NCBI RefSeq assembly: GCF_001194135.2
Contig: NC_068982.1
Coordinates: forward strand, 116,191,165-116,236,821
Origin: Octopus bimaculoides
Lineage: Eukaryota
DNA length: 45,657 nucleotides
Direction of reading: 5' to 3'
Positions within the stretch are counted from its first letter, which is position 1; every line of letters begins with the position of its first letter. Positions 1 through 45,657 of the stretch are shown one piece after another. The notes under the pieces were generated by a model, which worked only from the letters and a program-made list of their open reading frames with translations, had not been told where the DNA came from and searched no databases. The position numbers and the translations under genes were made by a program.

Positions 1-124
1 TCTATGTATGTGAATCTGTGTTCCCCCCACCTCCACCGTTCGATAACCGGTGTTGGTTTGTTTATGTCCCCGCAAAAGGGGCGATAGAATAAGTATTATG
101 CTTTAAAAAAAAGTACTGTGGTCG

Positions 125-1591
125 ATACCCGGCGTTACCCGTGTCACATGGAATTGAAGAATTAGACTTTTCTTTTATATTTTCTGTAATGAACTGGAAT
201 ACCTATGATTCAAATTTCGTCAAAATTGGAGATAAAGAATTTTAATGGGGGTTCTTTCCCTCTTTACACACCCTAACAAAAATTATAATCATGACATTTA
301 TCCCATACTACTCATCTTTATGCCCAGATTCGAAAATCCAAATCTTATAAAACCCATTAAAAAATTTTTGCTCCTGAAAAATAGAGAACATGGAGCACAT
401 GGAGCTCTAAAATGTAGGAGTTGAGGCCCCTATTAGGGAGGGTCTTAAAGTCAACCATAGAAGTTGAACTGTTGAGAATCTTTTTTAACTTGTGTCTTAT
501 ATCTATTGTTCAAATTTCTTTGAAGTCGGAAATATATGAATGTTCAATGGGTTTGTAAAAGAGTGCAAAACTAGAGGAAACCAAAAGACGAATGATCACA
601 ACAAGTAGTCAGCTATCCTACCCTAGTTGTTACCACTCCCCAATGTAGGATTTCTCACCATACAGGTAATCGGCACAGTCATAAGATGCATTACAGATCT
701 TATAGCAATTGGAAAGGCGTGACCCAACTCAAATAAACATTAACAACTGTGTGACGTGAGAGCTAAGGTGAAATGAAAGTGTCACCTCTGGAGTTTGCCA
801 ATGGTCACTATGCTGATAGGTGACTGAACAGAACAAATTTGCAATATATAAATCTCTTTGAATGATCAATCACTTATCTGGAAAGGCCTTGAAATCAATG
901 TTACCATCTGGGTACTATCTCTGACCCAGTGATAATAAAAAGACTCAAAGGAGGTCTACAGCCAAATAACTTTATTCAAAATAGCACTTTGCAACTAAAT
1001 CAGATGACAATTTATGCACCCCATTGCAGAAATCCCAATTTAAGTATATCGCAAAGCAAACTCTTACACTGTTGTACCATGGAATGACAAATAACGCTCA
1101 TCTTGTATCCTCGGGTGTCTCTACAGCTTCCAAGACTACAATTGTATTCGTCTTAGCTTAGGAAAGATGACTAAATTGTGGGGGTTAAGCCCTCATTAAG
1201 GGTCTTACTAACTTCCTAAGAAGTTGAAATTGTAGGAATATAACTTCAATTGTGTCTAATACTTACGGTTAAAATTTCATCAACAGCAAAAATCTAGGAA
1301 TTTTCATGGGGGTTATGGCCTCATTTATGCCCCCTCACTTTCAAACATATACTGCATTACATCCGCCCTTATGCATAGAATATAATTTCCAAATTTCATA
1401 AAAATCTATTCAATACTTTTCATCTTGTTTTGGATCATAAAAAAATACTAAAATTTGGGAGTTAAGGCCCCCATTGGGGGTGAGGTCTTAGAATCCTCAT
1501 GAGAAGCAGAAACTTGGGAATAATTCTTGATTTGTGTCAATTATCTATGGATGAAATTTCATCAACAGCAAAAATCTAGGAATTTTCATGG
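125..1591. repeat. Diverged repeat made of ~280-bp subunits, possibly a non-autonomous Helitron/Helentron-like element, interrupted at ~540-1150
   Basis: Three diverged copies of 'ctaaa..t..gg.gtt.ag.ccc..att...ggtctta....agaag..gaa...tgtgtc...aaatttc' at ~407, ~1171, ~1448; identical 38-mer aaatttcatcaacagcaaaaatctaggaattttcatgg at ~1273 and ~1554; 'acccggcgttacccg' at ~127 resembles Helitron-type 5' ends. Confidence 0.35.
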
Positions 1592-2277
1592 NNNNNNNNN
1601 NNNNNNNNNNNNNNNNNNNNNNNNNNNNNNNNNNNNNNNNNNNNNNNNNNNNNNNNNNNNNNNNNNNNNNNNNNNNNNNNNNNNNNNNNNNNNNNNNNNN
1701 NNNNNNNNNNNNNNNNNNNNNNNNNNNNNNNNNNNNNNNNNNNNNNNNNNNNNNNNNNNNNNNNNNNNNNNNNNNNNNNNNNNNNNNNNNNNNNNNNNNN
1801 NNNNNNNNNNNNNNNNNNNNNNNNNNNNNNNNNNNNNNNNNNNNNNNNNNNNNNNNNNNNNNNNNNNNNNNNNNNNNNNNNNNNNNNNNNNNNNNNNNNN
1901 NNNNNNNNNNNNNNNNNNNNNNNNNNNNNNNNNNNNNNNNNNNNNNNNNNNNNNNNNNNNNNNNNNNNNNNNNNNNNNNNNNNNNNNNNNNNNNNNNNNN
2001 NNNNNNNNNNNNNNNNNNNNNNNNNNNNNNNNNNNNNNNNNNNNNNNNNNNNNNNNNNNNNNNNNNNNNNNNNNNNNNNNNNNNNNNNNNNNNNNNNNNN
2101 NNNNNNNNNNNNNNNNNNNNNNNNNNNNNNNNNNNNNNNNNNNNNNNNNNNNNNNNNNNNNNNNNNNNNNNNNNNNNNNNNNNNNNNNNNNNNNNGAAAA
2201 GTGAATCATCTCCACACGCTTTGTAAACGTAACGAATGGTAAGAAGAGTCATTGATTGGCACCAAACGCGCAGCCCG

Positions 2278-2533
2278 CAGCGGCGAAGCTCCAATTATCG
2301 TTATTATCTCTGGTAGAATCGGTAGCACGCTGAACGAAAGGCTTAGCGGTAGGTATTTCACCCGTCGCTACGTTCTGAGTTCTAATTCCGCAGAGGTCGA
2401 CTTTGCCTTTCATCCTTTCGGGGTCGATAAATTAAGAACCAGCGGAACACTGGTGTCGATGTAATCGACTTATCGCCCTACCCCAAAATTGCTGCTCTTG
2501 TGGCAAAATTTGAAACCATTATTATTATTATTA
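2278..2533 (+). mobile_element. tRNA-derived SINE (family B here)
   Basis: A-box-like ggtagaatcgg, B-box-like gagttctaattcc, core gtcgactttgcctttcatcctttcggggtcgataaatt, (ATT)n tail. Confidence 0.8.
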
Positions 2534-2644
2534 TCTCTATCTGCTCCTGTCGTCTGCGTCATTTGTTAGGATTAAGCGCCCTGGTATTTTATTTATTTAC
2601 TTATTTATTTGTTTACTGATACCATGTACGAGTATTATTTGTTT

Positions 2645-3083
2645 GAGCGATCTTTCGATACCAGTACGAAATATCGGCCTTTTCCGTAAAAAGTGTCTTC
2701 GGCGATCTTTACCAAAGATCGGCCTTTTCCGTAACACCCGCATGATCTTCACTAGGGTGTTAGGGCTTGGGTTTTAGTGTCAGGGTTAAGGTTTTAGAGT
2801 TAGTTTTAGGGTTAGTTTTAGGGTTAGGGTTAGTGTTTAGGGTTAGGGTTACGGTTACGGTTACGGACGGAATTCCCTAACCCAAACCCTAACCCTAAAA
2901 CCCTAACCCTGACACTAAAACCCTAACCCTAACACCCTAGTAACCTTAACCCTGGCCCTAAACCCTTCAAAAGAAATCGCGCTCTCTGTATCTCTTTCGC
3001 TTTTACGACGTCGTTTTCCTCTTTTCCTCCAACACTTTTTACGGAAAAGGTCGATATTTCGAACTGGTATCGAAAGATCGCCT
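2645..3083. mobile_element. MITE/foldback with 50-bp TIRs and internal palindromic telomere-like repeats (Mutator-like by TIR length and TSD)
   Basis: TIRs 2647-2696 and 3032-3081 match 48/50; candidate 10-bp TSD ttatttgttt at 2635-2644 and 3084-3093; inner (TTAGGG)-like arm, ggaattcc centre at 2869-2876, then (CCCTAA)-like arm. Confidence 0.8.
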
Positions 3084-3639
3084 TTATTTGTTTACTGTTC
3101 TTATGTGCGAGTACATAAATCCGAATATAAAATAGGCAGCCACGCATAATGGTCAGGTAGACACAAGTGACAGTCGGTACATTCTTGGTAGCTGAGCGGC
3201 GATCACAGATTATTCTGTGATAAGCATAACATAGTTCACATCTGAGCATACCGTATTATCCTTTATCAGTGATCAACGAGGCCACGTGTAACATATATCG
3301 TCTTATCATTCTATGATAGACAGTTCTAGATATATTTTATAAATCAACAATCACTGAAACATTGATTTGGTGGTTCATATCCTACCACTAACTTAAAATC
3401 CTCCTTACAGATGCATCGAATTATCGATTTTGACGGTTTGATTTTGTTGAAATTCACAATCGTAAATAACTGCGCAACTCTGCAGTTCCTTGAATTTCAT
3501 TGTTAAGCTCAAATTAGATCAGTAATCTGAACGAGAGAGGGGGGGTGAGGGGTGTGTGTGTGATGTTCTGTTCGTGTGTTTCGCAATCTGTCTCAACGCT
3601 ATCTAAACGGAAATACCTATACTACAGGACACACCTTAG

Positions 3640-3826
3640 ACACGCAAACATACGCACACACACAAAACACAAACATACCCACACTCACAAATCACACACA
3701 CACACCCACACACCCACGCACACACACACACACACACATAAAACACACTGAGAAAACACACACAAGACACACACTCAACACGCATACACATATACACCCA
3801 CACAGACCCGTGTGTGTGTGTGTGTG
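3640..3826. repeat. Degenerate (CA)n/(TG)n microsatellite
   Basis: Visible dinucleotide run; source of HT-rich spurious ORFs. Confidence 0.9.
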
Positions 3827-3869
3827 AGTGTCTGAAGGTATGTGATCTAATGAATAGGATATTAGATTC

Positions 3870-3950
3870 ATGTTCGCAAGGTCGTGGGTTTGTTACCTTG
3901 TGTCCTTGAGCAGGGCACTTCATTTAGCTTTGCTCTAGTCAACTCAGCAA
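3870..3950 (+). mobile_element. SINE head fragment
   Basis: aaggtcgtgggtttg..tgtgtccttgagcagggcacttcattt..gctctagtcaactcagc resembles the 5' part of the SINE at 37757. Confidence 0.45.
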
Positions 3951-4697
3951 AGACACCTCGAACTGCAAGAAAGACATTCGTTGTATTTTGTCATGGAGAA
4001 AATTTCTCGCTGTTGGAAATACATCGAGTCAGTACGCAGAACTCCCTGACCAAACTACTGGATGCATGCATTTCGGAGTGGTTATCTCCTCGTCAGCACC
4101 AGAAACCGGAAAGGCAGACGCTGTCAGCTAACGACAGGGTGATGTCTCTCTTCTTATATTCCCGTCATCGTACAATGACTGACTGCGCTAGTCAGCGGTA
4201 TACCGAAAATGTCAGAAGGTATGAGGGGTGAATATGGATTTATTTAGCCACGTGACTTTGATAGGATTATGGTTGTTTCGCTGGAGTTGGACTGTTGATG
4301 TAACCATAATGTTCTGGTGATTTAATGAGCTACCTTTCCTTACTTGCGTTCATATGTGAATATACAATTTTGTTGTAAAATGCCGAGCACGCAAATTAAT
4401 GCAAATGTGTACGTATAAATTCTTGCGTACTGAAATTAATACTACGTGAAGAAGGTTGCTAAATGGCGGTAATCCTATGGAGGTCGCATGGTTAAATAAA
4501 TCTATATTCACCTCTAATTCCTCCTGACTTTATGGTTTATATATTCCTCACGGAATAATATGGGTTTTCAGTTATATGGACACTTTACATTACACTTCTT
4601 TGTAATGTTTCAAATTATTTTGGTAACCGATTCCATAGGAGGAGCTTACTGTGCTGATAATCGCACGATTCTCTGAATCCATATTTCATACTACTCT

Positions 4698-4728
<31 letters not shown>

Positions 4729-5338
4729 CGTGTGTGTGTAGATATACAAGTAGATAGATATTTAAGCTTGAAGTGAACAGCCAGAAACAATGTGACCGTT
4801 TCTGCATAATTTCCATACATTCTGAAGTTGTTTATTGTATTCTACATTGTTAAGTTTTTGGGTTTTCTGGTTGGAGGGTATGGTTCTTGTTCAGTGCTCA
4901 AAAATTTCTTTTATTGCCACTGCAGCAGTCTCTATTCTTCTGTATTAGATATCTATGTACCTCATTTATGCAGCTACATCAGACTTAACTTCATCTAAAA
5001 TTTTATGACTCACCTTTGCAGAGTCATAAAATTTTGTAAGAAATCAGTATTATTACGATAGGGGAGACACTGGATAACAAAATGAGAAGAGCGCGGGACG
5101 AATACCTTGCCATATTTAATAACGACTATTTACGTTCTGGGTTCAATTCCCACCAACGTTGGCTTTGTTTTTCATCCCACCACCAGAATGAGCTGATGAA
5201 AATCATCCAAATATCGGATTAATATAACCGATTTCTATCGCTCTCTTTCTTTCTATCCATACATCTCTCTCTCTCTCCTCTCTCTCCTCTCTCTATCATA
5301 ATGTGTGACCTTTTTGCCGATGATATAAATTCTTATTA

Positions 5339-5551
5339 AGGCAGCGAGCTGGCAGAAATGTTAGCACGCCGGACGAAATCCTTAGCGGTATTCCGTCTGT
5401 CTTTACGTTCTGAGTTCAAATTCCACCGAGGTCGACTTTGCTTTTCATCCTTTCGGGGTCGATAAATTAAGTACCAATTACGTACTGGAGTCGATCTAAT
5501 CGACTGGTCCCCTCTCCCTAAATTTCGGGCCTTGTACGTAGAGTAGAAAAG
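5339..5551 (+). mobile_element. SINE family B, full length with TSD
   Basis: Starts aggcagcgagctggcagaa, ends agtagaaaag; perfect 17-bp TSD gatataaattcttatta at 5322-5338 and 5552-5568. Confidence 0.92.
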
Positions 5552-5669
5552 GATATAAATTCTTATTAGGTCTAGGGATAACAGAAATGTTAGAGTGTCA
5601 AAACATATGATTCTGTTTCTCTTGCTTGTCTCAGTTGCATCATATAATGTTTAATGCTATTTTACATCG

Positions 5670-5873
5670 AAGGCGGGGACCTGGCAGAATCGTTAGCACG
5701 TTGGGCAAAACGCTTAGCAGCATTTCGTCCGTCTTTACATTCTGGGTTCAAATGCCACATGGGTCGACTTTGCCTTTCATCCCTTCCGGGGGGGGGGGTC
5801 GATAAAATGACGTAATCGATTTAGCCCCTGCACCGAAACTGCTGGCCTTGTGCTATAATTTGAAACCAACGTC
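5670..5873 (+). mobile_element. SINE family B, full length
   Basis: Same head and core; TSD attttacatcgaag (5659-5672) vs attttacgtcgaag (5874-5887), 13/14. Confidence 0.88.
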
Positions 5874-5929
5874 ATTTTACGTCGAAGTTCTTGCGTCAAT
5901 GCCCTCTTTGTTTCTTCTGTTCCATGCAA

Positions 5930-6040
5930 TGAATGCTACAAATACCTAGGCACTGATGGAAGCATATCATTCAAAGGTGCTTCGAATAACGATAGAGTAA
6001 CCCCAAAATATCAAACCAAGTTAAAAAGGGATATAACAAC
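5930..6040 (+). pseudogene. Possible R4-type LINE RT fragment
   Basis: Translates ECYKYLGTDGSISFKGASNNDRV, resembling the YKYLG motif region seen at ~20095 in the R4-like element; very short. Confidence 0.3.
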
Positions 6041-7440
6041 CAGAGCATTCATTTTCTTTACAATGCGACAATATCTTGAAATGTATTTGCAGTATTCAAA
6101 ATAATACCAACGTTTCAGATACTTTACTAGTCTATAAACAAGATACAGACATCAACTACAAACTTCCACCGAAACAGTGAAATTGTAAGATCTGTGCAGA
6201 CAAAATTTGAGTGTCGTTAGGCTATTCTCGGACACATCTATAAAACAATGTCAGCAAAAATATATCGCCCAAGTACTCCAAAAGGAAGTAAATAACAATC
6301 TACGAATCGAAGATATTGGTTCTCACTTTGAAGAATATTCTTTTAGTATGCAGGAACAAAAACAGGGATGCAGATAAACCACGTAAATGCGACATTTAAT
6401 GCTAACTGTGGAATTTACACATCATAAGTAGTTGTCCAAAATGCCATCACTGTATAGTATATAATATTTAATTTCATATATATATATATTCAAACAAGAA
6501 GGCGAATTAGTTTGCATCTGGTCTTGTCTCGAGTCCGCGGTATTGAAAAGTTACAAAGATGAAGAAACATTAACGTCTATCGTTCCTGTAACGAGACTTG
6601 ATGTGAGTTACCTCGCTTGTCTATGACTTCCAGATGTTTTAACACTAGGCGAATTCTTGAGAATATGTTCTCTTACACCTACAACCGCAGCCTGCCACGA
6701 ACTGTGTCCGATACATACATACATACATACATACATACATACATANNNNNNNNNNNNNNNNNNNNNNNNNNNNNNNNNNNNNNNNNNNNNNNNNNNNNNN
6801 NNNNNNNNNNNNNNNNNNNNNNNNNNNNNNNNNNNNNNNNNNNNNNNNNNNNNNNNNNNNNNNNNNNNNNNNNNNNNNNNNNNNNNNNNNNNNNNNNNNN
6901 NNNNNNNNNNNNNNNNNNNNNNNNNNNNNNNNNNNNNNNNNNNNNNNNNNNNNNNNNNNNNNNNNNNNNNNNNNNNNNNNNNNNNNNNNNNNNNNNNNNN
7001 NNNNNNNNNNNNNNNNNNNNNNNNNNNNNNNNNNNNNNNNNNNNNNNNNNNNNNNNNNNNNNNNNNNNNNNNNNNNNNNNNNNNNNNNNNNNNNNNNNNN
7101 NNNNNNNNNNNNNNNNNNNNNNNNNNNNNNNNNNNNNNNNNNNNNNNNNNNNNNNNNNNNNNNNNNNNNNNNNNNNNNNNNNNNNNNNNNNNNNNNNNNN
7201 NNNNNNNNNNNNNNNNNNNNNNNNNNNNNNNNNNNNNNNNNNNNNNNNNNNNNNNNNNNNNNNNNNNNNNNNNNNNNNNNNNNNNNNNNNNNNNNNNNNN
7301 NNNNNNNNNNNNNNNNNNNNNNNNNNNNNNNNNNNNNNNNNNNNNNNNNNNNNNNNNNNNNNNNNNNNNNNNNNNNNNNNNNNNNNNNNNNNNNNNNNNN
7401 NNNNNNNNNNNNNNNNNNNNNNNNNNNNNNNNNNNNNNNN

Positions 7441-8066
7441 GGGTCTAGCGAATGTGGAGAAGAGAAGGATGATGGTTTCATAGTCCCTAGATTGAAAAGT
7501 TCTGAGTATCCATGAGCACATTCTGCAGGCAACATCAACTTTTTTTGCTGATGTGCACACTCCAGCTAAGGTTGCTGTCGACAGTTACACCTAAGTCTCT
7601 GATATTCAAGTAGGTCTCCCGACGATAGTGTATATGGTTGTTTGAGTATGCCGCTTTTCCAAAGTGACTGAGCTCAAATTTTTCTTCGTTCAGCTGCATA
7701 TTGCTTCTTTTGTGCCCACTAGGTTACTACGCAAAGGTCCGATTGAAACATTGCTCGATCATATGCTCCTTTAATGACTTTCTGAAGCTTAGAGTCATCT
7801 GCAAATATTTTAATGGTGTTATGTTCAATGGAATCTACAATGTCATTGATATAGACAATAAAAAGAAGTGGACCCAGCACAGTGCTATGCCGGACTCCGC
7901 TGATGACTTTCGCTGGTCTTGAGAGGATGTCATCAACCACAACATGCTGGGTCCTGTTTGTTAGGAAATACTTAATCCATTGAAGTAGTTTACCACCGAC
8001 TCCAGCGTTAGATGGTTTCCTTAACAGTATATTGTGGTTGACTCTGTCTAACAATATTAGTGGACT
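7441..8066 (-). mobile_element. Decayed CR1/L2/Jockey-type LINE reverse transcriptase fragment
   Basis: LDRVNHNILL..WIKYFLTNRTQ.V..SGVRHSTVLGPLLFIVYINDI..IKIFADDSKL (RT motifs; PQG decayed), then in another frame CSWILRTFQSRDYETIILLFSTFARP; stops and frameshifts. Confidence 0.88.
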
Positions 8067-8850
8067 ATGTATGTATGTATGTATGTATGTATGTATGTAT
8101 GTATGTATGTGTACTTATTCGTTTGTTTGATTGTTTGCTTGTTTCTTTGCTCACTCGTTTGCTTCACTGATTGTTAGTTTGTTGGAGTACACGATCTACA
8201 ATCTACAATCATTTTACTTGTCACAATATGTTCCATTATGCCATTCTAAACAAACTTATCTATGGAATGAAATGAAAGATATAATCGAAATATTTTACGT
8301 GAAAAAAACAATCACGAGGACCTATAAATTTTTGTATCGAAATAAAAATAAGAATGGTATAATGGAGTAGCTAATAATAGAAAAATCCAGGTTAACGATA
8401 CAAGGGAGATTACTTTGTAAGATATTAAAAAAATTACCTCCCATTAAACGCTTGTAGACATTCAATATAAGTAGTCGTCTCGAAAATTGACGCTGTGTAG
8501 AGAATAATATAAGTCACTCACAAACGGTGTGCATTAACATTATGATGTATCTTATGAGATAGCTGAGAGTAAAGCAGAAAATAAAACTGTATTTCTATGA
8601 TGTGTAACAGACAAATTGAAATTATAAATATAGTGCTAAAATATAATACGAAATACAAATGTAAACGTATCAACCATAACAGAGTTGAGGAACCTTTCTG
8701 TTCTTCGATTAAAAAAGAAATGAGAATTTTGTATTGTGTGCTACCTTCTTTCGTTTACCTGCTCGAAACTCTACGCGTGCGCACGCGCGTGTGTTTGGTG
8801 TATATATCTCTCTCTCTCCCACTCTCACTGTGTGTGTGTGTGTCTGTGTA

Positions 8851-9950
8851 TAAAGGTGTCTGACAAAATAATGGAAACACCTAGCAACATAGCATCATAA
8901 TTTTGAAGTATCTATAAAAACAGTCACAAACTTGTTTATTCTTTATGTCTTGATTTATTATTAGTGTTGCTTAATATGTTTTTCTAAAATTGATATTTCT
9001 TTGTAGATATCATCAGAAAAAGTTAATTAAAAATCATTAAAATGACATATCTTTCGGACTTTCAAAGAGGTCAAATTGTTGGTGCTCGTATGGCAGGCGC
9101 TAACCTAACGAAAACAGTCGAAATGTTTGATGTATCAAGAAGTACCGTCTCGAAAGTAATGACAGCCTTTGAGAAAGAGGGGAAAACCTCTTCGTCGAAG
9201 CAAAACTCCGGAAGAAAACCAAAACTTTCAGATAAGGACCGTCGGACGCTTAAGCGAATTGTTAAAAAGGATCACAAAAGTACAGCTCCCAAAATGACTG
9301 CAGAGCTTAATGACTACCTAGAGAACCAGGTTTCCACAAAAATTGTTCGCTGGGAGCTGAACGAAGCCGGATTTCACGGCAGGGCTGCAATCAGAAAACC
9401 ACCACGTTCAAAAACAAACGTTGCAAACCGTTTAGAGTGGAGTAAAAACCTACAGAATTGGTCCCTAGAGCAGTGGAAGAATGTTATTTTCTCGGACGAG
9501 TCATCCTTTACCTTATTTCCGACCACCGGCCGAGTATGCGTGTGGAGACTGCTAAAAGAAGCATTTGACCCAGACTGCCTTCTTCCAACTGTTAAACATG
9601 GAGGAGGATCTGTGATGATTTGTGGGGTGCTATATCTTGGAGATCCGCCGCCCCAATGGTTCATGACAAAATTGATAGTCAAGACTATTTAAGCATTTAT
9701 CTGATCAAATTCATCCTATGGCTGCAGAATTATTTCCGGAGGGAAACGCAATCTTTCAGGATGATAATGCACCAGTTCGCACAGCTGTTACTGAATGGCA
9801 CGAGGAACATTCTAGTGAAGTTGAACATCTTATCTGGCCACCACAGTCCCCATATCTCAATATTATTGAACATTTATGGTGCATTTTAGAAAAACAAGTA
9901 AGGTGTCGATATCCTCCACTATCATCACTACAAAACTGGCTCTTGCCGTA
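8851..9950 (+). mobile_element. Tc1-family DNA transposon, frameshifted transposase, 3' end lost
   Basis: ORF from 9042: MTYLSDFQRGQIVGA..VSRSTVSKVM (HTH), GRKPKL, VIFSDES, KHGGGSVM; frameshifts near 9620 and 9695; FQDDNAP..WPPQSPYLNIIEHLW completes the DDE triad. Candidate left terminus taaaggtgtctgacaaaataatggaaacacc after TA; no matching right TIR found. Confidence 0.92.
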
Positions 9951-10195
9951 GATTCTACGGCAAGAGCCAGTTGTAGAATCACACAAAAAACATGTTCGCG
10001 CTGGTGTTCGTGCTGCGGATTTTGAAATATTTTAAATTATTTTAAATGTCTTTCATTGTAAGATTCATGAATTCATCTGAATTCATCAGATTCATGAATT
10101 CATCAGATTTTTCTAATGTTATAATGTACTCATTTATCAATTCAAAAATTCGTTAAAACGGCCGTAATGGATTGACACTGTCCATCAGATGTTAC

Positions 10196-10244
<49 letters not shown>

Positions 10245-10940
10245 CATACGCGAGATAAAAAAAAAAAAACTCTGTATTAAGAACACCATAACATGCCTGA
10301 CCAATAATTTCTGGATAAAACCAAGAAATACCCTAAATAGTAACAAGTAAAGGCACTGACCAACTAAAACGTACCACCTAAAAAATTCCATTACAAAAAA
10401 AGTTGGCAGCCAATTACTAAGGTTTTAAATTTTGGATTTTGTAGCTTTGACCATTACATTGTCGAGGTAAAAGATAAAAAACCAGTAATACTAAAAATAA
10501 CTGAAACTACTGACACATCCTATACCTTCCTGACAAAAGGAACACGTATAGATATGCAGACTTACGTACAAAGTTCTACACACACATGAATAAATCCTAA
10601 ACAATAAAATAATCCCAAATTTAATCAATAAAAATTTCTATAAAACACCTCTCCATAATAACCTAACCTAAAACCTTATTACCACTCCACTTAAACACGC
10701 ACACTCAAAGAATATTTTTAACTCGAAAGAGACTACATAAAGCCAAGATTAACTTCAATGCATCGCAGTCCGACAATGGCTTCAGTAGACGGAACTTCGA
10801 AGTCACTGTCAATAATATTCTTGTTCACGAAAAGTAAAGTAAAGAATAACCCATCAAATTAATGCAAAATTGTTCTTATTATAACTAAATATAAACACAG
10901 ACACACACATATGTGTAGTTATATATACTTATAATGTGCG

Positions 10941-10993
<53 letters not shown>

Positions 10994-10995
<2 letters not shown>

Positions 10996-11200
10996 TCTTG
11001 AGCAAAACGCTTCATTTCTGCGATCATTTCGTCATGTAACATGTGGCACACGGTGCACCTGTACAGGTAATGTCGATTTGATGGAGTGAGTGAACTTATG
11101 TGAACACAGACATTTGATCACTATAAACAAATCATCTGTGTGGTTTTTCGGCAAGTAATTGTCGAACCCTCATACGTCGTCTAACGACGGGAGAGTCCGT
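10994..11200 (+). mobile_element. Probable SINE fragment with a distinct 3' body
   Basis: gtgttcttgagcaaaacgcttcatttc head remnant like 37833/3903, followed by a body ending cgtcgtctaacgacgggagagtcc and a (TACA)n run. Confidence 0.45.
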
Positions 11201-11384
11201 AATACATACATACATACATAATACATACATACATACATACATACATACATACATAATACATACATACATACATACATACATGCGTACATACATACATGCA
11301 TACATACACCTCCAGTTTATTAACAGTTGTTAATGTCTAAGAAATGTGTGAATAGGATTTTAACACAGAATTACTGGAGACAGT

Positions 11385-11769
11385 GGAGGCGCAATGGCCC
11401 AGTTGTTAGGGCAGCGGACTCGCGGTCATACGATCGCGGTTTCGATTCCCAGACCGGGCGTTGAGTGTTTATTGACCGAAAACACCTAAAGCTCCATGAG
11501 GCTTCGGCAGGGGATGGTGGTGGTGAACCCTGCTGTACTCTTACACCACAACTTTCTCTCGCTCTTTCTTCCTGTTTCTGTTATACCTGTATTTCAAAGG
11601 GGCCAGCCTTGTCACACTGTGTCACGCTGAATCTCCCCGAGAACTACGTTAAGGGTACACGTGTCTGTGGAGTGCTCAGCCACTTACACGTTAATTTCAC
11701 GTGCAGGCTGTTCCGTTGATCGGATCAACTGGAATCCTCGATGTCGTAAGCGACGGAGTGCCAACAACA
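11385..11769 (+). mobile_element. tRNA-derived SINE (family A here), full length
   Basis: Head ggaggcgcaatggcccagttgttagggcagcggactcgcggtc..ggtttcgattcccag (A/B boxes), (AAC)n tail, 10-bp TSD actggagaca at 11373-11382 and 11770-11779. Confidence 0.92.
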
Positions 11770-13399
11770 ACTGGAGACAAAACGAGACGCTTGCCTCAGA
11801 CATCTTGCGTCTCGCATATATATCTCAACTAGATATAAACTAAGATAATAGCTTTCATATGTTATTGTTGTTGATGTTCTCTGTTCGTTTGCTTGTTTAT
11901 TGGTTGTTTGTTATTGTTGTTGCTGTTGCTGCTGTTAGTCACAAATCACTCCTGATAAAGTAGACATTTCATCGAAGACGTTCCAAACACGATTTTCCCT
12001 CCCGTTATATTCTCAGAAGTACGTTTTCCTGTGTGGCTTTCCTTTGTTTGAAAGACGATGATGTACAATTTAAGGATTTGGCTGCTATTTCTACTAGAAT
12101 GCGCGACCACTAGGAGATTGCTTTCAAACTTACTGTAGCGTAGTAGGGGTAATGTAGTGACAGAAATAGTAAAGGTGTCAGTTACCTCCCTTACTAGTGT
12201 GTGTGCGTATGCGTGTGCGTGTGTGTGTATGTATGTATGTGTTTAAACAACGCTGTAAATAAGAATTTGCTTAAAGTAGCAGCCAAATCTTCCTCAAATC
12301 ACGAGCGAATGCAGAAAACCTACACGTCGTTTCGACCAGCTAGAAAAAGATGGTTGGAACGCCTTTCGTTTATAGATCTGCTCATTTAAAAATGACATGA
12401 GAATAAGCAAAAGCACCTTCCACTTTTATCCGTATCATGGTCGGAAAGGGTGATAATGAATAAATACCGATAGTGTTACAGGGAGAATTGATTGAGGACC
12501 TCTTTTGTATGAATTTATACAGTTGTTGCTCAAGTTGACAGTGATCTCTTAGATTTTAATTTTAATTTCAAACGTAATGACAGAAATATATAGAAGAGGA
12601 TAATGAAGACTGTGTATTGTTCGTGTCTTTCTCAAGTAAGTAAATCATATTCGAAACTGGTCCTGTATATATTATTGCTCAAGAATTTAACCACCTGCAC
12701 CACGACATCATAGCACCTGTATAAGATTCGTCGAAGGAGTGTCATCTGTTTTGAAAGTAATGGCTGTACTGATCCTATACACATCACACAGATGGGTAAT
12801 GGAAGGCAAATACGATTCTAACGCAATTTGAACTCCGAACTTAGAAGAATGAAACTAAAAGTGATAATACGTTTATTCATGTCAGCCGATAACAGAATTA
12901 TTCATAATTAATTTCGCCACAATACAACATATTCAGACTTGCCATTCTATAATGAATTTCGTATCGACTCCTATCATACATTTAGCTTCATCATACGCTA
13001 ACATATTAAGTCTAAAGCCCGACCGTTTGATAATACCTCATCACTCTTTCTGTGATCGATATAATTTTCTTTCATCGATACAGTGTAACATTTGTGTGGA
13101 ATTAGTATAGGTGATTGTATATCCTTGTTATATGCTTTATAGAAGGAATATAAGGCCATACGGAGTCCGACAGAGACTGAACACATGTCTTAGAGAACCA
13201 TAACTAAATACTGCAAGAATTTTAATCGAATACTATATCAATGTCACTAATAAATAAACATCGTAAATATTCGTAACTGGACAAAAATAGTGTAGAAAAA
13301 TATATAAAATCCTAGCAAGCAGATTCTGAAACTCGGTTTACATTTCTAGCAGACGTCATTTCACATTATCTTGTAAGGATCCATTAAGAAAACTTTAGC

Positions 13400-13405
13400 T
13401 TTATT
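13400..13405 (-). terminator. Candidate polyadenylation signal (AATAAA) of the CCP/SRCR gene
   Basis: TTTATT on + strand, 234 nt downstream of the stop codon; AT-rich context so chance occurrence is possible. Confidence 0.35.
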
Positions 13406-13638
13406 GCATTTACTAGTTATACGACCTTTAATGAAACTAACAGTTTGCACTTAATCTCAAAGGGATCGTTATAATTATGGAAATAACAATAACTCTGAAA
13501 TAAGAATAAAATTTAATATGAAAGAAGATATACCTGTGTAATGAAAGCGAAACGGAGATTTTGGAGGAAATATTTTCATTCTTGCAAGTGGAACATTAAT
13601 TAAGACTTTTCATCAGAACTAAATGTTTCTTTAAAACG

Positions 13639-15555
13639 TTATTCAGGGAAAATATATCCCCGGCATGAAACAACAACTAAGTCTGTACAAAACACATTTG
13701 CTTGTTTAGTTCGGCACTGTAGGATGTTTTCTTCATCGCCAGAACACGCAATACCCATGAATTTTGCTCGAACTCCTGAAGAACTGTAGGATCTTAACTT
13801 TCGGCCGCTTTTGAAACCTAACATTCGGCATAATACTTTTGATTCGGATTTACCCCATATGCCAACACCAGAGTAAAAATGATCGCAGACACCTCCCCAA
13901 CTGCCATCAGTGAAGATTTCTGCAACTCCAATGGTTTCACCAAACGAATAGCTGAGTCTAACATTAATCGAAACACACCGTGGCGTTGGATTCCAAGTTT
14001 CATTAATACATTTAGGTTGGATTTCTTTTAGTTTTCTGAAACCGTTTCTACAGGAATACGACAGGAAAATTTCATATAAAGACCTAGTTTTAGTTTTATT
14101 GTATTTGAAGTCGAATTCTGCATCTTTCATTGCAAAAAATTTAGGAAGCTCACAAGATTTCACGCATTCTGGTACCGGACGTGACCATGTGCCTCTGCGA
14201 GAACAAATTCGGTTATCTGTGTTAGATATTTGATAGCCTTTCTTGCAATCATACTGTACAAAGACCGTACCAATTTGATCGACAATTATTGCATTCTTTG
14301 GTATATTCGGTTCCACACATGCAAAAGACCTGATGCAAAATATAGCTGGGACCCAAATTCCATTAATGCATGTAATAGCTCCTTCATAGGCATTTTTGAA
14401 ACGTTTTTTGCAGGAGTACATTATTTGCCGTCCATAAGATATCTCTGCTGAAGTACTCAATGCTTCAAAGGTTGGTAATAACCACAATGGTTTTGCTAGT
14501 CCTCTTATATCTGGAATCAAGCAAACTGGTTTGCAAGCAGGAATCTCTGTATTCCACTTTCCGTCAGCTTGACACGTGATATGCGATTTACCGACAAGAC
14601 TATATCCTTCCATACATCGATAGACAAGTGTCGTATTGAAAATGGTTTCCTGTTTATCTTCTTCAATAAATCCATGATCTGGCGGCAGAGGTTTTGGACA
14701 TTTCACTAATTGACAAGAAGGGAACGTACCCGTCCAGTTTCCATCTTCGCCACACACCAAGGTTTTGTTTCCAAGCAACTCATAACCATACTCACAAGAA
14801 AACGTTATTGTAGAATTGACTGTATGCCCAGTTTTCGATACTTTCCGACCATTGGAGGGCACTTGGAGTTTTCTTAAACATTTCACAATTTCACATGTAG
14901 CGTTATGGTACCAAACTCCATTCCGACAGCGAAGATCACCGTTAGCCGCTCCTACACGAATATAATAGCGGTCACATATAACTCTTGGAATAATATCATC
15001 CGGAGAATTACCGAGTGCAAAAACAAATTTTCCGTTTGGTATTTCTGGGAAATGTCCGCAGTTGATTAAACTCATTAAAGTTTCAATGAATCGCTCGTTT
15101 CGTCTGCTAATCACATGACACTGAATAAGCTCTGGTTTATCTTTCAGAAAAGTGTAATTAATGCTCACCGATCCATTAAATGGTTGTAAACTAATTTGTA
15201 AAGATTCTTCACGGAAAACTGTGTAGGCTGATTCACCACTGCCTTCATTCATATTATTGGTATTCTCTGGAGCTATTACTGATTCACCTGATGCTATTTC
15301 CATTTTATTCTGTTCTCCTTCAATGCTGCTACGAATATTTTCTTTGTTAATGTCTCCTCCCGGGTGATTCCCACCATACATCGTAGTTTCACTGGTGTTC
15401 AATATTTCTCTCCCGATACTGTTTTCTCTTAACGTTGGATCTTTGAAATTCTTATCATTTTCAAAACTATCTCTTCCAAAAGAATCATTTGTTATTCCTG
15501 CTTGACTAAAGTCTACAGAAATGGCAATTAATAAAACCAGAAGTTCTCCTGCCAT
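13639..15555 (-). CDS. Secreted multidomain protein: signal peptide, ~145-aa acidic linker, 6 Sushi/CCP modules, C-terminal SRCR domain (638 aa, single coding exon)
   Basis: Uninterrupted 1.9-kb ORF ending TAA at 13639. Preferred start is the ATG at 15555 (aatATGG context) followed by hydrophobic MAGELLVLLIAISVDFSQA; the ORF track's TTG start at 15600 adds 15 unlikely residues. Six C..C..C..W..C modules at aa ~166-221, 226-281, 286-341, 345-407, 413-464, 468-527 (e.g. FSCEYGYELLGNKTLVCGEDGNWTGTFPSC). SRCR motifs VRL..GVAEIF.DGSWGGVCD..KVLCRMLGF..C.G.E..I.QC..VVSC at aa ~532-631. No TM segment. Confidence 0.93.
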   Translation of the reverse strand: MAGELLVLLIAISVDFSQAGITNDSFGRDSFENDKNFKDPTLRENSIGREILNTSETTMYGGNHPGGDINKENIRSSIEGEQNKMEIASGESVIAPENTNNMNEGSGESAYTVFREESLQISLQPFNGSVSINYTFLKDKPELIQCHVISRRNERFIETLMSLINCGHFPEIPNGKFVFALGNSPDDIIPRVICDRYYIRVGAANGDLRCRNGVWYHNATCEIVKCLRKLQVPSNGRKVSKTGHTVNSTITFSCEYGYELLGNKTLVCGEDGNWTGTFPSCQLVKCPKPLPPDHGFIEEDKQETIFNTTLVYRCMEGYSLVGKSHITCQADGKWNTEIPACKPVCLIPDIRGLAKPLWLLPTFEALSTSAEISYGRQIMYSCKKRFKNAYEGAITCINGIWVPAIFCIRSFACVEPNIPKNAIIVDQIGTVFVQYDCKKGYQISNTDNRICSRRGTWSRPVPECVKSCELPKFFAMKDAEFDFKYNKTKTRSLYEIFLSYSCRNGFRKLKEIQPKCINETWNPTPRCVSINVRLSYSFGETIGVAEIFTDGSWGGVCDHFYSGVGIWGKSESKVLCRMLGFKSGRKLRSYSSSGVRAKFMGIACSGDEENILQCRTKQANVFCTDLVVVSCRGYIFPE

Positions 15556-16189
15556 ATTACACAATGCGGTAAAATGCATATGCTTGCAGTTCCCGCGCAA
15601 ATAATATTATTTACTAACAATCGTGTATCTGTGCGCGCGTCCGTTTATGTATGCGCACGCGTATCTGAACTTTTTGAACTTCGTACGCAAATAACTTCTG
15701 CCATTTTCTCCTTTCTTTCTCTGAACCTTTTCCTAATTATTTTCAAAAATCCCGTTTCTTCATCCATGTGTGCATGTATGTATGTATGTATGTATGTGTG
15801 TGTTTATGTATAGGAAATGCCTTTTGAGGGGCGAGCAGTAGAGGGACGGTATTGGTTGTTTCCGGAATGTAATGTTATAGCACTTGTACACTCGTACACA
15901 CGTACGTATGTGAATGTGTTTTGTATACATGTGTGCGTGCGCCCGTGTATGTAGAAAGAGACAAACAGAAAGACAGACAGTGAGAGAGAGTGAGCGAGAA
16001 AGAAATACAGAAAGAAAGCGAGAAAGAAAGAGAGAAGAAGGGACGGAGGGAAGGAGGAAAATGTGTAGTGTATGTTTTTTGTGTGGAGTGCTCGTGTATG
16101 TAAGTACATGAGACAACTTTGACGATGCTATGTAAGCATCAACTCAGATTACGTGCTGCTAGCTTTAAGTAATAACCTTGGAAGAAGAA

Positions 16190-16191
16190 GA

Positions 16192-16239
<48 letters not shown>

Positions 16240-16303
16240 NNNNNNNNNNNNNNNNNNNNNNNNNNNNNNNNNNNNNNNNNNNNNNNNNNNNNNNNNNNNN
16301 NNN

Positions 16304-16382
<79 letters not shown>
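16190..16382. repeat. (GA)n / gap / (TG)n microsatellite block upstream of the CCP/SRCR gene
   Basis: Pure dinucleotide runs either side of the 64-N gap 16240-16303. Confidence 0.95.
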
Positions 16383-16547
16383 AGTTCCACTCTGTACCAA
16401 GTGGCAGTTGTATTTAACAGTAAGTCTTTTCTTACTTCATATACACTTCAACTATTGTTTTTGCTAAACAGAGTTGAAATACATAGTAATATGTAGAAAA
16501 TCTCTTAACTAAATTCTGTCACATGTTTTTCAGTAAATGAGTAAATA

Positions 16548-16578
<31 letters not shown>

Positions 16579-17007
16579 CTGTTCTTTATTTAGCCACTGA
16601 ATGCAATTATTTTTCAACTTCATTCATACGTACATTCAAAATTTGGAAGCTTAAAACTGGCGGGTTGGCGGTGATGACATAAAAATATATGAAGATGAAT
16701 AAGATAAATCTATATGAAAACGAAAGGGTGCGTGAGGGACGGGGAAGACACTTTAAAATTGCATAAATATACAAACATATAATAATTAGATAAATAAATA
16801 AGATACACATAAGTGAAACAAGATATTTTTTTTAGCCGTTTGCTCGGTCAAAGTATTTTCATAAGTTTCTTAGAAGTGTTTTCAAACTTCTAGTTAGCTC
16901 TTGTTTCATACTCTGATGGATGTAAAAAGTATTTGGGAATGTGTGATATATGTGTTTGTCTCGTGTTTGTCACGTGATACACAAGAGAGGCAAATGGTTA
17001 AAAAGTA

Positions 17008-18048
17008 TCAGGTCATCCCATAAGTTATGTCCAATTTTATCTTTTATAAAATTGAATGAAATTTAATAGTATTTTAGAATGTCTTATGGAATTAAAAATT
17101 ATTTCTATGCATTTGTGTACATTTAAACTAATTAAATATTATTTTACAGAATGATAGAATTAAAATTTCTTTGATTAATAGAATTAAATTTCTTTCTAAA
17201 ATGCAAGTATCCAAAGAGCATTTAAGTCATATAATGCCGAAGTGACTCAAAGCATACACTCATTTTATGGGAAAGAATGCTTGAATGAAAGAACTTGCAG
17301 AAGATGGTTTGCAAAATTCAGAAGTGGAGGTTTCAGCCTTGACGATGAAGATCGAATAGGACGTCCAGTTGAGTTTGATGATAAGCTCCTTGAGGCATTA
17401 TTTGAAGAAAATCCTGCATTATCGGTTGAAGAATTGGCAATAAAGCTTAGTTCAAACCATACAACTGTTCATCGTCATCTTCAACAACTTGGAAAGGTTC
17501 CTAAACTTGGAAAATAGGTGCTTCATGGATTGTCCGAAAGCAACCGCAAATCCCGAGTTGACATCTGCTCTTCTCTCCATTCTCGCGAACTCATTTCACT
17601 CTTTTTCGATNNNNNNNNNNNNNNNNNNNNNNNNNNNNNNNNGAACCAAGCTTTGAAGAAAAAAAGACCCGCTTTAGTGAATCGAAAAGGGGTAATGTTT
17701 CAAAGATCACATCACAGAAGATCGAAGAGCTTGGTTGGGAAAAAATTTCTCCTCCACCTTATTCTCCCGACCTTTCTCCTTCAGACTACCATTTGTTTCG
17801 TAATTTACAGAATCATTTGGGTGATATAACTTTCGCAAGCCAGGAGGATGTCGAAATTGACATTTCAGAGTTCTTCGCTTTGAAACCGAAAGAGTTATAC
17901 ATTGATGAGATTAAAAAGCTTGTAAATAGATGGAAGGAAGTCATAAATAATCGGGGAAAGTACAGGTGATTACATTTCAATTAAATATAACATTTGATCA
18001 CTTGTTTTCTTTATTCAAAATTCGGACAGAACTTATGGGACGACCTGA
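17008..18048 (+). mobile_element. Mariner transposon, both TIRs intact, internally deleted, transposase pseudogene
   Basis: TIRs tcaggtcatcccataagttatgtcc (17008-17032) and reverse complement ending 18048 (23/25), each flanked by TA. Transposase from ATG 17201: CRRWFAKFRSG..GRP, WVPHEL decayed to *VLHGL, PPYSPDLSPSDYHLF, RWKEVINNRGKY. Confidence 0.95.
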
Positions 18049-18224
18049 TATATACAGAAACATTTAGGATTACCCCTAACACCACCCCACACGGATAAGA
18101 ACCCATTGGTTACGTCGGGCTAGAACTTATCATTTCTCTTCCCGCCTGCCGCACTCCTCATATTGGGTTTTTGGTTTGCCCAAAAGTACCCCAATAACAC
18201 CCACTACATGGGACGAGGCAAAAT

Positions 18225-18385
18225 AAATAGAGGCACAAGACTACAGAAGTTATGTAGAGGAAGAGATTTAATCCAGTTCTTGACTAGCTCTTTCTTTTTC
18301 CGAATCCGGAAGGAAGGAAGTTAAAGTTGATCTCGGCGGAATTTGTACTCAAAATTTAAAGAGCCTGAAGAAATAGCGCTAAAAA
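18225..18385 (-). mobile_element. SINE family B, degraded partial
   Basis: ggcacaag..aaagttgatctcggcggaatttgtactca is the reverse complement of the family B core. Confidence 0.6.
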
Positions 18386-18388
18386 AAT

Positions 18389-18912
18389 GCCCTGATGCAA
18401 AACCAGACTGTGGGTCTCATGGCTTCGGATCTAAACTGATTGGAAGTGTTAACATATACATTTTTTTGTCTTGGTGTAAAAGATGGGGGCTACAGCCCAT
18501 CATTCTGCTCAGTACCACAGATTTGGTTTTTCAGTTGGTTGGCCTTAGCCAGCCGAGAACGTCCTTAGTGGCTCACGATATGTGTATCTCGGATGACAAG
18601 CAGAAGCAGCAGGAAAGCATCATAACCATGTGTTGACAGGGATTCTGTTGGCGTCTGAATAAAATTACCCTCATTCGGGGACCTTTTGAGCTGGATGAGC
18701 TACTCGATCCGAAGAAAATTCTAACTGGGCTCCACCTGCAAGGTCATGCGTTGTTTTTCTTCATATGCGGTCACCATGTCACGCATCTATAGTTGTGTTG
18801 CATGTACCTAATGAACCCTTATCAGACGGGTAGTCATGAAGCTCATATTGGGTTTCGTATATTTGTACCTACAATCACTTTGATGGCATGTACTCAATAG
18901 TAATAATAATAA
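18389..18912. repeat. ~0.5-kb interspersed repeat abutting (AAT)n, copy 1
   Basis: Colinear with 22408-22816 (gccc.gatgca..ccag..tggaagtgtta..ccacctgcaaggtcatgcg); ends in aatagtaataataat. Confidence 0.8.
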
Positions 18913-18985
18913 TTCTTTCTACTATAGGCACAAGACCTGAAATTTTGCGGGAGAGGGAATAGTCGAATACGCCGACTTCAGTATT
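18913..18985 (-). mobile_element. SINE family B 3' fragment
   Basis: tctttctactataggcacaagacctgaaatttt matches the family B tail. Confidence 0.7.
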
Positions 18986-19315
18986 TCACTCGTACTATCC
19001 GCCTTGCACTTAATGATATAATTTCAGCTAATGATGTTGATATTACAGATCTCAACCACCTGTACTATGCATCCACCAAAATCTCAACGATTCTATGTTG
19101 TGAAAAGATTAGAAAACAACATTCCCACAGAAAGCCTATTTGGCAAGAGTGTATTCAACACCAAATTCAGCTACTTCAATCTGACATAGAATGTTTAAAA
19201 AACCTTAAGTTTGACAAGACTATCAAACCAAAAAAAAATCCGAAAACTAAAGAAAAAATTACGGAGATGTACTTGCATAGCAAGCGACCTGATCTGAGAT
19301 CGTGTGCTGGAACGA

Positions 19316-19449
19316 AAACAATTGCAGCGTGGAAGGTGTTTATAAGCCATTTAAGAAACACACAAAAACCGTTAGATTCACTTCAACATTTAATGGTTTT
19401 TGTGTGTTTCTTAAATGGCTTATAAACACCTTCCACGCTGCAATTGTTT
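19316..19449. repeat. Perfect 55-bp inverted repeat with 24-bp spacer inside the R4-like element
   Basis: 19316-19370 is the exact reverse complement of 19395-19449. Confidence 0.95.
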
Positions 19450-21070
19450 AAAGAAAAATATAATAGGAAAACTATATTTGACATCGATATCACCATAGAA
19501 ACCATCAAACAAAAGGTGTGTGTTAAAGCTGCCCGCATATCAATGTATGAAAAGCGCGTTAGATTCTTCAAGGGCAACAACATGTTCAAAAATAATCGCA
19601 AAATTTTTTACAGAAAGATAGGGAAAATACCAGTTACAGTAAAGTCTGTCCCATCAATAGAAGTGCAGGAATTTTGGAATAAAATTTGGGTCTCTGACTG
19701 AGACTTGGAGCCAACTTGTACAAATACAAAGCAAAAGTCAAACTAATAATAATAATAATATTCCAGGGAGACATGCTCTCCCCACTCCATTTCTGTTTGG
19801 CACTGACACCTATATACGACATGCTAAACAGAACTGGGTGTGGATACAACTGTTACGGCAAAAAATCGGCCATCTCTTGTACATGGATGACATAGAACTG
19901 TACGCTACAAATGATAAAGAGCTGGAAACATTACTACAGACAGTACATGGATTTACCAAAGAAATAAACATGTAATTTGGCTTAGAAAAATGCGCCAAAG
20001 CAACCCTGAAAAGAGGGAAACTAGTTAAGAGTAGCAACATCACACTAAATAAAACAAATGAAATAAGAGAATTAGCCCAAAGCCAGACATACAAATACTT
20101 AGGAATCAATGAACTAGATTCTATACAACACACACAAATGAAGGATAAGATTAAAAAGGAATATTATAGACGAGTCAGATTAATACTGAAAACAGAGCTC
20201 AGTGCGAAAAACAAGATAATAGGTATCAACTCTCTAGCCGTCCCAGTTATAAGTTACAGCTACAATATTCTTAACTGGACTCTAGATGAACTAATCAAAA
20301 TAGACAAGAAAACAAGAAAAATAATGACAGGACTTAGGATGCACCAGCCAAAATATAACATAAAAAGGCTATATACAACGTATTGAAGGTAGTAGAGGCC
20401 TTATACAGCTGTTACAAAATAACTACTTGAGAAGCAAGGAAAACTAATACAAATAACCATAAAACACGAACAAAGCAAAAAAAAAAAAAAACAGTTTTCA
20501 GTCTTTAAGGAAGCTGACAAATACAACAAAGAAGTCATAGTACCAAACAACTATGAAGGGAAAGAAGAAACAACAAAAGCTGTAAAACAAATGAAATCCA
20601 AACTAAAACTGGAACAGCAACGGATCATGATAAAGCGATGGTAAAAAAAAAGCCCCTTCATGGCAGATATTGGGTTATACTAAACAGAAAAGAAATAGAC
20701 AAAGCAAAATCGCAACAATGGCTGAGAAGCTCAGGACTCAAAGCAGAAACTGAAGGATTTTTAATTGCAGCACAAGATCAAAGCCTTCCTATCAGAAATC
20801 ACACCAAAAACATGTAATGAAAAGAAATGTAAGTAACTGCAGAATATGTGGTGATGGAGAAAAAACAATAAATCATACTGTCTCTGGCTGTCCAGTCCTG
20901 GTTAAGAAGGAATATATTCACAGACACGACAGAGTTGGGACATATATACACTGGAAACTATGGAATAACAAAACTATGGAATAACAACAGAAAAAAGATG
21001 GTATAGGCACACGCCAGAAAAGGTCACAAAAAATGAGAAAGCAACCACACTCTGGGATATGCCAATACAC

Positions 21071-22347
21071 CAGTGGCGACTCCGGCACTCGGGCTGTTCG
21101 GGCTTAGTCCGCGCATAAATTTTCTAAAGTGAACGTGAAGCTGATTTAATTTGTGCCAACACTGACTTCAAGTATGTAATTTCAGCCAATAACTCGGGCG
21201 TTTTTTTATTGAGCTTGGTCGCAGTTCATTTATCTTCGTTCAGCGTCTGGCGATCGTCTTAGAGGTGCCCTGTGTCAAAAAATATCATTCGTAGCCGACG
21301 TTCTCTCGACATCGTTCACATGTGCCTGACTCGGGCTCAGAAGTTACAGCCCGAGTTGTTATCTATAATCGTAAAACTTAAAAGCAATTCGAATTCAATA
21401 TTTTCTTGAAACAATAAATTAGGATTTAAATTGCAATCTATGAAAAGTTTCCGTTCTACAATACTCATAAAGGAACGAAAAATTATGCAGCAACTCGGGC
21501 TAATACGAACGAGCCTGGTAGGTATAAAAGACTAACTGGCATCTTTTGTCAAGNNNNNNNNNNNNNNNNNNNNNNNNNNNNNNNNNNNNNNNNNNNNNNN
21601 NNNNNNNNNNNNNNNNNNNNNNNNNNNNNNNNNNNNNNNNNNNNNNNNNNNNNNNNNNNNNNNNNNNNNNNNNNNNNNNNNNNNNNNNNNNNNNNNNNNN
21701 NNNNNNNNNNNNNNNNNNNNNNNNNNNNNNNNNNNNNNNNNNNNNNNNNNNNNNNNNNNNNNNNNNNNNNNNNNNNNNNNNNNNNNNNNNNNNNNNNNNN
21801 NNNNNNNNNNNNNNNNNNNNNNNNNNNNNNNNNNNNNNNNNNNNNNNNNNNNNNNNNNNNNNNNNNNNNNNNNNNNNNNNNNNNNNNNNNNNNNNNNNNN
21901 NNNNNNNNNNNNNNNNNNNNNNNNNNNNNNNNNNNNNNNNNNNNNNNNNNNNNNNNNNNNNNNNNNNNNNNNNNNNNNNNNNNNNNNNNNNNNNNNNNNN
22001 NNNNNNNNNNNNNNNNNNNNNNNNNNNNNNNNNNNNNNNNNNNNNNNNNNNNNNNNNNNNNNNNNNNNNNNNNNNNNNNNNNNNNNNNNNNNNNNNNNNN
22101 NNNNNNNNNNNNNNNNNNNNNNNNNNNNNNNNNNNNNNNNNNNNNNNNNNNNNNNNNNNNNNNNNNNNNNNNNNNNNNNNNNNNNNNNNNNNNNNNNNNN
22201 NNNNNNNNNNNNNNNNNNNNNNNNNNNNNNNNNNNNNNNNNNNNNNNNNNNNNNNNNNNNNNNNNNNNNNNNNNNNNNNNNNNNNNNNNNNNNNNNNNNN
22301 NNNNNNNNNNNNNNNNNNNNNNNNNNNNNNNNNNNNNNNNNNNNNNN

Positions 22348-22408
<61 letters not shown>

Positions 22409-23074
22409 CCCGGATGCAGTACCAGGCAGTGGCTCTCATGACTTCTGATCTTAATTGATTGGAAGTGTTATCATGTACATTGTTTTGTCTTGGTATAAAA
22501 GATGGGCTACAGCAAATATTCTGCTCAATACCACAGATTTGCTTGTCAGTTGTTTGACCTCAACCAGTTGAGCATGTCCCTTGGTGGCTGACGAAATGTA
22601 CATCTCTGATCATGAGCAGAAGTAGTGGGAGAGCATCATAGCCATGTGTTGAGAGGAATTCTTTGGGGTTTCAATAATTCACCTTTGGAAACATGGGTGT
22701 TTTGCTCAACATCCTTAAACGAACCTTATTCAGGGAGCTTTTGAGCTGGATGGGCTACTCGATCTAAAGAAAATTCTAAATGGGCTCCACCTGCAAGGTC
22801 ATGCGCTGTTTATCTTNNNNNNNNNNGCATCTTTTGTCAAGAATACAGGCGACAGTCAGATCGCTGATGTTGGTTGTGCATTTTCGCTGTCCTTGTTTGA
22901 TTGCTGTTATTCTGTGCATCTGTATGTTAAGATCATCTGTGTTTTGCATGGTTGCTAGATACAAAAAATAAGTCATTTGGAGCTAGAAAAACGTGAAATT
23001 CTTCAAGCAGGCATGTGTCTGATGCGAAATCTCTGATGAGTCTGAGTGACGCTGATGACCTGGAACCACCTCTG
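21071..23074. mobile_element. hAT-like non-autonomous insertion with 8-bp TSD
   Basis: TSD caatacac at 21063-21070 and 23075-23082; termini CAGTGGCGACTCC.. / ..GGAACCACCTCTG (imperfect TIR, CAG..CTG); repeated CTCGGGC motifs at 21088, 21193, 21330, 21349 (rc), 21494; removal restores the LINE reading WDMPIHTVREIK. Confidence 0.75.
22408..22816. repeat. ~0.5-kb (AAT)n-abutting repeat, copy 2, truncated by gap
   Basis: Directly preceded by (AAT)n 22348-22407; colinear with 18389-18790. Confidence 0.8.
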
Positions 23075-23507
23075 CAATACACACAGTCAGAGAAATCAAG
23101 GCCAAGAGGCCGGATATAGATGTCAGATATCACCAAGGAAAAATGCTTTCTAATCGATGTATCAATACCAACAGATGACAGTGTTTCTCTAAAAGAAACG
23201 GAGAAACATTCAAAATACAAAGATCTGGAAAAAGAGGTTTCTCGAATACGGAGCCTAAAAGCAGAAACAATTCCTATCATAGTAGCGCATTTGACATGAT
23301 AAAAAAAAAACTTTCAGACAAATACATAACAAAAACACCAAGACTTACAAGTATATATAACACTACTAGGCACTGCACACATCTTACGTAAAACACTTTC
23401 AATACAGTGGAAATAAGAACACCACAACAAACCACAGTACATACCCAAGGCACACAGAGGTGAGCTCGATAGCGCTGTGAAAGCACGTGATTAAAATAAG
23501 ACTACTG

Positions 23508-23609
<102 letters not shown>

Positions 23610-24895
23610 NNNNNNNNNNNNNNNNNNNNNNNNNNNNNNNNNNNNNNNNNNNNNNNNNNNNNNNNNNNNNNNNNNNNNNNNNNNNNNNNNNNNNNNNNNN
23701 NNNNNNNNNNNNNNNNNNNNNNNNNNNNNNNNNNNNNNNNNNNNNNNNNNNNNNNNNNNNNNNNNNNNNNNNNNNNNNNNNNNNNNNNNNNNNNNNNNNN
23801 NNNNNNNNNNNNNNNNNNNNNNNNNNNNNNNNNNNNNNNNNNNNNNNNNNNNNNNNNNNNNNNNNNNNNNNNNNNNNNNNNNNNNNNNNNNNNNNNNNNN
23901 NNNNNNNNNNNNNNNNNNNNNNNNNNNNNNNNNNNNNNNNNNNNNNNNNNNNNNNNNNNNNNNNNNNNNNNNNNNNNNNNNNNNNNNNNNNNNNNNNNNN
24001 NNNNNNNNNNNNNNNNNNNNNNNNNNNNNNNNNNNNNNNNNNNNNNNNNNNNNNNNNNNNNNNNNNNNNNNNNNNNNNNNNNNNNNNNNNNNNNNNNNNN
24101 NNNNNNNNNNNNNNNNNNNNNNNNNNNNNNNNNNNNNNNNNNNNNNNNNNNNNNNNNNNNNNNNNNNNNNNNNNNNNNNNNNNNNNNNNNNNNNNNNNNN
24201 NNNNNNNNNNNNNNNNNNNNNNNNNNNNNNNNNNNNNNNNNNNNNNNNNNNNNNNNNNNNNNNNNNNNNNNNNNNNNNNNNNNNNNNNNNNNNNNNNNNN
24301 NNNNNNNNNNNNNNNNNNNNNNNNNNNNNNNNNNNNNNNNNNNNNNNNNNNNNNNNNNNNNNNNNNNNNNNNNNNNNNNNNNNNNNNNNNNNNNNNNNNN
24401 NNNNNNNNNNNNNNNNNNNNNNNNNNNNNNNNNNNNNNNNNNNNNNNNNNNNNNNNNNNNNNNNNNNNNNNNACCACCACCACCACCACCACCACCACCA
24501 CCGCCACATCACCGCAGGGGACTCCATAGACTTTCATCGCAAAGATCAATATTTCCTGTCAGGCTTCCATTTGAATGCTTTCTCTCACCTATGTACTGTA
24601 ACCTCTCGTTTTCTCCCACACTTTTAATTCTGTACTTATTGTTCTACATGGGGTCATATCCGACAGCAGCGCACACTCCTAAAATTCCATACAGTGACGT
24701 CCTACATTCGACCTCATCCCAGACACACACATGAAAAGAGACATTGAAAATATCCTTGTCGTCGTGTCAGCTGAAGTCATCTTCGGCAGCAACATGTTAT
24801 AAAAAAAGAAAAAGTAAAGTCATGCATTTACAACCTTCATTAAAATAATTCATGTCGCTACAAATATTGAATCTTACATCACACTATAATATATT

Positions 24896-25074
24896 CTGTA
24901 TTTTAACGTGTATAAGGAACCCTTATATAAAGAACCCCCCTAATTTTGGGGGTTTAAAATTTGGAAAAAAAGGTTTTGTAAGGATTGTAATACTATCCAT
25001 GTATAAAAAACTGCCATATTTTTAAACCTAATTTTTGACAAACAGAAGAGTTCCTTATACACGTTAAAATACGA
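24896..25074. mobile_element. Tc1/mariner-pogo-type MITE
   Basis: Perfect 23-bp inverted repeats gtattttaacgtgtataaggaac (24898-24920) / gttccttatacacgttaaaatac (25050-25072); TA-rich flanks. Confidence 0.8.
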
Positions 25075-25098
25075 TATATTACACTACATCACACACTA

Positions 25099-25415
25099 CA
25101 CAAGTGGTTCTCAACCGGGGTCCATATGGCCCTTGAGGGTCCATATAAGATTTTGGTGGCAGCAGTAAATTGGGGATCCACAGTAGTATTTCAAGGGCCC
25201 CAGAAAAAAATTTGCTTTAGATGTATATATTGGTTATGCATTACATGAAACAGCTAGATTTCTTTCTCTAACATTTTACATAGTTCAATCTACATAAGTT
25301 AATGTAAGAAAAACAAAATGGGAATTTTGAAAGAAGTTTCTATAAAACTAGTTTTTAAATATCGAATGAGTATGGGGTCCACCCTAATGAATTAGTAATC
25401 AAAGGGGTCCATAGT
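25099..25415 (+). mobile_element. hAT-Charlie-like MITE, right end missing
   Basis: Left end caagtggttctcaaccgggg resembles CAGTGGTTCTCAA termini; recurring ggggtcca motifs; no right TIR seen. Confidence 0.55.
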
Positions 25416-25800
25416 TAAAGTAATATATTAATTATATTTTTGTATTATATTTTTGTGTTTAATCGCTAGATAGCAGCTACTACACCCTTTATGTTTGTCT
25501 GTCCTTGTTCGTCCCCTCTTTGTAATGCCTTCATGGCGAATCGTTAATGAAATAATGTAGTAAACTATACTACTACAACATAACTTACACAATAACATAC
25601 ACTGGTGAACTCCCATTTGTCGTAGACGACAAATGAGGCTTTCGAAATTTCTTGCTGAACAATCTGCATAGATGATTTGTTTATAATGATCAAATGTTGT
25701 GGTATACATTCTGGTATACAGGGGTCGAAGGAATCGAATGATACCCACAAATCCAAAAATAAATTTTTAAAAATGGAATTACTAGCTCTGTGCCTATATC

Positions 25801-26342
25801 AGAAACCATTGCAGTCTCTCCTCGACTCAATTCTTGTGAATGTAACTGAGTTGGCGGAAACTGTAGAAGTCCATAGGATGTATTTCATTTGTAAATCAAA
25901 GGCCCGTCTTTGTCACTAATTGTGCTACATCGAGTTTCTGTCTACCTCCCTACCTGCCTACCTGCTTACCCGCCTGCCTGTCTGTCTGTCTCCGACAACA
26001 GCTCAGTTTTGTCAGTAAATGTGCTACACTGATCCCACCTCTCTGACAATCATGTAAAGGGTATATGTATTTCTGCAATACTCAGCCACATAAATGTTAA
26101 TTCAATAGGGAAATAGTTCAGTTGACTGAACAACAGAATACGACATATCACTGAAACCGACAGAGATCCATTATAGCCCTTAATTTAACTGGCAATATTG
26201 TTTGTTATACTTGAGGTGGGTGCTGCTTTATGTTTCAAGGCCGCAAGAAACTATATTAGTTTATCAGTGACCTTAATATTTTCCACCCGTCACCACATAA
26301 GTGTTTTTTTATCTTCATTTGACATCGTTCCATCGCTACATA
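25801..26342 (+). repeat. ~550-bp interspersed repeat with central microsatellite, copy 1
   Basis: Colinear with 36503-37061 from agaaaccattgcagtct to tcgctacata. Confidence 0.85.
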
Positions 26343-29141
26343 NNNNNNNNNNNNNNNNNNNNNNNNNNNNNNNNNNNNNNNNNNNNNNNNNNNNNNNNNN
26401 NNNNNNNNNNNNNNNNNNNNNNNNNNNNNNNNNNNNNNNNNNNNNNNNNNNNNNNNNNNNNNNNNNNNNNNNNNNNNNNNNNNNNNNNNNNNNNNNNNNN
26501 NNNNNNNNNNNNNNNNNNNNNNNNNNNNNNNNNNNNNNNNNNNNNNNNNNNNNNNNNNNNNNNNNNNNNNNNNNNNNNNNNNNNNNNNNNNNNNNNNNNN
26601 NNNNNNNNNNNNNNNNNNNNNNNNNNNNNNNNNNNNNNNNNNNNNNNNNNNNNNNNNNNNNNNNNNNNNNNNNNNNNNNNNNNNNNNNNNNNNNNNNNNN
26701 NNNNNNNNNNNNNNNNNNNNNNNNNNNNNNNNNNNNNNNNNNNNNNNNNNNNNNNNNNNNNNNNNNNNNNNNNNNNNNNNNNNNNNNNNNNNNNNNNNNN
26801 NNNNNNNNNNNNNNNNNNNNNNNNNNNNNNNNNNNNNNNNNNNNNNNNNNNNNNNNNNNNNNNNNNNNNNNNNNNNNNNNNNNNNNNNNNNNNNNNNNNN
26901 NNNNNNNNNNNNNNNNNNNNNNNNNNNNNNNNNNNNNNNNNNNNNNNNNNNNNNNNNNNNNNNNNNNNNNNNNNNNNNNNNNNNNNNNNNNNNNNNNNNN
27001 NNNNNNNNNNNNNNNNNNNNNNNNNNNNNNNNNNNNNNNNNNNNNNNNNNNNNNNNNNNNNNNNNNNNNNNNNNNNNNNNNNNNNNNNNNNNNNNNNNNN
27101 NNNNNNNNNNNNNNNNNNNNNNNNNNNNNNNNNNNNNNNNNNNNNNNNNNNNNNNNNNNNNNNNNNNNNNNNNNNNNNNNNNNNNNNNNNNNNNNNNNNN
27201 NNNNNNNNNNNNNNNNNNNNNNNNNNNNNNNNNNNNNNNNNNNNNNNNNNNNNNNNNNNNNNNNATATACATACATACATACATACATACATACATACAT
27301 ACAAGTGGTCACCCGGCCTTCGCCCCTGTATGTACTGCACTCTACTCAAATGTATCCAAAAAGCATCTGTCCCAATAGCCATGTGTCAATTCGTAGTTAA
27401 GGGCTGCTAGTCTCCACACTTCACGAGAAAAAAGTCTAAATTCCCACCTGATGTTGCTCTGATATTTCCTGTTCTCTGGAGCGAGCATTTTTGGCTGCGT
27501 TACTTCAAAAATTGTTCCGCTCACAACTATTCTCTCAAGTGAACTTTTCTACTGGCTTAAGACTCCATCTAGCATACGTATGGTGTATCAAACACTCAAA
27601 GGAAAAAAATAGTCGATAAATAAAACTTATTAATCAATATATTAGACTCACTTCGTTCCATATCAAGATGAACGATGTAATCTTGACAAATGCTACACAA
27701 CTGCAGATTCAATAGTAACTTACCATGTACGGTACTACCTATACTACCAGATGGTACCATTTTACTCCGTGGGAAATAAATAAGTATACGTATGTAGAAA
27801 GAGGGAACAGTCATGCCTGGGGAGCCTTTTATTTATTATACACCTCCTCGTTCATAGTCAACTTGGGGCTGAAGCACAATACAGTATCCACCATCATTTC
27901 AAATCAAAAGCATAATATATCAGTATCGTTGCAGTTATCTCCCTTGTTCCATTGTTTGTCGCCCACCGAATCTGATTGCTTAATGATATGAGTCCTTTTT
28001 GTGTTTGACGGGGATCCTTTTTTGTGCGTGGCTGGAGCCCTATGTGTGTGTGTGTGGGGGGGGTCGTTTAGCATCTATAGGATCTATAACATTAAGCCTA
28101 CCTACACAAGTATACCCCACCAACTTTGTTTCTTAATAATGTCCAGAAAAATGGATATTTTTTTTAATGAAATTTATTTTATAAATATGCAAATTCTGAT
28201 TATATTGGAATTTGCTACAAAAAGATTTTTCCGAGGGCGGAGAGGGAAGATTCTAAAAGTCATAAATGTCAATTTTGTNNNNNNNNNNNNNNNNNNNNNN
28301 NNNNNNNNNNNNNNNNNNNNNNNNNNNNNNNNNNNNNNNNNNNNNNNNNNNNNNNNNNNNNNNNNNNNNNNNNNNNNNNNNNNNNNNNNNNNNNNNNNNN
28401 NNNNNNNNNNNNNNNNNNNNNNNNNNNNNNNNNNNNNNNNNNNNNNNNNNNNNNNNNNNNNNNNNNNNNNNNNNNNNNNNNNNNNNNNNNNNNNNNNNNN
28501 NNNNNNNNNNNNNNNNNNNNNNNNNNNNNNNNNNNNNNNNNNNNNNNNNNNNNNNNNNNNNNNNNNNNNNNNNNNNNNNNNNNNNNNNNNNNNNNNNNNN
28601 NNNNNNNNNNNNNNNNNNNNNNNNNNNNNNNNNNNNNNNNNNNNNNNNNNNNNNNNNNNNNNNNNNNNNNNNNNNNNNNNNNNNNNNNNNNNNNNNNNNN
28701 NNNNNNNNNNNNNNNNNNNNNNNNNNNNNNNNNNNNNNNNNNNNNNNNNNNNNNNNNNNNNNNNNNNNNNNNNNNNNNNNNNNNNNNNNNNNNNNNNNNN
28801 NNNNNNNNNNNNNNNNNNNNNNNNNNNNNNNNNNNNNNNNNNNNNNNNNNNNNNNNNNNNNNNNNNNNNNNNNNNNNNNNNNNNNNNNNNNNNNNNNNNN
28901 NNNNNNNNNNNNNNNNNNNNNNNNNNNNNNNNNNNNNNNNNNNNNNNNNNNNNNNNNNNNNNNNNNNNNNNNNNNNNNNNNNNNNNNNNNNNNNNNNNNN
29001 NNNNNNNNNNNNNNNNNNNNNNNNNNNNNNNNNNNNNNNNNNNNNNNNNNNNNNNNNNNNNNNNNNNNNNNNNNNNNNNNNNNNNNNNNNNNNNNNNNNN
29101 NNNNNNNNNNNNNNNNNNNNNNNNNNNNNNNNNNNNNNNNN

Positions 29142-29447
29142 TTGTAAGTGTTTATTGAGCGAAAACACCTAAAAAAGCTCCACGAGGCTCCGGCAGGGGG
29201 TGGTGGCGAACTCTGCTGTACTCTTTCACCATAACTTTCTCTCACTCTGTCTTCCTGTTTCTGTTGTACCTGTATTTCAAAGGGCCAGCCTTGTCACACT
29301 GTGTCACGCTGAATCTCCCCCGAAAACTACGTTAAAGGTACACGTGTCTGTGGAGTGCTCAGCCACTTGCACGTTAATTTCACGAGCAGGCTGTTCCGTT
29401 GATCGGACCAACTGGAACCCTCGTCGTCGTAAGCGACGGAGTGCCAG
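29142..29447 (+). mobile_element. SINE family A, 5' end lost in gap
   Basis: Near-identical to 11460-11763 (gtgtttattgagcgaaaacacct..gcgacggagtgcc). Confidence 0.9.
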
Positions 29448-29773
29448 TGTCGCTTGACATTTAGGCCCTCAAATGTTTCGGCAGCTGTTTGGAATGAGAA
29501 TCGAATTACCTGTATTCTTTGTCATTTATCAACTGATCAGTATTCACTCACCTCCACAAACATCAAACTGCTGGTGATAATAATTAAAAGCAACTAATTA
29601 GAATGTAAATATGTACCTAAGCACGAACTCAATTTGCACAATGAAACAAGGGTTATAAATAAACATAAGCTGTGTACGGTTTTACACCACACACACACAC
29701 ACAGATATAGATAGATATATATAAATATACATATGCATACATACACACATGCGCGAGTGCATATATTATATAT

Positions 29774-29819
<46 letters not shown>

Positions 29820-30365
29820 GTACGTACATAGACTGTATTCCTTCTGCACAACTTCAGGAGTGGACGGCCGAAAATATTCATGATCATTTTAGCCCTAACA
29901 TTTGGCCTTCTAGTTCTGCTAATTTAACCCCCTTCTACTATTATGTTTGGGGCGTCCTTGAGAGGGACATCAACAAGCATGCGAACTATATTACGTTTCG
30001 TTGATTTCTTCCACAGGCGACGATACAGCCAACATGAATAAAGATGACTTGAACAACGCATTTAGTCGTTTCTGAAGCTGTATGAAAGCAGTAAGCGAGA
30101 TTGATAGCTATTTTATTGAATAACCTTTTCATATATTCTATGAAAATATATTGATTTTTCTGACAAATATTTATATTTTCTTAAATCGTTACTTGCAGCG
30201 TGAATAAATATTTTTTCTTCTTTCGTCTGGCATCTGTCATATTGTTGTTTTCAATAGGCAAATTTTGTACTTGTTTTATCTTTTATTTGCATCTGAATAC
30301 TAAGCTCTTTACATCTTAGAACTGAACTATTTCTATATACAATGCAAGGGACTTAATCCATATAA

Positions 30366-30581
30366 TTCTTCCTACTGGAAGTACAAGGCCTCAAATTTGT
30401 GGGAAGGGATTAAGTCGATTACATTCATCCCAGTGCGTAACTAGTACTTAACTTATCGACCCCAAAAGGATGAAAAGCAAAGTCAACCTCGACGGCATTT
30501 GAACTCAGAACATGAAGATAGACGAAATACCGCTAAGCATTTTTTTTCCGGAAGGTTAACGATTCTGCCACTCGCCGCCTT
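30366..30581 (-). mobile_element. SINE family B
   Basis: Reverse complement of head (ctcgccgcctt) and core (cgaccccaaaaggatgaaaagcaaagtc). Confidence 0.88.
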
Positions 30582-30699
30582 GCTTAACTAATATAATAGT
30601 TAGCAGTTATGTTATATACTGTTACATCATCTTTGTGAAAGTTATTTTAATAAATATTTTAGCTTTCCTTAAATTAAAATGTTGCTTTCAATATGACAG

Positions 30700-30705
30700 A
30701 CGCAC

Positions 30706-30746
<41 letters not shown>

Positions 30747-30856
30747 ATGTATGTATGTATGTATGTATGTATGTATGTATGTATGCATGCATGCGTGGGT
30801 ATGTATGTATGCATGCAAGCACGTATGTATGTATGTATGTATGTATGTATGTATGT
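30700..30856. repeat. Compound (TCTG)n/(TATG)n microsatellite
   Basis: Visible tetranucleotide runs. Confidence 0.95.
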
Positions 30857-30985
30857 CATTATTCAGTTTTATTTCAAGATTTCTTGCCAATAGAGAAAGA
30901 GCCGGTTTCTAACCTAGATCCAAGGCTCCTTCATTGGAATTTCAACATCAACAACAGGGTATGTATGTATGTAAAAAAAAAAAAA

Positions 30986-32035
30986 ATCGCTAATGGTAAA
31001 TTACCTGAGGTTGTTGACTCTTTCATCTTCCTTGGAAGCTCTGTACTAAATGATGGAAACCTGGACACAGAAATACATCTGCGAATTCAAAGGACAACAC
31101 AAGCATTTGGTGGTTTAGAGTTATGCGTTTAGCCTCAACGACATATAAATAACAACACAAAATTGGCTCTTTACAAATTGTTTTCCTTACCATCCCTGCT
31201 GTGTTCATCTGAAACATGGACGTATTTAGAAAGACATTTCAAATTGTTAGAACGATTCCACCAAAAATGCCGTTGCTGCATTTTAAACATTAAATGGGGC
31301 TTTTTCACTCCAGACAAAGATGTCTTTGCATCTGCAGGCATCACTTCAATTAAATCAGTGAAAAATCAAATGAGATGGTCTGGCCATATTATTATAATGG
31401 CGGATGAACACACGCCCAAACAGTTGTTTTATGGCGAGCTTGCAAAAGGGAAACGCAATTAGTGAAATCCTAAAATGAGGTTTAAGGACGGCATAAGGAC
31501 TATCATGAAGTCACTTGGAATGGATCCAGAGGACATAGAAACCCTCGCTTCCGATCGAGCTGGATGGCAAACAAGAGTATGGAGTGGGGTGAAAGCGTTT
31601 GAGGAAGCCAGGCTAACGCATGCAAAACTCAAGAGAAATTCAAAGAAGAATGTTGCGATCGAGGTGAATCTCAGCGACCTTTTTGTGTACACAGTTTGTG
31701 ACAGACCATGTCTTTCTTTTGCTGGGTTCAAATCTCATTTGCTGACCCATGAAAAACGAACCACCACCAACTATTCTGCCTATATATCTGTGCCGTATAT
31801 GCCATATATGGCATATACGGCATAGATGCTGTATATGCTATAAGGCCTGCAAATCTAAAGGAAACCTCAAAAGAGATTTTAAAATCCACAAAGATCAGAA
31901 CTTAACAGTAGCTCTTGGTGGTCCAAATTGGATATGCAATCTATGTGGGTGTCTTTTCAAGCCACGATGGATCTAAGGTGTAGGTACAAGAGGTGGATCT
32001 AAGGTACATGATGGATCTAAGGTGTAGGTACAAGG
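30986..32035 (+). mobile_element. RTE (BovB-like) LINE 3' portion with C2H2-like fingers and tandem tail
   Basis: VVDSFIFLGS..EIHLRI..AFG; LLCSSETWT..LERFHQKC; QMRWSGHI..PKQLFYGEL.KG.R; RFKDGI..LASDRAGWQ; C2H2-like motifs 31688-31945; tandem ggatctaaggtgtaggtacaag units 31968-32035. Confidence 0.9.
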
Positions 32036-32283
32036 AGTAGAAAACCACCACCATATGTATGTATGTATGTATGTATGTGTGCAGATTTGTATGTTTTGCT
32101 TTGTGAATGTTTTCTCCTGCATATACTTGCATATGTAGACATGCTCGTATATACTTACATGGTAAACTTCTGGAAAGTTTTACAGATTTTTACAGTTCCG
32201 GTGAGGGACTGGATCTGTAGTCTTCGAATCAACTTTCTCCTTTCTGGTTTCGAGAAGCCTAATTTCTCAAGTCTTGTATTTAA

Positions 32284-32510
32284 TCAGTGTGTTACATATC
32301 CCAGTGCCCCAATAATTACAGGTATAAACCTGAACTTATAATCTGGATAAAGTAACTGCAGATTTCCCAATAGTTCAGCGTATGTATTCTCTTTTCCACT
32401 GATCTTCAGCTTTACGTTAACATTCGCTGGGCAGCCAATTTCCACAACTGTACACAGTTTCTCTTCTCCATCCCAAATCATTATATCAGGTCTATTGTGT
32501 TTACATTTAT
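32284..32510 (-). mobile_element. C-terminal RLE fragment of a second R4-like LINE family
   Basis: CKHNRPDIMIWDGEEKLCTVVEIGCP..KENTYAEL..FRFIPVIIGALG (PD..E..K pattern, IIGALG end). Confidence 0.75.
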
Positions 32511-32559
32511 TGAAGTTTTCGCAGGGACATGTATGTATGTATGTATGTATGTATGTATG

Positions 32560-32590
<31 letters not shown>

Positions 32591-32757
32591 CAGACATATG
32601 TTACTAATTGCAGATTATTTAAACTTTGTGGGTCAGTATGAGATGTACCAAATTAATCAACAGAACGATGCAGATATGGTTTTTATATGAGTTGTGAATT
32701 CGGCGTTTGGAACAGTATAGAAAAGCTGTAGCAGTCTGTTATTTTACAATATACTTA

Positions 32758-32935
32758 GTGGTACTTCGTCTGTTTGTCTTTACGTTTTGAGTTCAAATTC
32801 CGCCGAGATCGACTTTGCCTTTCATCCTTTCGGGGTCGATAAATTAAGTACCAGTTGCGTATAGGGTCGATCTAATCGACTGCCCCTCCTCCCCAAAAAT
32901 TTCGGGCCTTGTGCCTAGAGTAGAAAAGAATATTA
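32758..32935 (+). mobile_element. SINE family B, 5'-truncated
   Basis: gagttcaaattccgccgagatcgactttgcctttcatcc..agagtagaaaagaatatt. Confidence 0.88.
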
Positions 32936-33459
32936 AGGGGGAATTATCAACGACAAAATCCGCGAATCTTTAGTAATATTTGTATAAGTTGTTGCGGTGA
33001 GGGAGATGTAGACATGCAAGAAAGGGAAAGACGTTTAAAAGCGAAAACGAACTGTCCTAAAATATTGGGAGAAAGCATGCTCGTCTGACTAGGTGCCGTG
33101 TGAAAGAGAAGAAGCATCTTCACAAAGATGCTGTAACAAGATATAAAGATATAACATAACGTTAATAAGTATTTTATGGGTTAAGCCCCTGTAATTGTAT
33201 ATAGAAATAGTTCAGTTCTAAGATGTAAATAAAAGCTAAAACAAGTATAAAATTTGCATGTTTCATTTATTATTGAAAACAATATGACAAATGCCAGACG
33301 AAAGGGAAAGAATTCTGTTTAGCGTCCTGTAGTTATACATGTCAAAGATTGGATGTAGGTCGGAGAACAGGATAAATGAAAAAGTTTATCTCAGTTGAAC
33401 TGAATTTAACCCAAGATGTTAAATGAAACAATAGAACTTGTCTAAGTATGACAGCTGGC

Positions 33460-33505
<46 letters not shown>

Positions 33506-33715
33506 CCTTCTACTATAGGCACAGGGCCTGAAATTTCGGGGGAGGGGACTAGTCAATCACATCGACCCAGTGTTTCACTGGTACGTAATTTATCGACCTC
33601 GAAAGGATGAAAGGCAAAGTCGACCTCGGCGGAATTTGGACTCAGAACATAAAGACAGACGAAATACTGCTAAGCATTTTGCCCGGCGCGCTAACAATTC
33701 TGCCAGCTCGCCGCC

Positions 33716-33717
<2 letters not shown>
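33506..33717 (-). mobile_element. SINE family B flanked on both sides by (AAT)n
   Basis: Full head to tail; (AAT)n at 33460-33505 and 33718-33755. Confidence 0.92.
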
Positions 33718-33758
<41 letters not shown>

Positions 33759-34048
33759 TGATGATGATGATGATGATATACATACATACATACATACAAA
33801 CAAACGAATGAACAAACAAGAAATCTTGGAATAAACTGAATAATGACATACATACATGTATGTATCTCTGTCACCACCCCTCTCTGAAACCACCATTCGC
33901 AGAAACTTCAACATACACAACTTGGCTTTCGCATCCATCATTCACTGATTTTGCCGGTACAGAATCTTTTGTAATTCTTAACTTTTTAAACAATCAGTTT
34001 TATTCTCTTCGTGCATCCCTAACCAAGACAGATACTCAGAACATCATT

Positions 34049-34261
34049 CTTTTCTACTCTAGGCACAAGGCCTGAGATTTTGGAGGTAGGGGCCAGTCGA
34101 CTAGAACGACCCAGTACGCAGCTGGTACTTAATTTGTCGATTCCAAAAGGGTGAAAGGTAAAGTCGATCTCGGAGGAATTTGAACTCAGAACGTAAAGAC
34201 AGACGAAATAACGCTAAGCATTTCGTCCGGGGTGCTAACGTTTCTGCCAGCTCGCCGCCTT
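34049..34261 (-). mobile_element. SINE family B with TSD
   Basis: gatactcagaacatcatt (34031-34048) vs gatactctaaacatcatt (34262-34279), 16/18. Confidence 0.9.
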
Positions 34262-34565
34262 GATACTCTAAACATCATTGACATCTTTATCATCTTCAAA
34301 CCTATCCTTTATCAATCCATTACATCCTTGATATTTCTCGGAGCGTCAACCATTAACATATTTCAACTACTCGCCACATTTCGAGCACTTTAGGTACTTC
34401 AAACATTCTAGCAAACATACGAGTAAACTACTACCTAGTCTTATCCAGACGGTACCACTTTAGTCCAATTTAAACTTGTACGCTCAAATGTCATTAATAT
34501 ACAATTTAAACACCTCATACTACTCCTGAATTGTTTTCATGAAGCGATATTTCAGAAACCTTTTC

Positions 34566-35157
34566 GGATCTTTTTTAAAACGGGGGCCACATTTTTCATT
34601 AATGTTTTACGTAGTGTTTTTGGTAGCGAAAGACTTTCAAACTTCGTATACTTATCTATTTTGTGTTATAGAACAGAAAAATATTTTTGTATTCGAATTT
34701 ATTTCATGTAAAAAATTGTCTTATTTCGATAATTTCAACCAATCACTGACAAGTATTCAGTTGTTTACATTTACTCCTTTGGCTCACTAAGCGATGTAAA
34801 GCGTATTTAATCTCCATACCTTCGTTTTATTTGCTTTTTTCATTTTAAATTTGCTTTAACCCTAACCCTAACCCTAGGGTTAGGGTTAGGGTTAGAGTTA
34901 GGGTTAGGGTTAGGGTTAATTGTTTCAGAATCGTTTGTTTATGTAGTCGGCACTTAATGTATATCGGCTGAATGGACGTCAGTGATTGGTTGAAATTACA
35001 GAAATACGACAACTTTAACATGGAATAATTTATGGATTTCTTTTTTTTTTAAGAAGACTAAGAGAAAAAGATGTTTTATATGACACATTCTACCAGTGTT
35101 CCAAGTTTCAAAGTGTTTCGTTAATGAAAAATGTGGCCCCCGTTTTAAAAAAGATCC
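34566..35157. mobile_element. MITE (592 bp), 37-bp perfect TIRs, 8-bp TSD, internal (TAACCC)3-TA-(GGGTTA)7
   Basis: TIR ggatcttttttaaaacgggggccacatttttcattaa 34566-34602 / 35121-35157; TSD accttttc at 34558-34565 and 35158-35165; telomeric core 34857-34919. Confidence 0.93.
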
Positions 35158-35497
35158 ACCTTTTCATTTAAAACTGAGTTGTTCATTTTCATAGACTGGC
35201 CAACTGATCTGTAGCGTTCGCCCAGCTGAAGGTTATCTCAAATGTCCGGTTTTGGTATAATTTACTCTTATGGTCTACGCATCCCAAATTTTAATACTAA
35301 AGAAAAACTGCGTATTATACATTAAGTATTCCAGTGAGTAAAATAACGTCGGCAGTGAAAAAGATACGGACATTACTACGGCCAAAGAAATCTGGTGGAG
35401 GTATAGTAAAGTGAATCAGAGTCAGCGAAGTGAGTCAGAGTCAGTGAAATGAATCAGCATCGTAAAGCGGTGTTATTAAGTGTAGTGTGATGAGGTA

Positions 35498-35585
35498 ATT
35501 GTGGCCGAATGGCTAAGGAGTGCACTTCGGACTCATGAGATTCTGGTTTCGATTCATCGTATCGTGAGTATTTTTTTTTTTTTTT
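35498..35585 (+). other. tRNA-like Pol III head (SINE head or tRNA pseudogene) followed by oligo-T
   Basis: A box tggccgaatgg, B box-like ggtttcgattca, then a long T run; no intact acceptor stem seen. Confidence 0.45.
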
Positions 35586-35605
35586 AAACTTTAACCTCTC
35601 CTCAG

Positions 35606-35920
35606 AGGCGGTGAACTGGCAGAAATGTTACCGGATAAAATGTATAGCAGCATTTCTTCCAGCTCTTTACGTTCTGAGTTCAAATACCGCTGAGATCAAT
35701 TTACCTTTCATCCTTTCGGAGTCGAAGCACCGGAGTCATTGTAATCGACTTATTCTCCAACTGAAGTTATTGGCCTTGTGCCGAAGTTTGAAACCATTTT
35801 AAAGGCGGCGAGCAACAGAGTGTCGGACAGCATTTGTTCCAGCTTTTTACATTCAGAGTTCAAATTCCGATTGAGGTTTGCCTTTCATCCTTTCGGGGTC
35901 GATAAAATAAATAAAGTACC
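35606..35920 (+). mobile_element. Two tandem SINE family B copies (35606-35798, 35802-35920 partial)
   Basis: Two aggcgg.ga heads, each with the gcctttcatcctttcgg core or a variant. Confidence 0.82.
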
Positions 35921-36327
35921 TCTAGGTGCATTACCCCACTCGACAGCGGGTAAACAAGCTGGCTATACAGAGATAAATGGCGTTACACAACATTAAGGTT
36001 CAGGCACGTGACCTTATTTCTTCCTCTATCTGCACTGGGACCTCAAACTGTAATGATGTGATCTAGCCTCTCTCAACGCCCACCAGCTAGCAGATAGGAG
36101 CATAGCACAGAAGACCATGGCCTTTACACACCAACCATTCTATTTATCATTCGATTGCGTGTATACGTGTGGCTACAACAAACGTGTTTAAGTTGCAACC
36201 TCGCTTGTATATGTTTTTCATACCAGCGAAATTACCATTTAAATACCAGTCTAGAAACTGGGTGAATAAATCGATTTATTACCCTCTCTCTTAAATTTCT
36301 GGACTTGAGCCTAAATCAGAAACCATT

Positions 36328-36502
36328 GTTAGAATCGTTAGAGCGTCGAGGAAAAATACCTTATGGTATTTATTCTGATGCTATGTCCTGAGTTCAAATT
36401 CCGCCGAGGTCAACTTTCACTTCCTTTCTTTATGGATCGATAAAATAAAGTACCAGTTAGGTGCTGGGATTCAAAATAAATTGCTGGCCTTGAGTCTGTA
36501 TT
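36328..36502 (+). mobile_element. SINE family B, degraded
   Basis: agaatcgttagagc..gagttcaaattccgccgaggtcaacttt..ataagtaccag. Confidence 0.75.
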
Positions 36503-36634
36503 AGAAACCATTGCAGTCTTTCCTCAGCTCAATCCTTGTGAATGAAACTGGCTTAGCGGAAACTGTGTGGAAGCCCATAGGATGGATTTCATTTGTAATT
36601 CAAAGGCCCGGCTTTGTCAATAATTGTGGAACAT

Positions 36635-36712
<78 letters not shown>

Positions 36713-37061
36713 TCTCCCTCTCTCTCTCTATCAATCTCTCTCTCTCTCTCTCTCTCTCTCTGGCAATCACATTAAGGGTAAATGTATTTCTGGAATACTC
36801 AGCCACATAGATGTTAATTCAATGAGCAAATAGTTCGGTTGATCGAACAACTGAATACAACAAATCATTGAAACCGACGGAGATCCTTAAATATAGCACT
36901 TAATCTAATAGCAATATTGTGTGTTATACTTGAAGTGGGTGCTAATTTATGCTTCAGGGCTACAAAAAGCAATATTAGCTTATCAGTAACCTTTATATTT
37001 TATCACTTATCAGCACATAAGTACGTTTTTTTCTTCATTCGGCATTATTTTGTCGCTACAT
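36503..37061 (+). repeat. ~550-bp interspersed repeat, copy 2, with (CT)n expansion at 36638-36761
   Basis: Colinear with 25801-26342. Confidence 0.85.
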
Positions 37062-37072
37062 AATGACAGAGA

Positions 37073-37465
37073 GGAGGCGCAATGGCCTAGTGGTTAGGGC
37101 AGCGGACTCGCGGTCATAGGATCGCGGTTTCGATTCCCAGAAAGGGCGTTGTGATTGTTTATTGAGCGAAAACACCTAAAAAAGCTCCACGAGGCTCCGG
37201 CAGGGGGTGGTGGCGAACCCTGCTGTACTCTTTCACCACAACTTTCTCTCACTCTGTCTTCCTGTTTCTGTTATACCTGTATTTCAAAGGGCCAGCCTTG
37301 TCACACTCTGTGTCACGCTGAATATCCCCGAGAACTACGTTAAGGGTACACGTGTCTGTGGAGTGCTCAGTCACTTGCACGTTAATTTCACGAGCAGGCT
37401 GTTCCGTTGATCGGATCAACTGGAACCCTCGACGTCGTAAGCGACGGAGTGCCAACAACAACAAC
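37073..37465 (+). mobile_element. SINE family A, full length with TSD
   Basis: ggaggcgcaatggcctagtggttagggc head, (AAC)n tail, 11-bp TSD aatgacagaga at 37062-37072 and 37466-37476. Confidence 0.93.
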
Positions 37466-37756
37466 AATGACAGAGAACATTATAATGACTTGTCTTTGCA
37501 ATATATATTTATTGAGTAACCTCAATATATGCATCGTATGTGCTCCCGATTTTAATCTTGAATTTTATGAAAAATGTGCGTAGTATACGTGGGATATTAT
37601 GGTAATTAAAATAACCTTTGAAGTGAGTAAGAAACTTAGACTTAATGAATAACGTTAATAAAATATAGCGGAGGCTTTAGATTCTGTATGAAATCGTATA
37701 AGAGTATAAGTGTAGACTACTTATGTATTGTAATTATGTACAGTATGATGCTGAAG

Positions 37757-38070
37757 ACGCGTGGCTTAGTGGTTAGTACATTCATCTGACGCTCGTAAGG
37801 TTGGGAGTTCGATTCCTAGCGGAGCGTTATCACCTTGAGCAAGACACTTTATTTCACATTGCTCTAGCTCACGAGGCTGGTGCATTATACCCGTTGTTCA
37901 ATGGACCAACTTTGTCGCATTCGGTGTGTCACGCTGAATTTCCGTGAGAATTACGTTAAGGCTACGCATGTCTTTGGAGTGCTCAGCTACTTGCACGTTA
38001 ATTCCACGAGCAGGCAGGCTTTTTCGTTGACCAGGTCACCTGGAACACACGTCGTCATAACCGAGGCAGT
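37757..38070 (+). mobile_element. Related tRNA-SINE: different head, family A-like 3' half
   Basis: gcgtggcttagtggttag..gggagttcgattcc head, ccttgagcaagacac middle, then gtgtcacgctgaat..gagtgctcagc.acttgcacgttaatt as in family A. Confidence 0.78.
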
Positions 38071-38159
38071 GGCCAGCCATTCTATGATGTAACGTGATAT
38101 ATTTTACTGTAATGTAGTATGTGCGACCGATTGGTTATGCTGTGAACTTCACAACCATG

Positions 38160-38401
38160 GCATCTTAAGCAATTTGTTCAGGTGATCGAACAACCGAATA
38201 ACGACATATCATCGAAATCGCCGGAGGTTCATAGGTATAGCACTTTTATTCGATAGCAACTATGTCATATTCTGTGTAGGTGTTAATTTGTTTCAAAGCC
38301 ACAAAAAAAAAACATCTCTTCATAAATGAAACAATATTTCTTAAGACGTCACCGAATAAGAATCTATTTTCACTCCTTTGATGTTGTTTCGTCGCTACAT
38401 A
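38160..38401 (+). repeat. Diverged 3' half of the ~550-bp repeat, copy 3
   Basis: gatcgaacaac.gaata..acatatca..gaaa..tatagcactt.. ending tcgctacata like copies 1 and 2. Confidence 0.6.
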
Positions 38402-38760
38402 AAGTATGGAGACATTTCAGTGACCGATATACGTAATATGTTTATCATATAACCTGTTTTCTGTTATTCCGTAGGAGTTAAATGTTTTTGCTTTGCAGAG
38501 TCTTTCAGCAGTTGTCGCTGTTGATTTTGATGGTGATGTTATTGTTGCTTTGGGTGTTGATGTGGTTGTTGTTTTGCCTTCCTCATAGTTTTCATATCTT
38601 AACTGACGTAAAGACATATTTTATTATCTTCTGATGTAAGAGCATTCTTCGTTGGGTTTTTTGTTGTTTTTTTTTTTTGCTTTTGTTTTGCTTTTTCTTT
38701 TAAGGAGTTATTGTTTACTGCCTGGAGAAGAATATCTGAAAGGAGGGGGAGGAAATAAAC

Positions 38761-38800
<40 letters not shown>

Positions 38801-39048
38801 NNNNNNNNNNNNNNNNNNNNNNNNNNNNNNNNNNNNNNNNNNNNNNNNNNNNNNNNNNNNNNNNNNNNNNNNNNNNNNNNNNNNNNNNNNNNNNNNNNNN
38901 NNNNNNNNNNNNNNNNNNNNNNNNNNNNNNNNNNNNNNNNNNNNNNNNNNNNNNNNNNNNNNNNNNNNNNNNNNNNNNNNNNNNNNNNNNNNNNNNNNNN
39001 NNNNNNNNNNNNNNNNNNNNNNNNNNNNNNNNNNNNNNNNNNNNNNNN

Positions 39049-39108
39049 GGGGAGGGGGAAGGGGAAAAAGTAGCGGGGGTGTCGATCAAAAGGGATCGTA
39101 GGAAGGAA

Positions 39109-39139
<31 letters not shown>

Positions 39140-39282
39140 CATTTCTTTTATTAGCCACACAGGGCTCAACAAAGATGGGACGAATACAATGTAGAGCTTT
39201 TCTTTTTGGGAGGGGGAAGGGAAAAAAAAGTAGCGGGGGTGTCGATCAAAAGGGATCGTAGGAAAGAAAAAGATAGATAGAT

Positions 39283-39292
<10 letters not shown>
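39049..39292 (-). repeat. Tandem ~158-bp unit resembling a retroposon 3' end with (ATCT)n tail
   Basis: aagtagcgggggtgtcgatcaaaagggatcgtaggaa occurs twice ~158 bp apart; minus strand reads ..ggctaataaaagaaatgtatctatctatc. Confidence 0.6.
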
Positions 39293-39322
<30 letters not shown>

Positions 39323-39339
39323 AGAGAATGAGTGAGCGG

Positions 39340-39776
39340 CTGCGCTGGTGGCATGATGATAATGGTACTGATAATGACGATAATTATGATGATGATGATA
39401 ATGATGATGATGTTGGTGATGACGATGAGGAAGAGTGAGACATAACGATAGCGAGTAGTGAAAGTCAGAGAAACCGACCGGCAAGTCGGCAGGCAGCGGA
39501 GGTGGGAAACTGAGAAAGCAGTGAATAACTTACTGTGAAGTAAATAAGTTACATAACATATCAAGAGTTGACGTCAGAGATGATAAGGTGGATATTGCGG
39601 GTCAAGTGATATGTGAAGTAAACAGGATTTAGAAAAAAACTGAATGATGGGACGTAAGTGGAGTCGATGACGATGGTGGTGGTGGTGGTGGTGGTGGCGC
39701 TGGTGGTGGTGTTGATGATGATGATGATGGTGATGGTGATGATGGATAATGGATGATGGAGGTGGTTGCGGTGGTT

Positions 39777-39829
<53 letters not shown>

Positions 39830-40020
39830 AGTGATGGTGATAATGATGATGATGATGATGATGTTAGCTAGTGATAGTAATATTGTTGGTCAAATCAGAA
39901 AGATCCAATGTCGGTGATGATAGTGATGATGGCGGTGTTGTTAATGATGATGATGATGATGATAGTCGTGTTGGTCTTAGTCGTGGTGGATTCGGTTGTG
40001 GTGGATGCTTGGTGATGGGG
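39340..40020. repeat. Compound trinucleotide low-complexity block (GAT/GGT/GTT)
   Basis: Visible runs at 39345-39430 and 39665-39965. Confidence 0.9.
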
Positions 40021-40097
40021 TAATAATAATGATACCGGGGTGAGCTTTTTTTTTTTTTTTTACACCCAGCCTCTCTCCTTTAATTCATCTCTTAGAC

Positions 40098-40394
40098 CAG
40101 GGGTTTTCAAACTTTTTGACTTGCGGACCCCTTTATATTTCAGGCTTTACCTTAGGGACCCCCTTATAAGCACTTATGAAATTTATACATAAATATTTGC
40201 TTAAAATAACATATATTTTTACATTTATTTATTTAACAGTATTTAACAAATAGGTTTGTTGTCAATTAAAAGATTTCGATTAAAAAACATATATAAAATC
40301 AAATTGCCCATAAAAAGTATTTGCTGTCCACGGACCCCCTGTCTTGTCCTTGCGGACCCCCTGTGGTCCGCGGACTACAGTTTGAAAACCCCTG
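40098..40394. mobile_element. hAT-Charlie-like MITE (297 bp), complete
   Basis: 16-bp perfect TIR caggggttttcaaact / agtttgaaaacccctg; 8-bp TSD tcttagac at 40090-40097 and 40395-40402; repeated gcggacccc subterminal motifs. Confidence 0.93.
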
Positions 40395-40669
40395 TCTTAG
40401 ACAATGTGCGTCTAAATTCCATTCCTGTATTTCTCCCACAAGAAATAAATAGGAAGTCATTCCTATCAACGCTTTTAGTCCCCTGGAGAAATCTGGTGTC
40501 CCTGCCTCGGTCACGGCTTAGACGTTGTCTGCAGGCGACGTCTTCGCTGCTGCTCACATCCGGCACCAACGATGATTTACTACTTTGGTCAAAAAGCACC
40601 TCGAAATCCGAAATTTGCCGAAATAACACGAATACTTCGTCGTTAGATTGCGATTTTGTAATTTTATGA

Positions 40670-41122
40670 TTTTATACATTATACATTGGATTTTATACAT
40701 TATACATTATGATTTTATACAGTATACATTTTATACATTGGACGGATATGTGTCCTCATCTTGTTTGTTTGTTGTTACCACAACGTTTCGGTTGATTTAC
40801 TCTCCAGCCTTCATCAGGTGTCCTGGTAGAATTTTGAACCCAACCCTGGGTTCTCATTCCTAAGGTATTTTTTGCTGATGTTATTATTATTATTATTATT
40901 TATTCAAGGCACTGGAATTTTGGGGTTAGTAGCCCGCGCTCTTAACCATTACGCTATATGCCCATGGGCAATTATAGAGTGAATTTTAGGGCTTATAAGC
41001 CTAATATGTTTGTATCCTTCCTTAATACCGGTTCCTATATTCTACTCATATCTGCACTTGGTTTACTTAGGAGGTTATTGTGTTCTAGCATATGTGCTGC
41101 CTCTTTTAGTTTTTGTATTTTC
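40670..41122 (-). mobile_element. Penelope-like element 3' end (ORF C-terminus plus terminal region)
   Basis: Minus strand KIQKLKEAAHMLEHNNLLSKPSADMSRI*EPVLRK resembles the PLE C-terminal (KL.EA..I....LN....LS..W.P.L) pattern; downstream hammerhead motif and short tandem tail (ttttatacattatacatt on +). Confidence 0.65.
40777..40822 (-). ncRNA. Minimal type I hammerhead ribozyme motif (degenerate)
   Basis: Minus strand GACAC-CTGATGA-A-GGCTG-gagagtaaat-CAACC-GAAAC-GT-T-GTGGT: full core, stem II 4/5 pairs, stem I 4/5 incl. G.U, loopless ACGT stem III. Confidence 0.7.
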
Positions 41123-41353
41123 TAAAAGAGGCAGATTTGGATATTGATATTCTGATGACAAAATTGAGATTTTATGAAAAGGATTATAAGTTTGGACGTT
41201 TAAAATTGGGAATTTATGAAAAAGATTGTAAAGATTGGGTTTTTACAACAATGATTTTAAGACAAAACCTCAAAGATTTGGATTTTCAGATTGCAATCTT
41301 AAGAATACAATTTTAATATTGATCCTTCGATGACGGCTCTTCCTATCATTGTA

Positions 41354-41458
41354 AGGCGGTGAGCAGGTAGAATCGTTAGCATGAAGACAAAACGCTTCGC
41401 GGCATTTCATCCGTCTTCACATTCTGCGCTCAAATTCCGCCGAGGTCAACTTTCATGC
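41354..41458 (+). mobile_element. SINE family B 5' fragment
   Basis: aaggcggtgagcaggtagaatcgttagc..caaattccgccgaggtcaacttt. Confidence 0.75.
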
Positions 41459-42527
41459 CATCTCCGCGTTCTCCAATTTCTCGTTCAGTGCCGCAAAGTG
41501 ACGACTGGTGGTGACGGCGAACCAATTGTTAATCACCACCAGTTGTCACTTAGACACTCGCATTACATCGTCCCAAATAATGCGATCCCAGATTTTGGGT
41601 AGGTATGGAGTGCACCTGTTTGTCTGACAAAGCACACACAACTATCTGCCTTACTCTTTTCAGTTGAAAAGACTCCGTACTCTGTAGGGTCTAAGGTTTC
41701 TTTTTAGCTATTCCTGAACTGCATAAATCAATGGTATTTCATCATCCTTCTTGCTTGCTCTTGGTTGAATTCCACAACAAGCGTGGTGGTGGACACACTT
41801 TAGTATGTCATGCCTGTTTCTTGGACTGAAATCAACCCAACTATAAACTTTCTCTTTTGCTTCTAATGCTATCAAAAGAGCTGCTGTTACCACTTTTGTT
41901 AATATAGCACACCATTGCGTTGCTGCTGCTGCAGTTGGCAGTTGTTATCAGTATAGTTGTTTATATCGTGGAAATTTGTATTCTCGGTTGACAAATTGTG
42001 ACTGTTTGGTAATATATTTGTTTCATTGTTGTTTTTTTGTTTACCATAAAAAGAAAATCTGCTAATTTTAAATTTGTTTTCATGCACGCAAGAACTATTT
42101 TGACATTTTATCTAGGAGGAGGTGTATACAGTACTATTTGTTATCCTATTAAAACTTCCTACTGCCTCTCTTGTAGAAGCCATTTTGAAATTGTTATACC
42201 CAAGAAAAAATTATTCGCAAAATAAAATATGTTAAAGTCGGATCTACACCAACTTTGTTATTAACGTTCCAAAGTCCCTTGCTTACTGATTAATTCGAAA
42301 AAGAAAAATGTATTCAGTAAGACTTAGTAAAAAACATTTAAACACAAACAAATCTTACTATAATGGACGTTACATCCGTCTGTCTGTCTGTTCCCTTTTT
42401 ACGATCAAACGGCTGGACCAATGGTTACGATGTTTTTCTAGATTACGAAGGAGGTAATCAGGAAAGTTTTTAGCGAAAAAATGATGTGAAAAAGTATGAT
42501 TATTTAGTGGATATTGAGGGAATTGTT

Positions 42528-43112
42528 GGATCTATTTTAAAACGGTGCCACATTTTTCATTAATGTTTTACGTAGTGTTTTTGGTACGGAAAGACTTTCA
42601 AACTTCGTATACTTATCTATTTTGTGTTATAGAACAGAAAAATATTTTTGTATTCGAATTTATTTCATGTAAAAAATTGTTTTATTTCGATAATTTCAAC
42701 CAATCACTGACAAGTATTCAGTTGTTTACATTTACTCCTTTGGCTGATTAAGCGATGTAAAGCGTATTTAATCTCCATACCTTCGTTTTATTTGCTTTTT
42801 TCATTTTAAATTTGCTTTAACCCTAACCCTAACCCTAACCCTACGGTTAGGGTTAGGGTTAGGGTTAGGGTTAATTGTTTCAGAATCGTTTGTTTATGTA
42901 GTCGGCACTTAATGTATATCGGCTGAATGGACGTCAGTGATTGGTTGAAATTACAGAAATACGACAACTTTAACATGGAATAACTTATGGATTTCTTTTT
43001 TTTTAAGAAGACTAAGAGAAAAAGATGTTTTATATGACACATTCTACCAGTGTTCCAAGTTTCAAAGTGTTTCGCTAATGAAAAATGTGGCCCCCGTTTT
43101 AAAAAAACATCC
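42528..43112. mobile_element. MITE (585 bp), second copy of the 34566 family, internal (TAACCC)4-TA-(GGGTTA)5
   Basis: Near-identical body; slightly decayed TIRs; different 8-bp TSD gaattgtt at 42520-42527 and 43113-43120; telomeric core 42818-42873. Confidence 0.93.
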
Positions 43113-43371
43113 GAATTGTTCAGTTCACGGGCGTGAAACGGTAAATAAAAATTAAGGGTGAGACAACTAATAAAAGAAACGGAGGGAAGTAAGTCAACTT
43201 ACTTTTAATCAAACTGCATACACAGCTGATACAGCATTCAAACAGTGAACGAATATTTTATTCTGCTCCATTGAATTACGTCATATAAATTTGTGCAAAT
43301 ACGAAACAAACAAAGCCTCTGAAGTGCTGAATTGACGGTGTAAATAAATAAATAAATAAGTAAATAAATAA

Positions 43372-43586
43372 TTCTTTCTACAATAGGCACAAGGTCTGAA
43401 ATTTGGGGAATAGGGTAAGTCGATTACATCGACCCCAATGCATAACTGGTACTTATTTAATCGACCCTGAAAGGATGAAAGGCAAAGTCGACCTCGACGG
43501 AATTTAAACTCAGAACGTAATGACGGACGAAATACAACTAAGCATTTTACCCGGCATGCTAAAGATTCTGCCAGCTCGCCACCTTG

Positions 43587-43621
<35 letters not shown>

Positions 43622-43977
43622 TCTTTCTACTATAGGCACAAGGCCTGAAATTTGAGAGGAGGGGTAAGTCGATTACATCGATCCCAGTGCGTAACTGGGC
43701 TTATTTAATCGACCCCGAAAGAATGAAAGGCAAAGTCGACCTCGGCGGAATTTGAACTCAGAACGTAAAGACGGACGAAAAGNNNNNNNNNNNNNNNNNN
43801 NNAGGGTAAGTCGATTACATCGACCCCAATGCATAACTGGTACTTATTTAATCGACCCTGAAAGGATGAAAGGCAAAGTCGACCTCGACGGAATTTAAAC
43901 TCAGAACGTAATGACGGACGAAATACAACTAAGCATTTTACCCGGCATGCTAAAGATTCTGCCAGCTCGCCACCTTG

Positions 43978-44012
<35 letters not shown>

Positions 44013-44225
44013 TCTTTCTACTATAGGCACAAGGCCTGAAATTTGAGAGGAGGGGTAAGTCGATTACATCGATCCCAGTGCGTAACTGGGCTTATTTAAT
44101 CGACCCCGAAAGAATGAAAGGCAAAGTCGACCTCGGCGGAATTTGAACTCAGAACGTAAAGACGGACGAAAAGCTGTTTAGCATTTCGCCTGGCGTGCTA
44201 CTGATTCTACCAGCTCGTCGCCTCA
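43372..44225 (-). mobile_element. Cluster of SINE family B copies separated by (AAT)n (two true copies, apparently doubled across a gap)
   Basis: Copies at 43372-43587 and 43622-43782, then 43803-44173 repeats 43412-43782 exactly by eye. Confidence 0.85.
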
Positions 44226-44806
44226 ATAACAACAACAACAACAACAACAACAACTACAATATGGGCAAGTTAAGATTAACCGATAGGAGAGGGATATGTA
44301 AAAGTCTTTCATACCCTCTCTGAGTTCCAGCTGTGTAATAGTGTCGATTCATCCAGATCGTATCTATACAGAATATTTGCTACATTAGCGGACAGAAATA
44401 TTACAGGATTTACGAATTTCCAATTTGTCGGCTACTTAGATCACAAATTTGTGATAAGCACGGTCGACTTATAAAGGGCGCATGGAAGGGACTCGTTTAC
44501 TTGTCGTTGAACGTTGTTTTTCCCGGCACATAGAGCCTACAGCAACTGGATTAGCGAATTAGGTGGTCGACGGGGTCAGTCGCTAGCAAACACGGTTGAA
44601 AATTCTGAAGAGCGCATCAAGAGTAGAATCAATATCTTTTACAAAAGAAATATCGACAGATAGAAATAGATTAGAGAAGGAGCGAGTAAGTAAATTATAA
44701 GAGACTATTAGATAAAGAAATATGACCGATGTGCTAATGACCTTAGACATTCAACGCGAAACAAGAAGTTTGTATAGTCATAACCGAAGTACATTCTCTT
44801 GGATAT

Positions 44807-45136
44807 TTTTATTTTTATTTTTTTTATGCGTCCTTTTAAAGCCTAGCCAGGCTCATGGGCCTGGTTTCCTGGTTTCTACGGCGTATGTGTCCACCACCCC
44901 CACAGCTGGACGGGATACCAGTCCATTGCAGCGTTATTCAAGAAACAGGAAGAAAGAGTGAGAGAAAGTTGGGGCGAAAGAGTACAACAGGGGTCGCCAC
45001 CACCTACTGCCGAAACTTTGTGGAGCTTTAGGTGTTTTCGCTCAATAAATACAAATAACGCCCGGTCTGGGAATCGAAACCGCGATCCTCCGACCGCGAG
45101 TCCGCTGCCCTAACCACTGGGCCATTGCGCCTCCAC
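44807..45136 (-). mobile_element. SINE with family A head and a different 3' half, A-rich tail, TSD
   Basis: Reverse complement of ggaggcgcaatggcccagtggttagggcagcgg..; diverges after aagaaacagg; 12-bp TSD tctcttggatat at 44795-44806 and 45137-45148. Confidence 0.9.
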
Positions 45137-45304
45137 TCTCTTGGATATAAAAGAAAGAAAACTGTTAATGGATGGAAGAGGCGTGACGTGGCAACAAAGA
45201 CACAATCCCGTCTTTGATGGACTGGGACTAGACGTCACACAGTATACAATATCGTGAGGTTGTTGATTGAATATATTGTGTCTACCGGGGGTTTGTACTG
45301 TTTA

Positions 45305-45354
<50 letters not shown>

Positions 45355-45356
45355 TT
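45305..45356. repeat. (TTA)n microsatellite
   Basis: Visible trinucleotide run. Confidence 0.95.
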
Positions 45357-45657
45357 ATGTTTGACTTTTGTTTTGCATTTGTACAAGTTGGATCCAAGTC
45401 TCACCCAGATACCTCAAGAGACAACAAGTTAGAAGTTCATGTAGGTGTTATGCCTAGGGTACCATATATTTGGATTTGTACAGTTTTGTTCAAGTGAATG
45501 TTTAAGAAACCATAAGAAAATTATGTTTGCTTTAAAATTTGAGATCACATAGACAGTATTTTACGTAGGATATGGGCAGTTCCCATGAGCACTATCTTTT
45601 GGACTTCAGCCATTTTGGGGTTTCCGGGTATCTGAGCTAGGTAGTAATCAGCCCGTT

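What the first reader, a model, noticed from the sequence alone, without database searches (positions are those of the whole stretch)
13639..15555. Intronless secreted 6xCCP + SRCR protein: candidate lineage-specific retrogene combining complement-control and scavenger modules
Seen: 638 codons with no stop, seven extracellular modules and a signal peptide in one exon, in a window where everything else is decayed. Established: CCP and SRCR genes in animals are usually built one module per exon (or two) with phase-1 introns, and both modules are typical of innate-immune and complement-regulatory proteins. Inference: this is a retroposed or fully intron-lost gene kept intact by selection, and a CCP-array with a single terminal SRCR and no TM or protease domain could be a soluble pattern-recognition or complement-regulating factor. 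I do not recognise a named orthologue.
Basis: partly seen in the sequence, partly recalled or inferred. Interest (0 to 1): 0.72.

Follow-up and report, generated by a model that had tools for sequence, protein, structure and literature searches.

The report
Secreted sushi–SRCR gene of octopuses
This is a real octopus gene kept intact by selection: one exon holds its whole coding sequence, which encodes a secreted chain of six sushi (CCP) modules ending in one scavenger-receptor (SRCR) module, but it is an uncharacterised member of familiar protein families and shows no evidence of being a recent retrogene.

Summary
The open reading frame is real. It lies on the minus strand at 13639-15555 and encodes 638 aa. 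The next longest N-free open frame in the window is 221 codons.

Pfam finds five Sushi modules and one group-A SRCR. A sixth, N-terminal CCP rests only on its Cys/Trp spacing. A signal-peptide-like N-terminus is present, and there is no convincing transmembrane segment or hydrophobic (GPI-type) C-terminus.

The window is Octopus bimaculoides chromosome CM046602.1. Orthologues with an uninterrupted coding sequence occur in O. sinensis, O. vulgaris, a fourth Octopus-like species, Argonauta (65% aa identity) and a more distant unidentified lineage ("group B", 43%). All 31 cysteines are invariant.

dN/dS is 0.22-0.24 against Argonauta and 0.33-0.56 within Octopus, so selection is purifying but fairly relaxed.

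The retrogene reading is not supported. I found no parent gene, poly(A) remnant or target-site duplication. The gene predates the Octopus-Argonauta split. Group-B mRNA-like contigs carry a spliced 3'UTR intron, so only the coding sequence is intronless.

The NCBI name "SVEP1-like" is a misnomer. CCP+SRCR combinations are already known in sponges and echinoderms. Function is untested; my best guess is a soluble, possibly disulfide-linked, extracellular recognition or adaptor protein. Interest is modest.

The parts
13639..15555 (-). Complete coding sequence (638 codons plus TAA stop at 13639-13641) of the CCP6-SRCR protein, in a single coding exon
   Evidence: It is identical to residues 9-646 of the annotated O. 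bimaculoides protein P0001.
15499..15555 (-). Signal-peptide-like N-terminus (residues 1-19, MAGELLVLLIAISVDFSQA)
   Evidence: Hydropathy peak at residues 1-23. It is conserved in five octopod sequences. This is a heuristic call; SignalP was not run.
15220..15498 (-). Fast-evolving acidic region rich in N/S/G/E (residues 20-112), no Pfam match, predicted disordered, carrying at least two of the protein's 11 N-x-S/T sequons (N23, N53)
   Evidence: dN/dS 0.79 against Argonauta. Net charge -9. No Pfam family. pLDDT below 30. Not alignable with group B.
15061..15219 (-). Conserved family-specific 'pre-CCP' segment (residues 113-165): two predicted strands and an amphipathic helix, holding the invariant unpaired Cys146
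   Evidence: Conserved between octopods and group B. No Pfam match. Secondary structure comes only from low-confidence models.
14893..15060 (-). CCP1 (residues 166-221): a divergent CCP-like module
   Evidence: The four-Cys plus Trp spacing is invariant. Not significant by Pfam, hhalign or AF2.
14713..14880 (-). CCP2 (residues 226-281)
   Evidence: Sushi E=7e-13. AF2 pLDDT 72-90, with Foldseek hits to E-selectin, CD55 and beta2-GPI CCP pairs.
14533..14700 (-). CCP3 (residues 286-341)
   Evidence: Sushi E=1e-14. Confident AF2 model.
14335..14523 (-). CCP4 (residues 345-407), with a long C1-C2 loop
   Evidence: Sushi 21.2 bits against a cut-off of 20.7. Cys/Trp invariant.
14164..14319 (-). CCP5 (residues 413-464)
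   Evidence: Sushi E=8e-8.
13975..14154 (-). CCP6 (residues 468-527)
   Evidence: Sushi 22.1 bits against a cut-off of 20.7. Cys/Trp invariant.
13657..13965 (-). C-terminal SRCR domain (residues 531-633), group-A type with six Cys, VCDH in place of VCDD, and a 6-residue insertion after that motif
   Evidence: PF00530 45.8 bits. Best solved relatives are CD163, PIT54, CD5L, MARCO and SCARA5; every displayed alignment needs the same 6-residue gap.
15556..15700 (-). Conserved proximal upstream region, a putative 5'UTR or core promoter (inferred)
   Evidence: 92.6-93.2% identity to O. sinensis/O. vulgaris and 86% to the fourth Octopus species, similar to the CDS. The region further upstream is microsatellite and aligns poorly.
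13400..13405 (-). AATAAA, a candidate polyadenylation signal about 235 nt after the stop (inferred)
   Evidence: Present and conserved in all four Octopus-type sequences. No transcript data were available to confirm it.

Best explanation
This is a genuine protein-coding gene of Octopus bimaculoides, and it is old. Its whole coding sequence lies in one exon (window 15555-13639, minus strand).

Shown: the product has a signal-peptide-like N-terminus; a fast-evolving acidic region with N-glycosylation sequons; a conserved roughly 50-residue segment with one invariant unpaired cysteine; six tandem CCP/sushi modules joined by 3-5-residue linkers (five statistically supported, the first only pattern-supported); and one C-terminal group-A SRCR domain. 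There is no convincing TM segment, no hydrophobic (GPI-type) C-terminus and no protease domain. The gene has been kept under purifying but fairly relaxed selection in Octopus, in Argonauta and in a more distant, unidentified lineage. In that lineage it is transcribed, and its mRNA has a 3'UTR intron.

Unresolved: how the coding region came to lack introns. Ancient retroposition, intron loss and an ancestrally intron-poor gene all remain possible.

Inferred (about 0.3 on its own): the protein is secreted and works as a soluble extracellular recognition or adaptor molecule. The rigid CCP array would bind a protein partner, as CCP arrays do in complement regulators, beta2-glycoprotein I and selectins; a thioester/C3-like protein is one candidate. 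The SRCR domain, with its modified acidic site, would bind a second, possibly polyanionic or microbial, ligand. Cys146 would form an intermolecular disulfide, giving a dimer or a covalent partner.
For: ORF and domains.

Source and orthologues, all with uninterrupted CDS: O. bimaculoides GCA_001194135.2, O. sinensis, O. vulgaris, a fourth Octopus-type genome contig, Argonauta, and group-B genomic contigs bounded by (TA)n.

Conservation: all 31 Cys and the six CCP Trp are invariant over both lineages.

Selection: dN/dS is 0.23 at dS 0.93 against Argonauta and 0.33-0.56 within Octopus. Synonymous change exceeds non-synonymous change with Fisher p from 4e-3 to 3e-40.

Extent of homology: Octopus-Argonauta DNA similarity is confined to the CDS, beginning 5 nt before ATG 15555 and ending 22 nt before the stop codon.

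Transcription and splicing in group B: contigs L012 and L013 from two independent runs are 99.1-99.8% identical to genomic contig L015 of the same species. They leave it exactly at CTGA|GTAAGT, 45 nt past the stop.

No TM segment or hydrophobic C-terminus.
Against: There is no expression evidence for the Octopus gene itself. No RNA-derived Logan contig for it appeared among the protein hits, which hints at low or tissue-restricted expression.

The signal peptide was judged by eye, not by a predictor, and its n-region carries no positive charge.

CCP1 is not statistically supported.

Nothing tested here bears on ligand, oligomeric state or immune role.

The group-B taxon is unidentified, so 'conserved across cephalopod lineages' beyond octopods is an inference from 43% identity.
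Confidence: 0.72

Rival explanations
1. One reading: the gene is a processed retrogene, made by reverse transcription of the spliced mRNA of a multi-exon CCP/SRCR parent gene, inserted here and then preserved by selection. In the extreme version it replaced its parent.
For: Seven cysteine-rich modules and the signal peptide are encoded without any coding intron in at least eight genome sequences. In vertebrate RCA and SRCR genes these modules are typically one per exon (established knowledge). The gene sits alone in TE-rich DNA, with no other called gene within 10 kb on either side.
Against: No candidate parent was found. Apart from orthologues, every hit in the exhaustive search is a giant multi-CCP protein that matches only CCP2-3 repeatedly. 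There is no poly(A) remnant and no target-site duplication. The event would predate the Octopus-Argonauta split and the group-B split, so it is not a young lineage-specific retrocopy. Group-B transcripts carry a 3'UTR intron, and Argonauta has an acceptor-like T10ATTCCTCAG just before its ATG. Multi-module single exons are common in invertebrate CCP and SRCR genes; for example, sea-urchin SRCRs are single-exon (PMC10855680).
Confidence: 0.2
2. The protein is not immune-related. It could be an extracellular organiser or adhesion factor, such as a synaptic-cleft or matrix scaffold like the secreted CCP-array proteins Hig (Drosophila) and LEV-9 (C. elegans). Alternatively it could be a reproductive (gamete or egg-coat) recognition protein.
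For: The architecture is a secreted CCP array without catalytic domains. The rather high within-genus dN/dS (0.33-0.56) fits reproductive as well as immune proteins. The Geodia SRCR/SCR aggregation receptor is an adhesion molecule (PMC4557014). The Hig and LEV-9 comparison is from memory and is only a lead.
Against: No WAP or Ig domains as in LEV-9 or Hig. No tissue data of any kind were obtained.
Confidence: 0.25
3. The ORF is one large exon of a longer multi-exon coding gene, so the true protein is bigger.
For: Group-B mRNA-like contigs show that the transcript is spliced downstream of the ORF.
Against: The ORF starts with a conserved ATG plus signal peptide and ends with a stop at the same place in all Octopus sequences. 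Cross-family DNA homology starts 5 nt before the ATG. In group B the splice donor lies after the stop codon, and the 245 nt upstream of the ATG is colinear with the genome. The annotation pipelines call a single-exon CDS.
Confidence: 0.04
4. The ORF is a chance open frame or a decaying pseudogene.
For: It is surrounded by degraded repeats, and no Octopus transcript was seen.
Against: The probability of such a frame by chance is about 1e-15. It is intact in at least eight genome sequences from two deep lineages, with all 31 Cys invariant and dN/dS well below 1.
Confidence: 0.01

Closest known systems
Vertebrate CCP-array proteins: regulators of complement activation (CR1, CR2, factor H, DAF/CD55, MCP/CD46) and beta2-glycoprotein I
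   Same: Tandem CCP modules with 3-5-residue linkers. These are the best sequence hits among solved structures (CR1 1.5e-102, CR2, factor H, beta2-GPI). The modelled CCP2-3 pair superposes on CD55, beta2-GPI and E-selectin CCP pairs. Like factor H and beta2-GPI, it appears soluble.
   Different: It has a C-terminal SRCR, an N-terminal family-specific segment with a free Cys, and a disordered acidic leader. Identity is only 22-31%. No C3b/C4b-binding, cofactor or decay-accelerating activity was tested. It has a single coding exon rather than roughly one module per exon.
SVEP1 (the name NCBI pipelines gave the orthologues: 'sushi, von Willebrand factor type A, EGF and pentraxin domain-containing protein 1-like')
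   Same: It shares CCP modules, and the giant multi-CCP proteins are the top non-orthologous hits.
   Different: It has no vWA, EGF, pentraxin or HYR domain. It is 638 aa against about 3,500. It has an SRCR, which SVEP1 lacks. The name reflects best-hit transfer, not orthology.
Invertebrate SRCR+CCP proteins: the Geodia cydonium aggregation receptor (SRCR/SCR) and echinoderm SRCR-superfamily members with Sushi repeats
   Same: They combine the same two module types in one extracellular protein (PMC4557014). Sushi is among the top partner domains of SRCR in sea urchin and starfish, and four Sushi modules are counted among O. bimaculoides SRCR-superfamily genes (PMC10855680). All invertebrate SRCRs there are group A, as here.
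   Different: The sponge receptor is membrane-bound and has many SRCRs. Here there is one SRCR after six CCPs and no TM segment. No sequence-level orthology was seen.
Soluble or scavenger SRCR proteins (CD163, PIT54, CD5L, MARCO, SCARA5, Mac-2BP, DMBT1)
   Same: The SRCR fold matches at sequence level, with best E-values of 1e-12 to 4e-6.
   Different: It has six Cys (group A). VCDH replaces the usual VCDD acidic pair, and a conserved 6-residue insertion sits right after it, at the canonical cation/ligand site (site identity is from memory). There is a single domain only.

Membership tests
CCP/Sushi/SCR module superfamily (PF00084) | Profile match above Pfam's gathering score | tested here: met
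   Whole protein 139.3 bits against 20.7. CCP2-CCP6 individually score 49.1, 54.8, 21.2, 32.9 and 22.1 bits. CCP1 has no hit.
CCP/Sushi/SCR module superfamily (PF00084) | About 60 residues with four Cys (I-III, II-IV) and an invariant Trp between Cys III and IV | tested here: met
   All six modules show C...C...C-x4-6-W-x5-7-C, invariant in eight sequences. Disulfide connectivity itself is not testable here.
CCP/Sushi/SCR module superfamily (PF00084) | Beta-sandwich CCP fold | tested here: inconclusive
   CCP2-3 are modelled at pLDDT 72-90 and match CCP pairs in the PDB. CCP1 and CCP4-6 have low pLDDT.
SRCR superfamily, group A | Profile match to PF00530; six Cys, lacking the C1/C4 pair of group B | tested here: met
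   45.8 bits against 26.1. Cys at 557, 576, 604, 614, 623 and 631; 'MLGF' replaces 'QLGC', and there is no Cys before the first strand.
Regulators of complement activation (functional family) | Binds C3b/C4b and shows decay-accelerating or factor-I cofactor activity | not testable with these tools
   Only generic CCP similarity was found.
Regulators of complement activation (functional family) | Built essentially of CCP modules only (with or without TM/GPI or an oligomerisation tail) | tested here: not met
   It has an additional SRCR domain and a 145-residue non-CCP N-terminal part.
SVEP1 orthologue | vWA, EGF/EGF-Ca, HYR and pentraxin domains together with about 34 CCPs | tested here: not met
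   Pfam finds only Sushi and SRCR; cEGF is at E=0.77, below threshold.
Processed retrogene | No introns where the parent gene has them | tested here: inconclusive
   The CDS is uninterrupted in all genomes, but no parent is available for comparison, and group-B mRNA has a 3'UTR intron.
Processed retrogene | Identifiable intron-containing parent or paralogue elsewhere | tested here: not met
   Only two colinear hits, both orthologues, appear among the best 150 of 8,805 significant hits. The rest are giant multi-CCP proteins. Weaker colinear relatives below about 358 bits would not have been listed.
Processed retrogene | Poly(A) remnant and flanking target-site duplications | tested here: not met
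   No A-run of 8 or more within 2.6 kb downstream. No direct repeat pair brackets the gene. Decay is expected at this age, so this is weak evidence.

The most novel reading that the evidence does not exclude
The gene is a coleoid-cephalopod-specific orphan. In this reading an ancient retrocopy outlived and replaced its multi-exon parent. It now encodes a disulfide-linked soluble CCP6-SRCR factor that regulates or targets the cephalopod thioester-protein (C3-like) system, which would make it an independently evolved counterpart of vertebrate fluid-phase complement regulators.
Probability: 0.08. Interest if true: 0.55.

Novelty: new member of a known kind. Interest (0 to 1): 0.3.

Why it matters
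If the protein proves to be a humoral recognition or regulatory factor, it would add a defined and easily cloned component to the poorly known innate immune system of cephalopods (one exon, about 1.9 kb). It would also be an example of a CCP-SRCR architecture arising outside deuterostomes and sponges.

There are practical corrections too. The public O. bimaculoides model starts 8 codons too early. The 'SVEP1-like' name is misleading. The gene gives a clean case of a coding sequence with no introns but a spliced UTR.

Otherwise this is an ordinary uncharacterised lineage-restricted gene.

Tried and rejected
- **Full-length AlphaFold2** on a 5-sequence alignment gave pLDDT 34 and was unusable. 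A 238-residue sub-model resolved only CCP2-3, so neither CCP1 nor the pre-CCP segment could be confirmed structurally.
- **CCP1 support.** hhalign of CCP1 against CCP2/3 and a PDB profile search with CCP1 were both non-significant.
- **The search for homologous proteins with alignments A2 and A6** returned nothing new. It also failed to return sequences that were in the query alignments, so these nulls are uninformative.
- **Exhaustive representative search**. Its top-150 list is swamped by giant CCP proteins. Colinear relatives scoring below about 358 bits, such as other molluscs, could be hidden.
- **Identifying the taxon or tissue of the Logan runs** through paper searches failed. The only lead is that ERR3431203 directly precedes the Mytilus coruscus run ERR3431204 from the Ningbo/Stirling group. 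From memory, that group also sequenced a cuttlefish. This is unverified.
- **Linking the gene to expression data.** The O. bimaculoides data of PMC10855680 could not be used, because the stored supplement lacks the per-gene domain table.
- **The sigma-70 promoter and terminator scan** does not apply to a eukaryote and showed no enrichment.
- **A candidate mini-intron in the Octopus 3'UTR** (CAG|GTATAT ... TTTCAG, about 13533-13495) was rejected. The acceptor reads TTTCTG in O. sinensis and O. vulgaris.
- **The Logan contigs L003-L005** were first considered as transcripts. They begin in an (ATAC)n microsatellite and are colinear with the genome, so they are probably genomic.
Full report
**The observation**

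The ATG is at 15555, the TAA stop at 13641-13639, and the product is 638 aa. The stop-free stretch is 655 codons. The next longest N-free stretch in any frame of this 37%-GC window is 221 codons. From base composition, the chance of such a frame anywhere in the window is about 1e-15.

Pfam gives Sushi (139 bits, five stretches) and SRCR. Scanned separately, CCP2 to CCP6 each pass the Sushi gathering score, and the SRCR scores 45.8 bits against a cut-off of 26.1.

It has the full C-C-C-W-C spacing and a CG..P.IPNG start, invariant in all orthologues. It gets no Pfam hit. Its hhalign match is in register but non-significant (E=0.055), and its AlphaFold confidence is low. The fair count is therefore five confirmed CCPs plus one CCP-like module.

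The N-terminus MAGELLVLLIAISVDFSQA|G looks like a signal peptide. The only other hydrophobic peak lies inside CCP4, and the C-terminus is hydrophilic.

**Where the window comes from, and who else has the gene**

An exact-protein look-up places the window on Octopus bimaculoides chromosome CM046602.1 (GCA_001194135.2). Orthologues were found as follows.

| Source | aa identity to the window protein |
|---|---|
| O. sinensis | 87% |
| O. vulgaris | 87% |
| Fourth Octopus-type species (Logan contigs of 3 SRA runs, colinear with window 15787-12719 at 85.7% DNA identity, starting in an (ATAC)n microsatellite, so probably genomic) | 85% |
| Argonauta | 65-66% |

In every case the called gene span equals the CDS length, so there is no coding intron.

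An exhaustive HMMER search of 1.84 billion representatives found only one further colinear relative, P0075. It is 43% identical over residues 115-633 and represents a 14-member, Logan-only cluster. I call this cluster "group B".

Group-B genomic contigs come from at least three closely related species. They are bounded by (TA)n and again carry the ORF uninterrupted. I could not identify the group-B taxon. Its identity is lower than that of Argonauta, which suggests a non-octopod cephalopod. This is an inference.

**Selection**

| Comparison (Nei-Gojobori) | dN | dS | dN/dS |
|---|---|---|---|
| O. bimaculoides vs Argonauta | 0.218 | 0.93 | 0.23 |
| Between distinct Octopus lineages | – | – | 0.33-0.56 |

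(All values.) In the four comparisons tested, synonymous change exceeds non-synonymous change, with Fisher p from 4e-3 to 3e-40.

Against Argonauta the structured modules have omega 0.11-0.31. The leader (residues 20-112) is nearly neutral at 0.79 and is unalignable with group B. All 31 cysteines are invariant across both lineages, including the odd one, Cys146.

The gene is therefore functional, and it evolves fairly fast.

**Gene structure and the retrogene question**

Octopus-Argonauta DNA similarity is confined to the CDS and begins 5 nt before ATG 15555. The upstream ATG at 15579, used by the public 646-aa O. bimaculoides model, is out of frame in O. sinensis and O. vulgaris.

Within Octopus, the 145 nt upstream and about 200 nt downstream are as conserved as the CDS. 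An AATAAA at 13405-13400 is conserved in all four Octopus-type sequences. This suggests a compact transcript of about 2.2 kb (inferred).

Retroposition hallmarks are absent:
- no A-run of 8 or more downstream;
- no bracketing direct repeats;
- no parent-like paralogue.

At this age such marks would be gone anyway, so an ancient retroposition can be neither shown nor excluded.

In group B, two contigs from independent runs (SRR7369732 and SRR9970004) are 99.8% and 99.1% identical to a genomic contig of the same species (ERR12921337). They leave it exactly at CTGA|GTAAGT, 45 nt after the stop codon, and continue with unrelated sequence. That is what a spliced mRNA looks like. It gives evidence of transcription and shows that the gene has at least two exons, with only the UTR spliced.

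From established knowledge, a junction less than 50-55 nt after the stop would not trigger nonsense-mediated decay.

Argonauta has an acceptor-like T10ATTCCTCAG four nucleotides before its ATG. This hints at a 5'UTR intron there.

**Protein anatomy**

In order, the protein consists of:
1. a signal peptide;
2. an acidic leader rich in N/S/G/E, with N-glycosylation sequons (basic in group B, where it ends in a furin-like RNKR|S);
3. a conserved family-specific segment (residues 113-165), predicted at low confidence as two strands and an amphipathic helix, carrying the unpaired Cys146;
4. six CCPs joined by 3-5-residue linkers;
5. a group-A SRCR.

The SRCR's nearest solved relatives are CD163, PIT54, CD5L, MARCO and SCARA5. 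Relative to all of these, it has VCDH instead of VCDD followed by a 6-residue insertion, and this is conserved in group B. From memory, that position is the canonical cation/ligand site of SRCR domains, so the site appears remodelled.

The mature protein has a net charge of +8, and the leader alone -9.

**How it probably works**

What is shown is a secreted-type, multi-module extracellular protein with no catalytic or membrane-anchoring part. Everything else is inferred.

Two kinds of protein offer analogies:
- CCP arrays that act as extended protein-binding platforms (complement regulators, beta2-GPI and selectins are the best sequence and fold matches);
- soluble SRCR proteins.

On that basis the most likely role is a soluble recognition or adaptor factor, possibly disulfide-linked through Cys146. 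An immune role such as opsonin or regulator of a thioester protein is plausible. A matrix, synaptic or reproductive role is about equally plausible. No tissue information could be obtained.

No RNA-derived contig for the Octopus gene appeared among the hits. This weakly suggests low or restricted expression in commonly sampled tissues.

**Comparison with what is known, and novelty**

The gene is already predicted in public annotations under the automatic name 'SVEP1-like'. That name fails the membership test: no vWA, EGF, HYR or pentraxin domain, 638 aa, and an SRCR present.

The CCP+SRCR combination is not new. It occurs in the Geodia aggregation receptor (PMC4557014) and in many echinoderm SRCR-superfamily genes. 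The survey in PMC10855680 counts 20 SRCR-superfamily genes in O. bimaculoides, with four Sushi modules among them.

The specific arrangement does seem restricted to this family within the limits of the search. That arrangement is the pre-CCP segment with a free Cys, six CCPs, and one modified SRCR, all in a single coding exon. I therefore rate it a new, uncharacterised member of known kinds, of modest interest.

**What did not work**

- Full-length structure prediction gave pLDDT 34 and was unusable.
- Two word-index homology searches failed even to recover their own query sequences.
- Paper searches for run and protein accessions did not identify the group-B taxon.
- The gene could not be linked to published expression tables.
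- The bacterial promoter scan is not relevant to a eukaryote.

Noticed in passing
window 15556-15579 (minus strand): The public O. bimaculoides protein model (646 aa) starts at an upstream ATG (15579). That ATG is out of frame in O. sinensis and O. vulgaris and lies outside the Argonauta homology. The conserved start is 15555.
   Followed up: yes
L015 2765/2766; L013 2339/2340; L012 2200/2201 (group-B orthologue): RNA-like contigs from two runs leave the same species' genomic contig exactly at CTGA|GTAAGT, 45 nt after the stop. This indicates a 3'UTR intron and shows the orthologue is transcribed.
   Followed up: yes
L001 about 9975-10003 (Argonauta): A T10ATTCCTCAG acceptor-like motif ends 4 nt before the start codon, which suggests a 5'UTR intron in Argonauta. 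Octopus has no equivalent AG.
   Followed up: partly
L008 about 1060-1080 (group-B protein, 'QRNKR|SV'): The group-B N-terminal leader is basic and ends in a furin-type R-N-K-R|S site immediately before the conserved part. Octopods have an acidic leader without such a site.
   Followed up: no
window 9042-9692 (+) and 7719-8054 (-): There is a Tc1/mariner-type transposase remnant (HTH_Tnp_Tc3_2, E=8e-12; the open frame ends before any catalytic domain). There is also a reverse-transcriptase fragment (RVT_1, 22.9 bits, below cut-off).
   Followed up: partly
window 2315-2533, 5329-5568, 30362-30598, 33485-33778, 34051-34265, 43367-43620, 43809-44011, 43992-44261 and others: A roughly 250-nt interspersed repeat (SINE-like) has at least ten copies in the window at 72-85% identity to one element in the O. 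sinensis and O. vulgaris loci.
   Followed up: no
window 32172-32530 vs L001 1347-1705: This is the only Octopus-Argonauta DNA similarity outside the CDS longer than about 90 nt (71% over 362 nt). Its orientation relative to the gene is opposite in the two species, so it is probably a shared transposable element rather than a conserved regulatory block.
   Followed up: no
window 1592-2195, 6746-7440, 16240-16303, 21554-22347, 23610-24472, 26343-27264, 28279-29141, 38801-39048 and others: Eleven assembly gaps total 5,115 N, mostly next to microsatellites or homopolymer-like runs. One gap (16240-16303) lies only about 0.7 kb upstream of the gene, inside a (GA)n/(CA)n tract.
   Followed up: no
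window 13860-13890 (SRCR residues about 556-566): The SRCR carries VCDH plus a 6-residue insertion where CD163, PIT54 and other SRCRs have VCDD followed directly by xW. This is conserved in the 43%-identical lineage.
   Followed up: partly
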